Source: Gemmatimonadota bacterium
GTDB lineage: Bacteria > Gemmatimonadota > Gemmatimonadetes > Palauibacterales > Palauibacteraceae
Length of the DNA: 64,000 nucleotides
Direction: 5' to 3'
Assembly (NCBI GenBank): GCA_963666735.1
Contig: OY762926.1
Span: 928,001 to 992,000, forward strand
Below are positions 1-64,000 of the stretch, piece after piece; position 1 is the first letter of the stretch, and each line of letters opens with the position of its first letter. Under the pieces are notes generated by a model. It saw only the letters and a program-made list of their open reading frames with translations. It ran no database searches and had not been told where the DNA came from. The translations under genes were made by a program, and so were the position numbers.

Positions 1-823
<823 letters not shown>

Positions 824-1555
824 CTACCTGGACGCGCCGCCGTCGGATCGCCCCTCCGGGAGCATCGCCTCGATCGCGGCGCGGGTCTTGCGCATCAACG
901 TCCTCCGGTCGGCCGGCTCCGCTCCCTCCGGTCGAATCGCCGGTCCCAACCGCACCGTGATCGAACCGCGCCTCACGCGCTTCGCCCCGGGCGGATAGAC
1001 GTGTCGGCCGCCATCGATCGCCGCGGGAACCAGGGGCGCCGGCGTCTCCAGGGCGAGGGCGAAGGAACCTCGCAGGAAACGCCCCAGTTGGCCGTCACGC
1101 GACCGGGTCCCCTCCGGAAACAGCACGAGAGTCAACCGCTCGGCCCCCATGCGGTGGCTTGCCTCCCGAAGCGTTTCCCTCGCGCTGCGGGCCCGGTCGC
1201 GGTCGATGAGCACATGCCCCGCGGAACGCATCCCCACCGAGAGCATCGGAATGTTCGCCAGCTCCTGCTTCGCGATGAAGCGCACGGACACGGGGAGGCC
1301 CGCGATGAGCGCCCAGATGTCGAAATACGACTGGTGGTTCGCGGCGATGACCTGGGTCCCCGACGGGTGGAGATGCTCGAGGCCGTGGACCGTGACGCGC
1401 ACACCCGCGGCCGCAAGCACGGAGCGGGCCCAGCCGCGGTTGGCCCGATCCATCCAGGCCCGGCCGCCGCCGACGAGGGCCGCGACGGCCGCCAGGGCCC
1501 CGAAGAAGATGGTTGAGAGCACGAGCGTGACGTAGAAGAGCGCCGTCCTGATCAA
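824..1555 (-). CDS. plsC: 1-acyl-sn-glycerol-3-phosphate acyltransferase (lysophospholipid acyltransferase family)
   Basis: NHQSYFD (HX4D), FIAKQEL and FPEGTRS motifs; N-terminal TM segment. TTG start overlaps the thiL stop. Confidence 0.9.
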   Translation of the reverse strand: MIRTALFYVTLVLSTIFFGALAAVAALVGGGRAWMDRANRGWARSVLAAAGVRVTVHGLEHLHPSGTQVIAANHQSYFDIWALIAGLPVSVRFIAKQELANIPMLSVGMRSAGHVLIDRDRARSARETLREASHRMGAERLTLVLFPEGTRSRDGQLGRFLRGSFALALETPAPLVPAAIDGGRHVYPPGAKRVRRGSITVRLGPAIRPEGAEPADRRTLMRKTRAAIEAMLPEGRSDGGASR

Positions 1556-2565
1556 CGCCCGACCTCGAAATGGTCGAACCCGGCCGGGAGCCCCGGATCC
1601 GACCGTCCGGTCACGGTCAGCCCCCGCCCCTCGCGCGCGCTCCCGACGCGTGTGAGCGGGAGATGGAACGCCTCGGCGAATGCCCGCTCCGTCCCTTGCA
1701 TGGCGCCGGCCGGAACGGCGAAGAGCAGTTCGTAGTCCTCGCCGCCGGCAAGGAGGAGGTGTTCCCCGGCCGGCGCCTGACGAAAGCCATCGAGAGCGGG
1801 AGCGGGCGGGAGGCGATCCGCCTCGATTTCGAGAGCGACTCGGGAAGCCGCCGCAAGATGTTGCGCATCCCGCGTCACGCCATCCGAAAGGTCGATCGCC
1901 GCGTGGATCCGGACTCGGTCCCGGAGCCACAGCGCCTCCGCGATCCTGGGGCTCGGGCGTTCGAACGCCCGACGAGCTCCGGGATCCGGCTCCAGCCCCC
2001 GCTCCAGGTCGCGCAGGGCGGCCGCGGCCGCGCCGAGTTCGCCGGTCACCCACAACTCGTCACCCGGACGCACCCCGCGCCGCATTGCGGGGGCCGTCGC
2101 GTGACCGAGCACGGTGACGTCGAGAAAAGCGGGACCCGGCGACGCGACGAGATCTCCGCCGAGGACCTCCGCGCCGGCCCGCCCGGCGATCTCTCCCACG
2201 CCCCGTCCCAGGGCCGCGGCGATCTCGACGTCCAGTTCGGGAGGCAGGGCCGCCGCCACGACCAGGCCGACGGGGGTCGCGGCCATGGCCGCGAGGTCGC
2301 TCAGCGCCGCCGCGGCCGCACGGTACCCGATCGTTTCCCACGTCATCCATTCGCGGCGAAAGTGAACCCCCTCCACGCTCGCGTCGCAGCTCACCACGAC
2401 CTGCGCGCCATCCGGAGGACGAAAGGCCGCGGCATCATCCCCGACCGGCAACGTGACGGTGGCCGCCGGGTCCGCACGGCCGCCCGTCGCGCCCGCTCCG
2501 CCCAGGAACGCCCGAATACGCGCCGTTTCCGGCCCTTCCGCGAGCGCCGGACCGCTGAAGTTCAC
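1552..2565 (-). CDS. thiL: Thiamine-monophosphate kinase
   Basis: VGDDAA, EGVHF, LSDLAAM, GGDL, IDLSDG, GGEDYELLF and GFDHF motifs. Confidence 0.93.
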   Translation of the reverse strand: MNFSGPALAEGPETARIRAFLGGAGATGGRADPAATVTLPVGDDAAAFRPPDGAQVVVSCDASVEGVHFRREWMTWETIGYRAAAAALSDLAAMAATPVGLVVAAALPPELDVEIAAALGRGVGEIAGRAGAEVLGGDLVASPGPAFLDVTVLGHATAPAMRRGVRPGDELWVTGELGAAAAALRDLERGLEPDPGARRAFERPSPRIAEALWLRDRVRIHAAIDLSDGVTRDAQHLAAASRVALEIEADRLPPAPALDGFRQAPAGEHLLLAGGEDYELLFAVPAGAMQGTERAFAEAFHLPLTRVGSAREGRGLTVTGRSDPGLPAGFDHFEVGR

Positions 2566-4127
2566 CCGGCGCGGGCCCCGGTTGCGGCGGCCGGCACCGC
2601 CGGGAGGGCGAGGTTGACGCCCGCCCAGGTTCCGGACCGCAGGCTTCCCAGCGCCCGACGCGCATCCGGCAGCGCGTCCGGCACGTCCGCCGGGGACCCG
2701 CCGATCTCGTCCACGCCGCGCAGAACGGCGAGAGCCGTGAGCGTCAGGGCGGCGGACGCGGCGTCGGCGGGGCGGAGGCCGGACGCCAGGCAGGCGCCGC
2801 AGACGCCGGTCAGCACGTCGCCCATGCCGCCGCTCGCGAACGCCGGGCTCACGAGCGTGGTCGCGCGCAGTTCACCTCCCGGCCGCGCCACCCAGGCCGG
2901 GGCGCCCTTGAGCAGGACGGTCGCCCGCGTCGCATCGGCCAGCCGCCGGGCCGCGGCCGGGGCATCCTCGCGGACTTCGCCGATGGACGTGCCGAGCAAC
3001 CGGGCCATCTCGCCGGGATGCGGCGTCAGGAGGAGGGGGCGGCCCGGAGCCGGTGGGCCCAGCGGCGCGGCGGCCTCCGCTGCTTCCGCTGTCGCTGCTT
3101 CCGCCGAGAGTACGTTCAGGGCGTCCGCATCGAGGACCAGCGGGACGGGCGCGCCCTCCAGCACGCGCCGCACCAGTCTTGCCCGCTCCGGTGCCGTTCC
3201 CAGGCCAGGTCCCACCGCGAGCGCGCCCGCCCAGTCCAACGCCGACTGCACCGCCTCGGGCGCGGACCAGTCCACGAAGACGGCCTCGGGCACGCTGGCC
3301 TGCACGATCTCCCGGTTCTCCGGGGCACTCACGACGCGGACGATGCCGACCCCCGCCCGGATCGCGGCGCGGGCCGCAAGCACCACGGCGCCGGCCATGC
3401 CCCGCTCTCCTCCGACGATCGCGAGATAGCCCGCGTCGCCCTTGTGGCCATCGGCGGGCCGCACCCCGAGCATGCTGGCCACCCATGCCGCCGTCATCGC
3501 CCGGGCCGACGGCGGCGGGTCCGGCGGCGGAAAGCCGATCTCCACCGAAACGAGGTCGCCGATGCGCTCGCGGGCCGGGAAACTCAGAAGGCCGGTCTTC
3601 GGCCACCCGAAAGTGACGGTGAGGTCGGCCCGAATCGCTGCGCCCGGCACGCGGCCCGTCGCAAAGTCCACCCCGCTGGGACCATCGGCGGAGACCACGG
3701 CAACTCCGGCGGCGTTCACGCGGTCGATCACCCTCGCCTGAAGCGGGCGGGGCGCCGTCGTCAGGCCCGTCCCCAGAATGCCGTCGATGACAGTATCGGC
3801 CACGGCGAGTTCCCGGCCCAGCGCTTCCGTCGGCTCGAGCGTCAGTCCCCAGCCCGCGAGAACGTCCGGATCCGGGGCTCGGCTTCCGCACTGGACGAAC
3901 CCGACGGATCGCCCCCAGGCGGAAAGGGTCCGTCCCGCGACCAGGGCGTCGGCGCCGTTGTGGCCGCTTCCCGCGAGCACCGCGACCCGGCCGGCCGGGA
4001 ACCGTTCATGCACATGGCGTGCCAGGGCCCGACCCGCGTTCTCGATCAGCGCGCGTTCGGGTATCGCCCCCGATTCGACGGCGACGCGGTCGATCTCCGC
4101 CATCTCGGCTGCGGTGGGTAGCCACAC
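2562..4127 (-). CDS. nnr: Bifunctional NAD(P)H-hydrate epimerase/dehydratase (YjeF_N + carbohydrate kinase domain)
   Basis: LIENAG, GSGHNGAD, DGILGTG, HKGDAG, GPGLG, DADAL, LTPHPGEM, GGMGDVLTG. Start uncertain (ORF open to 4268). Confidence 0.9.
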   Translation of the reverse strand: MWLPTAAEMAEIDRVAVESGAIPERALIENAGRALARHVHERFPAGRVAVLAGSGHNGADALVAGRTLSAWGRSVGFVQCGSRAPDPDVLAGWGLTLEPTEALGRELAVADTVIDGILGTGLTTAPRPLQARVIDRVNAAGVAVVSADGPSGVDFATGRVPGAAIRADLTVTFGWPKTGLLSFPARERIGDLVSVEIGFPPPDPPPSARAMTAAWVASMLGVRPADGHKGDAGYLAIVGGERGMAGAVVLAARAAIRAGVGIVRVVSAPENREIVQASVPEAVFVDWSAPEAVQSALDWAGALAVGPGLGTAPERARLVRRVLEGAPVPLVLDADALNVLSAEAATAEAAEAAAPLGPPAPGRPLLLTPHPGEMARLLGTSIGEVREDAPAAARRLADATRATVLLKGAPAWVARPGGELRATTLVSPAFASGGMGDVLTGVCGACLASGLRPADAASAALTLTALAVLRGVDEIGGSPADVPDALPDARRALGSLRSGTWAGVNLALPAVPAAATGARAG

Positions 4128-4224
4128 CTCCCGCGCGGCACAGCGCCACCAGTCCGATGACGGGAAGACGGGAACCCGGCCGGCGGGGCGCCGCGCTGCA
4201 TCGGCGGAGTCTCCGCCGGGGAAG

Positions 4225-4422
4225 TTACTTGTAGGACTGCTGGACGTTGCGTCCGAAGCTGATCTCACCGTTGTCGATCCGGATGTTGAACCCGCAGTCG
4301 GGCTTCGAGCAGACCCATGCCTTGTACCGGATCGGCGCCCCGTCGCGTCCGTAGTCCGACAGCGGGAGCAGAACCCCCTTCGTGCAACTCAAGCACTCCG
4401 TAAACGACCCCGAATCGGCCAC
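4225..4422 (-). CDS. Small hypothetical protein, putative zinc ribbon (CxxC...CxxxxC)
   Basis: 65 aa with protein-like composition unlike the GC shadow ORFs; GGAGG-type SD upstream; CLSC and CSKPDC. Confidence 0.75.
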   Translation of the reverse strand: MADSGSFTECLSCTKGVLLPLSDYGRDGAPIRYKAWVCSKPDCGFNIRIDNGEISFGRNVQQSYK

Positions 4423-4452
4423 GCGCTCACCCCTCCCGTTCCAGTTCCTCCC

Positions 4453-4815
4453 CTACGCGCTCCAGGGGTAGCTGTCCTCAAAAGCTTCGTCGAAGCTGAA
4501 GAGCCCCTCGAAGTCCTCTCTCGAATCGTCGGGTTGTTTGATCAGCACTCCACATTCAACCAGCGCGAAGACGATCTCGCCGATGTCCGTCGTGCCGTGC
4601 ACACCCCAATGCTCGAGTACGGTCCTCGCCAGAGGGCCGAACCGCTCCAGCGCGAGTTCCCGGACGGCGTCGGCGACTTCGGCGCCGCTGATGTGACGAG
4701 GCAGCTCGAGGCTGGACAACCGGCGCTGGAGGGCGGAGAGCAGGAACAGGTATGCGGCTTCGGTATACCTGGGGTTGCCCTTCCTGATGCCCGTCAGAAC
4801 GCCCGCTGTGTCCAC
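4453..4815 (-). CDS. Minf_1886-family conserved hypothetical protein
   Basis: RY..AAYLF, HISGAE, FGPLARTVLEHWGV..T.DIGEIVFALV, DSREDF pattern, recognised from memory of the family. Confidence 0.8.
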   Translation of the reverse strand: MDTAGVLTGIRKGNPRYTEAAYLFLLSALQRRLSSLELPRHISGAEVADAVRELALERFGPLARTVLEHWGVHGTTDIGEIVFALVECGVLIKQPDDSREDFEGLFSFDEAFEDSYPWSA

Positions 4816-4885
4816 CTCTTCCCACCTCGTCCCAGGTCCCTTTCCCCGGCCGTAATGCGCACTGCCCGCAAGGACATGAACGGCA

Positions 4886-4915
4886 AAGTTAGACGGGGGA
4901 AAAAGTTTGCGTCAA
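4886..4915 (-). promoter_or_regulatory. Putative sigma70 promoter for the Minf_1886 / Zn-ribbon / nnr / thiL / plsC run
   Basis: TTGACG-N18-TAACTT on the minus strand in an AT-rich intergenic patch. Confidence 0.5.
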
Positions 4916-4939
4916 GCTACGCCCTCGCGGCGGGCGCCC

Positions 4940-6223
4940 TCATTCTCCCGGATAGAGCGGAAAATCCGCGCACAGCGCCCGGACCTCGGAGTCCACCGCC
5001 GCAAGGATCGCATCATCGCCTTCCGAGCGCAGCGCGCGGTCCACGAGATCGGCGATTCGCTGCATTTCGCTCTCGCCCATGGATCGGGTCGACAGCGCCG
5101 CCGTCCCGATCCTTATGCCGGACGCCACGAAGGGCGAACGGGTCTCGAACGGCACGGTATTCTTGTTGACCGTGATGCCCGCCCGACCCAGGAGAGCCTC
5201 CGCATCCCTGCCCGTGAGATCCGTCGTCCGGAGGTCCACGAGGAGCAGGTGCGTATCCGTCCCGCCGGCCACGAGATCGTAGCCGTGTTCGGCGAGCCGC
5301 CGTCCCAGGGCGCGGGCGTTGCGCACGACGAGATCCGAATACTCGCCGAACTCCGGGCGCAGAGCCTCTCCGAGCGTGACCGCCTTCGCGGCGATCACAT
5401 GCATCAGGGGACCGCCCTGGAGTCCGGGGAACACGGCCTTGTCGACCGCCTTCGCGTGCTCCTCCCGGCACAGAATGAGCCCTCCCCGCGGCCCGCGCAG
5501 CGTCTTGTGCGTCGTCGTCGTCACGACATCCGCGTGCGGTACCGGGGACGGGTGGTGCCCGGTCGCCACGAGACCGGCGATGTGCGCCATGTCCACGAGG
5601 ACGCGGGCACCGCATTCCGCGGCGATCTTCGCGAAGCGCTCGAAGTCGATCCGGCGGGGGTAGGCGCTGGCCCCCGCGATGATGACGGAGGGACGCACGT
5701 CCAGCGCCGTCGCCCGGAGAGCATCGTAATCGATCGTCCGGTCCGAGGCTCGCACCCCGTAGGGGACGACGCGGTACCAGAAACCCGAGAAGTTGACGTG
5801 CGAGCCGTGGGTCAGGTGCCCTCCGTGCGAGAGGTCCATCCCGAGGAGCGTGGCCCCGGGTTCGGTGAGCGCCTGGAGCGCGGTCATGTTCGCGCCGGAG
5901 CCGCTGTGCGCCTGGACATTGCTGTGGTCCGCCCCGAACAGCCGGCCCGCGCGCTCACGGGCGAGGTTCTCGACCTCGTCCACGAACTCGCAACCTCCGT
6001 AGTAGCGGCGCCCCGGATAGCCTTCCGCGTACTTGTTCGTCATCACGCAGCCGGTCGCCTCGAGGACCCCCCGGGACACGAAGTTCTCGCTCGCGATCAG
6101 CTCGAGACCCGTACGCTGTCTCTCGAGCTCCCGTTCGATCGAAGCCGCCACCGCGGGATCCGTCTCGCGGAGCGGGCGCGGGTCCAGGGCGCCGATGGCT
6201 CTGCCTTCCGCCGTCGCACTCAC
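4940..6223 (-). CDS. glyA: Serine hydroxymethyltransferase
   Basis: [43 protein letters not shown] (PLP lysine). GTG start overlaps the upstream stop. Confidence 0.97.
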
Positions 6224-7413
6224 ACGTATCCCCTCTCTCTGTAGAGTTGTCGCGCGATCAGGCTGCGGTGCATCTCGTTGGCTCCCTCGTAGATCTCGGT
6301 GACCTTCGCGTCCCGGAACAGACGTTCCACGGGATATTCCCGCGAGTATCCGTAGCCCCCGAACACCTGCACGGCCTCGCGGGCGTTCATCATCGCGGTC
6401 TCGCTCGCGAAAAGCTTGGCCACGCTGGAGAGGCGGCGCGCCCGCGGGTCTCCCAGCGTGTGCGCGGCGGCCGCACGTTCGAGCAGTCCCCGCGCAGCCT
6501 CGAGCCGGGTCACCATGTCGCCGAGCTTGAATTCCATCCCCTGGAACTCCCGCAGCGAACGGTCGAACTGGCGCCGCGTATCCGCATATTCGAACGCCGC
6601 GTCCACCGCGGCCGATGCGATGCCGAGCGCCTGGGCCGCGATCCCGAGCCGGCCCGCCTCGAGGCCTTCGAGCGCATAGCTGAAGCCCCGGTTTACCTCT
6701 CCCACCATAAGTTCTTGCGGCAGAAATACATCCCTCAGAGACAAAGCGACCGTCTCCGATCCTCGCTGTCCCATCTTTCTCTCTTTCCTGCCGACCGACA
6801 ATCCGTCCGTCCCGGCCGGCAGGAGGAAGGCGCTGATGCCGCGCGGTCCACGCCGGTCCTCCGCCGTGTCCGTCCTGACGAACATCAGCACCACATCCGC
6901 GGACGCGCCGTTCGTGACCCACATCTTCTCGCCGTTGAGAATCCAGCCGCCTTCCGTGGGCACGGCCTGCGTCCGAAGCGCCGAGGCATCCGTGCCGGCG
7001 CCGGCTTCGGAGAGAGAAAAGGCGCCGAGCACCTGTCCGCTGGCCATCCGGGGGAGCCACTTGTCCCGCTGTGCCTCGCTGCCCCGGCGGAGGAGAATCG
7101 AGGCGGGGAGCGAGTTGTGGATGCTGACGGAGACCGCGACCCCCGCATCTCCCCACGCGAGTTCCTCCAGCACGTAGAGGTACGTGACGAGATCGAGGCC
7201 CAGACCATCGTACCGTTCCGGCACCCGCATGGCGAGGAAGCCGAGTTCGCCCAGTTCACGGTGGATCTCCACATCGAAACGATCCTCGTTCGCGTCCCGG
7301 GCTTCCGCCGTGGGCCGCAGCCGCTCTTCGGCGAACTGGCGCGCGAGCGTGAGAATCTGCTCCGCCTCGGACGAGAGTTCGAGCGCAGACCAGGAGCGGC
7401 GACCGGTCATCAT
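6220..7413 (-). CDS. Acyl-CoA dehydrogenase (short/branched-chain type)
   Basis: [50 protein letters not shown]. Confidence 0.93.
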
Positions 7414-8276
7414 GCCGCCCTGTAGTCGTAGAAGCCGCGCCCGGTCTTCCGGCCCAGCCTCCCGGCGGCGACGTACTTCGCGAGCAGCGGACACGGGCGG
7501 TACTTGGAGTCGCCGAGTTCCGCGTGCAGGACGCGCATGATCGCGAGGCACGTGTCCAGTCCGATGAGGTCGGCGAGCGCGAGCGGTCCCATGGGATGGT
7601 TCATGCCGAGCTTCATCACGGTGTCCACCGCCTCGGCCTCCGCCACCCCCTCCAGGAGGCAATACACGGCTTCGTTGATCATCGGCATAAGGATCCGGTT
7701 GGCGACGAAGCCCGGATAGTCGTTCGCCAGGACCGCCGTCTTCGAGAGCCGCTCGCAGAGGCCAAGGGTGAGGTCGATCGTGTCGCCGGAGGTCTCGAGC
7801 CCGCGGATCACCTCGACCAGACGCATGACGGGCACGGGGTTCATGAAGTGCATCCCGATCACGCGCCTCGGGTCGCCGGCGTGCGAGGCGATGCGGGTGA
7901 TCGAAATCGAACTCGTGTTCGAGGCAAGGAGGGTTTCCGGACTCACGACGGCGGACAGTTCCTCGAACAGCCGGAACTTGAGCGTCGGATCCTCGCTGGC
8001 GGCCTCGACGACGACTTCCGCGTCTGCGAGCGCCGTCAACGACCGCTCCGCCGCGATCCGCCCGAGCGCCGCATCGGCCTCTCCGGCGGAGATCCGGTCC
8101 CGGCGGACCTGGCGCGCGAGGTTTCGCTCGATGGAGGCGCGCGCCCGGTCGAGCACGTCCGGGGCCACGTCCACGAGGCGGACCTCGACGCCGGCGACTG
8201 CGAAGACGTGGGCGATGCCGCTCCCCATCGTACCCGCACCGACGACGCCGACCCGCGATATCTCAGACGCTCGCAT
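7410..8276 (-). CDS. hbd: 3-hydroxybutyryl-CoA dehydrogenase
   Basis: [54 protein letters not shown]. Confidence 0.93.
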
Positions 8277-9168
8277 CGAGGCTCCCAAAGTTGTCGCCCG
8301 CGCCTGCCGCCGTCGTCGACGCCCGGGCGCCGGAGCGGCCTCCCGGTCCCGCGACCCGCCAGAGCCAGATGGTCCCCAGCGCGGTCACGAACGTGATCAT
8401 CAGCGCACCCTCGGGCCCGAAGGCGCCGCCTGTCCAGAGTGCCGGCCCCGTGACGGCGGCTTCGAGGCCGGAGATCGATACGTCGATCCCGCTCACGGGC
8501 AGACCGCTCGCCGCCATGATCCAGTTCCATCCGAAGTGGAGGCCCGTGACGAACCACAGGCTTCCCGAGCGCCAGTACGCCACGCCGAGCAACACGCCGG
8601 CAAGGGTCAGGTTGACCAGCGCCAGCGGGGTCACTCCCGGGTTGGCGCCGTGCATGAGGCCGAACGCCACGGAGGTCGCGAGCACGGCGGGGACGGGCCC
8701 GAACCGGAGGTGGAGGACGCGGAAGGGATACCCCCGGAAGAGGAGTTCCTCCGTGAACGCGGCCCCCAGCAGGAGGGCCGAGACCTTCACGCCCGCGAGG
8801 AGGGGCGCGCCTGACGCGGTCCACGAGACCCAGCCCGGTGCGGCCAGAGCGAGAATCGCGGCGCCGATGATCGCGAAGCCGGCCAGCACGCCGGAGCCGA
8901 GCTCCGCGAGGCCCGGAACCCCGCGCCTCAACCCGAGCGCGGATGGCGGGCGCCTGTCGATGCGGACCGTCAGCAGCCAAGTGACCGCACACGCCGCGAG
9001 CAGCACGGGCGTGACGGTCCCCCAGCCGATGGACGGCGTCATGCCGATGCCGAGAAGGCCGGCGATGCTCGCGGTCGCGAACCCGAACACGAGTCCGAAG
9101 GCGATGAAGAGACCGGCGAAGGCCGCCAGCCGCCCAGCCCAGGCCCAGCCTTGGGGCTTGACGTTCAT
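8263..9168 (-). CDS. CPBP/Abi (CAAX-protease-like) intramembrane metalloprotease
   Basis: [25 protein letters not shown]; multiple TM segments. Confidence 0.88.
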
Positions 9169-10376
9169 CGCCGCTCCACGCTCAGCGCGACGGCGTTGCC
9201 CCCGCCCAGACACAGAGTGGCCATCCCCCGCTCGACGTCACGGTCCCGCATGGCGTAGAGGAGCGTCGTGAGGATCTTCGCGCCCGAAGCCCCGATCGGG
9301 TGGCCGAGGGCGATCGCCCCGCCACGGACATTCACGCGCTCGAGATCCAGTCCCAACGCGCGGGCATCCGCCAGACACTGCACGGCGAACGCCTCGTTCA
9401 TCTCCACGAGTCCGTAGTCGGCGACGACCGTCCCATCGAGCGTCATGAGCTTGCGCACGGCGGCGACGGGCGCGAAGAAGAGATCGCGAGGCGCCGTCGC
9501 GCCCACGGAATAGGCCCGGATCCGCCCCAGGATCGGAAGCCCGTGCGCCGTGGCATACGCTTCGGACGTCACGAGCGTGGCCGCGCCCCCATCGTTGAGC
9601 CCGGGAGCGTTTCCGGCCGTGACGCTGGGCTCGGTCACCTCCGGGGGTGCATCTCCGGCAAAGGCGGGCCTCAGCTTTGCGAGCGCCTCGAGCGATGTGC
9701 CGCGCCGCGGAGGCTCGTCCGCCTCGATCGTCACGGTTCCCTTGCGAGTCTCGATGTGGACCGGGACGACCTCCTCGGCGAATTCCCCCCCATCGATCGC
9801 ATGGATCGCCTTCTCATGGCTGCCGAGCGCGTAGGCGTCCTGGTCCTCGCGGCTCACGCCCGCCTTGTGGGCGGTGTACTCGGCGTGGCCGCCCATGTGG
9901 CAGGTACCGAAGGCGCACCACAGACCATCGTGTACGAGGCCGTCGACGAGCGGCCGGTCCCCGAACTTCACGCCCTCCCGGTGTCCCCGGAGGTAATAGG
10001 GAGCGTTCGACATCGACTCCATCCCGCCGGCCACCACGACCCGGGCGTCGCCGGCCTTGATCGCCTGCGCCGCCAGCATGACGGCTTTCAGGCCGGAGCC
10101 GCAGACCTTGTTCACCGTCACCGCCGGGACCGTCACGGGCACCCCGCCCCGGATCGCCGCCTGGCGGGCGGGCGCCTGCCCGACGCCTGCCTGCACGACA
10201 TTCCCCATGATCACATCGTCGATTTCCTCCGGGTCGACGCCGGCCCGGTCGACCGCCGCCGAGATCGCGAGACCGCCGAGATCCGGGGCCGCGAAGGAGG
10301 AGAGACCGCCCATGAAGCGACCCGTGGGGAGTCGCGCCGCGGAGACGATGACCGGAACTCTGTTGTTATCGCTCAT
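9165..10376 (-). CDS. Acetyl-CoA C-acetyltransferase (thiolase)
   Basis: [32 protein letters not shown]. Confidence 0.95.
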
Positions 10377-11305
10377 GTTCTATCGCTCATGCCGTCGTTC
10401 GAGCTGTTATCGCCCTTATCGTGCGGTTCGTGCGGTCCATGCTGTTCGGAATTACGACCCCGCCGCTTGCCGCGCCCGCGCTGCGGAACCGGCCCGAGGG
10501 CCCTTCGGAGCGCGGGCCACGTCGTCCAGCCGCGTCGCTCCGCGTCCTCGAGCATGCGGACGAGGATGCGCGCCGTCGCGACCGCGTCGCCCCGGGCGCG
10601 GTGGCGCTCGCGGATCTCGATCCCGTAGTAGTCGGCGACCGAGTCCAGGCCTCGACGCTCGAGCCCCGGTAGCAGTCGACGCGCCATGTGGATCGTGCAC
10701 AGACGAGGTCCGCGCGGGATACCGGCCCCCGCCCGCCGCATCTCGGCATGCAGGAAGCCCCAATCGTACGCCGCGTTATGTGCGACGAAAACCCGGCCAC
10801 GGAGGTGCTCGCGCACCGGATCGCAGATCTGCGAAAAACTCGGCGCGCCGTGCGTCATTTCCGTGCGGATGCCGGTGAGGCGCGTGATCCACGGCGGAAT
10901 CGTCGCGCCCGCGTCCACGAGCGTCGAATAGCAGCCCCCGATGGCCCCGCGATCCACGTCCACGATCGCGATCTCCACCACCCGGCCATTCTGCCCCGCG
11001 ACCCCGCCGTTCGTCTCGACGTCCACGACCGCGTATCGGAGGTCGCGCAGCCGTCTGGCCGCCGGCTTCCGGGCCCGCCGTGCCGCCGCGGCCAGCCGCC
11101 AGACATCGCCGCGCTCCCCGTTGCGGGCCACCTCGGGGATCCCTTCGAGCAACTGTGCAACGAGCCGGCGGGCCATGGCCGGCGGACACCCGTGCACCCC
11201 GAGGACCTCGGCCGCGAGATCCACCGACGAGCGGGGACCGTCCTCGAGACGACGCAGCGCCTTGCGCACCAGCACCCCATCGCGCGCGAAGTGCAACCCC
11301 GTCAC
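10373..11305 (-). CDS. DnaQ/PolC-like DEDDh 3'-5' exonuclease with an N-terminal extra domain
   Basis: VVDVETNG, FVAHNAAYD, HRARGDA. Confidence 0.85.
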   Translation of the reverse strand: MTGLHFARDGVLVRKALRRLEDGPRSSVDLAAEVLGVHGCPPAMARRLVAQLLEGIPEVARNGERGDVWRLAAAARRARKPAARRLRDLRYAVVDVETNGGVAGQNGRVVEIAIVDVDRGAIGGCYSTLVDAGATIPPWITRLTGIRTEMTHGAPSFSQICDPVREHLRGRVFVAHNAAYDWGFLHAEMRRAGAGIPRGPRLCTIHMARRLLPGLERRGLDSVADYYGIEIRERHRARGDAVATARILVRMLEDAERRGWTTWPALRRALGPVPQRGRGKRRGRNSEQHGPHEPHDKGDNSSNDGMSDRT

Positions 11306-11949
11306 GCGCCGCTCCCGGCACGCCGACCCTCCTCGGACATCAGGTAGCTCAAGCCTTCCAGTTCGAGCACGATGTCCACCGTCCGGATCGGCACCCCGTT
11401 CACCTCGGAGAGTTCGATCGGCGCGAAGTTGAGGATCGCCCCTACGCCCGCGTGCTCGAGTTCCGCGGCGATCTCGGCGGCCACCTCCGTGGGGGTCGCG
11501 ACGACCCCGATCTCCGCCCCGCGCTCCGCGATGACCGGCCGGAGGTCCGTCATGGGACGAATCCTGAGCCCGTGGGCCCGCGTCCCGATTTTCGCCTCGT
11601 CGACGTCGAAGGCCGCGACGACATCGAATCCGCGCGCCGCCAGCCCGCCGTACCCGAGGAGGGCGGACCCGATCTTCCCGACACCCACCAGCGCGAGCCT
11701 CCAGCTGCGCGAGAGCCCGAGGATCTTCTCCAGCGCCCGCACGAGTCCCTCGACCGAGTATCCGCGCCCGCGCTTCCCGAACGAGCCGAAGTGGCTCAGA
11801 TCTTTCCGGACCTGGGCCGAGGTGGCCCCTGAAGGTTCGGCAAGCTGCGAACTGGACACGAACTCGAGGCCGGCTCGTTCAAGGTCGCGCAACATGCGGA
11901 GATACAGGGAGAGGCGCCGAACCGTCGAATCGGAAATTCTGCCGCTCAT
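11302..11949 (-). CDS. rex: Redox-sensing transcriptional repressor Rex
   Basis: RRLSLYLR, QVRKDLSHFGSFGKRGRGY, VGVGKIGSAL, ILNFAP. Confidence 0.95.
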   Translation of the reverse strand: MSGRISDSTVRRLSLYLRMLRDLERAGLEFVSSSQLAEPSGATSAQVRKDLSHFGSFGKRGRGYSVEGLVRALEKILGLSRSWRLALVGVGKIGSALLGYGGLAARGFDVVAAFDVDEAKIGTRAHGLRIRPMTDLRPVIAERGAEIGVVATPTEVAAEIAAELEHAGVGAILNFAPIELSEVNGVPIRTVDIVLELEGLSYLMSEEGRRAGSGA

Positions 11950-11957
11950 GCCTACCC

Positions 11958-11975
11958 TTGTGAAAGGTTTCACAA
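11958..11975. promoter_or_regulatory. Rex operator (ROP)
   Basis: TTGTGAA-AGGT-TTCACAA matches the Rex consensus TTGTGAA-N4-TTCACAA exactly; 8 bp upstream of the rex ATG. Confidence 0.9.
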
Positions 11976-11978
11976 ACC

Positions 11979-12007
11979 AAGATAGGGCCGGCCCGCGCTC
12001 AACTCAA
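11979..12007 (-). promoter_or_regulatory. Putative sigma70 promoter of the rex operon
   Basis: TTGAGT-N17-TATCTT on the minus strand; the predicted start site falls in the Rex box. Confidence 0.6.
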
Positions 12008-12840
12008 CGCGACCCGCCACCTCCCTGTCTCGCCTGAAGCGCCGCCGCCAGGCGCACGAGGGTCGGGGGATCCAGCATCTCGGGCCGCACCGCGGGATCG
12101 ATCGAGAGTTGTGCCAATACCGCCTCCACATCTCCCGCGAAGCTCAGCTCCGGAGCCGTGCGCAGCGTCTTCTGCAGTTGCTTTCGGCGGCGGTTGAAAC
12201 ACGCGCGCGTCAACGTCCGGAGCGCCGCACGGTCCACGGCGGCGGCATCGGGCCGCGGTTCCAGGCGAACCACGGCCGAATCGACCGCGGGGACGGGCCT
12301 GAACGCCTGGCGGCCCACCCGGAAGGCGAGCGAGGCGCCCGCAATCGCCTGCACGCCGACGGAGAGCGCGCCGTACGCCTTGATGCCCGGCGGCGCGACG
12401 ATCCGCTCCGCCACTTCCCTCTGGACCGTGAGCACAATACGGATGGCCGCCGGATCGAGTGCGAGAAAGGCGAAGACGAGCGGCGACGTGATGTTGTAGG
12501 GGACGTTCGACACCACGCGCACCGCAGTGGCCTCCCGCACGAACTCCGAGAGTTCAAGGCGAAGCGCGTCGCCTTCGACGACATCCACGTCCGGCCGGTC
12601 CCCCCAGCGGTCGCGGAGCCCGGCCGCAAGGTCGCGATCCTTCTCGATGAGGATGAGGCGGCGGCAACCGCCGACGAGGTATTGGCTCAGCTCTCCGTGC
12701 CCCGGTCCGACCTCGAGCACGACATCCGCGCGCTGCGGGTCGAGTTCCCGCACGATCTTGCGCTGGATGTTCGGGTCGACCAGGAAGTTCTGGCCGAGCG
12801 CGCGCTTCGGCCGGGGGCGCCCGGCCTTCCCCGCGGTCAC
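12004..12840 (-). CDS. rsmA: 16S rRNA m6,2A1518/1519 dimethyltransferase
   Basis: LGQNFL, EVGPGHG, NVPYNIT, QREVAERI, RRKQL. Confidence 0.95.
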   Translation of the reverse strand: MTAGKAGRPRPKRALGQNFLVDPNIQRKIVRELDPQRADVVLEVGPGHGELSQYLVGGCRRLILIEKDRDLAAGLRDRWGDRPDVDVVEGDALRLELSEFVREATAVRVVSNVPYNITSPLVFAFLALDPAAIRIVLTVQREVAERIVAPPGIKAYGALSVGVQAIAGASLAFRVGRQAFRPVPAVDSAVVRLEPRPDAAAVDRAALRTLTRACFNRRRKQLQKTLRTAPELSFAGDVEAVLAQLSIDPAVRPEMLDPPTLVRLAAALQARQGGGGSR

Positions 12841-14642
12841 AGCGAAGCCGCGACGGCCGTCCGGTCGTCCAGCCGCATCTCGTCATCGCTGTCCGCGAAG
12901 AGAGCGGCCACGAGAACTTCGGGATCGAGATCCCCCCGGTCGATTCGCCTCCGAACGCGGGCATCCGGAGTTTCGAGGGGGTCGCTGAGTTCGGCGAGGC
13001 CGTCGGTGAACGCCAGCAGCGTTTCGCCCGCGGACGGAATCCGTGCCTGCCGGTACGACCGGACCGGGGCGACGCCGACCGGGGGATCGAGCGCGCCGAG
13101 ACGGCGTATCCCTTCGGATCCGAGCAGATACGCGTACGGGTGGCCCGCGTTCGCGTAGCGCAGTTCTCCGCGCCCGGGATCGATGACTCCGTAGAAGAGC
13201 GTCATGTACATCTCGGTCGCGTCGAGCGCCGCCCGGAGCTGCCCGTGCATGGCGTCCAGGACGGCCGCGGGCTCGGCCTCGACCCCCGTCGCCAGGACCA
13301 CCGCACTCAGCGTGCGGGCCATGATGAGCGCGGCGGAGGGACCATGCGAACTCACGTCGCCAAGCATGACGCCCAGGCATCCGCCGGCGAGCCGGACGAG
13401 GTAATAGAAATCGCCTCCCAGGGAGAGCGCCGGATCGCAGCGGGCGGCGATCCGTCCGAGATCGCGGAAGTCCTCCGGGGGCGGCAGCAGTTTCAGTTGC
13501 AGGTCCCGGGCAATCTCCAGCTCGGCCAGTACCCGCTCGCGGCGCAACCGTCGCGCGAGGAGCCGCTCCCGCGACTGTTCGCCCTCGGCCACGGCGCCGA
13601 TCCAGCCCGCGAGCAGCGTCGCGGCGGCATCGCCCCTGCTCGCCGGCTCGTGGACCAGGCGCAGCCGTCCCGCATCGCCCAGCGGCCACGTCTCCCGAAC
13701 CTCCGGCGGACCGTTCGACTCCTCGTCATTCTCCCAGCTGTCGAACAGCACCTGTGAACCGTCCTCGAACAGCCGGTCGAGCCGAAATCTGAGACCGGTG
13801 ACGTCCGCGAAGCGTCTCAGGAGAGGTTCGATCCTGACCAGAGGATCCGGCGCGCCCCGGAACGAGAGCGTGACCCTGTTGCCCGTCTCGTTGAACGCAA
13901 CGCCATCCGCGAGCTGCCTCAGAAGGAAGAGGCCGCGCCCCCGGGGCCGGCCGATGCCTTCCGCCGAGACGGGGTCCGGCACGGCATCGGGGTCGAACCC
14001 GCTTCCCTCGTCCGAGACCTTTACGCGCAGACCGTCCGGGTACGTCTTCGCCGTCACTCGCACGACGGCGCCGGGACGGTCCCCGCTCCCGTAGAGGATC
14101 GCGTTGGCCACCGCCTCGCCGAGCGTGACCCGGAGCCGGAACGCCGTCTCGCTGTCCAGATCGGCGAGGTGCCGACAGGCCACGACGACCCGCTCCACCA
14201 CGGCGCGCTGGTAGCGCACGCTCGACGGAAACACGACGCGTATGCGCCCCGATTCGTCGACATCCAGGTTCAGGTCGGGCGCTTCGGCGGGCGAGGTGTG
14301 TTTCTGCCACACGAGCCCGAGTTCGGCGGCGTTGAGAGGATAGAAGAGGTAGTCGGTCCAATCCTCCGCCAGCGCCGAACCCAGACGATCGACCCATGCC
14401 CCGTCGATGAGCGCCACGAGAGCGGCCGTGGCGCCGAAGCGTCGTTGCAGATACGGCATCGTTGCACGCGGCTCGGCGATGTCCACCAGAACGAGATCCG
14501 TCGGGAGCACCGCCAGGGGGCGCCCGAAGAGCCCCCTCACCTCGGGAGGCGGATCGATCTCGGCGGCGGCGTCCGCCACGGCCTGAAGAATGTCCGGCCG
14601 GCTGGAAAGGACCAGGATGCGCGCCGGGTCGCCGTCCTTCAT
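12837..14642 (-). CDS. Fusion protein: degenerate REC-like N-terminus + RsbW-type HATPase kinase + SpoIIE/PP2C phosphatase
   Basis: EAVANAILYG, DEGSGFDP, GRGLFL (HATPase boxes); ELEIARDLQ, GGDFY, GDVSSHG, ANAGH, FTDGL, DDRT (PP2C). Confidence 0.85.
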   Translation of the reverse strand: MKDGDPARILVLSSRPDILQAVADAAAEIDPPPEVRGLFGRPLAVLPTDLVLVDIAEPRATMPYLQRRFGATAALVALIDGAWVDRLGSALAEDWTDYLFYPLNAAELGLVWQKHTSPAEAPDLNLDVDESGRIRVVFPSSVRYQRAVVERVVVACRHLADLDSETAFRLRVTLGEAVANAILYGSGDRPGAVVRVTAKTYPDGLRVKVSDEGSGFDPDAVPDPVSAEGIGRPRGRGLFLLRQLADGVAFNETGNRVTLSFRGAPDPLVRIEPLLRRFADVTGLRFRLDRLFEDGSQVLFDSWENDEESNGPPEVRETWPLGDAGRLRLVHEPASRGDAAATLLAGWIGAVAEGEQSRERLLARRLRRERVLAELEIARDLQLKLLPPPEDFRDLGRIAARCDPALSLGGDFYYLVRLAGGCLGVMLGDVSSHGPSAALIMARTLSAVVLATGVEAEPAAVLDAMHGQLRAALDATEMYMTLFYGVIDPGRGELRYANAGHPYAYLLGSEGIRRLGALDPPVGVAPVRSYRQARIPSAGETLLAFTDGLAELSDPLETPDARVRRRIDRGDLDPEVLVAALFADSDDEMRLDDRTAVAASL

Positions 14643-14683
14643 TCCAGACTCATTGCGGACTCATTGCGGCACTGCGACTCGGG

Positions 14684-15016
14684 TCAGGACTCGCCGAGCG
14701 CGGCTGCCCTGGACTCGACGATTTCGAACAGCGAATCCAGTCTGGTCAGGGCGAAGAGACGCTGCAGATCCTCGTTCAGCCCCGCCAGCGTCAGGCGGCC
14801 CCCCGCGTCGCGGATGTGCTTGGAGAGACTGACGAGTACCCCCAAACCGGAGGAATCGATGTAGTCGGCCTCGCTGAAATCGATCACGAAGTCGGTGTCC
14901 CCATCGGCGACGCGCGCGAGCACGCGCTCCTTGAATTCGCCGCGGTTGTTGATCGTGAGCTGGCCGCCCACGGCGACGAGGGTACTGGTGCCCAACGTTT
15001 CGATCGAAAACGTCAT
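14684..15016 (-). CDS. STAS-domain anti-sigma factor antagonist (RsbV/SpoIIAA-like)
   Basis: IDFSEADYIDSSGLGVL phosphoserine motif; 110 aa. Confidence 0.9.
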   Translation of the reverse strand: MTFSIETLGTSTLVAVGGQLTINNRGEFKERVLARVADGDTDFVIDFSEADYIDSSGLGVLVSLSKHIRDAGGRLTLAGLNEDLQRLFALTRLDSLFEIVESRAAALGES

Positions 15017-15867
15017 CCTTCGCTCCCGGGTGACATGAGGGCCGTGATACAAGCGACATCCACGATATCGGAGACGGAGGCGCCGCGGGAGAGGTCGTTC
15101 AGCGGCCGCCGCAATCCCTGGAGGATCGGCCCCAGAGCGCGCGCTCCGCCGAGCCGCTCGATCAGCTTGTAGGCGATGTTCGCAGCGTCGAGGCCGGGAA
15201 AGACGAGCAGGTTCGCGCGGCCGGCGACCGGAGATCCGGGAGCCTTCAACGCCGCGACGGGCGGGACGAGCGCCGCATCGGCCTGCAGTTCCCCGTCCGC
15301 CGCGATTTCGGGTCGGCGGCGGCGGAAGTTGTCCAGCGCCTCCCGCACATGCTCGACCGCCGGCCCCGCAGCGGAGCCGAGAGTGGAATACGAGAGAAAC
15401 GCGACGACCGGTTCCTCTCCCGCAACGGCTCGGTGCGCGTCGCAGGCCGCCGAAGCGCTTTCCGCCATCTGGGCCGGGGTTGGCGCCGGGACGACGGCGG
15501 TGTCCGTGAGGGTGAGCACCCGCTCGCCGGGAGCGGGAAAGACCATGTGGAACGCGGCGGAGACCGTCTCAACCCCGTCGGCCAGGCCGACGAACCGCAG
15601 GCCGGCCCGGATGACGTCCGCCGTCGCGTGCACGGCACCCGCCACGACCCCGTCCAGTTCCCCCGCCGCGAGGCGTTGCGCCGCATGCGCGAGGCCGTCC
15701 GCGTCGACGCCGGTCTCGACAGGGCGCACCCACTTCTCCTCCCGCAGCCGGCGAATCGCCAAGGCGGTGCGGGCCTCGTCCGCTTCCGGAAAGCCGATGC
15801 GCCGCTCGAGGGTGGCGGCCCGCGCCCTCAGCCCGTCGACGAAACGGGGCCGGGTCGGCGGGGTCAC
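15013..15867 (-). CDS. pta: Phosphate acetyl/acyltransferase (short PTA_PTB form)
   Basis: FPEADE, AFLSYSTLGSA, DGELQADAAL, FPGLDAANIAYKL, GPILQG, DLSRG. Confidence 0.88.
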   Translation of the reverse strand: MTPPTRPRFVDGLRARAATLERRIGFPEADEARTALAIRRLREEKWVRPVETGVDADGLAHAAQRLAAGELDGVVAGAVHATADVIRAGLRFVGLADGVETVSAAFHMVFPAPGERVLTLTDTAVVPAPTPAQMAESASAACDAHRAVAGEEPVVAFLSYSTLGSAAGPAVEHVREALDNFRRRRPEIAADGELQADAALVPPVAALKAPGSPVAGRANLLVFPGLDAANIAYKLIERLGGARALGPILQGLRRPLNDLSRGASVSDIVDVACITALMSPGSEG

Positions 15868-16365
15868 CTACGCGTCGCGCCCGAACACGCGGTCCATGCG
15901 GGCCTTCACGATCGGACTCACGAAGTCCGTCACATCGCCGCCCAGGCGTCCGACTTCGCGCACGAGCGAGGAACTCAGGAACGTGTGGCGCGTGGAGGGC
16001 GCCATGAAGAGCACTTCGACTTCGGGCCAGAGCGAGCGGTTCATGAGCGCCATCTGAAACTCGTACTCGAAGTCGCTCACGGCCCGCAGCCCGCGGACGA
16101 TGATCCGGGCCTTGCGGGAGCGCGCAAAATCCACGAGCAGGCCGGAGAAGGAGGTCGCCTCGACCCTGGGTTCGTCCGCGAACACTTCGCGGATCAGGTC
16201 GACGCGTTCCTCGATCTGGAACAGCCCCGACTTGACCTGTGTGGCCGTCTCCGCCACGGCGACGATCAGCCGGTCCACGATCCCCAGGCTCCTGCGCACG
16301 ATGTCCTCGTGTCCGACCGTCAGCGGGTCGAAAGACCCCGGGTACACGGCGACGGCATTGTTCAT
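15868..16365 (-). CDS. coaD: Pantetheine-phosphate adenylyltransferase
   Basis: YPGSFDPLTVGH, RGLRAVSDFEYEFQMA, SSSLVRE. Confidence 0.96.
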   Translation of the reverse strand: MNNAVAVYPGSFDPLTVGHEDIVRRSLGIVDRLIVAVAETATQVKSGLFQIEERVDLIREVFADEPRVEATSFSGLLVDFARSRKARIIVRGLRAVSDFEYEFQMALMNRSLWPEVEVLFMAPSTRHTFLSSSLVREVGRLGGDVTDFVSPIVKARMDRVFGRDA

Positions 16366-16376
16366 CGAGTTCCCCG

Positions 16377-16952
16377 TCAGAGTGTTCGGGTTGACGCGAC
16401 GGCCGGGGGCCGGAACCGGCTGACGCAGGTATCACCGTATTCCCGCGTCCAGTCGGCCGCCGCCGCCCATTCGGCGTCCGGACCGTGCTCGACCCACAGC
16501 TGCGAGGCGAACGGACGGGCCCGGAAGCGCTCGACCAGGCGTGCGCCGCCGCTGGAAGCATACGGTGGATCGGCGAAGACCAGATCGAGAAGCGCGCCCG
16601 GGCCGGCCGCGCCGCCGGGTGTGTCGCGACGGGCGACCCAGGCGATCGCATCATCCCGGACCACCTGCGATCGGCCCGAAAGATCGAGCGTCGCGACGTT
16701 GCGGCGCAGCAGCGCCACCGCTCGACGATCCGACTCGACAAAATGGACGTGCGCCGCACCCCGCGACAACGCTTCGATTCCCAGAGCCCCGGAGCCGGCG
16801 TAGAGGTCGGCGACCCGGGCGCCATCGACATCGCCGGCGAGCGCGGAAAACCAGGCCTCCCTGACGCGCTCGGCCGTGGGACGGGTGCGCCGCCCACGGG
16901 GGGCGTCGATGAAGCGGCCGCCCAGGTCGCCCGCGATGATGCGAAGCCTCAA
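16377..16952 (-). CDS. rsmD: 16S rRNA m2G966 methyltransferase
   Basis: RIIAG, TRPTAERVREA, DLYAGSGALGIEALSRGA, DPPY. Confidence 0.92.
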   Translation of the reverse strand: MRLRIIAGDLGGRFIDAPRGRRTRPTAERVREAWFSALAGDVDGARVADLYAGSGALGIEALSRGAAHVHFVESDRRAVALLRRNVATLDLSGRSQVVRDDAIAWVARRDTPGGAAGPGALLDLVFADPPYASSGGARLVERFRARPFASQLWVEHGPDAEWAAAADWTREYGDTCVSRFRPPAVASTRTL

Positions 16953-16965
16953 CTGACGGGGCGCG

Positions 16966-17685
16966 TCAGACGAGAGACCCCGGGTAGAGGATGATCCCGC
17001 AACCCTCGCAGACGGCGAGGTGCCGCCGGGCCCGGATCTCGGCCTGCCGCTGCTTCGGTATCGCCGTGTAGCACCGGCCGCACACCCCGTCGCCGGTGAG
17101 TTCGGCAAGCGCCGCCTGGCGTCCTCCCCCGCCGGCCGTGCGGTACAGTTGCAGCGCCCGGCGGTCCAGCCGGCTCTCCTGCGTTCTCCGGCTGTCGCCG
17201 CAGTGCCGCAGATCCCCCTCCAGAGTGGCGCGCAGTTCCTCCACGGCGGCGCTCCGTTCCGCCAACTGCGCCGTGGCCTCCCCCAGTTCCGCTTCCGCCG
17301 AGTGCAGCGTCTCGCGCGCGGTCTCCACGTCCTGCATCGCGTCGAGTTGGTCATCTTCGGCCGCCCGCAGGTTGCGCCGGGCCGTGTCCGTCTCGCTCCG
17401 AACCGCAAGATGCTGCTGCATGTTCGCCACTGCGACGGAGCGCGCCTCGAGTCGTTTGAGCGTCGCTCTGCCGGCCTCCACAGCCCGGTGGAATTGTCGC
17501 ACCCGACCGTCCGCTTCCTCCAGTTCCGCCCGGATCCGCATGACCTGCGCCTCCAGCGTCTCCACGGTCTCCCGGAGTTCGGCCACCTCCCGGCCGAAAC
17601 TCCCGAGTTCATCTTCTATCTTCAGGATCCTGTGATCGATTTCCTGAAGAGCGAGTAACTCCTCGACGATATCGGTCGCTTGCAT
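16966..17685 (-). CDS. Coiled-coil protein with C-terminal C4 zinc ribbon (DUF164/CT398-like)
   Basis: LLALQEID N-terminus, long coiled coil, CGRC...CEGCGIILY. Confidence 0.85.
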   Translation of the reverse strand: MQATDIVEELLALQEIDHRILKIEDELGSFGREVAELRETVETLEAQVMRIRAELEEADGRVRQFHRAVEAGRATLKRLEARSVAVANMQQHLAVRSETDTARRNLRAAEDDQLDAMQDVETARETLHSAEAELGEATAQLAERSAAVEELRATLEGDLRHCGDSRRTQESRLDRRALQLYRTAGGGGRQAALAELTGDGVCGRCYTAIPKQRQAEIRARRHLAVCEGCGIILYPGSLV

Positions 17686-17702
17686 GCTCTCCCCGGCTGT
17701 GG

Positions 17703-19511
17703 TTACTGCGTGGCCATAGTCTGCCGGCGTCTCGCTACGGCCGCCGGCATGAAGGCCCCCGACTCGCCCGCGGCACGAAGTTCGCGCACGAGTTCCTGTT
17801 TCTCACCCAACAATCGACGTTGCTGCTCCGGCTCCGCAAGCTCGATCGCGCGACCGATCTCCTCGATCCGTTCACGATGCCGTCGATAGAGGAGACGACG
17901 CACCACGGCATCGAAGATCCGAGCGGCGTCCTGAAGCTCCCGGCCGGACTCTCGAAGCGCCTTCGCCAATTCCGCGGCGTCGGCGGAGGCGGACGTCCAA
18001 TCCGGAGAATCGACGCCCTCGTCCGATGCCGCCGACAGGATCTTGAACAGTTCCCGGCCCTGCGGGTCGGACATGTGATCGGGTGCGAGTCCGACGCGCA
18101 CGGCCTGCCGCACGAGCCCCGGGTCGCGAACGAGCAGAAGAAGAAAATCGCGCTCCGTCCGTGGGGCCGGAGAAGGTCCACGACCGGGGGGTTCCGCGCG
18201 GGCGGCCGGCGGAGGGCGGCGAGGCCGCGAACTCTCGAGGCGCGCGACCTCGTCCACGAGCGTCTCGCGCCGTATCCCCAGTCCTTCCACCGCCCGATCC
18301 ACGTAAATGTCGCGGAGCGCCGGGTCGGAGACCGCCCTCAGGGTGCTGAGCAGGCCGTCCACCGCGCGCCGCCGCCCCTCCACCCGGTCGAGGTATCCCT
18401 CGCGGCGAAGGATCTGGAGCTTGCGCTCGAGAAGGTCCACGCCATCGTCCAGGAGCCGCCGGATGGCGGCCGGACCGTCCCGGCGGATGAGGGAATCGGG
18501 ATCTTCGCCGGAAGGGAGCGACACGACCATCGGGTGGATGCCCGCGGCAAGCAGGATGTCTCCGGTTCTGAACGTCGCGCGCAGCCCGGCGAGGTCGCTG
18601 TCGTAGAGCAGGTAGGCCCGCTTCGTGTACCGGCCGATGCGGCGCGCCTGGTCCGCGGTGAAGGACGTCCCCAGCCCGGCGACCGCAAAACCGAGGCCGG
18701 CCCGGTGCAGCGCGATGACGTCGGTAAACCCTTCCGCGATCGCGGCGTGGCCTTCGCGCCGCATGGCGTGCCGGGCCCGGTTGAGTCCGTAGAGTTCCTC
18801 CCCCTTGTGGAAGACGGGCGATTCGGGCGAGTTGATGTACTTGGGCGCATCGGAGGAGGCGTCGAGGATGCGGCCACCGAAGCCGATCGGCCGGTCGCGC
18901 AGATCGTGGATCGTGAACATGAGACGCCCGCGAAAACGATCGTACGGCTCCTCCGCTCTCTCGCTCGTCGCAAGCAGCCCGAGCTCGAGCAGCGTCCGCT
19001 CCTCGATCCCGTGTCGAGCCGCGGCGGAACGGAGCGCCCGCCACTCGTCGTCCGCGTAGCCGACCCCGAAGTCGAGCGCCTCCTCCAGCGACAGTCCGCG
19101 CCCCTGGAGATAGTCGCGCGCGCCGGCCCCGGCGGGTTCGCGCAGCCGCCCCTGGAACCACTCGGCCGCGAAGGCGAGCACGCCGCGCAGCGGCGCATGG
19201 GGATCCTCGCGTCGCTCCTCCCGGCCGGGAACCTCTATCCCGACTCTCGCGCCCACGTGGCGCACCGCCTCCGGGAACTCGAACCCGAGATGCTTCATCA
19301 TGAAGCCGAAGACGTCCCCGCCCTCCCCGCAGACGAAGCACTTGAAGATCTGGCGCTGCGGGTCGACGGCGAAGTTCGGGCCGTCCCCGCCGTGCAGGGG
19401 GCAGGGTCCGCGGTAGCTCTTGCCCGATCGTCGAAGCTGGACGTGCTCTCCCACGATCTCGAGGATGTCCGCCCGTGCGCGGATGTCCTCGACGAGGCCG
19501 TCGCTCACCAC
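17703..19511 (-). CDS. dnaG: DNA primase
   Basis: CPLH...CFVC zinc finger, DRFRGRLMF, KYINSPES, EGFTDV, YDSDLAG, DPD. Confidence 0.96.
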   Translation of the reverse strand: MVSDGLVEDIRARADILEIVGEHVQLRRSGKSYRGPCPLHGGDGPNFAVDPQRQIFKCFVCGEGGDVFGFMMKHLGFEFPEAVRHVGARVGIEVPGREERREDPHAPLRGVLAFAAEWFQGRLREPAGAGARDYLQGRGLSLEEALDFGVGYADDEWRALRSAAARHGIEERTLLELGLLATSERAEEPYDRFRGRLMFTIHDLRDRPIGFGGRILDASSDAPKYINSPESPVFHKGEELYGLNRARHAMRREGHAAIAEGFTDVIALHRAGLGFAVAGLGTSFTADQARRIGRYTKRAYLLYDSDLAGLRATFRTGDILLAAGIHPMVVSLPSGEDPDSLIRRDGPAAIRRLLDDGVDLLERKLQILRREGYLDRVEGRRRAVDGLLSTLRAVSDPALRDIYVDRAVEGLGIRRETLVDEVARLESSRPRRPPPAARAEPPGRGPSPAPRTERDFLLLLVRDPGLVRQAVRVGLAPDHMSDPQGRELFKILSAASDEGVDSPDWTSASADAAELAKALRESGRELQDAARIFDAVVRRLLYRRHRERIEEIGRAIELAEPEQQRRLLGEKQELVRELRAAGESGAFMPAAVARRRQTMATQ

Positions 19512-19574
19512 GAGCCCACCCCCGAGCCGGCACCCGCGCGCCCCGTCATCCGATGCACCGCGCGCACCCCGCGT

Positions 19575-21983
19575 TCACTCGAATTCCACGACTGTGACGC
19601 CCGTGCCTCCCTCGTTCGATTCACCGGTCCTGAAAAGCCGGATCCGCGGATCCGCGGCCAGCAATTGTCCGACCCTTTCCCTCAGCGCTCCCGTTCCCTT
19701 TCCATGAATGATCCTGAGCCACGGGAGATCGCCGACCACGGCCGCATCGACGGCCGGGTTGAGCGTTCCCTCCACCTCGTCGACGCGCAGGCCCCTGAGA
19801 TCGATCTCCGTGGCGATGCGGAAGTCCGGTCGGCGCGGCGACGATCCGCCGGCCTCGCGGACCCCGGCCGACCGGGACGAACGGGTCGACGGACGGGTCG
19901 ACGAACGCGTCTCCGGTGCAGAATGGGGAGTCAGGTCCCGCAGCGGTACCGTCAGCCGCAGTTCGCCCACCTCGATGAGGCCGCGATCCTCCCGAATCTC
20001 GACGAGGCGCGCCGGCCGGCCGGACGCGTTCCACCGCACGGCATCGCCGGCCCGCACCGTTGGCGCCGCCGATGGAGGCGTGGACTCGCCCGGCGCGCGA
20101 ACCGCGCGGGAAGACGCCCGGAGGGCCCGTTCGACTGCCCCCCGCGCGGCCCGCTTCGCCTCCCGTCGGCGCGCCTCATCCCCCGTGGCGAATTCGGACT
20201 CGAGGCGTGAGATGGCGACTTCCACTCGCTCTCGCGCCTCGCGCAGCGCCGCCAGCCGTTCCGCCTCCCGGCTGCGAGCGGCGGCGCGCTCGGAATCGGC
20301 CAGCGCGGTCTCCCTGGACGCGAGGTCGCGTTCGCGCTCGGCCGTCTCCCCGGCCCGGCGCTCGAGTTGGGCGCGAAGGTCCTCGACCTCGCCCCGGTCG
20401 GCTTCGAGCCGGGCGAGTAGCGTGTCCAGCGAGACGTGCTCCGGCCCGAGTCGTTCGCGCGCATCGGCGAGTACGTCTTCGGGAACCCCCAGCCGCGCCG
20501 CGATGACGAGTGCGTAGCTGCGGCCGGGCCGGTCCCTTACGAGACGGTACGTCGGCTCGAGCCGGGTTCCGTCGAATTCCAGCGAGGCGTTCACGGCCGC
20601 GGCCTTTTCGTCGCCGAGGCGCTTGAGGTCGCCGAGGTGCGTCGTGGCCACCGTGAGACGCGCCTGCCGAGCCAGCCGCCCCAGCGACGCCGCCGCAAGC
20701 GCGCCCCCCTCGGCCGGGTCCGTGGCGCTGCCGATCTCGTCGAAGAGGACGAGGTCCCGGTCTCCCGCCTCGTCCAGGATCTCGGCCAGGTTACGCGCCT
20801 GCGCGCCGAAGGTGGAGAGCGATGCCTCGATCGACTGTTCGTCCCCGATGACCGCGAAGAAGCGACGGAAGAAGGGGATCCGGCTCCCGGCTCCGAGCGG
20901 CGGCAGGACCCCGCTCTGCGAGAGCGCGGACAGCAGGCCGAGCGTCTTGAGAAACACCGTCTTTCCCCCCGCGTTCGGGCCCGACACGAGGAGGACGCGC
21001 TCTCCCGCCGAGAGATGGAGGTCGAACGGGACCGCCCCGCCGACATCGAGAGCGAGCAGGGGATGACGAGCGCCACGGATCTGGATCCCCTCGGAGGCGG
21101 CCTCGACGAAGGCCGGGGGCGATGCGTCCATCTCGCCGGCGAACAGCGCGCGGGCGCGCAGCGAATCCAAATCCACGAGGGCGGCGTAGGAGACGGCGAG
21201 TTCGGGCGCGCGGGCGCGCACGCCAGAGGAAAGGTCCCGTAGAATCCGGTCCACCTCGCGGGTCTCGCGGAGTTCCAGTTCACGGATCTCGTTCATCGCC
21301 TCGATGGCGCGCGTCGGCTCGACGAACAGGGTCCGGCGGCTGGCGGACGCGTCGTGTACGAGGCCGCCCGCGATTCCCTTCCCCTCGCGCCGCACGGGGA
21401 TGCAGTAGCGGCCGTTTCGGACGGTGACCGAGGCGTCGGGCACGCGCACGCGTTCCGGAAGCGAGCGGGCGTAGCGCGTGAGTTCGTCGACGAGCCGGCC
21501 GCGTCGCGTGGCGAGCGCCCGACGGATGCGCCGAAGCTCCGGAGAGGCTCCGTCCGCGACCGTGCCCGTCGCATCGAAGGTGCGCGCAATCCGCTTCTCG
21601 AGGGCCGCCTCCCCCCACAGCCGGCTCACGTGCTCCGCCGCGAGGCCATCCGGGTCCAGGCGCGGCTCCAGTCGTCGCGCGGTGCGCGCGGCAGCCATGA
21701 CCTGCCCGCACGCCAGCAATTGAGGCGGCTCCAACGTTGCGTCTTCGATCGCGAGCCGTCGGAGGGCCCCGTCCAGCGGCGCGATCGGGTCCAGCGCCCA
21801 CCCGTCTCCGCTCTGGAGGAGCTCCCGAAGTTCGTGCACCGCCGCGAGCGAGCGGTCGGCGGATGCCGCATCCCGAAGCGGCCGGAGCCCGCGTACGGCC
21901 GTGCGGCCCGCTTCCGACACCGCGCGTTCGCCGATCGCCGCCAGCACACGGTCGAACTCGATCACCCTGAGCGCGTGATCCAC
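19575..21983 (-). CDS. mutS2: Endonuclease MutS2 (C-terminal Smr domain)
   Basis: [43 protein letters not shown]. Confidence 0.93.
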
Positions 21984-21988
21984 GGCGG

Positions 21989-22324
21989 TTACCCCGGCGG
22001 CCAGCCCATGCGGCGACCGCCCAGCACGTGGAAGTGCAGGTGGGGCACCGCCTGGCCGCCGTCTTCGCCGACATTCGTGACGATGCGGTACCCGCCGTCC
22101 AGCCCCTCCGAGCCCGCGACGGCCGCGCACGCCAGAAGGAGTTGCGTTCCGAGCGGCCCCTCCGACAGCGCCGCGAGGCTCGACACATGCGCCCGCGGGA
22201 CGACGAGCACATGCACGGGGGCCTGGGGTTCGAGGTCCCGGAACGCGACCCATTCGTCTGTCTCGGCGAGCATCTCCGCTCCGATCGCCCCCGACGCGAT
22301 GCCGCAGAACACGCAATCCGTCAT
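21989..22324 (-). CDS. HIT-family nucleotide-binding protein
   Basis: [34 protein letters not shown]. Confidence 0.93.
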
Positions 22325-23142
22325 TTCATCCCCTCGTCGTCCGCCTCGTTTTCGTCGTCCGCCAGCATGGCCGCCGCCGACGCGACGGCGACCACCGCAG
22401 CCGTCTCGAACCTCAGTGTCGCCCGGCTCATGGAAACGGGCTCGAAGCCCGCTTCCGAGCACCGGCGCCGCTCCGGGCTCGTCAGGCCGCCCTCCGGCCC
22501 GACCGCGACGGTCAGCGGGCGCCCGGCAGGTCCCTCCTCCGAGCCGCGGGCGATCGCGCCGCCGCGCAGCGGCCGCCCCGCCGTGTCCGCGAGCCACCCG
22601 GCTCCCTCGTGGCGCCCGAACGCCTCCGCGGGCGTCAGGGGGCCTTCCAGCCGGGGGAGCCAGCCGCGGCCCGATTGCTTCAGCGCCGCCCTGGCGCGGC
22701 CTTCCGCTCTTCGCAGAAATCCGTCGGAGCGCCCGGCATCGGCCACGGAACGCGACCGCTCCCACTCGATCCACGTTATCGTGGCGGCGCCCAGTTCCAC
22801 GACCTTCTCCACGAGCCAGAGGGAACGATCGCGATGCGCCACGGGGGCCCAGAGGTGCAGCGGGAGCGCGGGCTCCGGCGGGAGGGGGGCGAGCAGACGG
22901 CAGCTTGCGCGGCGCCGGTCCAGGGCCACGAGTTCCGCCTCCCAGCGGCTCCCGGCGCCGTCGATGACCACGAGACGGCGGCGGCGGCGGATCCGGGCGG
23001 CACGGATATGGCCAACTTCATCGCTCGCGAGGCTGGCCCGCGCGCCGGCTTCCAGGCCCGCAAGGCCATCGGCGAAGAACGTCTGCGGCGACGTCCGCCA
23101 CCGTGTCGATTCCCTGCCCGCGCCGTCTTCTGGATCGCTCAC
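22321..23142 (-). CDS. rsmE: 16S rRNA m3U1498 methyltransferase
   Basis: [26 protein letters not shown]. Start uncertain. Confidence 0.88.
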
Positions 23143-23341
23143 GAGGCGCAACGTATCCGTCGTCGGCGGGCCGTCGCCACCAACGTCGCGCGCTTCGCGG
23201 CGGAGCCTTTTCCGGCGGCGCCTCGAACCCTTATGTTCGCTGCGCCGAAGCGGCCCGCCCAGCACGAAGTTGTCTCGCGCGGCCTCCGGCTTCCCGGCAT
23301 TTGGGCCAGCCAAGGGCGATTCAACTCGCGCGAGGGGGCGA

Positions 23342-25399
23342 TTGAACGAGACAACGACCGCCGAAGCCGTTTCCGGGTCCGCTCCGAGCGCGGGTCCCTC
23401 CGTAGAATCCCAATCCATCGACACGATCCGCACGCTCGCCATGGACGCGGTCCAGCGAGCCGGTTCCGGGCACCCCGGCACCGCGATGGCGCTCGCCCCC
23501 GTAGCGTACACCCTGTGGATGCGCCACATGCGCTACAGCCCGCGAGATCCCGCCTGGTTCGATCGGGACAGGTTCGTGCTCTCCGCGGGCCACGCGGCGA
23601 TTCTCCAGTACGCCGTTCTCCACCTGACCGGGTTCGATCTGCCGCTGGAGGAAATCCGCAATTTCCGGCGCGCGGGGAGTTGCACGGCGGGCCATCCGGA
23701 GTACCGCCATGTCGACGGCGTCGAGACGACGACGGGCCCCCTGGGCCAGGGCGTCGCGAACTCGGTGGGGATGGCGATCGCCGAAGCGCACCTCGCGGCG
23801 GTGTTCAATCGGCCGGGCCACTCGATCATCGATCACCGGACGTACGTCATCTGCAGCGACGGCGACCTCATGGAAGGCGTCTCGTACGAAGCCGCCTCGC
23901 TCGCCGGGCACCTGGGACTCGGCAAGCTCCTCTGGCTTTACGACGACAATAAGATCACGATCGATGGCGACATCGATCTCGCCTTTTCCGAGGATGTGCG
24001 CGGGCGATTCGAGTCGTTGGGATGGCATGTGCAGTCCGTCGGAGACGCGAACGACGTGGCGGCGCTCGATGCGGCGATCGAAGGCGCGCGGAGCGTGGAT
24101 GACCGTCCATCCCTGATCATCGTCCGCTCGCACATCGGCTACGGCGCCCCCAACAAGCAGGACACGGCCGCCGCGCACGGCGCGCCGCTGGGCGAGGAGG
24201 AGATCCGGCTCACCAAGGAGGTATACGGCTGGCCGGCGGAACCTCCGTTCCTCGTGCCGGACGCCGTCCGGAGCCACATGGGCCGGCAGATCGCGCGCGG
24301 CGAAGCGCTCGCCGCGGAGTGGGGGGAGCGCTTCGAGCACTATCGCGCGGAGCACTCGAAGCTGGCTGCGGAACTCGAACGCCGCATCCGGTCGGATCTG
24401 CCGGTGGCGTGGGATGAGGATCTGCCGGATTTCGGCCCGGACGACGACCCGATCGCCACCAGGGCCGCCTCCGGCCGGATCCTGAGCGCGCTGGCTCCCC
24501 GCCTCCCCGAACTCATCGGCGGGAGCGCCGACCTGTCGGGCTCGAACAATACGTTGATCGACTCGCCGAACTTCTCGCGGGACGCACCCGAGGGCCGCAA
24601 CCTGCGGTGGGGCATCCGCGAACACGCGATGGGCTCCATCGCGAACGGACTTGTCCTCCACAGCGGCATTCGGCCGTACATCGCCACGTTCTTCACGTTC
24701 ACGGACTACGCCCGACCGTCGATACGGCTCGCCGCCCTGATGGGACTGCCCAACATCTACGTGATGACGCACGACTCGATCGGCCTCGGGGCCGACGGGC
24801 CGACCCACCAGCCGATCGAGCACCTCGCCTCCTTCCGCGCGATGCCCGGCGTCGTCGTGCTGCGGCCGGCCGACCCGGAGGAGACGGTTCACGCGTGGCG
24901 CGTCGCGATCGAGCGCGGCGCGGGGCCCACGATGCTCGTGCTCACGCGCCAGAAGGTCCTCCACCTGCAGCGCGCGGCCGGCGCTGCCCGCGATGGGGTG
25001 GGGCGCGGCGCCTACATCCTCAGACCGGAGCCCGGCCCACTCGAGGTCGTGCTCCTCGGCACCGGTTCGGAGCTGCAGGTGGCGGTCGAAGCGGCGGAAG
25101 CCCTCGAGGCCCGGGACGTATCGGCGCGCGTGGTCTCGTTTCCGAGCTGGGAACTCTTCCGGGCGCAGCCGCGGGCATACCGGGAAGAAGTCCTCCCGGC
25201 GGGGGTTCCGCGGGTCGCGATCGAAGCCGGGGCCACGCTCGGGTGGACGGAGTGGGTGGGGGCGGACGGCGCCGTGATCGGGATCGACCGCTTCGGCCAG
25301 TCCGCGTCGGCGGCGGACAACTTCACCCGCTTCGGGTTCACGGCGGAGGCCCTCGCCGCGCGAGCCCTGGAGGCGCTGGCCGCGGAGCGCCCGGCGTGA
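23342..25399 (+). CDS. tkt: Transketolase
   Basis: [49 protein letters not shown] start with G-rich SD. Confidence 0.96.
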
Positions 25400-25857
25400 A
25401 GCTGGCGCTCGGTGCGGACCACGCGGGCGTCGGCTACAAGGACGCACTCGCCGCGGAGCTTCGCGAAGCGGGCCACAAGATCGTCGACGTCGGCACGCAT
25501 GGCACGGATTCCGTCGACTACCCCGACTTCGCCTTCGCCGTCGCCGAGCAGGTGGCTCGCGGCGAGGTGGAACGGGGCATCGTCATCTGCGGATCCGCCG
25601 TGGGCGTCTGTATCGCCGCAAACAAGGTGCCGGGAGTACGGGCGGGCGTCTGCCACGACACGTATTCGGCGGCGCAGGGGGTCGGTCACGACGACATGAA
25701 CGTCCTCTGCATGGGGGAGCGCGTGATCGGGATCGCCCTCGCACGCGCGATCACGGACGCGTTCCTGAGCGCGGCTTTCTCCGCCGAGCCGAGGCATCGA
25801 CGCCGGCTCCAAAAGGTCTTGGACATCGAAGCTCGACACCTGAAATCGGACACCTGA
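25396..25857 (+). CDS. rpiB: Ribose-5-phosphate isomerase B
   Basis: [31 protein letters not shown]. Confidence 0.94.
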
Positions 25858-25882
25858 ACACACGACGGGGAGGGGAGAAGAG

Positions 25883-27034
25883 ATGAGCGCGCTGCTTCAA
25901 CTTCACGAGCACGGCCAGAGCTATTGGCTCGACAACCTCACGCGCGGGATGCTGGTCGACGGAGAGCTGGCTCGCCGGGTCGAGATCGAAGGGTTGAGAG
26001 GGGTCACGTCGAACCCCGCGATTTTCCATAACGCCATCACCCGCGGCGCGCAGTACGACGAAGACATCTCCCGCTTCACTGCCGAGGGTCTCGATGTCGA
26101 AGATGTCTATGACCGGCTCACGATCGCCGATGTGCGCGGCGCGTGCGATGTCCTGCGGGGCGTGTGGGAGAGTTCCGGAGGGGTCGACGGATATGTTTCC
26201 CTCGAAGTTTCCCCCCACCTGGCGAACGATACGGAGGGCACGGTGCGGGAGGCCCGCCGCCTCCACGATGAGGTGGCGCGCGAGAACGTCCTCATCAAGA
26301 TCCCCGGGACTCCGGCCGGCGTGCCGGCCATCCGGCAGGCGTTGTTCGAGGGCGTGAACGTGAACGTGACGCTCCTCTTCTCCATCGCGGCATACGAGAC
26401 GGTCGCCGAAGCGCACACCGAGGCGCTGGAGCAGCGGCTCGACGCGGGTCGCCCCGTCGACGATGTCGCCTCGGTGGCCAGCTTCTTCGTGAGCCGGATC
26501 GACGCGCTGACCGACCGGAAGCTCGGCGAGCTGGCCGATGCCCCGGAGGGCGACCCCGCTCGCTGCGAGGCCCTGCTCGGCAAGGCGGCGATCGCCAACG
26601 CGAAACTCGCGTACGTCGGTTTCCAGCGACGGCTCGCCACGGACCGCTGGGCCCGTCTCGCAGGGCGCGGCGCTCGTCCGCAACGCATGCTGTGGGCGAG
26701 CACGAGCACGAAGAACCCCGCGTATTCCGACGTGAGGTACGTGGAGCCGCTCATCGGCGACCTGACTGTCAACACACTGCCGGAGAAGACGATCGACGCC
26801 TTTCGGGACCACGGGCGCTCCGCCCGCACGCTGACGGAGGGTGTCGACGAAGCCCGGCGCACGATGGCGGAGTTGGCTGCCGCCGGGATCGAGTTGGACG
26901 CGGTCACGGACCAGCTTCTGGCGGAAGGCGTCGAGAAGTTCGCCGTCCCCTTCGATCGGCTTCTCGCGAGCCTCGAGGAGCGGATGGCGCGGCAGCCCGC
27001 CGCGGCCGTCGCGTCGGGGTCCGCTACGCGGTAA
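25883..27034 (+). CDS. tal: Transaldolase
   Basis: SYWLDNL, GVTSNPAIF, SLEVSP, IKIP, NVTLLFS, SFFVSRID, LWAST. Confidence 0.94.
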   Translation: MSALLQLHEHGQSYWLDNLTRGMLVDGELARRVEIEGLRGVTSNPAIFHNAITRGAQYDEDISRFTAEGLDVEDVYDRLTIADVRGACDVLRGVWESSGGVDGYVSLEVSPHLANDTEGTVREARRLHDEVARENVLIKIPGTPAGVPAIRQALFEGVNVNVTLLFSIAAYETVAEAHTEALEQRLDAGRPVDDVASVASFFVSRIDALTDRKLGELADAPEGDPARCEALLGKAAIANAKLAYVGFQRRLATDRWARLAGRGARPQRMLWASTSTKNPAYSDVRYVEPLIGDLTVNTLPEKTIDAFRDHGRSARTLTEGVDEARRTMAELAAAGIELDAVTDQLLAEGVEKFAVPFDRLLASLEERMARQPAAAVASGSATR

Positions 27035-28178
27035 ACGCCGCCTTTACTCGCTCCCAGAAGCTCGGATCCTCGCCGCGGCGCGGCTCGGGCGGCGCATCTT
27101 CGACCTCCCGCAGCGACTCCAGGATCTCGCGCTGGCGCCGGGACAGTTCGCTCGGCGTCCATGTGTGTACCCGCACGAGCTGGTCCCCGTGCCCGGTAGC
27201 CCGCAACCGCGGCATCCCCTGCCCGCGAAGTCTCAGGATCTGCCCCGCCTGGATTCCCGCGGGCACCTTGAGCCGGGCCTGTCCGAGGATCGTCGGAACG
27301 TCGAGTTCGTCGCCCAGCGCCGCCTGGGAGAACGTGACGGGCAGATCGAGAACGAGGTCATCGCCCCTGCGCTCGAAGCGGTCGTGCGGCTCGACCTCCA
27401 CTTGCACTATGAGGTCCCCCGGCGGCCCGCCGCGCGGACCCGCATTGCCGCGCCCGCGAAGCTTCAGGTAGTCGTCGGACGAAATACCGGCGGGAATCTC
27501 GATGTCGACGGAGCGGTCGACCCGCACACACCCGGTTCGCCCGCAGTCGCGGCACTCGTCCGCGATCCAGGTGCCCTCCCCGCCGCAGGCGGAACAAGGG
27601 CGCACCGAGACGAATTGTCCCAGCATCGAGCGCTGGACCATGCGAATCTCGCCCGCTCCCTGACACGTCCCGCACGTTGAAGCCGTGCTTCCCGGTTCGG
27701 CGCCCGTCGCATCGCAGCGCTCGCACGCATCCAGACCAGAGACCCGGAGCGAGCGCCGGGCCCCCTCCGCCGCCTCTTCCAGCGTGATCGTGACGGAGAT
27801 CTTGAGGGTCGATCCGCGCCGTGGCTGGTTCGGGGATCGCGCATCCGCGAAGAGGTCGCCGAAGCCGCCCCCCCCGAACTCCCGCATGAACACGTCGAAC
27901 GCGTCCGAGAAGTCGTTGAACCCGGAGAACGGCGCCTCGCCTCCGCCGCCGCGCCGCACGCCGGCCTCGCCGTATTGGTCGTACAGCTTGCGCTTCCCCG
28001 GATCGCGGAGCACTTCCCACGCCTCCGTCACCTCCTTGAACCGTTCCTCCGCGTCGGATGCGGAATTGCGGTCCGGATGGTACTCCATGGCGAGGCGTCG
28101 GTACGCCCTCTTCAACCCGTCCGCGTCGACATCGCGGGAGACGCCGAGCAGCTCATAGTAGTCGCGGTGTCCGCTCAC
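27024..28178 (-). CDS. dnaJ: Chaperone DnaJ
   Basis: J domain with HPD, G/F region, four CxxCxxxG repeats. Confidence 0.96.
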   Translation of the reverse strand: MSGHRDYYELLGVSRDVDADGLKRAYRRLAMEYHPDRNSASDAEERFKEVTEAWEVLRDPGKRKLYDQYGEAGVRRGGGGEAPFSGFNDFSDAFDVFMREFGGGGFGDLFADARSPNQPRRGSTLKISVTITLEEAAEGARRSLRVSGLDACERCDATGAEPGSTASTCGTCQGAGEIRMVQRSMLGQFVSVRPCSACGGEGTWIADECRDCGRTGCVRVDRSVDIEIPAGISSDDYLKLRGRGNAGPRGGPPGDLIVQVEVEPHDRFERRGDDLVLDLPVTFSQAALGDELDVPTILGQARLKVPAGIQAGQILRLRGQGMPRLRATGHGDQLVRVHTWTPSELSRRQREILESLREVEDAPPEPRRGEDPSFWERVKAAFTA

Positions 28179-29218
28179 GGCGTCAGCCGCGTGAGAAGAT
28201 CGGAGGTCCAGTCGACGATGGAGACGACCTTGTCGTACGGCATGCGCGTGGGTCCGATCACGCCGACCGTGCCCTGCAGGCTGCCGACGACATAATTGGC
28301 CGTGACGATGGTGAGGTCATCGAGCTCGGGCTGGCCGTGCTCGGCTCCGATCGTGACATGCGGACCGTCCGAGCCGCCGCGGTCCCCGAGCACGGAGGCG
28401 AGCAGCTCCCGGCGCTCCGTGAGGAGCAGGAGATCGCGCAGGCGCCGGCTCGTCGTGAACTCCGGCTGCTCGGTCAGCGCCGCGGCGCTCCCGAGGTGGA
28501 TCTCACGCTCGCGGCGGGCCCAATCGAAGATGTCAGGACCGCTGTGCACGAAGATGTTCATCAATTCCTGGGCGCCGCGGTTGTTGAAACTCAGGTCGCC
28601 CAGCCGCTCGTGCAGCGTCGCCTGGATCTCGGAGATGGCGCTGCCCGCCAGCCGCTCGTTCAGCGCCTGCGACACCGCCTGGAGCGTCTCCCGCGGCACC
28701 CGGGTCGTCACGTCCACGTACACGGTGCGAACCACGCCGGACTCGATCGTGAACACCAGGAGCACCTTCTCGCTCGAAAGCGGCACGAGTTCAAGCCGCT
28801 CCAGCGTGGCCGTGGCGAGCGTCGGTCCCACCGCGAGGCCGAGTTCCCCCGTAAGCAGGCTGAGGACACGCGCCGCCTTGCCCACGAGATCCTCGACACC
28901 GCCCGCGTCGGCGTCCGCCAGTTCGCGTTCGATCGTCGCCCGGTCCCGCTTCCGGATGCTGCCCCAGCGCATGAGCGCATCGACGTAGTACCGGTAGGCG
29001 AGGTCTGTGGGAAGCCGTCCGGCGGAAGTGTAGGGGTGGCTCAGCAGGCCCTTCCTCTCGAGATCCGCCATCGTGTTGCGGATCGTCGCAGGCGACACGC
29101 CGAGCGCGTACTCCTTCCCGATCCGCCGCGAGCCGGCCGGGGCCGCCGTGCGGATGAAGGAGTCGATGACCGCCGCGAGGACGGCCCGTTCGCGCTCTGT
29201 CAGTGTTGGCAGGGTCAT
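28175..29218 (-). CDS. hrcA: Heat-inducible transcriptional repressor
   Basis: SPATIRNTMADLE, PYTSAGRLPT, YRYYVD, IGPTRMPY. Confidence 0.95.
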   Translation of the reverse strand: MTLPTLTERERAVLAAVIDSFIRTAAPAGSRRIGKEYALGVSPATIRNTMADLERKGLLSHPYTSAGRLPTDLAYRYYVDALMRWGSIRKRDRATIERELADADAGGVEDLVGKAARVLSLLTGELGLAVGPTLATATLERLELVPLSSEKVLLVFTIESGVVRTVYVDVTTRVPRETLQAVSQALNERLAGSAISEIQATLHERLGDLSFNNRGAQELMNIFVHSGPDIFDWARREREIHLGSAAALTEQPEFTTSRRLRDLLLLTERRELLASVLGDRGGSDGPHVTIGAEHGQPELDDLTIVTANYVVGSLQGTVGVIGPTRMPYDKVVSIVDWTSDLLTRLTP

Positions 29219-30369
29219 ACTCTCTCAGCCCCGGCGAGTTCGGCGGCGATCGTGTCCAGACGGAGCCAGCCTTCGACCGTCGCCATCCAGCGTCCGTTCC
29301 GCTCCTCCATCCACCCGGCGTCGGCCCAGTCGTCGAAGCCGAGTCCGCCCGACGAGATCCCGTGCACGAAATCGGGCGTCAATCCGCGATTCGTACGAAG
29401 GCCCAGCCAGATCCGTTCCAGTTCCTCCTCTTCCGGCCCCACGCGTTCCCAGCCTTCGAGCGGGCCGCGGCCCTCCTGCAGCGCGCGTTCATACCGGTCC
29501 CAGCGGAAGACGTTCCAACTGCGGATCGGCGGGAGGAATCCATGCGCGGACGGGCCGAGGGCAAGATACGACGTTCGGTTCCAGTACGACCAGTTGTGGC
29601 GGCACTGCTCTCCGGGCCGGGCGAAGTTGGACACCTCGTACTGCTCATACCCGGCCGCACGCAGGTCGCGCGAAAGGAGTCGGTACTCGCTCGCGTAGCG
29701 CTCCTCATCCGGCGCCCCCACCCGGCCCAGGCGGATCCATTCGGCCAACGGCGTGCGAGGTTCCACGGTCAGGCCGTAAAGACTCAGGTGAGACACGTCG
29801 AGCGTGGCGACGGCTTCCACCTCCGCCTCGATGTCTCGCGTCACTTCCGGGGGGAGACCGAAGATCAGGTCCACGCTCACGCGTTCGAATCCGGCGTCGC
29901 TCGCCTCCGCGACGGCTTCCGTGGCCCGGCGCCGGTCGTGAAGTCGGCCCAGCCACGTCAGAACCGCATCGTCCAAGGCCTGCACGCCGAGACTGAGCCG
30001 GTTAACGCCCGTCGACCGCCAGCTCGAACCGATGCGCGCATCGAAGGACGCGGGGTTTGCCTCCGCCGTCCATTCCGTGTGCGCGGGGTCGATGCGGAAC
30101 CAGGCGGAGATTCGCGAGGCCAACTCTTCCATCCCGGCGGCTCCCATGAGCGAAGGCGTCCCGCCTCCGACAAAGATCGTGTCGAGTGTGTCCCCCGGAT
30201 CCCATCCATTGCGCTCGAACCACCAGGCGAGTTCGACCTCGATCGCGGCGAGCCAGCGGGACACCGGCGGGGCGGGCGCGCGCTGGACGGAGAAATCGCA
30301 GTAGTGACAGCGATGCGCGCAGAATGGAAAGTGCACGTACAGGGAGCGTGGCGGGCGCCGGCCGGACAT
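29215..30369 (-). CDS. hemW: Radical SAM heme chaperone HemW
   Basis: YVHFPFCAHRCHYCDF, GGGTPS, EANP, YEVSNFA, HNWSYW. Confidence 0.92.
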   Translation of the reverse strand: MSGRRPPRSLYVHFPFCAHRCHYCDFSVQRAPAPPVSRWLAAIEVELAWWFERNGWDPGDTLDTIFVGGGTPSLMGAAGMEELASRISAWFRIDPAHTEWTAEANPASFDARIGSSWRSTGVNRLSLGVQALDDAVLTWLGRLHDRRRATEAVAEASDAGFERVSVDLIFGLPPEVTRDIEAEVEAVATLDVSHLSLYGLTVEPRTPLAEWIRLGRVGAPDEERYASEYRLLSRDLRAAGYEQYEVSNFARPGEQCRHNWSYWNRTSYLALGPSAHGFLPPIRSWNVFRWDRYERALQEGRGPLEGWERVGPEEEELERIWLGLRTNRGLTPDFVHGISSGGLGFDDWADAGWMEERNGRWMATVEGWLRLDTIAAELAGAERV

Positions 30370-31583
30370 CAGCGACCGCCCCGCCGCCGGACGGCGGCGA
30401 AGTTCCCTCCCGGCCGGCGCTCGACCCACCCTTCGAGCTCCAGCTGTCCCAGTCCGCCAAGCACTTTCGCGACGGGCATCTCGAGACCGACGGCCAGTTC
30501 ATCCGGCGAGCGGGGTCCCCGGGACAGCGCTCCGAGCAGGCGCCGGTCGCCGGAGGACCCGTCGACCGCCGGGGCGGAGCCTTCTCCCGATGGCGGCGAT
30601 TGCGGAAATTCCGGCGATTGCGGCTCGAGGCACAGCCAGCCCAGGGCGTCGAACACGTCCTGCACGCCGGCCACGAGCCCGGCGCCCTGCCGCAAGAGGC
30701 GAAGGCACCCGGCCGCGCCCGGATCATCGATCCGCCCGGGCACCGCGAGCACCTCCCGCCCCAGGTCCAGCGCATGGTCCGCCGTGTTCAAGGCACCGCT
30801 CCTTCCACCCGCCTCCACGACGATGACGCCCCGGGCGAGGGCGGCGATCACCCGGTTGCGGCGCGGGAACGCCGAACGCGCCGGGGGCGTCCGCGGCTCG
30901 AACTCGCTCAGCAGGATGCCGTGCGAACGCATCCTCCGGTACAGGTCCCGGTTCTCCGGCGGATATTCGCGATCGTGCCCGGTCCCGAGAACCCCGATGG
31001 TCGGCCCCCCGGCGTCGAGGGCGCCGGCGTGCGCCGCGGCATCGATGCCCCGCGCCATGCCGCTTACGACCGTCCAGCCCCAGCGTCCGAGTTCCCTTCC
31101 CAGGGTGTAGGCCGTACGCAGCCCGTAGGACGAAGCCGCCCGCGTGCCGACGACCGCGATCGTCCGCTCGGAATCCGGCACCCCGGCGCCACGCTGGAAG
31201 AGCACGGGGGGCGGATCGGGGAGATCGCGCAGTCCCGGGGCATATGCGGCCTCCCCACAGCCGGTGTATCCCGCCACGCAGAGCCCTTTCGCCCGCGCTT
31301 CGCGCAGGAGCGACCGCGCCCCCCCCTCGCCGGCGGGGCCGAGGGCTCCGGCCGTTCTCGCGACCGGAATCCGCCCGCCCCCGCGGAGCGCGCGCAGCTG
31401 GTCCGGCGAGAGGCGGCGCAGCGCCTCGAGCGCCTTCGATGCGCCGCCATGGCGGTCGACCAGACGCCGGACGCGACGCAGCCCGATGCCGGGGGCGCGG
31501 GCCAGGACGACGAGCGCCGCCAGTTCCCCATCCATCGCGCGCTCCGCCACCGAACGCTGCCCCGCCGAACGCTTCTCCGTCAC
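30369..31583 (-). CDS. dprA: DNA-processing protein DprA
   Basis: AVVGTR, VSGMARGID, FPRRNR, SGALNTA, AVPG, C-terminal winged helix. Confidence 0.93.
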   Translation of the reverse strand: MTEKRSAGQRSVAERAMDGELAALVVLARAPGIGLRRVRRLVDRHGGASKALEALRRLSPDQLRALRGGGRIPVARTAGALGPAGEGGARSLLREARAKGLCVAGYTGCGEAAYAPGLRDLPDPPPVLFQRGAGVPDSERTIAVVGTRAASSYGLRTAYTLGRELGRWGWTVVSGMARGIDAAAHAGALDAGGPTIGVLGTGHDREYPPENRDLYRRMRSHGILLSEFEPRTPPARSAFPRRNRVIAALARGVIVVEAGGRSGALNTADHALDLGREVLAVPGRIDDPGAAGCLRLLRQGAGLVAGVQDVFDALGWLCLEPQSPEFPQSPPSGEGSAPAVDGSSGDRRLLGALSRGPRSPDELAVGLEMPVAKVLGGLGQLELEGWVERRPGGNFAAVRRRGGR

Positions 31584-32626
31584 GGACGCCACGCCTCGCC
31601 GCTCTCGAACGGGTCCGCTTCGGTCTCCTCCGCCGCGATCTCCTTCTCCCGCTTCACGCGCGCCCAGAGACCCTCGAGCGCACCATCGAGGCCGACTCCG
31701 GTCACGGCCGAGATCGTGAACTGCCCCCAGCTCCCGGGAGCATCGACCGACACCGGCGGTTGCGGCGCGCCGGGAGTCAAATCGGCTTTCGTCAGGAGCA
31801 CGCAGTGCGAGATGCCGGCCAGCGCCGCGTCGTGCGCCCGCAGTTCCTCGCGCAGCAAATCGTACGTCGCCTGCGGATCTTCGTCGTCCAGCGGCACGAG
31901 GAGGGCGAGGGTGCGCGTCCGTTCGATGTGCCGCAGGAACTGCGTGCCCAGGCCGCGCCCCTCGTGTGCTCCTTCGATGATGCCCGGGATGTCCGCCATC
32001 ACGAACGAGCGGCTCCCGCTCAGGCCCACGACCCCCAGGTTGGGCGTCAGCGTGGAGAAGGGGTATTCCGCGATCCGGGGCTTCGCCGCCGTGACGCGGG
32101 CGAGGAGCGTGGACTTCCCCGCGTTGGGCTCCCCTACCAGACCCACGTCGGCGATAAGCTTGAGTTCGAGTTCGACGTGCCGCTCCTCTCCCCACTCCCC
32201 CGGTTCCCATTCGCGCGGCGTCTGTCGGGTGGGCGAAGCGAAGCTCGCGTTGCCCCGTCCCCCCCGGCCGCCGCGGGCCACGACGAGTTCATCTCCCTCA
32301 TCGAGTAGTTCACCGATCCGCTCTCCCGTCTCCACATCGCGCACGAGCGTCCCGAGAGGTACCGGCAGCCGCAGGTCTTCTCCCGAGGCGCCATCCCGGT
32401 TCTTCCCCTCCCCGTGACCGGCGCGGCCGGCCTTGTAGTGCTCGCGGTACGAGTAGTCGAGCAACGTGTCGAGTCGGCCGTCGGCAACGAGGACGACGCC
32501 GCCGCCGTTTCCGCCCCGACCGCCGGCGGGCCCTCCCCGGGGCACTCCCCTCTCGCGCCGGAAGGCGACGGCGCCCGCGCCGCCCGCCCCTCCCGTGACG
32601 TGTATTCTCGCTACGTCGACGAACAA
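31580..32626 (-). CDS. obgE: GTPase ObgE/CgtA
   Basis: FVDVA, GGPAGGRGG, GEPNAGKST, YPFSTL, DIPG, FLRHIER. Confidence 0.95.
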   Translation of the reverse strand: MFVDVARIHVTGGAGGAGAVAFRRERGVPRGGPAGGRGGNGGGVVLVADGRLDTLLDYSYREHYKAGRAGHGEGKNRDGASGEDLRLPVPLGTLVRDVETGERIGELLDEGDELVVARGGRGGRGNASFASPTRQTPREWEPGEWGEERHVELELKLIADVGLVGEPNAGKSTLLARVTAAKPRIAEYPFSTLTPNLGVVGLSGSRSFVMADIPGIIEGAHEGRGLGTQFLRHIERTRTLALLVPLDDEDPQATYDLLREELRAHDAALAGISHCVLLTKADLTPGAPQPPVSVDAPGSWGQFTISAVTGVGLDGALEGLWARVKREKEIAAEETEADPFESGEAWRP

Positions 32627-33606
32627 GATTCCCCCTCCACCGACAGCACCCCGACCTCGTTCCCGCATGTGTTCCGGACCACCGGGCGAGCGAAACCCTC
32701 CAGGTGGACGATCTCCTCGGGCGCCAGCAACGACAGCGTCGCCAGCGCGTGCACGACCGCCGGCCCGAGCGGCCGCGTGGCCCCATCCAGCACCTTGAAG
32801 GCCGCGCCCCACGCCCCCTCCGCGCTCGCAAGGCAGAAGACTCCCTCCGCCCCTTCCTTGGCGAGGATCCGACCCGAACTCGCCCGCATCAGGTTCGCCG
32901 AGAGCGCCGTGGGACCCGACACCAATGTCGGATGCGTCGTCATCGCGGTCACAACGGACCGCACGGCCGCCTCCGGCGAGGCGCCGACCTCCGCGAACAC
33001 CCGCGCCATGTCCCGCAGGGAAAGGGCAGGGGTCGGCAGGCCGCAGCCATCCGTCCCCCAGGGCAGGCGTTCGCAGTCTTCGCCCAGCCATGCCGAGAGT
33101 TCGCGGCGGACCGCGCGCTGGAGCGGATGCTCCGGTTCCTGGTAGCCTGCCACGGGCCAGCCGCGCGCGACACAGAACGCCAGCAGCGCCGCATGCTGAC
33201 CCGAACAGTTGTTGTGGATCCGCCCCGGCAGGCGCCCCGCCCGATCCATCTCTCGGGCCGCCCCGTCGTCGAACGGCCGGTGCGGCCCGCATGCGAACAT
33301 CTCCGGCGCCAGGTCCGCCGCGTCGATCACCGACTGCACGACGTTCAGGTGCCGCGGAGTGCCGTGGTGGGAAGCGCACGCCAGCGCGAGCGCCTCCGCC
33401 CCGAGCCCGAGACGCTCGAACACGCCGTCTCTCACCACCGGAAGGATCTGGACCGGCTTCATCGAAGAACGCCAGAAGGCCGTCAATCGGGGATCGCCGA
33501 AGGCGTGGCGGCGGCCGGAGAACCCGGTTTCGCGGACGATGCCGTACACGAGATGCGACGATTCCAGCGTCCCGGCCCGATCCACCGTGACGCGGATCGG
33601 TTCCAT
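32611..33606 (-). CDS. L-asparaginase II family protein (Rhizobium etli type)
   Basis: ESSH, RSSMKPVQ, CASHHG, NNCSGQH, DGCG, AKEGAEG. Confidence 0.85.
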   Translation of the reverse strand: MEPIRVTVDRAGTLESSHLVYGIVRETGFSGRRHAFGDPRLTAFWRSSMKPVQILPVVRDGVFERLGLGAEALALACASHHGTPRHLNVVQSVIDAADLAPEMFACGPHRPFDDGAAREMDRAGRLPGRIHNNCSGQHAALLAFCVARGWPVAGYQEPEHPLQRAVRRELSAWLGEDCERLPWGTDGCGLPTPALSLRDMARVFAEVGASPEAAVRSVVTAMTTHPTLVSGPTALSANLMRASSGRILAKEGAEGVFCLASAEGAWGAAFKVLDGATRPLGPAVVHALATLSLLAPEEIVHLEGFARPVVRNTCGNEVGVLSVEGESCSST

Positions 33607-34295
33607 CACCCCGCCCCTCCGGCCGTCGGCGGCGCGAGCCGGGCCCAGGCTCCGGCCGTCGCGCTCCCGTCGGTCAAATCGTCGGCCATGCGGGCCAGAT
33701 CGGCCGGACGGTCCACATCGTACCACGGCGGCAACCGCACACAATCGAGCCGCAGCGACGCGGCGCGCGCGCGCGTCCAGGCGAACAGCCCGGACGTCGA
33801 CCACGGGGCTCCGGCGAAGAGACCGCCGGCTCGCGGCCAGGCCGACTCGTGCAGGCCGACCGCGTAGTATCCGCCATCGAGACTCGGGCCAAGGGCCAGC
33901 GGGCTATCCGCCAGGGCCTCGAAAGCCCGCACGACGAAATCGGCCGGGAGCGTCGGATGGTCGCTTCCGAGCGCGACCGCGCGATCCGCACCCTCGTTGA
34001 AGACGCAGGCGAACGCCATCTCGAGCCGGTCACCGAGCGAACCTCCGGACTGCAGCCGGATGCGAGCCGCGGGGTACCGGGAACTCAGCCGCTCCAGAGC
34101 CCCCGGACGATCGGGGACCCACAACTCCACGGCCACCCCGTCCGGCGCGCGCTTCATGGCGTCATCGAGGAAGGCCTCGTACAGGACGGCGCTCCCCTCT
34201 CCCGTCAGCTCGGGATGGAGGCGCGTCTTGACATAGCCCGGCTCGGGCAGGCGGCCGAAGACGAGGAGTCTTCGACGCGAACGCTCACGGTTCAA
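33606..34295 (-). CDS. DUF2064 / TIGR04282-like glycosyltransferase (nucleotidyltransferase-like fold)
   Basis: PGYVKTRL, QSGGSLGDRL, GSDHP, LGPSLDGGYY, WST, DVD. Confidence 0.85.
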   Translation of the reverse strand: MNRERSRRRLLVFGRLPEPGYVKTRLHPELTGEGSAVLYEAFLDDAMKRAPDGVAVELWVPDRPGALERLSSRYPAARIRLQSGGSLGDRLEMAFACVFNEGADRAVALGSDHPTLPADFVVRAFEALADSPLALGPSLDGGYYAVGLHESAWPRAGGLFAGAPWSTSGLFAWTRARAASLRLDCVRLPPWYDVDRPADLARMADDLTDGSATAGAWARLAPPTAGGAG

Positions 34296-34326
34296 GGCGG
34301 GGTTCAGGCGCGCACCGACTCGCCGC

Positions 34327-34773
34327 TTAGCGGGTGTTGACCTCGATCACGCCGCCCTCGGCGCCCGGCCTCTGGTAGCGGACCGGAACCATGCTCTGGT
34401 GATACAGCCGGATCGACACGATTTCCTCCGCGGGGATCCGCCGCAGCGTGGTGACCGCGTCGTTCAGGTTGAAATCGCCATCCACGACCAGCAGCGGCAC
34501 GTAGTAGTCCCGCGTCTGCCGCCCGAAGAGACTGGAGCCGTCGTTGCCGCCCCGGAAGCCGATCCGGTCTTCGAAGATGATCAGTTCGCGGTGATGGGTG
34601 AGCGCCTCGTAGGCCGAGCGATACCCGGCGTCGCGGATCTCACTGCCGGTGATGATGAGCCGGCTGTACGTTCCGGGGCGAGGGTTGCCGGCGCACGCCG
34701 CTGCCGCGATCAGAACCGCCATCAGAGCCATCGTGGTTGCAATCACCGCCGACCGTCGCGTGCGCTGTCTCAT
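34327..34773 (-). CDS. Hypothetical lipoprotein, TonB-receptor plug-like
   Basis: Signal peptide ending AAAC; IITGSEI...SAYEAL...PLLVVDG...GGVIEVNTR resembles plug-domain motifs. Confidence 0.6.
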   Translation of the reverse strand: MRQRTRRSAVIATTMALMAVLIAAAACAGNPRPGTYSRLIITGSEIRDAGYRSAYEALTHHRELIIFEDRIGFRGGNDGSSLFGRQTRDYYVPLLVVDGDFNLNDAVTTLRRIPAEEIVSIRLYHQSMVPVRYQRPGAEGGVIEVNTR

Positions 34774-34857
34774 AGCTCGTCTCCTCCCATCCTGAATCTC
34801 CCCGCCGGCGCGATATGCCCTGTCCTCGCCGCCGACACGGGATGTTTCGCGGAACGC

Positions 34858-36531
34858 CTAGCGATCCCCGTCGGACTCGCCGCTCTCCGCGTCCGCGCCA
34901 TCCGCGCCGTCCGCACCCCGCTCCTCGGCCACGCGCGCCGCGACCGTGAGCAGCGCCTCCGGCGAATCGGCCTGCATCAGGAGGTCCATTGCGACCTGTA
35001 CCTGCGCATCACGCACGGCCCGGCTGCGGAGCTGGGGCACCTCCCCGAACTCCGCGCCGGCCAGCTCATCCGCGATGAGCCAGTCGACATAGGTTTGCGA
35101 CTGGTCGAAGAGTTCCCTCTCGATCTCGGCCCCCGCGTCCACGAGCGCCGTCCAGACTTCCTCCCGCATCCCCTGCGTGACGGAGAACCCCTCGTCGAAA
35201 TCGTAGTCGTTCGAGTACTCGACGGCCCACCGGAAGACGACGTTCCGCGGGATCGCCCCGGAGCGCGTCGCGAGACGCCGCAGTTCCTGTTCCTCGGTCG
35301 AAAGCGTGTCGCGGTAGACGATCAGGTCCGGCGTAATCCCGCCGCCTCCGTACACCGTCCGCCCGCCCGTCGTGCTGAACTCCTCCCGGTCTCCCGGCTC
35401 CGACCGCGCCGCGACCGGTTCCCCGGAAATCGCCACGGCGCTCGCCGCCAGGTCGCGGAGCGCGCGCTCGCGGTCGAAGTCCTTCGTGATGGAGCGGCCG
35501 GCCGGCGTGTACCAGCGGGCCGTCGTGACCTTCATGCTGTTGTTCCCGGAGAGCCCGTACAGCGTCTGCACGGATCCCTTGCCGAACGTCGTCGTGCCGA
35601 CGACGACGGCGCGGTCGTGATCCTGGAGCGCGCCGGCCACGATCTCGGACGCGCTCGCGCTGAGGCCATCCACGACGACGACGAGGGGAATGTCGGCGTA
35701 GCGGTCCTCGGAGGAGGCGCGGAACAGGTAGTTCTGCTCGTCCAGCCGGGACCGCGTTTCCACCACGGACTTGCCGCGCTCCAGGAAGAGATCCGTCACA
35801 TCGATGCCCGCCGGCAGCAGGCCGCCGGGGTTCCGCCGCAGGTCCAGGATCAGTCCGCCGGCTCCCTCATCGACGAGGCGGTCCAGCGTCGCGACCAGTT
35901 CCTCCTTCGCCTCGCGGCTGAAGCCGCGCAGCGTCACGTAGCCGACATCGCCGTCCAGGATGAAGCCCTGCGCCTGCGCCACCTGGATGACGTCGCGCAC
36001 GATACGGATCGCGAGCGGGCGGTCCACGCCTACCCGCGCGATCGTGATGCCGACCGGCGCCCCCCTCTCACCGCGCAGGGTGTCCACCGCCTTGTCCACC
36101 GACCACCCCTCGGCGGATTCGCCCTCGACCTCGATGATACGGTCGCCGACCTCGAGTCCCTCGCGGACGGCCGGCGAGTTCGGGAGCACCTGAACGACGG
36201 TGATCCAGTCGTCCTTCACGTCGATCCGGACGCCGAGTCCACCGTAGTTGCCCGTCGTGGTGAAACGAAGATCCTCGGAATCCCGGGGCTCGAGGAACGT
36301 GGTATACGGGTCGCCCAGATTGTCGAGCATCCCGTCGATCGCCATGCGATACAACTCGTCCGGCGAAATCTCGTCGACGAACCGGGCGGAGATCAGACGG
36401 TGGATCTCATCCAGGAGCCGGCGGCTTTCGCCGCCGCTCGCATCCCCGCTCTGATTTATCAGCCAGCCGCCGGTCGCGAGAGCGATGGCGCCGACCAGCA
36501 CTCCCGTCGTCCAGGATCGCTGCATTCTCAT
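34858..36531 (-). CDS. ctpA: S41-family carboxyl-terminal protease
   Basis: DPYT, PDZ domain (GLGV, SPA), DLRRNPGG, SASASEI, FGKGSVQ, GITPD. Confidence 0.92.
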   Translation of the reverse strand: MRMQRSWTTGVLVGAIALATGGWLINQSGDASGGESRRLLDEIHRLISARFVDEISPDELYRMAIDGMLDNLGDPYTTFLEPRDSEDLRFTTTGNYGGLGVRIDVKDDWITVVQVLPNSPAVREGLEVGDRIIEVEGESAEGWSVDKAVDTLRGERGAPVGITIARVGVDRPLAIRIVRDVIQVAQAQGFILDGDVGYVTLRGFSREAKEELVATLDRLVDEGAGGLILDLRRNPGGLLPAGIDVTDLFLERGKSVVETRSRLDEQNYLFRASSEDRYADIPLVVVVDGLSASASEIVAGALQDHDRAVVVGTTTFGKGSVQTLYGLSGNNSMKVTTARWYTPAGRSITKDFDRERALRDLAASAVAISGEPVAARSEPGDREEFSTTGGRTVYGGGGITPDLIVYRDTLSTEEQELRRLATRSGAIPRNVVFRWAVEYSNDYDFDEGFSVTQGMREEVWTALVDAGAEIERELFDQSQTYVDWLIADELAGAEFGEVPQLRSRAVRDAQVQVAMDLLMQADSPEALLTVAARVAEERGADGADGADAESGESDGDR

Positions 36532-36616
36532 GCATCCTCCGTGGTGGCAAGCCCGTATCGTGTCGGGCCGCGTTCGGGCGGGACTCCGCCGCTACCGTCA
36601 ATGTCACACCGCACCG

Positions 36617-37297
36617 TCAAAGAGGAAAGTTCGCCGCCCGGAAGCGGCGCGGAAGCCTCTCCTGCAGGAACGCCAGAATCCGGGCTTCCACCTCATCCGG
36701 CGTCCCGGAGCCGTCGACGAGCACGATCCTCTCGTCTTCCGCCGCCAGTTCTCGATACCCTTCCCGCACGCGCTCGCGGAACGATCGCTTCTCGAGTTCG
36801 ATTCGATCGGGAGCGGACGCGAAGAAGGTCAACTGGCCGGGGTCGTCCTCGTCCTGCCATTGGCGACCCAGGCCCACCTTCACGGGTACGTCGAGCACAA
36901 GATAAAGATCCGGAAGGAGGCCACCCGTCGCGGCGCGGGTGACCTGTTCGATCGTCTTCGCGTCGACTCCGCGCGCCCACCCCTGGTAAACCCGCGTGGA
37001 CAGCTCGAAGCGGTCGCAGAGGAGGACCTCGCCACGCTCCAGCGCGGGCCGGATCACCTCCTCGACATGAGCGCGGCGGGAGGCCGAAAACAGGAGCAGC
37101 TCGGCAATCCCGTCGAGCCGCAACTCCGGCCGGTCGAGGAGCACGCTCCGAATCGCCTCCGCCGCCGCCGTGCCGCCGGGTTCCCGCGTCACCGTGTGCG
37201 GCGCGCCGCCCGCGGACAGCCGCTCGGCCAGCCGGCCGATCTGGAGCGACTTCCCCGCCCCCTCCGGTCCCTCGAATACGAGGAAGCAGCCGTTCAT
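36617..37297 (-). CDS. tmk: Thymidylate kinase
   Basis: FEGPEGAGKS, TREPGG, CDRF, YQG, PDL, DRIE. Confidence 0.94.
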   Translation of the reverse strand: MNGCFLVFEGPEGAGKSLQIGRLAERLSAGGAPHTVTREPGGTAAAEAIRSVLLDRPELRLDGIAELLLFSASRRAHVEEVIRPALERGEVLLCDRFELSTRVYQGWARGVDAKTIEQVTRAATGGLLPDLYLVLDVPVKVGLGRQWQDEDDPGQLTFFASAPDRIELEKRSFRERVREGYRELAAEDERIVLVDGSGTPDEVEARILAFLQERLPRRFRAANFPL

Positions 37298-37309
37298 TCA
37301 ACCCTTCAT

Positions 37310-38632
37310 TCAGTCGTAGTACTCCACGCCGAGGTGGGTGATCTGCTTCTCCCCCATCAGCCAGCGCAACGTGTTCTTGAGTTTCCAGTGCTGGATGAAG
37401 ATGTCGTGTTCCGGATACAGGTCCGGGGCCGTCTGCGGCGCCTTGAAGTAGAAGGACAGCCATTCCTGGACTCCCGACAGTTCGGAGCGTGCCGCGAGGT
37501 CGAGAAAGAGCGCCAGATCCAGCACAATGGGGGCGGCCAGAATGGAGTCGCGGCACAGAAAGTCGATCTTGATCTGCATGCCGTACCCCATCCAGCCGAA
37601 TATGTCGAGATTGTCCCAGCCTTCCTTGTTGTCGCCCCGCGGCGGATAGTAGTTGATGCGGACCTTGTGATACATGTCCCCGTAGAGGTCCGGGTACATG
37701 TCCGGCTGCAGGATATATTCGAGCGCCCCGAGCTTCGACTCTTCCTTCGTCTTGAAACTCTCCGGGTCGTCGAGCACTTCGCCGTCCCGGTTGCCGAGGA
37801 TGTTCGTCGAGAACCAGCCGTTGAGGCCGAGCATGCGCGCCTTGAGGCCGGGAGCCAGAATCGTCTTCATCAGCGTCTGGCCGGTCTTGAAGTCCTTGCC
37901 CGCGATCGCGACGCCCCGTTCGGCGGCGAGCGCGAGAAGCGCGGGGATGTCGCAGGTCAGATTCGGCGCCCCGTTCGCGAACGGCACCCCCTCCATGAGC
38001 GCGGCCCACGCATAGAGCATCGAGGGCGCGATGTCGCGGTGGTTCTCCTCCATCGCGCGCTCGAAGGAGGCCACGCTATCGTGCGCAGGACTCGCCTTCA
38101 TGAAGATTTCGGTCGAAGCCGCCCACACCATCACGAGACGGTCGCAGCCGTTCTCCGCCTTGAACCGGCGGATGTCCTCGCGGAGTTGCTCGGCAAGCTC
38201 CCGCTTGTTCGCGCCCGTCTTCACGTTCGAGCCGTCGAGCTTCTTCACGTAGGCGCGGTCGAAGGCGGCCGGCATCGGCTCGATTCCGCGCATGAAGTCC
38301 GCGAGCGGATCGACGTCCTCGGGCCGAAGGACGCCGCATACCTTGGCGGACTTGTAGGCGTTGTCGGGAATCGGATCCCACGCGCCGAACACGAGGTCGT
38401 CGAGTCCGGCCAGCGGCACGAAATCGCCGATGAGCGGGGTTCGGTTCTCCGTTCGCTTACCGAGCCGGATCGTGTTCATCTGCGTGAGCGATCCGATGGG
38501 CCGGTTCCGCCCCCGGCGCGCCGCCTCCACGCCCGCGATGAAGGTGGTCGAGACCGCCCCGAGCCCTACGAGGAGAACGCCGAGCGTTCCTTCGGCGGGG
38601 GCAATGGTTGCAGGTGATCTATCCGAATCCAC
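37310..38632 (-). CDS. ino1: Inositol-3-phosphate synthase (MIPS)
   Basis: GLGAVSTT, WAASTE, NGAPN, GKDFKTGQT, NILGNRDG, YYPPRGDNKE, DSILAAP. Confidence 0.93.
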   Translation of the reverse strand: MDSDRSPATIAPAEGTLGVLLVGLGAVSTTFIAGVEAARRGRNRPIGSLTQMNTIRLGKRTENRTPLIGDFVPLAGLDDLVFGAWDPIPDNAYKSAKVCGVLRPEDVDPLADFMRGIEPMPAAFDRAYVKKLDGSNVKTGANKRELAEQLREDIRRFKAENGCDRLVMVWAASTEIFMKASPAHDSVASFERAMEENHRDIAPSMLYAWAALMEGVPFANGAPNLTCDIPALLALAAERGVAIAGKDFKTGQTLMKTILAPGLKARMLGLNGWFSTNILGNRDGEVLDDPESFKTKEESKLGALEYILQPDMYPDLYGDMYHKVRINYYPPRGDNKEGWDNLDIFGWMGYGMQIKIDFLCRDSILAAPIVLDLALFLDLAARSELSGVQEWLSFYFKAPQTAPDLYPEHDIFIQHWKLKNTLRWLMGEKQITHLGVEYYD

Positions 38633-38673
38633 GATGCCGGTTCACTCCGTGTCTGGTTCAGTTCGTGTCTGGT

Positions 38674-39330
38674 TCAGTTGGACTGCCGGGGCGGCTCGCC
38701 GTCGGGCCGCGTATTCCGGTACACCCACCAGATCCGCTGGAAGGCGGTCAGGTTGGTGAGGATCGCGAGCACGATGATCACGACCCTGAGGACGAGACCC
38801 CGGTGCCCGAACATGGTCGTCTCGCCGAAGATGAGCGCCGCGAAGCCGATCAGGATGACCCGTTCCGGGCGTTGCATGAGTCCGACGTAGCAGGCGATGC
38901 CGAGCGCCTCGGCCCGGGCGCGGGTGTAGCTGATCATCAGCGAGCCGGCCAGCGCGAGCACGATCCAGTAGATCATCCCCACGTCGCCCAGTTCGAGACG
39001 GTAGTCGTTGTACAGGGAGAGGAGTCCCAGGTATACGACGATCTCGGACAGCCGGTCGAGGGTCGAGTCGTAGAAGGCCCCAAAGGACGAGGCCAGACCC
39101 GTGCGGCGCGCGACCGTGCCGTCGAACAGGTCGAACACGCCGCCGAGGAGGACGAGGAAGCCGGCCGTGCTCACATGGTGCTGATGAAAGAAGTAGCCGG
39201 AACTGCAGGTGATGATGAAACCGAGCGTGCTGATGACGTTGGGGTGGACGCGGCGTCGCGTGAGCCACGCCATGGCCGGCTCGAAGATCGCGCGCAGCGC
39301 GCGTTCCCCCAGGTCGCGAGCCGTTCTCAT
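38674..39330 (-). CDS. CDP-alcohol phosphatidyltransferase, probable phosphatidylinositol-phosphate synthase
   Basis: HPNVIS, DLFDGTVARRTG...GAFYDSTLDR, SYTRARAE; adjacent to ino1. Confidence 0.85.
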   Translation of the reverse strand: MRTARDLGERALRAIFEPAMAWLTRRRVHPNVISTLGFIITCSSGYFFHQHHVSTAGFLVLLGGVFDLFDGTVARRTGLASSFGAFYDSTLDRLSEIVVYLGLLSLYNDYRLELGDVGMIYWIVLALAGSLMISYTRARAEALGIACYVGLMQRPERVILIGFAALIFGETTMFGHRGLVLRVVIIVLAILTNLTAFQRIWWVYRNTRPDGEPPRQSN

Positions 39331-39695
39331 GCCGGGAGGATGATCCTGCTTTCCTCGCCCTTCCGGACCCCCTCGCCGATCGCCCGGTCCACCCGCTCCA
39401 TGAGCTTCTCGAAGTTCGCCTGGGAGGAGACGAGGGCCTGGTAGCGGGTGTTCGTCTGGATCTTCTCCTGCAGTTCGGCGAACTCCCGTTCCTGCTCCTC
39501 GCTCGGCTGCTCGCCGCGGCCGACTGCTTCCATGAGCGTGCTTTGCAGATCGCGCATCCGGTTGAGCAGTTCCGTCGCGTCACGGTCCTCGTCGATCTCG
39601 CGGCGGGCCGCGCGCAGGTAGGCGTATTCGGGCAACTGCGAGATGATGCGCCCCACCTCCTGCGCCTTCTCCAGCATGCGGTCTCGTTCGTCCAT
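39327..39695 (-). CDS. YlbF/YmcA (Com_YlbF) family protein
   Basis: EKAQEVGRIISQLPEYAYL...D.DATELL...; all-helical, about 122 aa. Confidence 0.75.
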   Translation of the reverse strand: MDERDRMLEKAQEVGRIISQLPEYAYLRAARREIDEDRDATELLNRMRDLQSTLMEAVGRGEQPSEEQEREFAELQEKIQTNTRYQALVSSQANFEKLMERVDRAIGEGVRKGEESRIILPA

Positions 39696-39877
39696 GTCTC
39701 CGGCTCGAAACGGAAGTCGGGAAGCACCCCGGGCCGACGCGTCGGGCCGGCGGAGGGCGGAGGTTCGAATCGTCCGCGCCTTGACCGCTCGCCATCCGCG
39801 GGCCGAGGCCGATGATTCGACGCCCGAGTATAACCCGGCCCCGACCCCCACGCGACTTGAACGAGCCGGCGACGCGA

Positions 39878-40794
39878 CTAGCCGGAAACGGCCTTCCGCG
39901 CGCTCGCAAAGCGAGGACGGCCGGCAAGGTCCATCCCGATGCGGCCGTCGGAGAGCGATGCTTGAGCCTCAAGGAGATGGAGGACGGCGGGACCCTGCGA
40001 CATCCCGACCTCGAGAAACAGCGCGCCGCCTACACGGAGCCGTGCCGCGGCGACGGACACCACGGTTCGAATCACGTCCAGTCCGTCTTCTCCGCCATCG
40101 AGTGCGACGCGGGGCTCGTGATCCCGGACGACTGGGTCGAGGCCGGTCAGCTCCGAGGACGTGACGTAGGGTGGATTGGAGATGATGAGGTCGAAACGTT
40201 CGTCCGGAGAGAGCGCGGACCGAATGTCGGGCGCGCAGAGGCGCAGTTCGAGCCCCTCTGCCCCCTCCACGCCCGCGCGGCGGGCGTTCGCGCGGGCCAG
40301 GTCGAGCGCGTCCTCCGACACGTCGAGCCCGACGACGCGGTCGGCGATGCCCTCGTCGAGGAGCGCGATCGCGATGGCGCCCGAACCGACGCCGATGTCG
40401 AGGGCGTCCACGGGCGTCCCCCGGTCGCGATGCCAGAGGGCGACGAGGTCGAGCAGCTGCTCGGTCTCGGGACGCGGGATGAGGGCGCGGCCATCCGACA
40501 CCAGGCGCACACGCCGGAAGTCGACCGTGCCCTCGATGTGCTGGAGCGGCTGCCCCTCGAGACGGCGGGAGACCGCGCGCGCCACCGACGCGGCACCGGC
40601 CGGATCGACCCGCTCCCCGCCGGAGACGCCGAGTTCGCTCCGCGACAGGTCGAGCGCCGCCGCCACGAGCCGCTCGGCCTCGACGCGCGAGGCCTCCAGC
40701 CCGGCCAGCTCGAGTTCGCGCTGCACGCCCCGCACGATCTCGCGGCGCGTCGGACCCGCCGGGCGGCGTCCCGCCCCACCCGGCGGCGGTTCCA

Positions 40795-40798
<4 letters not shown>
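39878..40798 (-). CDS. prmC: Release factor glutamine methyltransferase
   Basis: PLQHI, LIPRPETE, DIGVGSGAI, NPPY, DGGEDG. Confidence 0.94.
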
Positions 40799-41880
<1,082 letters not shown>

Positions 41881-41896
41881 CGTTCGTTCCCTACAT

Positions 41897-41923
41897 GAAA
41901 ACGGGGTCCGCGAGGAACCCCGT
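41897..41923 (-). terminator. Putative intrinsic terminator between rpmE and prfA
   Basis: Minus strand ACGGGGTTCC-TCGC-GGACCCCGT followed by TTTC. Confidence 0.55.
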
Positions 41924-41987
41924 CATTTGAGTTTGCCGTACAGCCTGGCAATTCAGCTGGCAGTGTCGAGCGCTTGACGGCTCCGGC

Positions 41988-42269
41988 TCAGGCATCCACC
42001 ACCACTGCCGCCCCCGCCTCTTCCGGCGCCTCTTCCCTCGCCGTCTCCTCCTTCGCGCCGCCGCGGGCCTTCCCATCGCCGTACTTGGCAATGAAGCGCT
42101 CCACGCGGCCCGCGGTGTCGACGAGCTTCTGCCGGCCCGTGAAGAAGGGGTGGCAGTGCGAACAGATCTCGACGTGGATCTCGCCCACGGCCGAGGAGGT
42201 TTCCGTGTCCCGGCCACACGCACAGGTGATCTTCGCGGGTGCGTACTCCGGATGTATGCCTGCCTTCAT
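41988..42269 (-). CDS. rpmE: 50S ribosomal protein L31 (zinc-binding type, acidic C-terminal tail)
   Basis: [32 protein letters not shown]. Confidence 0.95.
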
Positions 42270-42329
42270 GTCTTCTCCACATGCTGGGTTTCTGCTTCCC
42301 GGCGGACGTCTTCTGCGGAACAACCACAC

Positions 42330-42359
42330 AACTTAGCCGGAACGGGGCGGCCGCGGCAA
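42330..42359 (-). promoter_or_regulatory. Putative sigma70 promoter of rpmE
   Basis: TTGCCG-N18-TAAGTT on the minus strand. Confidence 0.45.
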
Positions 42360-42394
42360 ACCGAAGACGAACCCCCGCCCGTGCCGCCGGGACC

Positions 42395-42703
42395 GTGCAC
42401 GCGACAGAGCATCTGCCCGCTGCCGACTTCGAGACGGTGGGCGACATTCGCGTGCGCTGGCTGGAAGAAGAGGGACGCATCCGCCGATTCGTCGCGGAAC
42501 TCGGCCCTGGGGACATCGACCGCGTGATGGACTACCGGTTCTTCGATGGCGAACCGATGCGTGCCGTCTTCCGGCACATGTTGCAGCACGTCGTCAACCA
42601 CGCCACCTACCACCGCGGACAGGTGACGACGATGCTGCGCCAGCTCGGCGCCGAGCCGCCCCGGAACCAGGGCCTCATCGGCTTCTATCTCGAGCAGGCC
42701 TAG
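42395..42703 (+). pseudogene. 5'-truncated DinB/YfiT-family gene
   Basis: C-terminal signature MLQHVVNHATYHRGQVTTMLRQLG is present; the N-terminal third is missing and the rpmE promoter leaves no room for it. Confidence 0.7.
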
Positions 42704-45219
42704 TTGGGCGTCAGCATCACCCGGTCGGCGACCGCGGCTTCGACTCGCTCCCGCGAGTAGTAGAGTGGGAAGAAGCGGTCCTTCGCCCAGCCCTCGAACA
42801 GGTTCCGGTACATCGGATCGTCCGGGTCTCCCCCCTGTCCCGGCGTGTTCGTGAACACGGCCGTGTCCCAATCGCCGGCCTCCGCGATGATCCGGAAGGA
42901 GGGACCCGACGTCTGGTTGTCCCCGCCTCCCGTCTGGTTCACGGTGAAGCCGTTGCCGCCGCGCGGGAGCGGTCCCACCTCGAGGCGCGCGCGCATTTCG
43001 GCGTTCACGATCCCGGACAGCGGGTGCCGGAACCGTGCGTGCTTGAAGCGCACGTCGCCGTAGCGCCAGGGGTCGCCGCCGAAGCGGTCCTCCAGTCCGT
43101 CCAGGGCGTCGGCCAGCGTGCGGGCGAGGAAGGCGTCGCGACCCGCCACGGGATCCCCGTCTCCGAGCGCCGCGAACCAGGCCGGGGGCGAGCCGAGCCA
43201 GTCGATGATCTTCTTCATCGACAGACGCCCCAGCGACGCGCGGACGTCGGCGGGGACGACGAGCGGCACCATCTGTCTCTGAATCTCACGCTCCCAGGAG
43301 ACGTAGATCGCCGCCTCGCGGGACTCCTGAGCCAACGCGAAGTCCCAGTTCAGCAGCTCCTCCCGCGCGGACTGCGCCCCCGGGGGCAGGTCGACGCCGC
43401 GCAGCATCGGCACCAGCGAGCGTGCCGGGAGCGACACGTAGTCGGTCGCCAACTGCATCATCTCCGACATCGTGAAGCGCTTCCCCGACGCGAGGACTTC
43501 GTCGATGCGCGCGCTCCGGAACGGGTCGCTCCAACTCCAGCCGACGGCATCGCGGTGCTCGTAGCCGGGCGGCACGAGGTTCTGGTTCGCCGTCGACCAG
43601 AACCCCTTCTCCGGATTGAACACGTGCGGCTTGTGCCGGATCTCGAGGTAGCCGTCCCACTCGTAGCGGCCGTCCCCCGGCACCGGGACGAGACCCGACC
43701 AGTTGCGGCGGATGGGCGCGATCCCCACGGACTGCCAGCCGATGTTCCCGTCCACGTCGGCCCACACCATGTTCTCGCCGGGGATGTTCGAGTAGTTGCA
43801 GGCGTCCCGGAACTCTTCCCACGTCTTCGCCTGGTTCATGCGCAGGCTGGCGAGGTAGGGCGCGCCGCCGGTCTCCATCCACCCGGCGCGCACCGCGTAG
43901 GCGAGATCGTTGTCCCGGTCCTCGTACACGACGGGGCCGTGCCGCGTGTACCGGTGCCGGACGCGCTCGGGCTCCCGCCCTTCGACCGTGATCTCGTCGT
44001 CGATGACGCGCATCGCCTCCCAGGCGCCGCGGTATGAGTAGCGGTCCGGGTCGTCCGGGTGGGTTCGGTAGACGTAGAGGTCCTCGGCGTCCGTCTGGAA
44101 GACGGTCAGCCCCCACGCTCCGTACCCGTTGTGCCCGATCGAGATGCCCGGGAGGACCGGCTCGCCCCCGCCGATCACGTTCCAGCCCGGCCCGACGAGA
44201 TGGACGAGGTAGCGCAGCGACGGGGCCGCCTGCACCCGGTGCGGGTCGTTCGCCATCAGCGCGTGTCCGCTCAGCGTGCGGCTCCCGGCCACGACCCAGT
44301 TGTTGCTTCCCGTCCCCAGCCGCTCCGCCTCGAGGCGTCCCGCCTCGTACGCCCGGGCCTCGGCTTCCGCTTCGAGCGTCTGCAGGGCGAAGGCCTCCGC
44401 GTCGGAGGCGGTGGCGCGGAAGCGGGGCTCGATGTCCTCGGGCCGGAACCGGATGGGCCCGCGGAAGGCGCGGTACACATCGAGGATCTCGGGCCGCAGG
44501 AGCGAGCCGTCGATCGCGGGGTCGAGATCGATGTCCGGCTCCCCCGGGTGGAAGTAGGAGACTTCCTTCACCTTCTCCGAACCCACCGCCGCGACGGCGA
44601 TCCCCAGATCCAGTTCCTGCCCGATGTTCATGAGCAAGCCCTGGTGGCGGGAGATGACGACCTCCGGAGTCCACGGCTGCGGCCGGATCCCCAGCATCTC
44701 GAACTCGACCGGCAGGAGGCCGGGGTCGCGCTCCGTCTCGGCGATGTACGCGTTGATGCCGTCCGTGAAGGCCCGGATGATCTCGGCGCCGCGCGGGTGA
44801 TAGTGGTTCAGCTCCGCCTCGAGATCGCCGCGGAACCGGAACAGCCGGGCGCCGCGGTCGCGCTCCAGCTCACGGGGACCGAGGATTTCGGCAACCGTGC
44901 CCGTGGCCTGGCGGCGCCAGACTTCGAACTGGAAGAGGCGGTCCCGCGCCGCGCCGTACCCCTGCGCGAAGAAGAGGTCGTGCTCCGTCTCGGCGTAAAT
45001 GTGGCTGACACCCCACAGGTCCTTGAGGATCTCGACTCCGGCCTCGAGCCCGGGAACCCGCAGGGTCTCCGTGTCGACCGCATCGACGGCGGCGATCCGA
45101 TCCGGGACGCCGGCCCGAAGGTCGTCGACGGTCGGTGCGCCGGGCAGGTGTCCGCCGGAACTCCGGAGGACCGGCAGCAGGAGGATGAGCGCGAACAGCG
45201 TGACGGATCGGACCCGCAT
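42700..45219 (-). CDS. Penicillin acylase family protein (Ntn hydrolase, S45)
   Basis: Signal peptide, DLWGVSHIYA, DRLFQ, GSNNWV, ANDPH, TANQ, PGQ. Confidence 0.92.
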   Translation of the reverse strand: MRVRSVTLFALILLLPVLRSSGGHLPGAPTVDDLRAGVPDRIAAVDAVDTETLRVPGLEAGVEILKDLWGVSHIYAETEHDLFFAQGYGAARDRLFQFEVWRRQATGTVAEILGPRELERDRGARLFRFRGDLEAELNHYHPRGAEIIRAFTDGINAYIAETERDPGLLPVEFEMLGIRPQPWTPEVVISRHQGLLMNIGQELDLGIAVAAVGSEKVKEVSYFHPGEPDIDLDPAIDGSLLRPEILDVYRAFRGPIRFRPEDIEPRFRATASDAEAFALQTLEAEAEARAYEAGRLEAERLGTGSNNWVVAGSRTLSGHALMANDPHRVQAAPSLRYLVHLVGPGWNVIGGGEPVLPGISIGHNGYGAWGLTVFQTDAEDLYVYRTHPDDPDRYSYRGAWEAMRVIDDEITVEGREPERVRHRYTRHGPVVYEDRDNDLAYAVRAGWMETGGAPYLASLRMNQAKTWEEFRDACNYSNIPGENMVWADVDGNIGWQSVGIAPIRRNWSGLVPVPGDGRYEWDGYLEIRHKPHVFNPEKGFWSTANQNLVPPGYEHRDAVGWSWSDPFRSARIDEVLASGKRFTMSEMMQLATDYVSLPARSLVPMLRGVDLPPGAQSAREELLNWDFALAQESREAAIYVSWEREIQRQMVPLVVPADVRASLGRLSMKKIIDWLGSPPAWFAALGDGDPVAGRDAFLARTLADALDGLEDRFGGDPWRYGDVRFKHARFRHPLSGIVNAEMRARLEVGPLPRGGNGFTVNQTGGGDNQTSGPSFRIIAEAGDWDTAVFTNTPGQGGDPDDPMYRNLFEGWAKDRFFPLYYSRERVEAAVADRVMLTPN

Positions 45220-45239
45220 CGGATTCTCCTTGTGTGGTC

Positions 45240-46082
45240 TTAGGACCCCGCGGCCTTCTTCTTCTCCGGCTCGCCCTCCGCCTGATCCTCGGCCCCGGCT
45301 TCCGCCTCATCGGCACCGGAGACGCTCGCCCGGAGCGCGGCCATGAGGTCGATGACCTGCGCCGTCGTTTCCTCCTCGGCGGGCGCGGCGATCTCGGTGC
45401 CGTCGGCGACCTTCCGCTCGATCGCCTCGAGCATGCGCTGCCCGACTTCATCCTCGTACCTGGACGGATCGAAGCTCTCCGAGGCGATCTGCTCGATCAA
45501 CTGGACGGCGAGCCCGAGTTCCGCATCGGCAACCTCGCCCTCTCCCGACGGCACGTCGGCGATATCCCGCACCTCGTGCGCGTAGTGCAGTTGTTCCAGC
45601 ACGAGGTGATCCCCGACCGGCCGCACGAGGACGAGGTACTGCTTGCCGCGCGCCGCGTACTTCGCGAGCGCGGCCCAGCCCGTCTTCGTCATCGCCGCCC
45701 CGAGCAGGCGGTAGGCCTTGTCTCCCCCGCGCGCGGGCCCGAGATAGTACGTCTTTCCGATATACGCCCGCTCGACCTGGTCCAGCGGCACGAATTCGAC
45801 GATCTCGATCGCCCGCGTCGCCGCCGCCTCCAGCGCCTTCAGTTCCTCCGGCTTGAACGTCACGAACTGGTCCTTCGCGAACTGATAGCCCCTCACGAGA
45901 TCGCCGCGGGGGATCGGCTCCCCGGTCTTCGCGTCCACGTACTGCTGCTTCACGCGGGCCCCGTCGGGGGAGAGGAAGTTGAAGCGGACTTTCTGCGAGT
46001 TCTCGGCGGACGAATAGAGCTGGCACGGGATCGAAACGAGCCCGAACGAGATCGTCGCCGTTGCGATGGGTCGAGGTGACAT
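45240..46082 (-). CDS. ku: NHEJ DNA end-binding protein Ku
   Basis: ISFGLVSIP, VRGY, IEIVEFVP, YYLGP, AYRLL, VIDLMAALRASV. Confidence 0.94.
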   Translation of the reverse strand: MSPRPIATATISFGLVSIPCQLYSSAENSQKVRFNFLSPDGARVKQQYVDAKTGEPIPRGDLVRGYQFAKDQFVTFKPEELKALEAAATRAIEIVEFVPLDQVERAYIGKTYYLGPARGGDKAYRLLGAAMTKTGWAALAKYAARGKQYLVLVRPVGDHLVLEQLHYAHEVRDIADVPSGEGEVADAELGLAVQLIEQIASESFDPSRYEDEVGQRMLEAIERKVADGTEIAAPAEEETTAQVIDLMAALRASVSGADEAEAGAEDQAEGEPEKKKAAGS

Positions 46083-46247
46083 CCTGTGCCTCTCCGTGTG
46101 CGCGCCGAACCGCCGGCGCGATGCCGGCCCCGATGCCGGCCCCGCGGCATGATGCCGGACCGGGGGGCGGAATAATAGGTTGCGGCCGGGATTGTCGCAC
46201 AGAGCGGGAGCGACGCGAGCGGGCAGCGACAGGGGGCGCCTGCAGGC

Positions 46248-48830
46248 ATGCCACGAGAAAAACTCGAGGAATACCGGGACAAGCGCGCGTCCGAGCGCAC
46301 GCCGGAGCCCTTCGGCGGGGCGCCCGGGACGGGGGCCGGCGTGTTCGTGGTCCAACTGCACGCGGCGACCCGGCGGCACTACGACCTTCGACTGGAGATC
46401 GGGGGCGTCCTCGTCTCATGGGCGGTGCCAAAGGGCATCTCCGCCGATCCCGCCGACAAGAAGCTCGCGGTCCACGTCGAGGATCATCCGGTCGAATACA
46501 TCGAGTTCGAGGGCGTGATTCCGGCCGGCGAGTACGGCGGAGGCGAGATGATCGTGTGGGACATCGGCCGCTGCATCATGCTCGAAGACCCGGAGGAGGG
46601 ACTGGAGACGGGCAAGCTCCTGTTCGAGCTTCGGGGCCACAAACTCAAGGGCGTGTGGACGCTCGTGCGGCTGGAGAAGGGGGAGACGGGAAAGGAATGG
46701 CTGCTCATCCGCGAGCGGCGCGGCGGGCACCCGATTCTCGAGGACGGGTCGCTCCCGGAGAGTTCCATCCTGTCCGGGCTCACGGTCGAGCAGATGGCGG
46801 AACGGGAGCGCGGCTGGTACCCGGGAGAAGACCTGGCCGCGGCCCTCGCGGAGGCGGGGGCGCCGGAGCGGCCGGTCGATCCTTCCGACATCCGGTTCAT
46901 GCTCGCCACTCCTCGCGAGGACGCCTTCGACGACCCCGCGTGGCACTTCGAACTCAAGCTGGACGGCTACCGCATGCTGGCCGCGGCGGTCGAGGGCGAG
47001 GCCAGCCTCCTGACGCGCAACGGACACGACGCGCTCCCCACCTTCCCCGACATCGCGCGCTCCCTGCGCAAGCTCCCCTACCGGCGGGTCGTGCTGGACG
47101 GCGAGGTCGTCGTCCACGACGCGGCGGGATACCCCAGCTTCCGGCGCCTGCAGAAGCGCGCCCGGCTCTCGCGTCCGATCGACATCCGGCGGGCCTCCTT
47201 CGAGGCGCCGGCGAGCTTCTACGCCTTCGACCTCCTCGCGTTCGATGGCCGCGACCTGCGCGACCTTCCGCTCGCCGAGCGGCGCCGCTTCCTGCGCGAC
47301 GTGGTGCCGGAAGCGGGTCCGATCCGCTTCAGCGAGCACTTCGAGGGGTGCGGGGAGGCCCTGCTCGGGCAGGTGCAGGGGATGGGTCTGGAGGGGATCA
47401 TGGCCAAGCGCGCCGACTCCCGGTACGTCGGAGGCCGTTCCCCCGCCTGGAGGAAGATCCACGCGGCCCGCCGGAACCGCTTCGTCATCGTCGGCTTCAC
47501 GAATCCGGCCGGTTCGCGGACGGGCTTCGGGGCCCTTCACCTGGGCGCCTACGGTCCGGCCGACTCCGCGCCGGAAGCGCCCGCCGGGGACGACGACCTC
47601 GCCCTCCACTACGTCGGCCGCGTCGGGACGGGCTTCGACGACAAGACGCTTACAGTCCTCCATGCCCGGCTCGACGACCTGAAATCGGATGCGCCCGCGT
47701 TCGTGACTCCGGCGCCGGCGGGAGACGAACACACCTGGGTCGAGCCCCGGCTCGTCGCCGAGATCCGCTACAAGGAAGTCACCGAGGGCGGCCTCCTCCG
47801 GCACGCCGTTTTTGTCGAAGTCGCGGACGTGCTCCCCACGGACTGCCGGCTTCCCCGGAACCCGCGCGCGGCCCTCCCCGATCCCGTGCGCGTGGACACG
47901 TCGCCCCCGCCCGTCGAGGAACTGCCGCTCTCGAATCTCGACAAGGTCTTCTGGCCGGAGGAGGGATACACGAAGGGGGACCTGATCGCGTACTACGGGG
48001 ACATCGCGCCGTGGCTGCTGCAGTTCCTGAAGGACCGGCCCCTCGTGCTGACGCGGTACCCGGACGGGATCGACGGAAAATCCTTCTTCCAGAAGAACGC
48101 GCCCGGATTCCAGCCCGAATGGGTGCGCACGGAAGCGATCCGGAGCAAGGGGTCCGGGCGGGACATCCACTACTTCATCGCCGACGACCCCGCGACGCTC
48201 GTGTTCGTGGCGAACCTGGGCGCCATCCCGCTTCACGTGTGGGCGAGCCGCATCGGGAGCCTGGACCGCCCCGATTGGTGCCTTCTCGACCTCGACCCGA
48301 AGCACAAGCGCGGCGACGAGGAAGTGTACGCGCCGTTCGGGGATGTGGTGGAAGTCGCGCGGACGATCGGCGAGTTGTGCGAGGAGATCGGACTGCCGAG
48401 CTATCCCAAGACGAGCGGATCTTCGGGGATCCATGTGATGATCCCGCTCGGCGGACAACTCGACTACGAGCAGTCGCGCACGCTCGCGCTCCTGCTCGCG
48501 AAGACGGTGGCGGCGGAGATTCCCGAGCGGGCCACGATCGTGCGGAACCCGGCGGGACGAGACGGCAAGATCTATATCGACTACGTCCAGAACGGCCGCG
48601 GACGGCTCGTGGTGGCGCCCTATTCCGTGCGGCCGCGGGCGGGAGCCACGGTGTCCGCGCCGCTCCGCTGGGCCGAGGTGGGACAGGGGCTCTCGATGGA
48701 GGACTTCACGATCCGGACGATGCCCGGGCGGGCCCGGGATCTGGACGCCGACCCGCTCCTGGGCGTGTTGTCGGACGAGCCCGACCTCATGGCGGCACTC
48801 GACGCCCTGCAGCGGAAGTTGGGCGGGTGA
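46248..48830 (+). CDS. ligD: NHEJ DNA ligase D (phosphoesterase-ligase-polymerase)
   Basis: FVVQLHAATRRHYDLRLE/SWAVPKG (PE), ELKLDGYR and EGIMAKR (LIG), RYPDGI, DLDP, KTSG (POL). Confidence 0.95.
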   Translation: MPREKLEEYRDKRASERTPEPFGGAPGTGAGVFVVQLHAATRRHYDLRLEIGGVLVSWAVPKGISADPADKKLAVHVEDHPVEYIEFEGVIPAGEYGGGEMIVWDIGRCIMLEDPEEGLETGKLLFELRGHKLKGVWTLVRLEKGETGKEWLLIRERRGGHPILEDGSLPESSILSGLTVEQMAERERGWYPGEDLAAALAEAGAPERPVDPSDIRFMLATPREDAFDDPAWHFELKLDGYRMLAAAVEGEASLLTRNGHDALPTFPDIARSLRKLPYRRVVLDGEVVVHDAAGYPSFRRLQKRARLSRPIDIRRASFEAPASFYAFDLLAFDGRDLRDLPLAERRRFLRDVVPEAGPIRFSEHFEGCGEALLGQVQGMGLEGIMAKRADSRYVGGRSPAWRKIHAARRNRFVIVGFTNPAGSRTGFGALHLGAYGPADSAPEAPAGDDDLALHYVGRVGTGFDDKTLTVLHARLDDLKSDAPAFVTPAPAGDEHTWVEPRLVAEIRYKEVTEGGLLRHAVFVEVADVLPTDCRLPRNPRAALPDPVRVDTSPPPVEELPLSNLDKVFWPEEGYTKGDLIAYYGDIAPWLLQFLKDRPLVLTRYPDGIDGKSFFQKNAPGFQPEWVRTEAIRSKGSGRDIHYFIADDPATLVFVANLGAIPLHVWASRIGSLDRPDWCLLDLDPKHKRGDEEVYAPFGDVVEVARTIGELCEEIGLPSYPKTSGSSGIHVMIPLGGQLDYEQSRTLALLLAKTVAAEIPERATIVRNPAGRDGKIYIDYVQNGRGRLVVAPYSVRPRAGATVSAPLRWAEVGQGLSMEDFTIRTMPGRARDLDADPLLGVLSDEPDLMAALDALQRKLGG

Positions 48831-50011
48831 GCGCCGCGGAGGGCGGCGCGCGCACACCGCCCGGGCGGCTGTCCGGGATCCCGGGGTTCGACATCGACGG
48901 GGTGGCGCGGGCGGCGGAGCACGACTCCGGCATCCTCCGGCTCGAGAACCTCGACACCGACCTGCGCCCGCCCGCGGCGGCGGTGGCCGCCACCCGTGCG
49001 GCGCTCGAATCGCCGGCTGCAAACAGCTACCTGCCGTTCACGGGCCGGGCCGGCCTTCGCGCGGCGGCCGCCCGGCACGTCGGCCGACTCGCCGGGCGCG
49101 AATACGACCCCGACCGGGAGTGCGTGATCACGGCGGGCGGCACGGAGGGCCTGTTCAACGCCCTGCTCGCCACGGTGGATCCGGGCGACGAAGTGGTCGT
49201 CACCGACCCCACGTACGCCGGCATGCTCCAGCGCGTGCGGCTGGCCGGCGCGGTCCCGCGGCTCGCGACCTGGGCCTTCGATCCCGCGGGGGGCTGGCGC
49301 CTCGACCTCGACGCCCTTGCCGGATGCGTCGGCCCCCGGACCCGGGCGCTCTTCATCATGAACCCGTCCATGCCGTCCGGCGGCGTGCTCGACGCCGGCG
49401 ACTGGGCAGTCGTGGCGGCACTCTGCGAGCGCCACGACCTGTGGCTCCTCTACAACGCGGCGATGGAACGGATCCTCTACGACGGCCGCCCGTACGTGCA
49501 CCCGGCGTCGCTCTCCGGAATGCGCGAGCGGACGCTCACGATCGGCTCGGTCTCCAAGGAGCACCGCATGATCGGCTGGCGCGTGGGCTGGGTGGTGGGA
49601 CCGGCCGCGGTCCTCGCCGCTGTCGCCAGAGTCGGCATCTACAACGTCGTGACGGGGGTCGGGATCGGGCAGCCCGGCGCGCTCGCGGCGCTGGCCGCTG
49701 GAGACGAAGCCGAGGACGTGGCCGCGAGCGTGGCGCGCTGGGAGCGACGGCGCGACGCGGTGATCGAGACGCTTCGGGACTACCCCGTCCGGTCCCCGGG
49801 CGGCGGCTGGTCGCTCCTCGTGGACACCCGGCCGCTGGGCCTCACCGCCCGCCATCTCTCCGAGCGTCTCCTGGCGGGAGCCGGCGTCGCCGCGACACCC
49901 ATGGACGCCTGGGGCGGCCCCGGCGGGGAATACCAACTCCGCCTCGTGTTCAGCAACGAACCCGTCGCTCGCCTCCGAAGGCTCGGCGTCCGCTTCTCCA
50001 AGGTTCTGTAG
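48827..50011 (+). CDS. PLP-dependent aminotransferase, class I/II
   Basis: TAGGTEGL, DPTY, NPSMPSG, SVSKEHRMIGWRVG; GTG start overlaps the ligD stop. Confidence 0.88.
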   Translation: MSAAEGGARTPPGRLSGIPGFDIDGVARAAEHDSGILRLENLDTDLRPPAAAVAATRAALESPAANSYLPFTGRAGLRAAAARHVGRLAGREYDPDRECVITAGGTEGLFNALLATVDPGDEVVVTDPTYAGMLQRVRLAGAVPRLATWAFDPAGGWRLDLDALAGCVGPRTRALFIMNPSMPSGGVLDAGDWAVVAALCERHDLWLLYNAAMERILYDGRPYVHPASLSGMRERTLTIGSVSKEHRMIGWRVGWVVGPAAVLAAVARVGIYNVVTGVGIGQPGALAALAAGDEAEDVAASVARWERRRDAVIETLRDYPVRSPGGGWSLLVDTRPLGLTARHLSERLLAGAGVAATPMDAWGGPGGEYQLRLVFSNEPVARLRRLGVRFSKVL

Positions 50012-50366
50012 CTCGGCCGGAACCGATATCGCGGTGACGATCTCGGACCGACCCTCGACACTCGTTACCTTGTTCGACATCTGTCAGATACTTAGATAGG
50101 TTTCTGACATACTGTGCTTCCCATCACCGGCCCAACGGGAACGGAGACGACAAATGCCGAGCCTGCCACGGACGCTTGGGTCATTCAGGTCCCTTCGGTG
50201 CGGTTCGAGCGACAACGACTCCGGCACCTCGCGCGCGGACCCCGGCCGCGTCCGCCTCGGCGGGACGCACAGCCCTTAGCTCTCTACGGAGCTTCGCGTG
50301 TAAGCTGCATAGCCGCGGCCGTCCTTATCCATGAGGCCACCGAGGCCTGCGGAGGCGGAGACCAAA

Positions 50367-50651
50367 ATGCCAGTACTTCTCCTGCTGTTGATCGTCGTGC
50401 TAGCGTCGCTACTGTTCGATCGTCGTACAGTGGGATTGCGGGTTGTCGTCGCCATCGGGCTGATCGCAATCATGTTTCGATCAGGAGTGGGGCCGGATGT
50501 CCCCCCCTTGGCGTGGTGGCTCATGGCGCTGGCCGTCGTTGAGATCGCAGCGCTCTGGATCGTCCGAGCAAACAAGGGGTTTTGGATAACGGGCGCCCGG
50601 AACCGATCAGGTCCGGCCGAACCGGGGAGATCGCATGCGAACAGTCCGTGA
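50367..50651 (+). CDS. Small hypothetical membrane protein (3 predicted TM segments)
   Basis: GGAG SD, ATG at 50367, three hydrophobic stretches, lower GC than its surroundings. Confidence 0.6.
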   Translation: MPVLLLLLIVVLASLLFDRRTVGLRVVVAIGLIAIMFRSGVGPDVPPLAWWLMALAVVEIAALWIVRANKGFWITGARNRSGPAEPGRSHANSP

Positions 50652-50738
50652 AGCCTTCCCCCGTTTTCTCGACTCTGAGAAGAGGCTGCTATGTGCAGGC
50701 TTCTGGCTATGTGCAGGGTTCTCCTTGTGACCCTTCAC

Positions 50739-52474
50739 CCCGGATCCTGCGATCGTTGGCGCGGGGCTCGTCCGGGAGGGCGGCCGTAGCCGGGCCGCGG
50801 AAGCCTTGACGATAGTGAGAGCATAGTGTCGGACTATGGAAAAGCACCATCCGGGGCCCTACGTTCAGAGGGACTGGACAAGAGTTCACCCCGGAACGGA
50901 GGACACCCGAATGGTGCGTGGAAACGACTATACCGGATCGCGCCCGCACGTGCAAGGATCGCCGGCGGCGCCGGGGGTCCGCGGCGGCGGCGTACGGATC
51001 ACCGACGCGGGCGGCCTGGTCGTGGTCCGGAGGCTGTGGGACGCGCTGGGGCTGGGCCGTTGGATCGACGACCGGACCGGGAACGTCCCCGGCCGCTACC
51101 GGCCGTCGCTGATGGTCGAGTTGTGGGTGGCGCTGCTCCTGTACGGCGGCGGGGTGATGGACGACCTGCCGCTTCTCGAGCGGCGGGGGGTACGCCGCAT
51201 CTTCGGCTGGAGGCGGGTGCCGCACCCGGCCACGTTCGGGCGCTGGCTGCGGCGCTCGGCCGCGGTGATGTCCCCCCTGCTCGACGAGCTTCTGTGGCGG
51301 ATGGTGCGGCGGCGCTGGGAGATGGCCGGCGGGGCGCCCCGGTCGGCGACGGTCGTCATGGACTCGACCGTCGTGGTGCGCTACGGGCTGAGACAGGCCG
51401 GGGCGGAGAAGGGCTACAATCCGAAGAAGCCGGGCCGTCCCTCGCACCATCCGCTGCTGGCCTACGTCTTGGAGACGGGCGACTGCCTCGGGGTGCGCTG
51501 GCGGCCGGGCAACGCGCACACGGCCGGGGGAGCCGAGGCGTGGCTGGCCGGGCTGGTGGCCCGCCTGAGGGAGGCGGGGGTGCGGGACATCACCGTGCGG
51601 CTGGACAAGGGGTTCTTCTCCAAGCGCATCGCGGCGAGCATGGAGGAGCTCGGCGTCTCCTATCTGCTCAAGGTGCCGCGGTACGGCTGGCTCGACGGCT
51701 TCCGGGGCGCCTGGGAGACGGCCACCGCCGACGGGGCCGGGGACCGGGAGCTGAGGACCGCCTCCGGCGAGCTGTGGGGGACGCGGCTTCTCTCGGTCGA
51801 GAGGCGGAGACGGACCGGCCCCGCGGAGGGGGAGCTCGATCTCGAGGCGTGGGAGACCGCGATGAGCGCCGACGTTCTGACCAACATCCGGGGCATCGGC
51901 CCCATCGAGGCGTGGCGCGCCTACAACGCGGGCGCGGTCGTCGAGCAGCGGATCGAGGAGTTGGGCCAGCTTTCGGCCGGGCGCACCGCGGTGGACGATC
52001 TGGGCGGAAACGCCCTCCTGTGGGGCCTCGCCGCGCTCGCCTACCAGCTCCTCCACATCCTGCGCGCGAACTGCCTCGGCCGTCGGTGGCGGGTCGTACA
52101 GCCGCGCGGCATCCGGCTGCGCCTGCTGCGCGCCCCGGCCAGGATCACCTCCCACGCCCGCCGAACCTCGCTCGGGTTCGCGCGCGGCGAACCGGCCCTC
52201 GGCCTCCTGCGGCGGGCGCTCCGCACCATCGAGAACGGCCTCCCGCCGCCCGCGCCCGCCTGACCGACCCCGGACCCGGCCTTGCGAAGGCGCCGCGCGG
52301 CGGCGCCCCGTTCCCGTGTCTCCGCGCGCCGCCCGGGGTCCCTCCCGAACCCCGCCGGCCCCCACCGAGGCCCGGTCCGGCCCCGAAAACGCCATCACCC
52401 GCGCCAAATCGCCACAGCCGCAGGTCATAATCGCGCCTCCGGCCGTCCGACTATGCACCAACGCAGGATCCGGG
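50739..52474 (+). mobile_element. IS1380-family insertion sequence, 1736 bp
   Basis: Perfect 13-bp terminal IR CCCGGATCCTGCG (50739-50751 / 52462-52474), flanked by direct repeat TTCAC (50734-50738 and 52475-52479). Confidence 0.92.
50836..52263 (+). CDS. IS1380-family DDE transposase
   Basis: TDAGGL, PHPATFGR, MDST, GYNP, HPLL, RPGNAHT, RLDKGF, YN...EQRIEE. Alternative start at 50911. Confidence 0.88.
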   Translation: MEKHHPGPYVQRDWTRVHPGTEDTRMVRGNDYTGSRPHVQGSPAAPGVRGGGVRITDAGGLVVVRRLWDALGLGRWIDDRTGNVPGRYRPSLMVELWVALLLYGGGVMDDLPLLERRGVRRIFGWRRVPHPATFGRWLRRSAAVMSPLLDELLWRMVRRRWEMAGGAPRSATVVMDSTVVVRYGLRQAGAEKGYNPKKPGRPSHHPLLAYVLETGDCLGVRWRPGNAHTAGGAEAWLAGLVARLREAGVRDITVRLDKGFFSKRIAASMEELGVSYLLKVPRYGWLDGFRGAWETATADGAGDRELRTASGELWGTRLLSVERRRRTGPAEGELDLEAWETAMSADVLTNIRGIGPIEAWRAYNAGAVVEQRIEELGQLSAGRTAVDDLGGNALLWGLAALAYQLLHILRANCLGRRWRVVQPRGIRLRLLRAPARITSHARRTSLGFARGEPALGLLRRALRTIENGLPPPAPA

Positions 52475-52668
52475 TTCACATTATGGGCGCCGGTAGCGTC
52501 GGCGGACTCGCGGCAACCCAAGATGTTTCGCTGGTAGCCAATCCCGAAGAATACCGCATCGGCGGACTTGACGCCCCGACATGGTCCGCGTTTGTGGAAC
52601 CACCGGCTCTCGTCCGAAACGCGCGACCGTACGGGGAGCGTGCTCGCGCCCACGTTTCTCCTTGACCG

Positions 52669-53451
52669 CTAATCCGAAAGGCGGAGGGCGAGCAGCTTGG
52701 GCCAGAGCTTGCCGGTCACGAGGAAGACGCCGGTCTCGGGGACGTAGGCGATGCCGTTGAGCACCGCGTCGATGTCGCCCGGCCGACGGACATCGAGGGG
52801 GACGCTCGAAAGGTCGATCTCGCCGAGGACTTCGCCGGTGGCCTTGTCGATGCGGACGATGACGTCCGTCTGGTAGACGTTGGCGTAGATCCAGTCGTCC
52901 ACACACTCCAGTTCGTTCAGCCGGTGTTGCGGCGACCCGTTGCGCGTGACCTCGACCGTCGCCAGTACCGTGAAGTCCTGCGGGTTCCGGCGTTCGAGCG
53001 CGTTCGAACCGTCGGACATCCACAGCGCCTCGCCGTCGTAGCAGAGTCCCCACCCGTCGCCGTCGTAGGTGAACTCCCGGAGCACCGCGAAGGTCTCGAG
53101 GTCGTAGACGAGAGCCCGGCCCGCCTTCCACGTGAGCTGCACGAGTTCGGAGCCGACGCGCGCCAGACCCTCGCCGAAGAGGGCCGAATCCACCGCCACG
53201 CGTGCCTGGACCTCTCCCGTCGGCACGTCGACCCGGCGCACGCTCGACTCGCCGTAGCGGCCCGTGCTCTCGAAGAGGTGCCCGTCGTGGAAGAGGAGGC
53301 CCTGCGTGTACGCCGCGGGATCGTGCGGGAACGTGCCCAGCATCTCGTAGTCGATGGACGGGACGGTCGAGGACGCGCAGGCCGCCAGCGCGCCGAGCGC
53401 AAGCGTCCACAGGCCGCGGTAACCGGCTCGCGGCGGCTGCTGAGGCGTCAC
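52669..53451 (-). CDS. Glutaminyl-peptide cyclotransferase (lipoprotein)
   Basis: LAAC lipobox, PHDPAAYTQGL, ESTGRYG, FGEG, QLTW, GWGL, LNELE, LNGIA, VTGKLWP. Confidence 0.92.
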   Translation of the reverse strand: MTPQQPPRAGYRGLWTLALGALAACASSTVPSIDYEMLGTFPHDPAAYTQGLLFHDGHLFESTGRYGESSVRRVDVPTGEVQARVAVDSALFGEGLARVGSELVQLTWKAGRALVYDLETFAVLREFTYDGDGWGLCYDGEALWMSDGSNALERRNPQDFTVLATVEVTRNGSPQHRLNELECVDDWIYANVYQTDVIVRIDKATGEVLGEIDLSSVPLDVRRPGDIDAVLNGIAYVPETGVFLVTGKLWPKLLALRLSD

Positions 53452-53458
53452 CGGAGCA

Positions 53459-55405
53459 TCAGATGAGATCGAGGACGGTCTCGACGGCTCGACGGCCCTC
53501 GGCGGACGCGCCGGTCCAGTTCTGGTGTCCGCGCAGTTCGGAATGCCCGATCGCGACGCGGCCGAACGGCTCGCGAATAACATCGGGCGGTGCCGGCTGA
53601 CCATCGTGTCCGAAGAAGAAACCCGGCCCCGGCGCCACGTAGGCGTGCCCCCAGCGGTTGAGAACGAGACCGCCGATGTCCTCCGCCGGATCGAAGCCTC
53701 CCTCCGCGAAGAGTTCGACCATCTGCGCCCGCAGCCGTCGTTCGTACCCTGTGAAGGAGGTGCTCAGCATCTCCGTGCGGCCCGTCATCCCCTGGTCCGC
53801 TGGCGACGTGCCGGGTGACTCGTACGTGATGTAGAACGTCAGCATCGTCGGGTGGTCCGGATCGTGGACCGGCCGGTAGTCTCCCGCGTACATGGGCCGC
53901 CGGATGTTGCACGAGAAGCCGAGATCGCCCTCGTAGAAGCAGCCGGCGATGCCCAGGCGGTCGAGGAAGCGCCAGTTCCGGAGCGCCACGTTCGCGACGA
54001 GGATCGGTCCGTGGCGAAAGCTCTCGTAGGCCACCCGGTGCCCGTCCGGCAGGTCGGCCGCGATGTGGCGGTTCATCCACCCCCCGCTCGCGAGGACGAC
54101 CCCGTCCGCCTCGACGGAGTACGCTCGGCCATCGTGGACGTAGGTGACCCGCACGCGACCGTCCCCGGTCCCCGCATGGCGCACGTCGATGGCGGTGCAC
54201 CCCAGGCGAAGGCGCACGGGCTGGTCCGGCCGGTCGAGGGCCCCGAAATCGATCGGCCCGTTCAGCACGTCCCCCAGCGCGAGTTCGCCGGCGATCCCGT
54301 CCGGCACGATGTCCTTCACGAAATACCGCGCGATCCCCGCGTTCCCGCCGGGGAAGGAGTGGAAGGTCATGCCATCGTAGCGGGAGGGGAGCCCGAAGCC
54401 CGGGAGGTCGAAGTGCATCCCCCACCACGCGGAGACCGCGTCGCAGCCGAGTCCGATGATGCTGGCAAGGAGCGGGTCCACGTACGCCGTCACCTCAGGG
54501 GGCAGGCCGAGTACATCCTCGTAGTAGGCCTTGAGCGTCATGCCGTCGAGCCACGGCCCGGGATTGTCCGGCCCCCCCGGCGCATCCGGGGGCACATGGT
54601 CCGCGACGCGGGCGTTGCGCCAGCGCTCGAAGCCCTCGCGCACCTGCGGCGTCCACGGCGCGCGGGAGGTGTCTCCGAACAGGCCGTTGACCCAGCCGCC
54701 CGCCCCGCCCGACCAGCCCGGGCGCCCACCCCGGCGCGTCCCGCCGAAGTAGTGCCCGATGGAGAACTGGTCCTGCACCCAGTGCATGAAACCGTAGTTC
54801 TCGAACGGCGCCTTCACCTCGCCCGCGTCGGACGCGTACTCGAACTCGCGCGGGATACCCAGCGTCGTGAAGTAGTCGTCCGGCTCCCCCGTGGGCGGAC
54901 GCACGCCGAAGTCGTTGGAGCCCTGCGGCCCGGCCAGCCGCACGCCATCGACCATGATGTCGTTCCGCTTGGCCTCGCCGCCGAACACCGGGTGGTTCTC
55001 GATGACGAGGCAGCGCCCCCCCGGCCGGTGCCGCTTGAAGTGGTGCGCGGCGGAAAGGCCCGCGAGCCCGCCGCCCACGATCACGACGTCGAAGCGCTCC
55101 CCTGTGTCCGTCACCTCCCCGCCCGGCGCCCGCCCGTCACGGACCCAGTGCGCCGAGCGCACCACCTCCGGCGTGTTCCCGTGCGAGGACGCGTAGTCCC
55201 CGACCCCTCCGGGCCCGTACCAGTCCGGCCCGAGCGCGTCGGACCACGGCTCGGAGGCCATGCCCGGGACGGCTCCGCCGCTCCCATCCGCCGAGCCGCC
55301 CGTCCCGCATCCGATGAGCGCGGAACCCGCGATCCCGGCCCCCGCCAACTGGACGAAGTCGCGGCGCGTGATCTCCCGGTCGAGCCCGAGTTCGCGGTCC
55401 TTCAC
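53459..55405 (-). CDS. Tat-exported FAD-dependent oxidoreductase, spermidine dehydrogenase (SpdH)-like
   Basis: LGLDREITRRDF Tat motif, VGGGLAGL, ENHPVFGGEAKRN, FPGGNAG, NRWGHAY. Confidence 0.75.
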   Translation of the reverse strand: MKDRELGLDREITRRDFVQLAGAGIAGSALIGCGTGGSADGSGGAVPGMASEPWSDALGPDWYGPGGVGDYASSHGNTPEVVRSAHWVRDGRAPGGEVTDTGERFDVVIVGGGLAGLSAAHHFKRHRPGGRCLVIENHPVFGGEAKRNDIMVDGVRLAGPQGSNDFGVRPPTGEPDDYFTTLGIPREFEYASDAGEVKAPFENYGFMHWVQDQFSIGHYFGGTRRGGRPGWSGGAGGWVNGLFGDTSRAPWTPQVREGFERWRNARVADHVPPDAPGGPDNPGPWLDGMTLKAYYEDVLGLPPEVTAYVDPLLASIIGLGCDAVSAWWGMHFDLPGFGLPSRYDGMTFHSFPGGNAGIARYFVKDIVPDGIAGELALGDVLNGPIDFGALDRPDQPVRLRLGCTAIDVRHAGTGDGRVRVTYVHDGRAYSVEADGVVLASGGWMNRHIAADLPDGHRVAYESFRHGPILVANVALRNWRFLDRLGIAGCFYEGDLGFSCNIRRPMYAGDYRPVHDPDHPTMLTFYITYESPGTSPADQGMTGRTEMLSTSFTGYERRLRAQMVELFAEGGFDPAEDIGGLVLNRWGHAYVAPGPGFFFGHDGQPAPPDVIREPFGRVAIGHSELRGHQNWTGASAEGRRAVETVLDLI

Positions 55406-57519
55406 TGCGTCGTCGTCCCGCCGGTGCGGTAGCGCTCGAACCAGGCGAGGATGTGCTGCACCTTGCTGATCAAACCGCTCGGACGGGCCCCGATGCTGTG
55501 GTTCGCCTCCGGAATCCGCACGAGCACCGACGGCACCTTCTGAATCCGCAGCGCCTGGTAGAACTGCTCGGACTCGGACATCGGCGTCCGCCAGTCGACC
55601 TCCCCCGTGATCAGCATCGTCGGCGTCGTCACGTTCGCGATGTGATGGACCGGCGATCGCTCCATGTAGTGCTCGAGGTTGTCCCACGGCGCGCCCGGGA
55701 ACCAGTAATTCATGCCGCTCGAGCCGCCCATGTCCGCCGTCAGGACCCAGCTGTACCAGTTGATGACGGGCTTCTGCGACGCGGCCGCCGCGAAGCGATC
55801 CGTGTGGGTCACGATCCAGGCCGTGAGCACGCCGCCCCCGGACCCGCCGGTGACGAACAACTGGTCTTCGTCGATGTATCCGCGCGAAATCACCTCATCG
55901 ACGCCCGACATCAGATCGTCGAAGTCGTGGCTCGGATAGGCGTGGTGGATCTCGTTGCCGAAGTCCTCGCCGTAACTCGTGCTCCCCCTGGGGTTCGTGT
56001 AGAGGACGACATACCCCGCCGAGGCGAACAACTGGACTTCCGCGCTGAAGCGGTCTCCGTAGTTGGCGAACGGCCCGCCGTGGATCTCGAGCACGAGCGG
56101 ATACTTGCGGCTCGGGTCGAAGTCGGGCGGCTTCACGATCCAGCCCTGAATATCGAGCCCGTCGTGTGAGGACTTGTACCAGACTTCCTCGGTTTCCCCG
56201 ATCGCCTTCTGCGCGAAGAGATCCTCGTTCAGATGCGTGAGCCGCCGCCAGTCGCCGTTCCGGTTCGTCACGGCAAGATCCGCGGGATGGTCCGGGGTCC
56301 CGTAGGTAAAGGCGAAGTGGTCGTTCGAGGAGGCAGTGAAGGTGCCGCCTCCGTAGGGACGGCCGATGGACAGACCCTGAACGCTGGAAACGATGTCCGT
56401 CACGGTTCCGTCGAGGTCGACGTGGGCGAGTCGCGTGTTCCCCTCGGTGTCGTACTGGAAGAACAGCCCCTCCCCGTCGCTCGCCCAGTGCAGGTTCCCG
56501 ATCGAGCGGTCGAGGTCGTCGGCGATGAGACGCGAACCGGACCCGTTCCGGCTCATCACGTAGAGCTTCGACACCTGGTGTCCGAGGTAACGGTCATCGT
56601 AGCCGGTGTAGGCGATCATGCCGCCGTCGGGCGACACCGCCGGGCTCGAATCGGGTCCGCGGCGGTCGGTCAGTTGCCGCACCGCCAGTTGCCGCACCGC
56701 GCCGTCGGCCACGGAGAACTCGAAGATCTCGGAGTCCCGCACGTACTCCCAGTCGTCGCGCCGGGTGGCCGAAATGAGCAGGTGCTGCGAATCGGGCGTC
56801 CACTCGGGCGTCCCGCCGTGGTTGTAGGGGCCGTGCGTGACCTGGCGGGGCGTCCCGCCCTCGACCGGCAGGACGAACACCTGGGAGTAGCCGACGGGCA
56901 GGAAGCCCTGGCTGTCCGAGCGGTAGTAGAGCCGCTCATAGGTCGTCGCGGGTGGCGCCCACGTCGCGCCTTCGGGCTTGGCCGGCATCTGCGCGAAGGG
57001 CGGCGGCGTGTCCGGAACGAACATGCTGAAGGCGATCATGCGCCCGTCGGGGGACCAGGAGAGCCCGCCCGGGCCTCGCTCCAGTTGCGTGAGCAGGGCC
57101 GTCTGTCCGGTGTCCATCCAGCGCAGGTAGAGCTGCGACTTGCCGTGCTCGTCGCTCGCGACGTAGAGGAGCCGCGTGCCGTCCGGCGACCAGCGCGGAG
57201 AAGAGTAGTTGCTCTGCCCGGTGAGGAGCGGCCGGTGGTTCGAACCGTCGTAGTCGACGATCCAGAGGTTGCTCCGCTGCCGGTCCGTCATGATGTCCAT
57301 CGAGGAGCGCGCGTAGACGACCCGGGAACCGTCCGGCGAGATCCGGGGATCACCGGCGACTTCGAGTTCGAATACGTCCGCGGGGCCAAAGTGGTCCGGA
57401 TCCCGCTCCTGCGCGGCGAGTGGCCCGGCGGGGGCGAGGAGGGCAAGCGCGAGCGGGGCGGTCGCGACCCTGATGGCGAGGGTGGAGCCGACGACCCTGT
57501 GTTCTCGTGACGGCGTCAT
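55402..57519 (-). CDS. S9 family peptidase (WD40/PD40 propeller + alpha/beta hydrolase)
   Basis: Signal peptide, SPDG repeats, IHGGP, NPRGS, GGSGGG nucleophile, D and H; AGGAGG SD. Confidence 0.92.
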   Translation of the reverse strand: MTPSREHRVVGSTLAIRVATAPLALALLAPAGPLAAQERDPDHFGPADVFELEVAGDPRISPDGSRVVYARSSMDIMTDRQRSNLWIVDYDGSNHRPLLTGQSNYSSPRWSPDGTRLLYVASDEHGKSQLYLRWMDTGQTALLTQLERGPGGLSWSPDGRMIAFSMFVPDTPPPFAQMPAKPEGATWAPPATTYERLYYRSDSQGFLPVGYSQVFVLPVEGGTPRQVTHGPYNHGGTPEWTPDSQHLLISATRRDDWEYVRDSEIFEFSVADGAVRQLAVRQLTDRRGPDSSPAVSPDGGMIAYTGYDDRYLGHQVSKLYVMSRNGSGSRLIADDLDRSIGNLHWASDGEGLFFQYDTEGNTRLAHVDLDGTVTDIVSSVQGLSIGRPYGGGTFTASSNDHFAFTYGTPDHPADLAVTNRNGDWRRLTHLNEDLFAQKAIGETEEVWYKSSHDGLDIQGWIVKPPDFDPSRKYPLVLEIHGGPFANYGDRFSAEVQLFASAGYVVLYTNPRGSTSYGEDFGNEIHHAYPSHDFDDLMSGVDEVISRGYIDEDQLFVTGGSGGGVLTAWIVTHTDRFAAAASQKPVINWYSWVLTADMGGSSGMNYWFPGAPWDNLEHYMERSPVHHIANVTTPTMLITGEVDWRTPMSESEQFYQALRIQKVPSVLVRIPEANHSIGARPSGLISKVQHILAWFERYRTGGTTTQ

Positions 57520-57607
57520 GATTCCTCCTGGGCAGCATTCGATCTCTGCGGGACGTCCCGTAGCAGCCAAGGTAGCGCCTTTGCCGCCGCCGGATAGGTT
57601 GCGCGGC

Positions 57608-58705
<1,098 letters not shown>

Positions 58706-58765
58706 CATCACAAGACAAGCGGGAACGGCTCCGGCACGCGACGGACGCCTTAAGGGGGACGCAGG

Positions 58766-59851
58766 CTATCGCCTGTGCAGAGGGTGTCCGGGCAAGTGTA
58801 CCTGTCTCCGCGTCGCCAGGTCGAGTTCCTTGATGAACAGATCCGTATCGAACAGGTAGTTCGGGTAGGCCGCACGCAAGTTTGCCACGGAGTCCATCGC
58901 GACAAGGACGACCTCGGCACCATCGATCCCGCGGATCTCTTCTTCTCGCTCTTCGTATAGTTTGGCGGCTCCGGCCAGTCGCGACTTTCTGAAACCCGAG
59001 ACTGTCATGGATCGTTCATCGGGCCTTCGCTCGAGAAGAAAATAGTGGCAGTGGGGCGGAAGACGCTCGGGAGCATAGCTGATGAATGTTCGATAATCGT
59101 CAAGCGTGCCGACCACGTTGAGATCGGTCGCGAGCCGTACCAACGAGTCGCGTAGAGTCACCGGGTCCGACGGGGTCTCCGGGACCACGGGAGAGCGCTC
59201 CTTTATGGCCAGCCACGAGCCTGCCAGCGCAAAGAACCGCAACCAGCCCGCGTTCCCTTCACTGGACTTGAGCGCTTGGTCCTTGATGGCGCCGGCCGTC
59301 TCCACCGCGGTCGCCCAGGCGTGCTGGAGCTTTGAACGGAGTTGGATCTCGACCTGGAGTCCGTTGTAGGTCTCGTTTCTGTCGCTTCGATAACGGTATA
59401 CCAGATGAATGCCACGGTAGCCGGACGATTTGGGCCACTGGATATAATCCACCTCCCGGATGAGTTTGTGTTTCATCTTCGAGCGACGGTGTGCACTCCA
59501 CAGTTCGCGAACCGCGGCGGGGCTGCTGACGATCGCACGACAACCAGCGATGTCCTGCATCCGGGACAACTTCATCCCAGGAAAACGTCGCAGCTTGGCG
59601 ATCGTGGCCGGTGCCCGCTTCAGGCGCTGAGAGACGATGGCTTGGGATTCTATGCTCCTAATCCGTCGCCGCAGGCCCATCTGTATCGTGTTGAGCGGAA
59701 AGCTGTGCGCGGCGCGCCAGTTGTTCAGGACCGCGAGTTCGTGTCGGGTGTCCGGCTCGCCGCGCCCGTTACCCACCCATCCCGTGGCGGCCAGTTTCTT
59801 CCCGGCGCGGTCGACTTCGCTTCGCGTGTAGAGCGGTTGAATCCAGTCCAT
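58766..59851 (-). CDS. RelA/SpoT synthetase-domain protein with fused CapRel-like (toxSAS + antitoxin) architecture
   Basis: QRLKR, MQDIAGCR, SGYRGIHL, EIQLRSKLQHAWATAVE; C-terminal LRAAYPNY; visibly lower GC than its flanks. Confidence 0.85.
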   Translation of the reverse strand: MDWIQPLYTRSEVDRAGKKLAATGWVGNGRGEPDTRHELAVLNNWRAAHSFPLNTIQMGLRRRIRSIESQAIVSQRLKRAPATIAKLRRFPGMKLSRMQDIAGCRAIVSSPAAVRELWSAHRRSKMKHKLIREVDYIQWPKSSGYRGIHLVYRYRSDRNETYNGLQVEIQLRSKLQHAWATAVETAGAIKDQALKSSEGNAGWLRFFALAGSWLAIKERSPVVPETPSDPVTLRDSLVRLATDLNVVGTLDDYRTFISYAPERLPPHCHYFLLERRPDERSMTVSGFRKSRLAGAAKLYEEREEEIRGIDGAEVVLVAMDSVANLRAAYPNYLFDTDLFIKELDLATRRQVHLPGHPLHRR

Positions 59852-59947
59852 GATGATGGGAGGCTATCTCCGTATGTTCGCTCTCGCCACCGGGTGACGA
59901 CGTCCCCGTCGCAGGGTTCAGTCCGTCCTCGCCGTATCGCGATGCCG

Positions 59948-60502
59948 CTACCGGTCGTGGCGCAGGATGGGGAGGTAGGCCTTCCAGGGCCCGACCTCGT
60001 CCTCGAACCGGTGCGCGACGACCCGCGCGATCTGGGCGATGTGGTTGAGGTCGTGGACGGCCCAGGTGGTGAGCAGTTGCCGCAGCGTGACCTCGCCCAG
60101 TTCCGGGTGAAGGCCGCCCGCATCGAGATCGGCCTCGCCTTCGACCACTTCCCTGAGCGCCGCGAGTCCGGTCTCGCGCAGGGTCTCGAATTCGGTCAGC
60201 AGTTCATCGAGCGTGCGGCCGCGAGTGCGCTCGACGTGCGCGAAGCGGTCGAAGGGCGGGAAGGCCCGTTCGCGGCCGTGTGCCAGAATCCACCGCGCCC
60301 GCGGAATCCAGTCGTCGATCTCGCCCTGAATGAGATGTCCCAGCACGCTGAAGGGGCTGAACGTCCCCTCCCCCTCATCCGCGTGCAGGAGACCGGGCGG
60401 CAGATCCTCGAGTAGCACGCGCACCGTCCCCGGTGTCCGCGAGAGGAGGGTGAGTATCTCCTCCGCCAACTGCTCATCGCTCACGACAATTTCTTCCGTC
60501 AC
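59948..60502 (-). CDS. DinB-family protein
   Basis: RTPG, VLGHLIQGE..DWIPR, PPFDR, HPELGEVTLRQLLTTWAVHDLNH, VGPWKAYL. Confidence 0.85.
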   Translation of the reverse strand: MTEEIVVSDEQLAEEILTLLSRTPGTVRVLLEDLPPGLLHADEGEGTFSPFSVLGHLIQGEIDDWIPRARWILAHGRERAFPPFDRFAHVERTRGRTLDELLTEFETLRETGLAALREVVEGEADLDAGGLHPELGEVTLRQLLTTWAVHDLNHIAQIARVVAHRFEDEVGPWKAYLPILRHDR

Positions 60503-60528
60503 TGTCTTCCGTCACTGTCTTCCGTCAC
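60492..60528. repeat. 13-bp tandem repeat (TCTTCCGTCACTG, about 2.8 copies) over the DinB start
   Basis: Copies at 60492-60504, 60505-60517 and a partial copy at 60518-60528. Confidence 0.9.
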
Positions 60529-60719
60529 CCGGTTTCTCCGCCAAATGTCGTCCGGACCACACGGGGCTCGGTCTGCGTTGCCGCCGCCCCGGGTGCGCGA
60601 ACCGAAACGGAACGCGACCTCCGCGGCTTTGCAACGGGGCTCCGCCTGCGCATCCTCTCCCGGTCCGTGAACCGGCCCGAAACGAGAACAACCCGCGTCC
60701 GAGCCAGGATCTTGCCGTC

Positions 60720-61622
60720 GTGAGCGAACCGCCAGTCCATACGGAAACGTCGTCCCGGAGCCGCTTCGTCCGGCGGTTGCGGGGAGACAAGCCGACGATG
60801 ACGGTCGAACTCCGGCCGCCTCGCAGCGGACTCACGCGGGGCGGGGCGATGGACATGTGGATCGACCTCTCCCATGCCATCCGGGGTCTCGCGGCGCGCG
60901 ACGCGTTCCTCATGCTCACGGACAGCGCCGTGGGCGAGGAGGAGGAGGAGAACCTCCAGCACCTCACCGCCAACCTCGCGAACGAGGTGGACCCGTGGCG
61001 GGTCGTACCCTTTCTCACCTGCCTCCACCCGCTCGACTACTGCCTGCGCTACGTCGACCGCGCGCGGGCCCGCGGCGTCGAGAGCGTGACCGTGACCGGC
61101 GGAGACAAGGTGCGAGGCGTCGAGCGCTGCCTCCCCCACGGGTATCAGCTTCGACAGAGATTCCGGGAGCGGGCGCCGCGCCTGTCACTCGGGGGCTGGG
61201 TCAACCTGCACCGCCCCATCGCCGAACAGATCGGTTTCGCCACGGACCCGGAGTATGAGGCGGACTACTACCTCACTCAAGTCGTTTCCCACCACGACCT
61301 GGCGCTGGCGGAGGGTTGGCTGACCGGCGCGGAGCGCGCGGGCCTCGAGATTTCCGGCTCATTCGGCGTCTTCTACTACCGGAACGGCCGGCGGACGGTA
61401 TTGGAACGGCTGTCCCGCTTCTTCCCCGTACCGGTTGAAGGGGTGGCTTCGGCCTTCGCAGCCGGAGCCACGCCGGAGCGGCACTGCGCGGAGACGATCG
61501 TCGCGCTTCGGCGCCTGGGGGCTGTGCACGTCTATCTGTGCAACCTCGCCCCGCACCGCGCCGCGACCCAGTTCGACCGCATCATGGCCGAGGTCGCCGC
61601 CATCGAAACCGAGCAGGGCTGA
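60720..61622 (+). CDS. Divergent MetF/MTHFR-like FAD-linked oxidoreductase fold protein
   Basis: TVELRPP, LTD, PFLTC, VTGGD, ADYYLTQ, HVYLCN follow the order of MTHFR barrel motifs. Confidence 0.55.
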   Translation: MSEPPVHTETSSRSRFVRRLRGDKPTMTVELRPPRSGLTRGGAMDMWIDLSHAIRGLAARDAFLMLTDSAVGEEEEENLQHLTANLANEVDPWRVVPFLTCLHPLDYCLRYVDRARARGVESVTVTGGDKVRGVERCLPHGYQLRQRFRERAPRLSLGGWVNLHRPIAEQIGFATDPEYEADYYLTQVVSHHDLALAEGWLTGAERAGLEISGSFGVFYYRNGRRTVLERLSRFFPVPVEGVASAFAAGATPERHCAETIVALRRLGAVHVYLCNLAPHRAATQFDRIMAEVAAIETEQG

Positions 61623-61664
61623 CCTCTCCGCCCGTCACGAGGTCGCCCGGCCAAAGCCAAAGCC

Positions 61665-62063
61665 CTACTCCGAGGCGTCGATTCGGTTCAGCTTGCCGGG
61701 CCACTCCAGGATCTGCGAATCGGCGGTCAACAGCTGGTGTCCTTCGAGAGCCGTCGCCACGATCAGCCGATCGGCCGGGTCGCCGCGCAGGCCGGGAAGC
61801 AGTCCTGCCCGCACGCCGATAAGACCGTTCACCGGGAGTTCGACGAGTCCCTGGGCAAGAAGGTCGCGACGCCAAGCCTCCGGGTCGGCGAGAAGATCGA
61901 ACCGCCCCGCGTGGACGCGCATGGCAACCTCCCAGAAGGAAATGGCCGACACCGCGGCGTGCCGCCGCCGTAGCGCACGCTCAATCGTCCGCCGCGCCCG
62001 TGGCCCCAGACGACGATCTCCACTCCTGAGCCATAGCAGGACATGCGTGTCGAGCAGGATCAA
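61665..62063 (-). CDS. vapC: VapC-family PIN-domain toxin
   Basis: ILLDTHVLLW, SAISFWEV, DPADRLIVATA, LLTAD; TTG start overlaps the antitoxin stop. Confidence 0.92.
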   Translation of the reverse strand: MILLDTHVLLWLRSGDRRLGPRARRTIERALRRRHAAVSAISFWEVAMRVHAGRFDLLADPEAWRRDLLAQGLVELPVNGLIGVRAGLLPGLRGDPADRLIVATALEGHQLLTADSQILEWPGKLNRIDASE

Positions 62064-62341
62064 AAAAGGTCGTCTCCGTCGTCCCCGGCATCCCACCACT
62101 CCCTGGGCATCGGCCCCACGATATCGCCCCGGATCCGGATGATGTCGCGATCTCGTCCGAACCAGGACTCGGGCGCCTCGTCGCATGGGACGAGCTTCGA
62201 CACGGGGCGGCCGTTCTTCGTGATGACGATCTCCTCGCCGGTCTCGGCGACCTCATCCATGAGTCTGAGACATTTCGCCTTGAACTCCGATGCCTTGATG
62301 GTCCGCGGCCCACCCGCGGGCCGCTTGTGGTCTGCTTCCAT
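62060..62341 (-). CDS. Phd/YefM-family antitoxin
   Basis: IKASEFKAKCLRLMDEV, IVITKNGRPVSKLVP, acidic tail. Confidence 0.92.
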   Translation of the reverse strand: MEADHKRPAGGPRTIKASEFKAKCLRLMDEVAETGEEIVITKNGRPVSKLVPCDEAPESWFGRDRDIIRIRGDIVGPMPREWWDAGDDGDDLF

Positions 62342-62387
62342 CCGTCCGCTCCGAGCATGTCCGACGTCTTCAACGGACTCTCAATAG

Positions 62388-62410
62388 AACCATGGTTATG
62401 ACCATGGTCA
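62388..62410. promoter_or_regulatory. Tandem palindromic operator of the TA operon
   Basis: AACCATGGTT (62388-62397) and TGACCATGGTCA (62399-62410), overlapping a minus-strand TTGACC -35-like hexamer. Confidence 0.75.
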
Positions 62411-62534
62411 ACGTGTTCTCCGACCCGGCGCCCGGGAGGGGGCAGCGGTTGGGCCGCGTAAGGTGTTACCCGACCGTCGGGCCTGCCCGGCACGCCTGAT
62501 GCCACGGTTCAACCCCAGCACGAGGAACTTGAAG

Positions 62535-63488
62535 ATGGTCACTCGACGCGACTGGCTCCGCTCCACCGCCGCCGCCGGCGCCGCCCTCTCCCTGAACCCC
62601 CGCCTCCTGCGCGCCTTCCAGGGCCGGGAGATGATCACGCGGCCCGTTCCCTCCACCGGAGAGGAGCTACCGATCGTCGGCCTCGGGAGTTCCGCGACCT
62701 TCCAGCGCGTGGCGCGCGGTGACGACGTGACGCAGCTCGAGGGGGTGATGCAGGCGCTGGTCGATGGCGGGGGATCGGTCTTCGACACCGCTCCCGGCTA
62801 CGGCTCCTCCGAGGAGGTGGCGGGGGACATCTGCCAGAGGCTCGGCATCTCCGATCGCGTCTTCTGGGCGACCAAGGTGAACGTGGCCGGGCGGGGCGGC
62901 GGTTCCGCGGATCCGGACGCGGCACGGGCCCAGATCGAGCGCTCGTTCGAGTACTTCGGGGTTCCCGCCATCGACCTCATCCAGGTCCACAACCTGGGAG
63001 ATCCGCCGGTGCAGCTGGGGATTCTCGAAGAGCTGAAGGCGGCCGGGCGAGTCCGCTACATCGGGATCACGAGCACGAGCGCGCGACGGTACCCGGTGCT
63101 TGCGCAGGTGATGCGGGACTACCCCCTGGACTTCATCGGTGTCGACTACGCGGTCGACAATCTGGGCGCGGCCGAGGAGATCCTGCCGCTCGCGGCGGAA
63201 CGGGAGATCGGCGTGCTCGTGTACGTGCCGTTCGGGCGCACCCGGCTGTGGTCGCGCGTGGGGGACCGCGAGGTGCCCGAGTGGGGGAGCGAGTTCGACG
63301 CCCATTCGTGGGCCCAGTTCTTCATCAAGTTCGCCGCCGCGCACCCCGCCGTGACCGTGGTCACGCCCGCGACGAGCCGCGCGGAACACATGGTGGACAA
63401 CCTCGGCGGCGGCATGGGGCGCCTCCCCGACGAAGATCAGCAGCAGCGCATGGTCGAGTACGTGAGCCAGCTCCCCGAGGCCGGCTGA
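62535..63488 (+). CDS. Aldo/keto reductase with twin-arginine leader
   Basis: TRRDWL, VGLGS, FDTAPGYG, ATK, IDLIQVHN, GRVRYIGIT, PATS. Confidence 0.9.
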   Translation: MVTRRDWLRSTAAAGAALSLNPRLLRAFQGREMITRPVPSTGEELPIVGLGSSATFQRVARGDDVTQLEGVMQALVDGGGSVFDTAPGYGSSEEVAGDICQRLGISDRVFWATKVNVAGRGGGSADPDAARAQIERSFEYFGVPAIDLIQVHNLGDPPVQLGILEELKAAGRVRYIGITSTSARRYPVLAQVMRDYPLDFIGVDYAVDNLGAAEEILPLAAEREIGVLVYVPFGRTRLWSRVGDREVPEWGSEFDAHSWAQFFIKFAAAHPAVTVVTPATSRAEHMVDNLGGGMGRLPDEDQQQRMVEYVSQLPEAG

Positions 63489-63561
63489 TCCACCTGCCGC
63501 CGACCGCTTGAGCGGAGGCCCGGGGCGTTCCCGCGGGAACGTCGCCCGGGCCTCCAGCCGC

Positions 63562-64000
63562 TCAGGAGACGAGTTCGACCGTTTCGTCGGCGGGATCGAC
63601 CGGGGCGAGTCCGAGACGCTCCAGTTCGCGGTTCACCGCAGCCAGTTCCACCCGCCACACGTCATCGAGGCGGGTCGTGTAGCCCTCGAGTTCGGCCACC
63701 ATGATCCCGAACACCTCGTACATCCCGCTCCCGGGCCGGCCGTCGCCGCGCTCCGACATCGAGAGCAGGTTCGCGAGCCGGTTGTTCACGCGGATCGGGA
63801 AGTTCAGCGGATCCTGGTTGCTGCGGTTCCGCACCTGGTAGATGTCCCCCTCCACTGCGGAAGCCGCCGTTCGCAGCGCGCCCGCGGCCTCCGCAAGCGC
63901 GGCGTCGTCCGAGGCTTCCAGCCGGTCGTCGAGTTGCGACTTCACCCGCCGGATGGCGATCACGGCCGAGTTGGCCTCGTCCACGCGCGCCCGGATCCGC
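63562..64000 (-). CDS. C-terminal end of a large BNR/VPS10-like 'glycosyl hydrolase' (partial)
   Basis: YQVRNRSNQDPLNFPIRVNNRL motif, recalled as typical of the helical C-terminus of this family; ORF continues past the window edge. Confidence 0.7.
   Translation of the reverse strand, partial: RIRARVDEANSAVIAIRRVKSQLDDRLEASDDAALAEAAGALRTAASAVEGDIYQVRNRSNQDPLNFPIRVNNRLANLLSMSERGDGRPGSGMYEVFGIMVAELEGYTTRLDDVWRVELAAVNRELERLGLAPVDPADETVELVS

Follow-up and report, generated by a model that had tools for sequence, protein, structure and literature searches.

CapRel-SJ46 of Salmonella phage SJ46 (PDB 7ZTB, 9ERV) is the closest well described relative of the gene reported here. According to PMC9712102 and PMC11578894 it is built from a single open reading frame running from a toxSYNTH domain via an anchor to a pseudo-zinc-finger domain (pseudo-ZFD) and a YxxY motif; PMC9712102 names its catalytic and autoinhibition residues, and PMC11578894 reports that it senses both the capsid protein and Gp54. 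CapRel-Ebc from Enterobacter chengduensis, another fused CapRel known here by description, is reported to sense phage Gp0.4 bound to host FtsZ (PMC13423816), an example of close homologues responding to triggers that are unrelated. The preliminary description of the present DNA had named the capsid as what such proteins sense; the capsid is indeed a known trigger, but only one of three, the others being Gp54 and the Gp0.4-FtsZ complex. Unfused CapRel/ATcapRel, PhRel/ATphRel (Phrann gp29/gp30) and FaRel2/ATfaRel2 are likewise described as tRNA-targeting toxSAS with a YxxY-type or homologous antitoxin, but these are two-gene systems, whereas the antitoxin of the query lies within the same polypeptide. 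Sister toxSAS subfamilies are reported to make nucleotide alarmones rather than to modify tRNA, and type I PANGU systems (GRel/Pag1B plus NAP) are described as comprising an adjacent nucleoid-associated protein gene and an acidic DNA-mimic C-terminal domain. Further sources on CapRel, toxSAS and RSH proteins are PMC11782079, PMC7229694, 10.1101/2024.07.05.602228, 10.64898/2026.04.06.716658 and 10.1101/2024.10.26.620412.

The gene and its relation to CapRel-SJ46

In the window (the whole 64,000-nucleotide stretch that was analysed) the fused CapRel gene occupies 58766..59851 on the minus strand, starts with ATG and encodes an intact protein of 361 aa, with YTRSEVDRAG..NNWRAAHSFPL at the N-terminus and VVLVAMDSVANLRAAYPNY at the C-terminus. 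The open reading frame is genuine and homologous to fused CapRel-SJ46 over its full length. Its sole Pfam match is RelA_SpoT (residues 75-182) and no HD, TGS or ACT domain matched at E<=0.01, in agreement with its first description as a synthetase-only RSH protein with these terminal motifs. The gene is also more AT-rich than its neighbours, as had been stated: GC is 60.6% compared to 68.5% for the genome (1.9th percentile among equal-length windows) and GC3 is 0.73 compared to 0.84-0.90 in six neighbouring genes. Its codon-model score is -0.01 per codon vs. 0.26 +/- 0.06, under a model trained on a biased set of long high-GC3 ORFs. The locus is not an assembly artefact, since contigs of several runs span the region. 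All four sequencing runs compared (two studies) bridge mtnA, CapRel and dinB; contigs of three runs (one study, possibly the source) cover 58357-61200 without any difference, and the fourth run, from the other study, also spans this interval, where it shows 26 differences and a single gap of 13 bases at 60492 that does not touch the CapRel gene.

Sequence, fold and residue conservation all identify the protein as a member of the fused CapRel family. A phmmer search against the PDB returned 9ERV and 7ZTB at E 3e-38, collinear over residues 8-341 with an identity of 31% to CapRel-SJ46, and the C-terminal 98 aa alone align with the SJ46 C-terminus at E 2e-5 (a single comparison). RelP/RelQ-type enzymes matched in the core only (about 90-110 aa, E 1e-5 to 1e-9). 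The AlphaFold2 model, predicted from a 114-sequence alignment (pLDDT 86.5), has Salmonella CapRel as its top Foldseek match (E 3.5e-24), with the next family at 6.8e-8. In VIA comparisons it matches 7ZTB with Z 27.1 (283 aligned, rmsd 3.3, residues 5-348), compared to Z 17.9 for RelQ over residues 39-220 only and the far lower Z 7.7-8.2 for FaRel2 chains. The query is also matched at full length by the PADLOC model PDC-S33 (PDLC04999; E 5.6e-113) and by phrog_4773 (E 3.5e-97), which are candidate or unknown-function labels rather than experimental assignments. CapRel from the SJ46 phage record matches PDC-S33 at 7e-87, so this shared model covers fused CapRel; a literature search for PDC-S33 by name found nothing.

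A housekeeping RelP/RelQ-type small alarmone synthetase (SAS) would have the same synthetase core fold (Z 15-18, residues about 33-221), and the query does show a weak match to the NF053588 YjbM model. At 44.9 bits, however, this match lies far from the cut-off of 320 bits, and SJ46 CapRel itself scores 39.4. RelP/RelQ enzymes measure about 200-230 aa and their match misses both the first N-terminal helix and the C-terminal domain of the query, which has about 140 additional C-terminal residues. In a 29-row tree 25 fused proteins including SJ46 stand apart from four housekeeping rows (96/98), the query being outside the housekeeping group; the four are three short SAS, only one of which passed the YjbM cut-off, and the genome's long Rel domain. 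The fused rows were picked for their resemblance to the query, neither PhRel nor unfused CapRel is among the 29 rows, and long branches meet at the split. The genome carries this long Rel separately, and 23 syntenic sites in relatives are without the CapRel gene. The housekeeping reading is effectively refuted.

The toxSYNTH toxin domain comprises residues 1-217 (59201..59851, minus strand, as are all parts of the gene; model and alignment). It begins with two predicted N-terminal helices (residues 10-23 and 33-48) and holds the catalytic set assigned by alignment, i.e. donor-site R76/K78/R79, D100, R105, the G-loop Y145 (59417-59419) and E168xQ170. Linker and anchor-1 helices follow at residues about 218-257 (59081..59200), with a boundary taken from the model, and then the pseudo-zinc-finger antitoxin/sensor domain at residues about 258-320 (58892..59080), modelled as strand-strand-helix-strand at residues 270-318. 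The YPNY (YxxY) neutralisation motif, Y329-Y332 (58856..58867), is the equivalent of SJ46 Y352-Y355. R76, D100, R105, Y145 and E168xQ170 are invariant in the 114-sequence alignment, and YxxY is found in 112 of the 114 sequences.

Counted by hand on the phmmer alignment, the catalytic residues R79, R116 and Y155 of SJ46 correspond to R76, R105 and Y145 and are identical, and V338, L339, A341, A351, Y352, Y355 and A77 correspond to V315, L316, A318, A328, Y329, Y332 and S74. Seven of the eight SJ46 autoinhibition residues (A77, R116, V338, L339, A341, A351, Y352, Y355) are therefore identical, the exception being A77, which is S74 in the query. A MAFFT alignment agrees on the mapped residues and places the pseudo-ZFD hairpin differently. 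Together with the PDB matches at E 3e-38 and the fold match to CapRel-SJ46 (Z 27.1 over residues 5-348), this residue conservation substantiates the proposal in the preliminary description of a fused CapRel-like toxSAS.

Mean identity and entropy in the 114-sequence alignment are 0.30 and 2.12 for residues 258-312, compared to 0.56 and 1.31 for residues 1-217; a short loop at residues 21-40 and the tail are likewise highly variable. A variable C-terminal stretch had been proposed at about residues 265-320. The variability is there, but the limits have to be moved to about 241-312, because V315, L316 and V317 are invariant in all 114 sequences; V315, L316 and A318 form a conserved scaffold next to the variable residues 258-312. 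The Gp54-binding anchor-1 helix of SJ46 (270-279) aligns with a shorter stretch of the query that is predicted as coil, and, by our own reading of the alignments and the model, the pseudo-ZFD has a first hairpin loop (some 4 residues in the query model) that is apparently much shorter than in SJ46. With trigger surfaces that are shorter and divergent, the same triggers as for SJ46 should not be assumed.

Proposed mode of action

We consider it probable that the gene encodes a fused CapRel toxin-antitoxin that is autoinhibited by YPNY, opened by phage and acts through tRNA pyrophosphorylation and abortive infection. The C-terminal pseudo-zinc-finger domain would keep the N-terminal synthetase off, with YPNY plugging the ATP-donor site, until a phage protein or a phage-host complex opens the molecule; opened CapRel would pyrophosphorylate the 3'-CCA ends of tRNA, and this modification would stop translation and abort the infection. 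Autoinhibition, tRNA substrate, phage trigger and abortive infection are here inferred by analogy to CapRel-SJ46 and CapRel-Ebc. Against this reading we count the 31% identity to SJ46, the three broken alleles among seven, the 0 promoter sites, the PADLOC matches near only 6 of 15 homologue loci (see below) and the alarmone synthesis reported for sister toxSAS subfamilies.

In the model, the N-terminal helices and the basic toxin domain would fit a tRNA substrate. The first 220 aa contain 39 K+R and 18 D+E, compared to 31-34 K+R and 33-38 D+E in three short SAS. FaRel, Tas1 and GRel/Pag1B are reported to make nucleotide alarmones, and at an identity of 31% to SJ46 the substrate could have changed, so that a fused toxSAS whose product is (p)ppApp or (p)ppGpp and not modified tRNA has to be considered. 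Such an activity is very improbable in our estimation: the predicted N-terminal helical extension and basic surface are as in tRNA-targeting toxSAS, donor-site blocking by YxxY is reported as typical of tRNA-targeting members, and in fold the query resembles Tas1 far less (Z 11.7).

The mtnA-dinB junction

The CapRel gene lies between mtnA (methylthioribose-1-phosphate isomerase; 57608..58705, plus strand, convergent) on the left and a DinB_2-family gene (59948..60502, minus strand, co-oriented, 96 nt upstream) on the right. Both are conserved context and not part of the system. Since both persist in relatives without CapRel, neither is a dedicated antitoxin, and DinB, present at empty sites, is ruled out as a partner; the absence of an adjacent antitoxin gene that had been reported is thereby borne out. 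A PANGU type I system is set apart by description, the neighbours here being mtnA and dinB and the C-terminus being CapRel-like with YxxY. No structural, packaging or lysis PHROG was matched at E<=1e-8 among 31 called genes between 38.7 kb in the window and about 17 kb past its end, which rules out a prophage context and confirms the location outside a prophage given in the preliminary description. PHROG matches in those 31 genes comprise housekeeping genes, three transposase-type ORFs, a DNA methyltransferase and a Bor-like protein. The chromosomal housekeeping site is a further difference to CapRel-SJ46, which resides in a prophage.

The promoter scan returned 0 sigma-70-type sites for the CapRel gene. 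The DinB_2 gene is a possible source of read-through transcription into CapRel. A box containing GATAGC at 59852-59875 precedes the start codon by about 10-15 nt and is retained by 5 of the 6 alleles compared; as a speculation, it might be the -10-like element of a nearly leaderless transcript.

Other features of the surroundings are a Phd/YefM antitoxin and PIN toxin pair (VapBC-like; 61665-62341, minus strand) 1.8 kb from CapRel, the DDE transposase (DDE_Tnp_1_4) of an insertion sequence (50836-52263, plus strand), divergent Ku and LigD genes for non-homologous end joining (45243-48830), and an ORF of about 300 aa (60717-61622, plus strand) that is conserved in the genus (56-92% identity) and has no Pfam, NCBIfam, PHROG or PADLOC match at the thresholds used.

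Of 36 genomes of the genus, 7 carry the gene at the mtnA-dinB junction, 23 have an empty junction, with 20-139 nt separating the two flank matches, and 6 are unresolved (three without both flanks, three without retrieved sequence), so the gene is not syntenic core content of the clade. The CapRel alleles of G000, G017, G010 and G051 are intact, and those of G042, G013 and G050 are broken as assembled. In G042 (L013:2436-3378) toxin-domain sequence is lost through a 5' deletion plus indels and in G013 (L015:3106-3664) through two internal deletions, the C-terminal end being kept in both, which is consistent with a decay that removes toxicity first. In G050 (L014:2239-3390) the toxin domain is in frame with its main catalytic residues, and the antitoxin domain is broken by a single-base loss plus a garbled duplication. 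An assembly error is the more likely explanation here; if real, the break would leave an unneutralised toxin. In G017 an Mrr type IV restriction endonuclease of 307 aa (L010:2090-3013) separates mtnA from CapRel, which hints at a small defence slot in this place. In G010, G051, G050 and G013 the same position is taken by a lipoprotein-like NHL/6-bladed propeller gene of about 400 aa (L011:1862-3172, L012, L014, L015:1817-3037); one of the four was scanned, with weak Pfam matches below the cut-offs.

The flank trees comprise 7 filled rows and 21 empty ones, without G047 and G005, whose flanks are incomplete. Every carrier in them belongs to a single subclade of 22 genomes (100/100), but the carriers do not form a clade (AU p 4e-40). 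The tree of the seven alleles splits as the flanks do, and synonymous divergence runs in parallel: dS to G010 is 0.74 for CapRel, 0.63 for mtnA and 0.57 for dinB, and to G017 it is 0.06, 0.18 and 0.07. Whole-gene dN/dS is 0.07-0.08 compared with G010 and G051 (dS 0.73) and 0.22 compared with the closest allele, G017; the toxSYNTH and whole-gene rows of G042 were dropped, because internal indels invalidate ungapped pairing. A gene tree that mirrors the flanks and a dN/dS of about 0.08 speak for an old acquisition that was repeatedly lost and not for a fresh arrival. The simplest reading is one old gain followed by repeated loss, i.e. a single horizontal gain into the mtnA-dinB junction before the 22-genome subclade radiated, then repeated loss or breakage, which we infer. 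A recent horizontal gain is disfavoured, since the dS of the gene follows that of its flanks and its tree agrees with theirs, although recombination may move the gene and its linked flanks together. Of the earlier claim of horizontal acquisition, the accessory and foreign-looking character (low GC, patchy occurrence) holds; the gene appears, however, to be long-resident and repeatedly lost and not newly acquired.

With three of seven alleles at the site broken, selection for function has not been constant. The broken alleles and the missing promoter consensus in the scan might also mark the query as a silent or decaying remnant without present function. We regard this as quite improbable, since its ORF is intact with all catalytic and YxxY residues, and its dN/dS is 0.07-0.08 over a dS of 0.73 in the comparison with G010 and G051, and 0.22 compared with G017.

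Compared with G010, dN/dS is 0.07 for toxSYNTH, 0.10 for residues 258-312 and 0.02 around YxxY; amino-acid differences amount to 10 of 55 positions in the sensor and 21 of 217 in the toxin. The sensor thus evolves faster than the toxin, yet under purifying selection. No positive selection in the sensor was seen among close alleles (dN/dS 0.09-0.10; few pairs and low power). Given the Red Queen pattern proposed for CapRel sensors, this counts against the phage-defence reading.

Distribution and meaning of the locus

The CapRel family is very common and is already modelled (PADLOC PDC-S33, phrog_4773), and the query is an ordinary member of the known fused family that reveals no new mechanism. 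At least 3,944 homologues were found among 8,000 scored candidates, and at least 568 relatives are encoded among 601 pattern matches listed in GTDB genomes. The best 80 GTDB relatives span Acidobacteriota, Pseudomonadota, Gemmatimonadota, Chloroflexota, Actinomycetota, Bacteroidota and archaea. Homologues occur at 71 viral loci (contigs) and on 105 plasmid records, 88 of them covering >=80% of the query, and three phage records contain near-full-length homologues. In a sample of the phylum, 20 of 301 genomes match at E<=1e-20. Apparent fusions to extra domains in relatives from the phylum were rejected; the long open frames read as high-GC upstream run-on before the normal start, though fused forms may occur elsewhere.

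Among the matches listed, the nearest named relatives (97% and 89%) belong to Ca. Palauibacter, so the host is likely a Ca. Palauibacter (Gemmatimonadota), judged by sequence. PMC10469786 describes the order from sponges, marine sediments and saline soils. Among the papers listed on sponges, symbionts and anti-phage defence, and among those on Palauibacter, no title or abstract opening addresses the gene; the RSH tables of PMC7229694 may already list such homologues.

Across 15 homologue neighbourhoods, hand-picked from 80, no conserved partner gene was evident. In six of the 15 loci, the called genes to the left and right (at most three per side) include a PADLOC match, a count that includes some generic domains and has no background control. 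In the tree of best relatives the query falls in a 15-row, mostly Gemmatimonadota clade (support 99). A Longimicrobiales-type CapRel lineage (L085, L089, L096, L109, L126) lies directly after a lipB-like housekeeping gene in 5 of 5 loci scanned, another sedentary non-prophage site. A second CapRel in G003 (L029:7245-8255, G003:C14) is 97% identical to one from another family. We rejected it as a between-family transfer, since its contig is probably mis-binned: most of its 10 kb, with the flanking genes, is 85-97% identical to loci of the other family and only about 66-74% to its own genome.

A fused, autoinhibited CapRel toxin might also serve a role unrelated to phages, against another mobile element, in host stress or as a costly selfish toxin-antitoxin. 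This would agree with the gene's long stay at a housekeeping site, its conserved sensor (dN/dS 0.10), the frequent loss and decay of alleles, and the position of the nearest Longimicrobiales lineage, which likewise lies behind a housekeeping gene. On the other hand, the fused CapRels SJ46, Ebc, Kp and EcHT all restricted phages according to PMC9712102, and Mrr occupies the same site in G017. Post-segregational killing through antitoxin decay would also seem excluded for a fused protein, since SJ46 CapRel is reported not to be proteolytically processed (PMC9712102). We therefore hold a non-phage role to be improbable. Unlikely, too, is a more specific scenario, in which the query would belong to a mostly Gemmatimonadota, sedentary chromosomal CapRel lineage that provides effector-triggered immunity with a new trigger class and was domesticated behind housekeeping genes in several lineages. 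Purifying selection would then act on the sensor for its task of guarding a conserved host protein, or a complex of host and phage, instead of following a capsid that changes fast.

Phage defence by a fused CapRel, the reading we favour, would extend a well-studied defence family to an uncultured genus of Gemmatimonadota. Equivalent homologues number in the thousands; the remodelled sensor makes the query a reasonable entry for screens that seek new CapRel triggers. One locus offers a natural series of intact, broken and empty alleles, one of them with Mrr alongside, and this series shows the turnover of a single-gene defence outside prophages.
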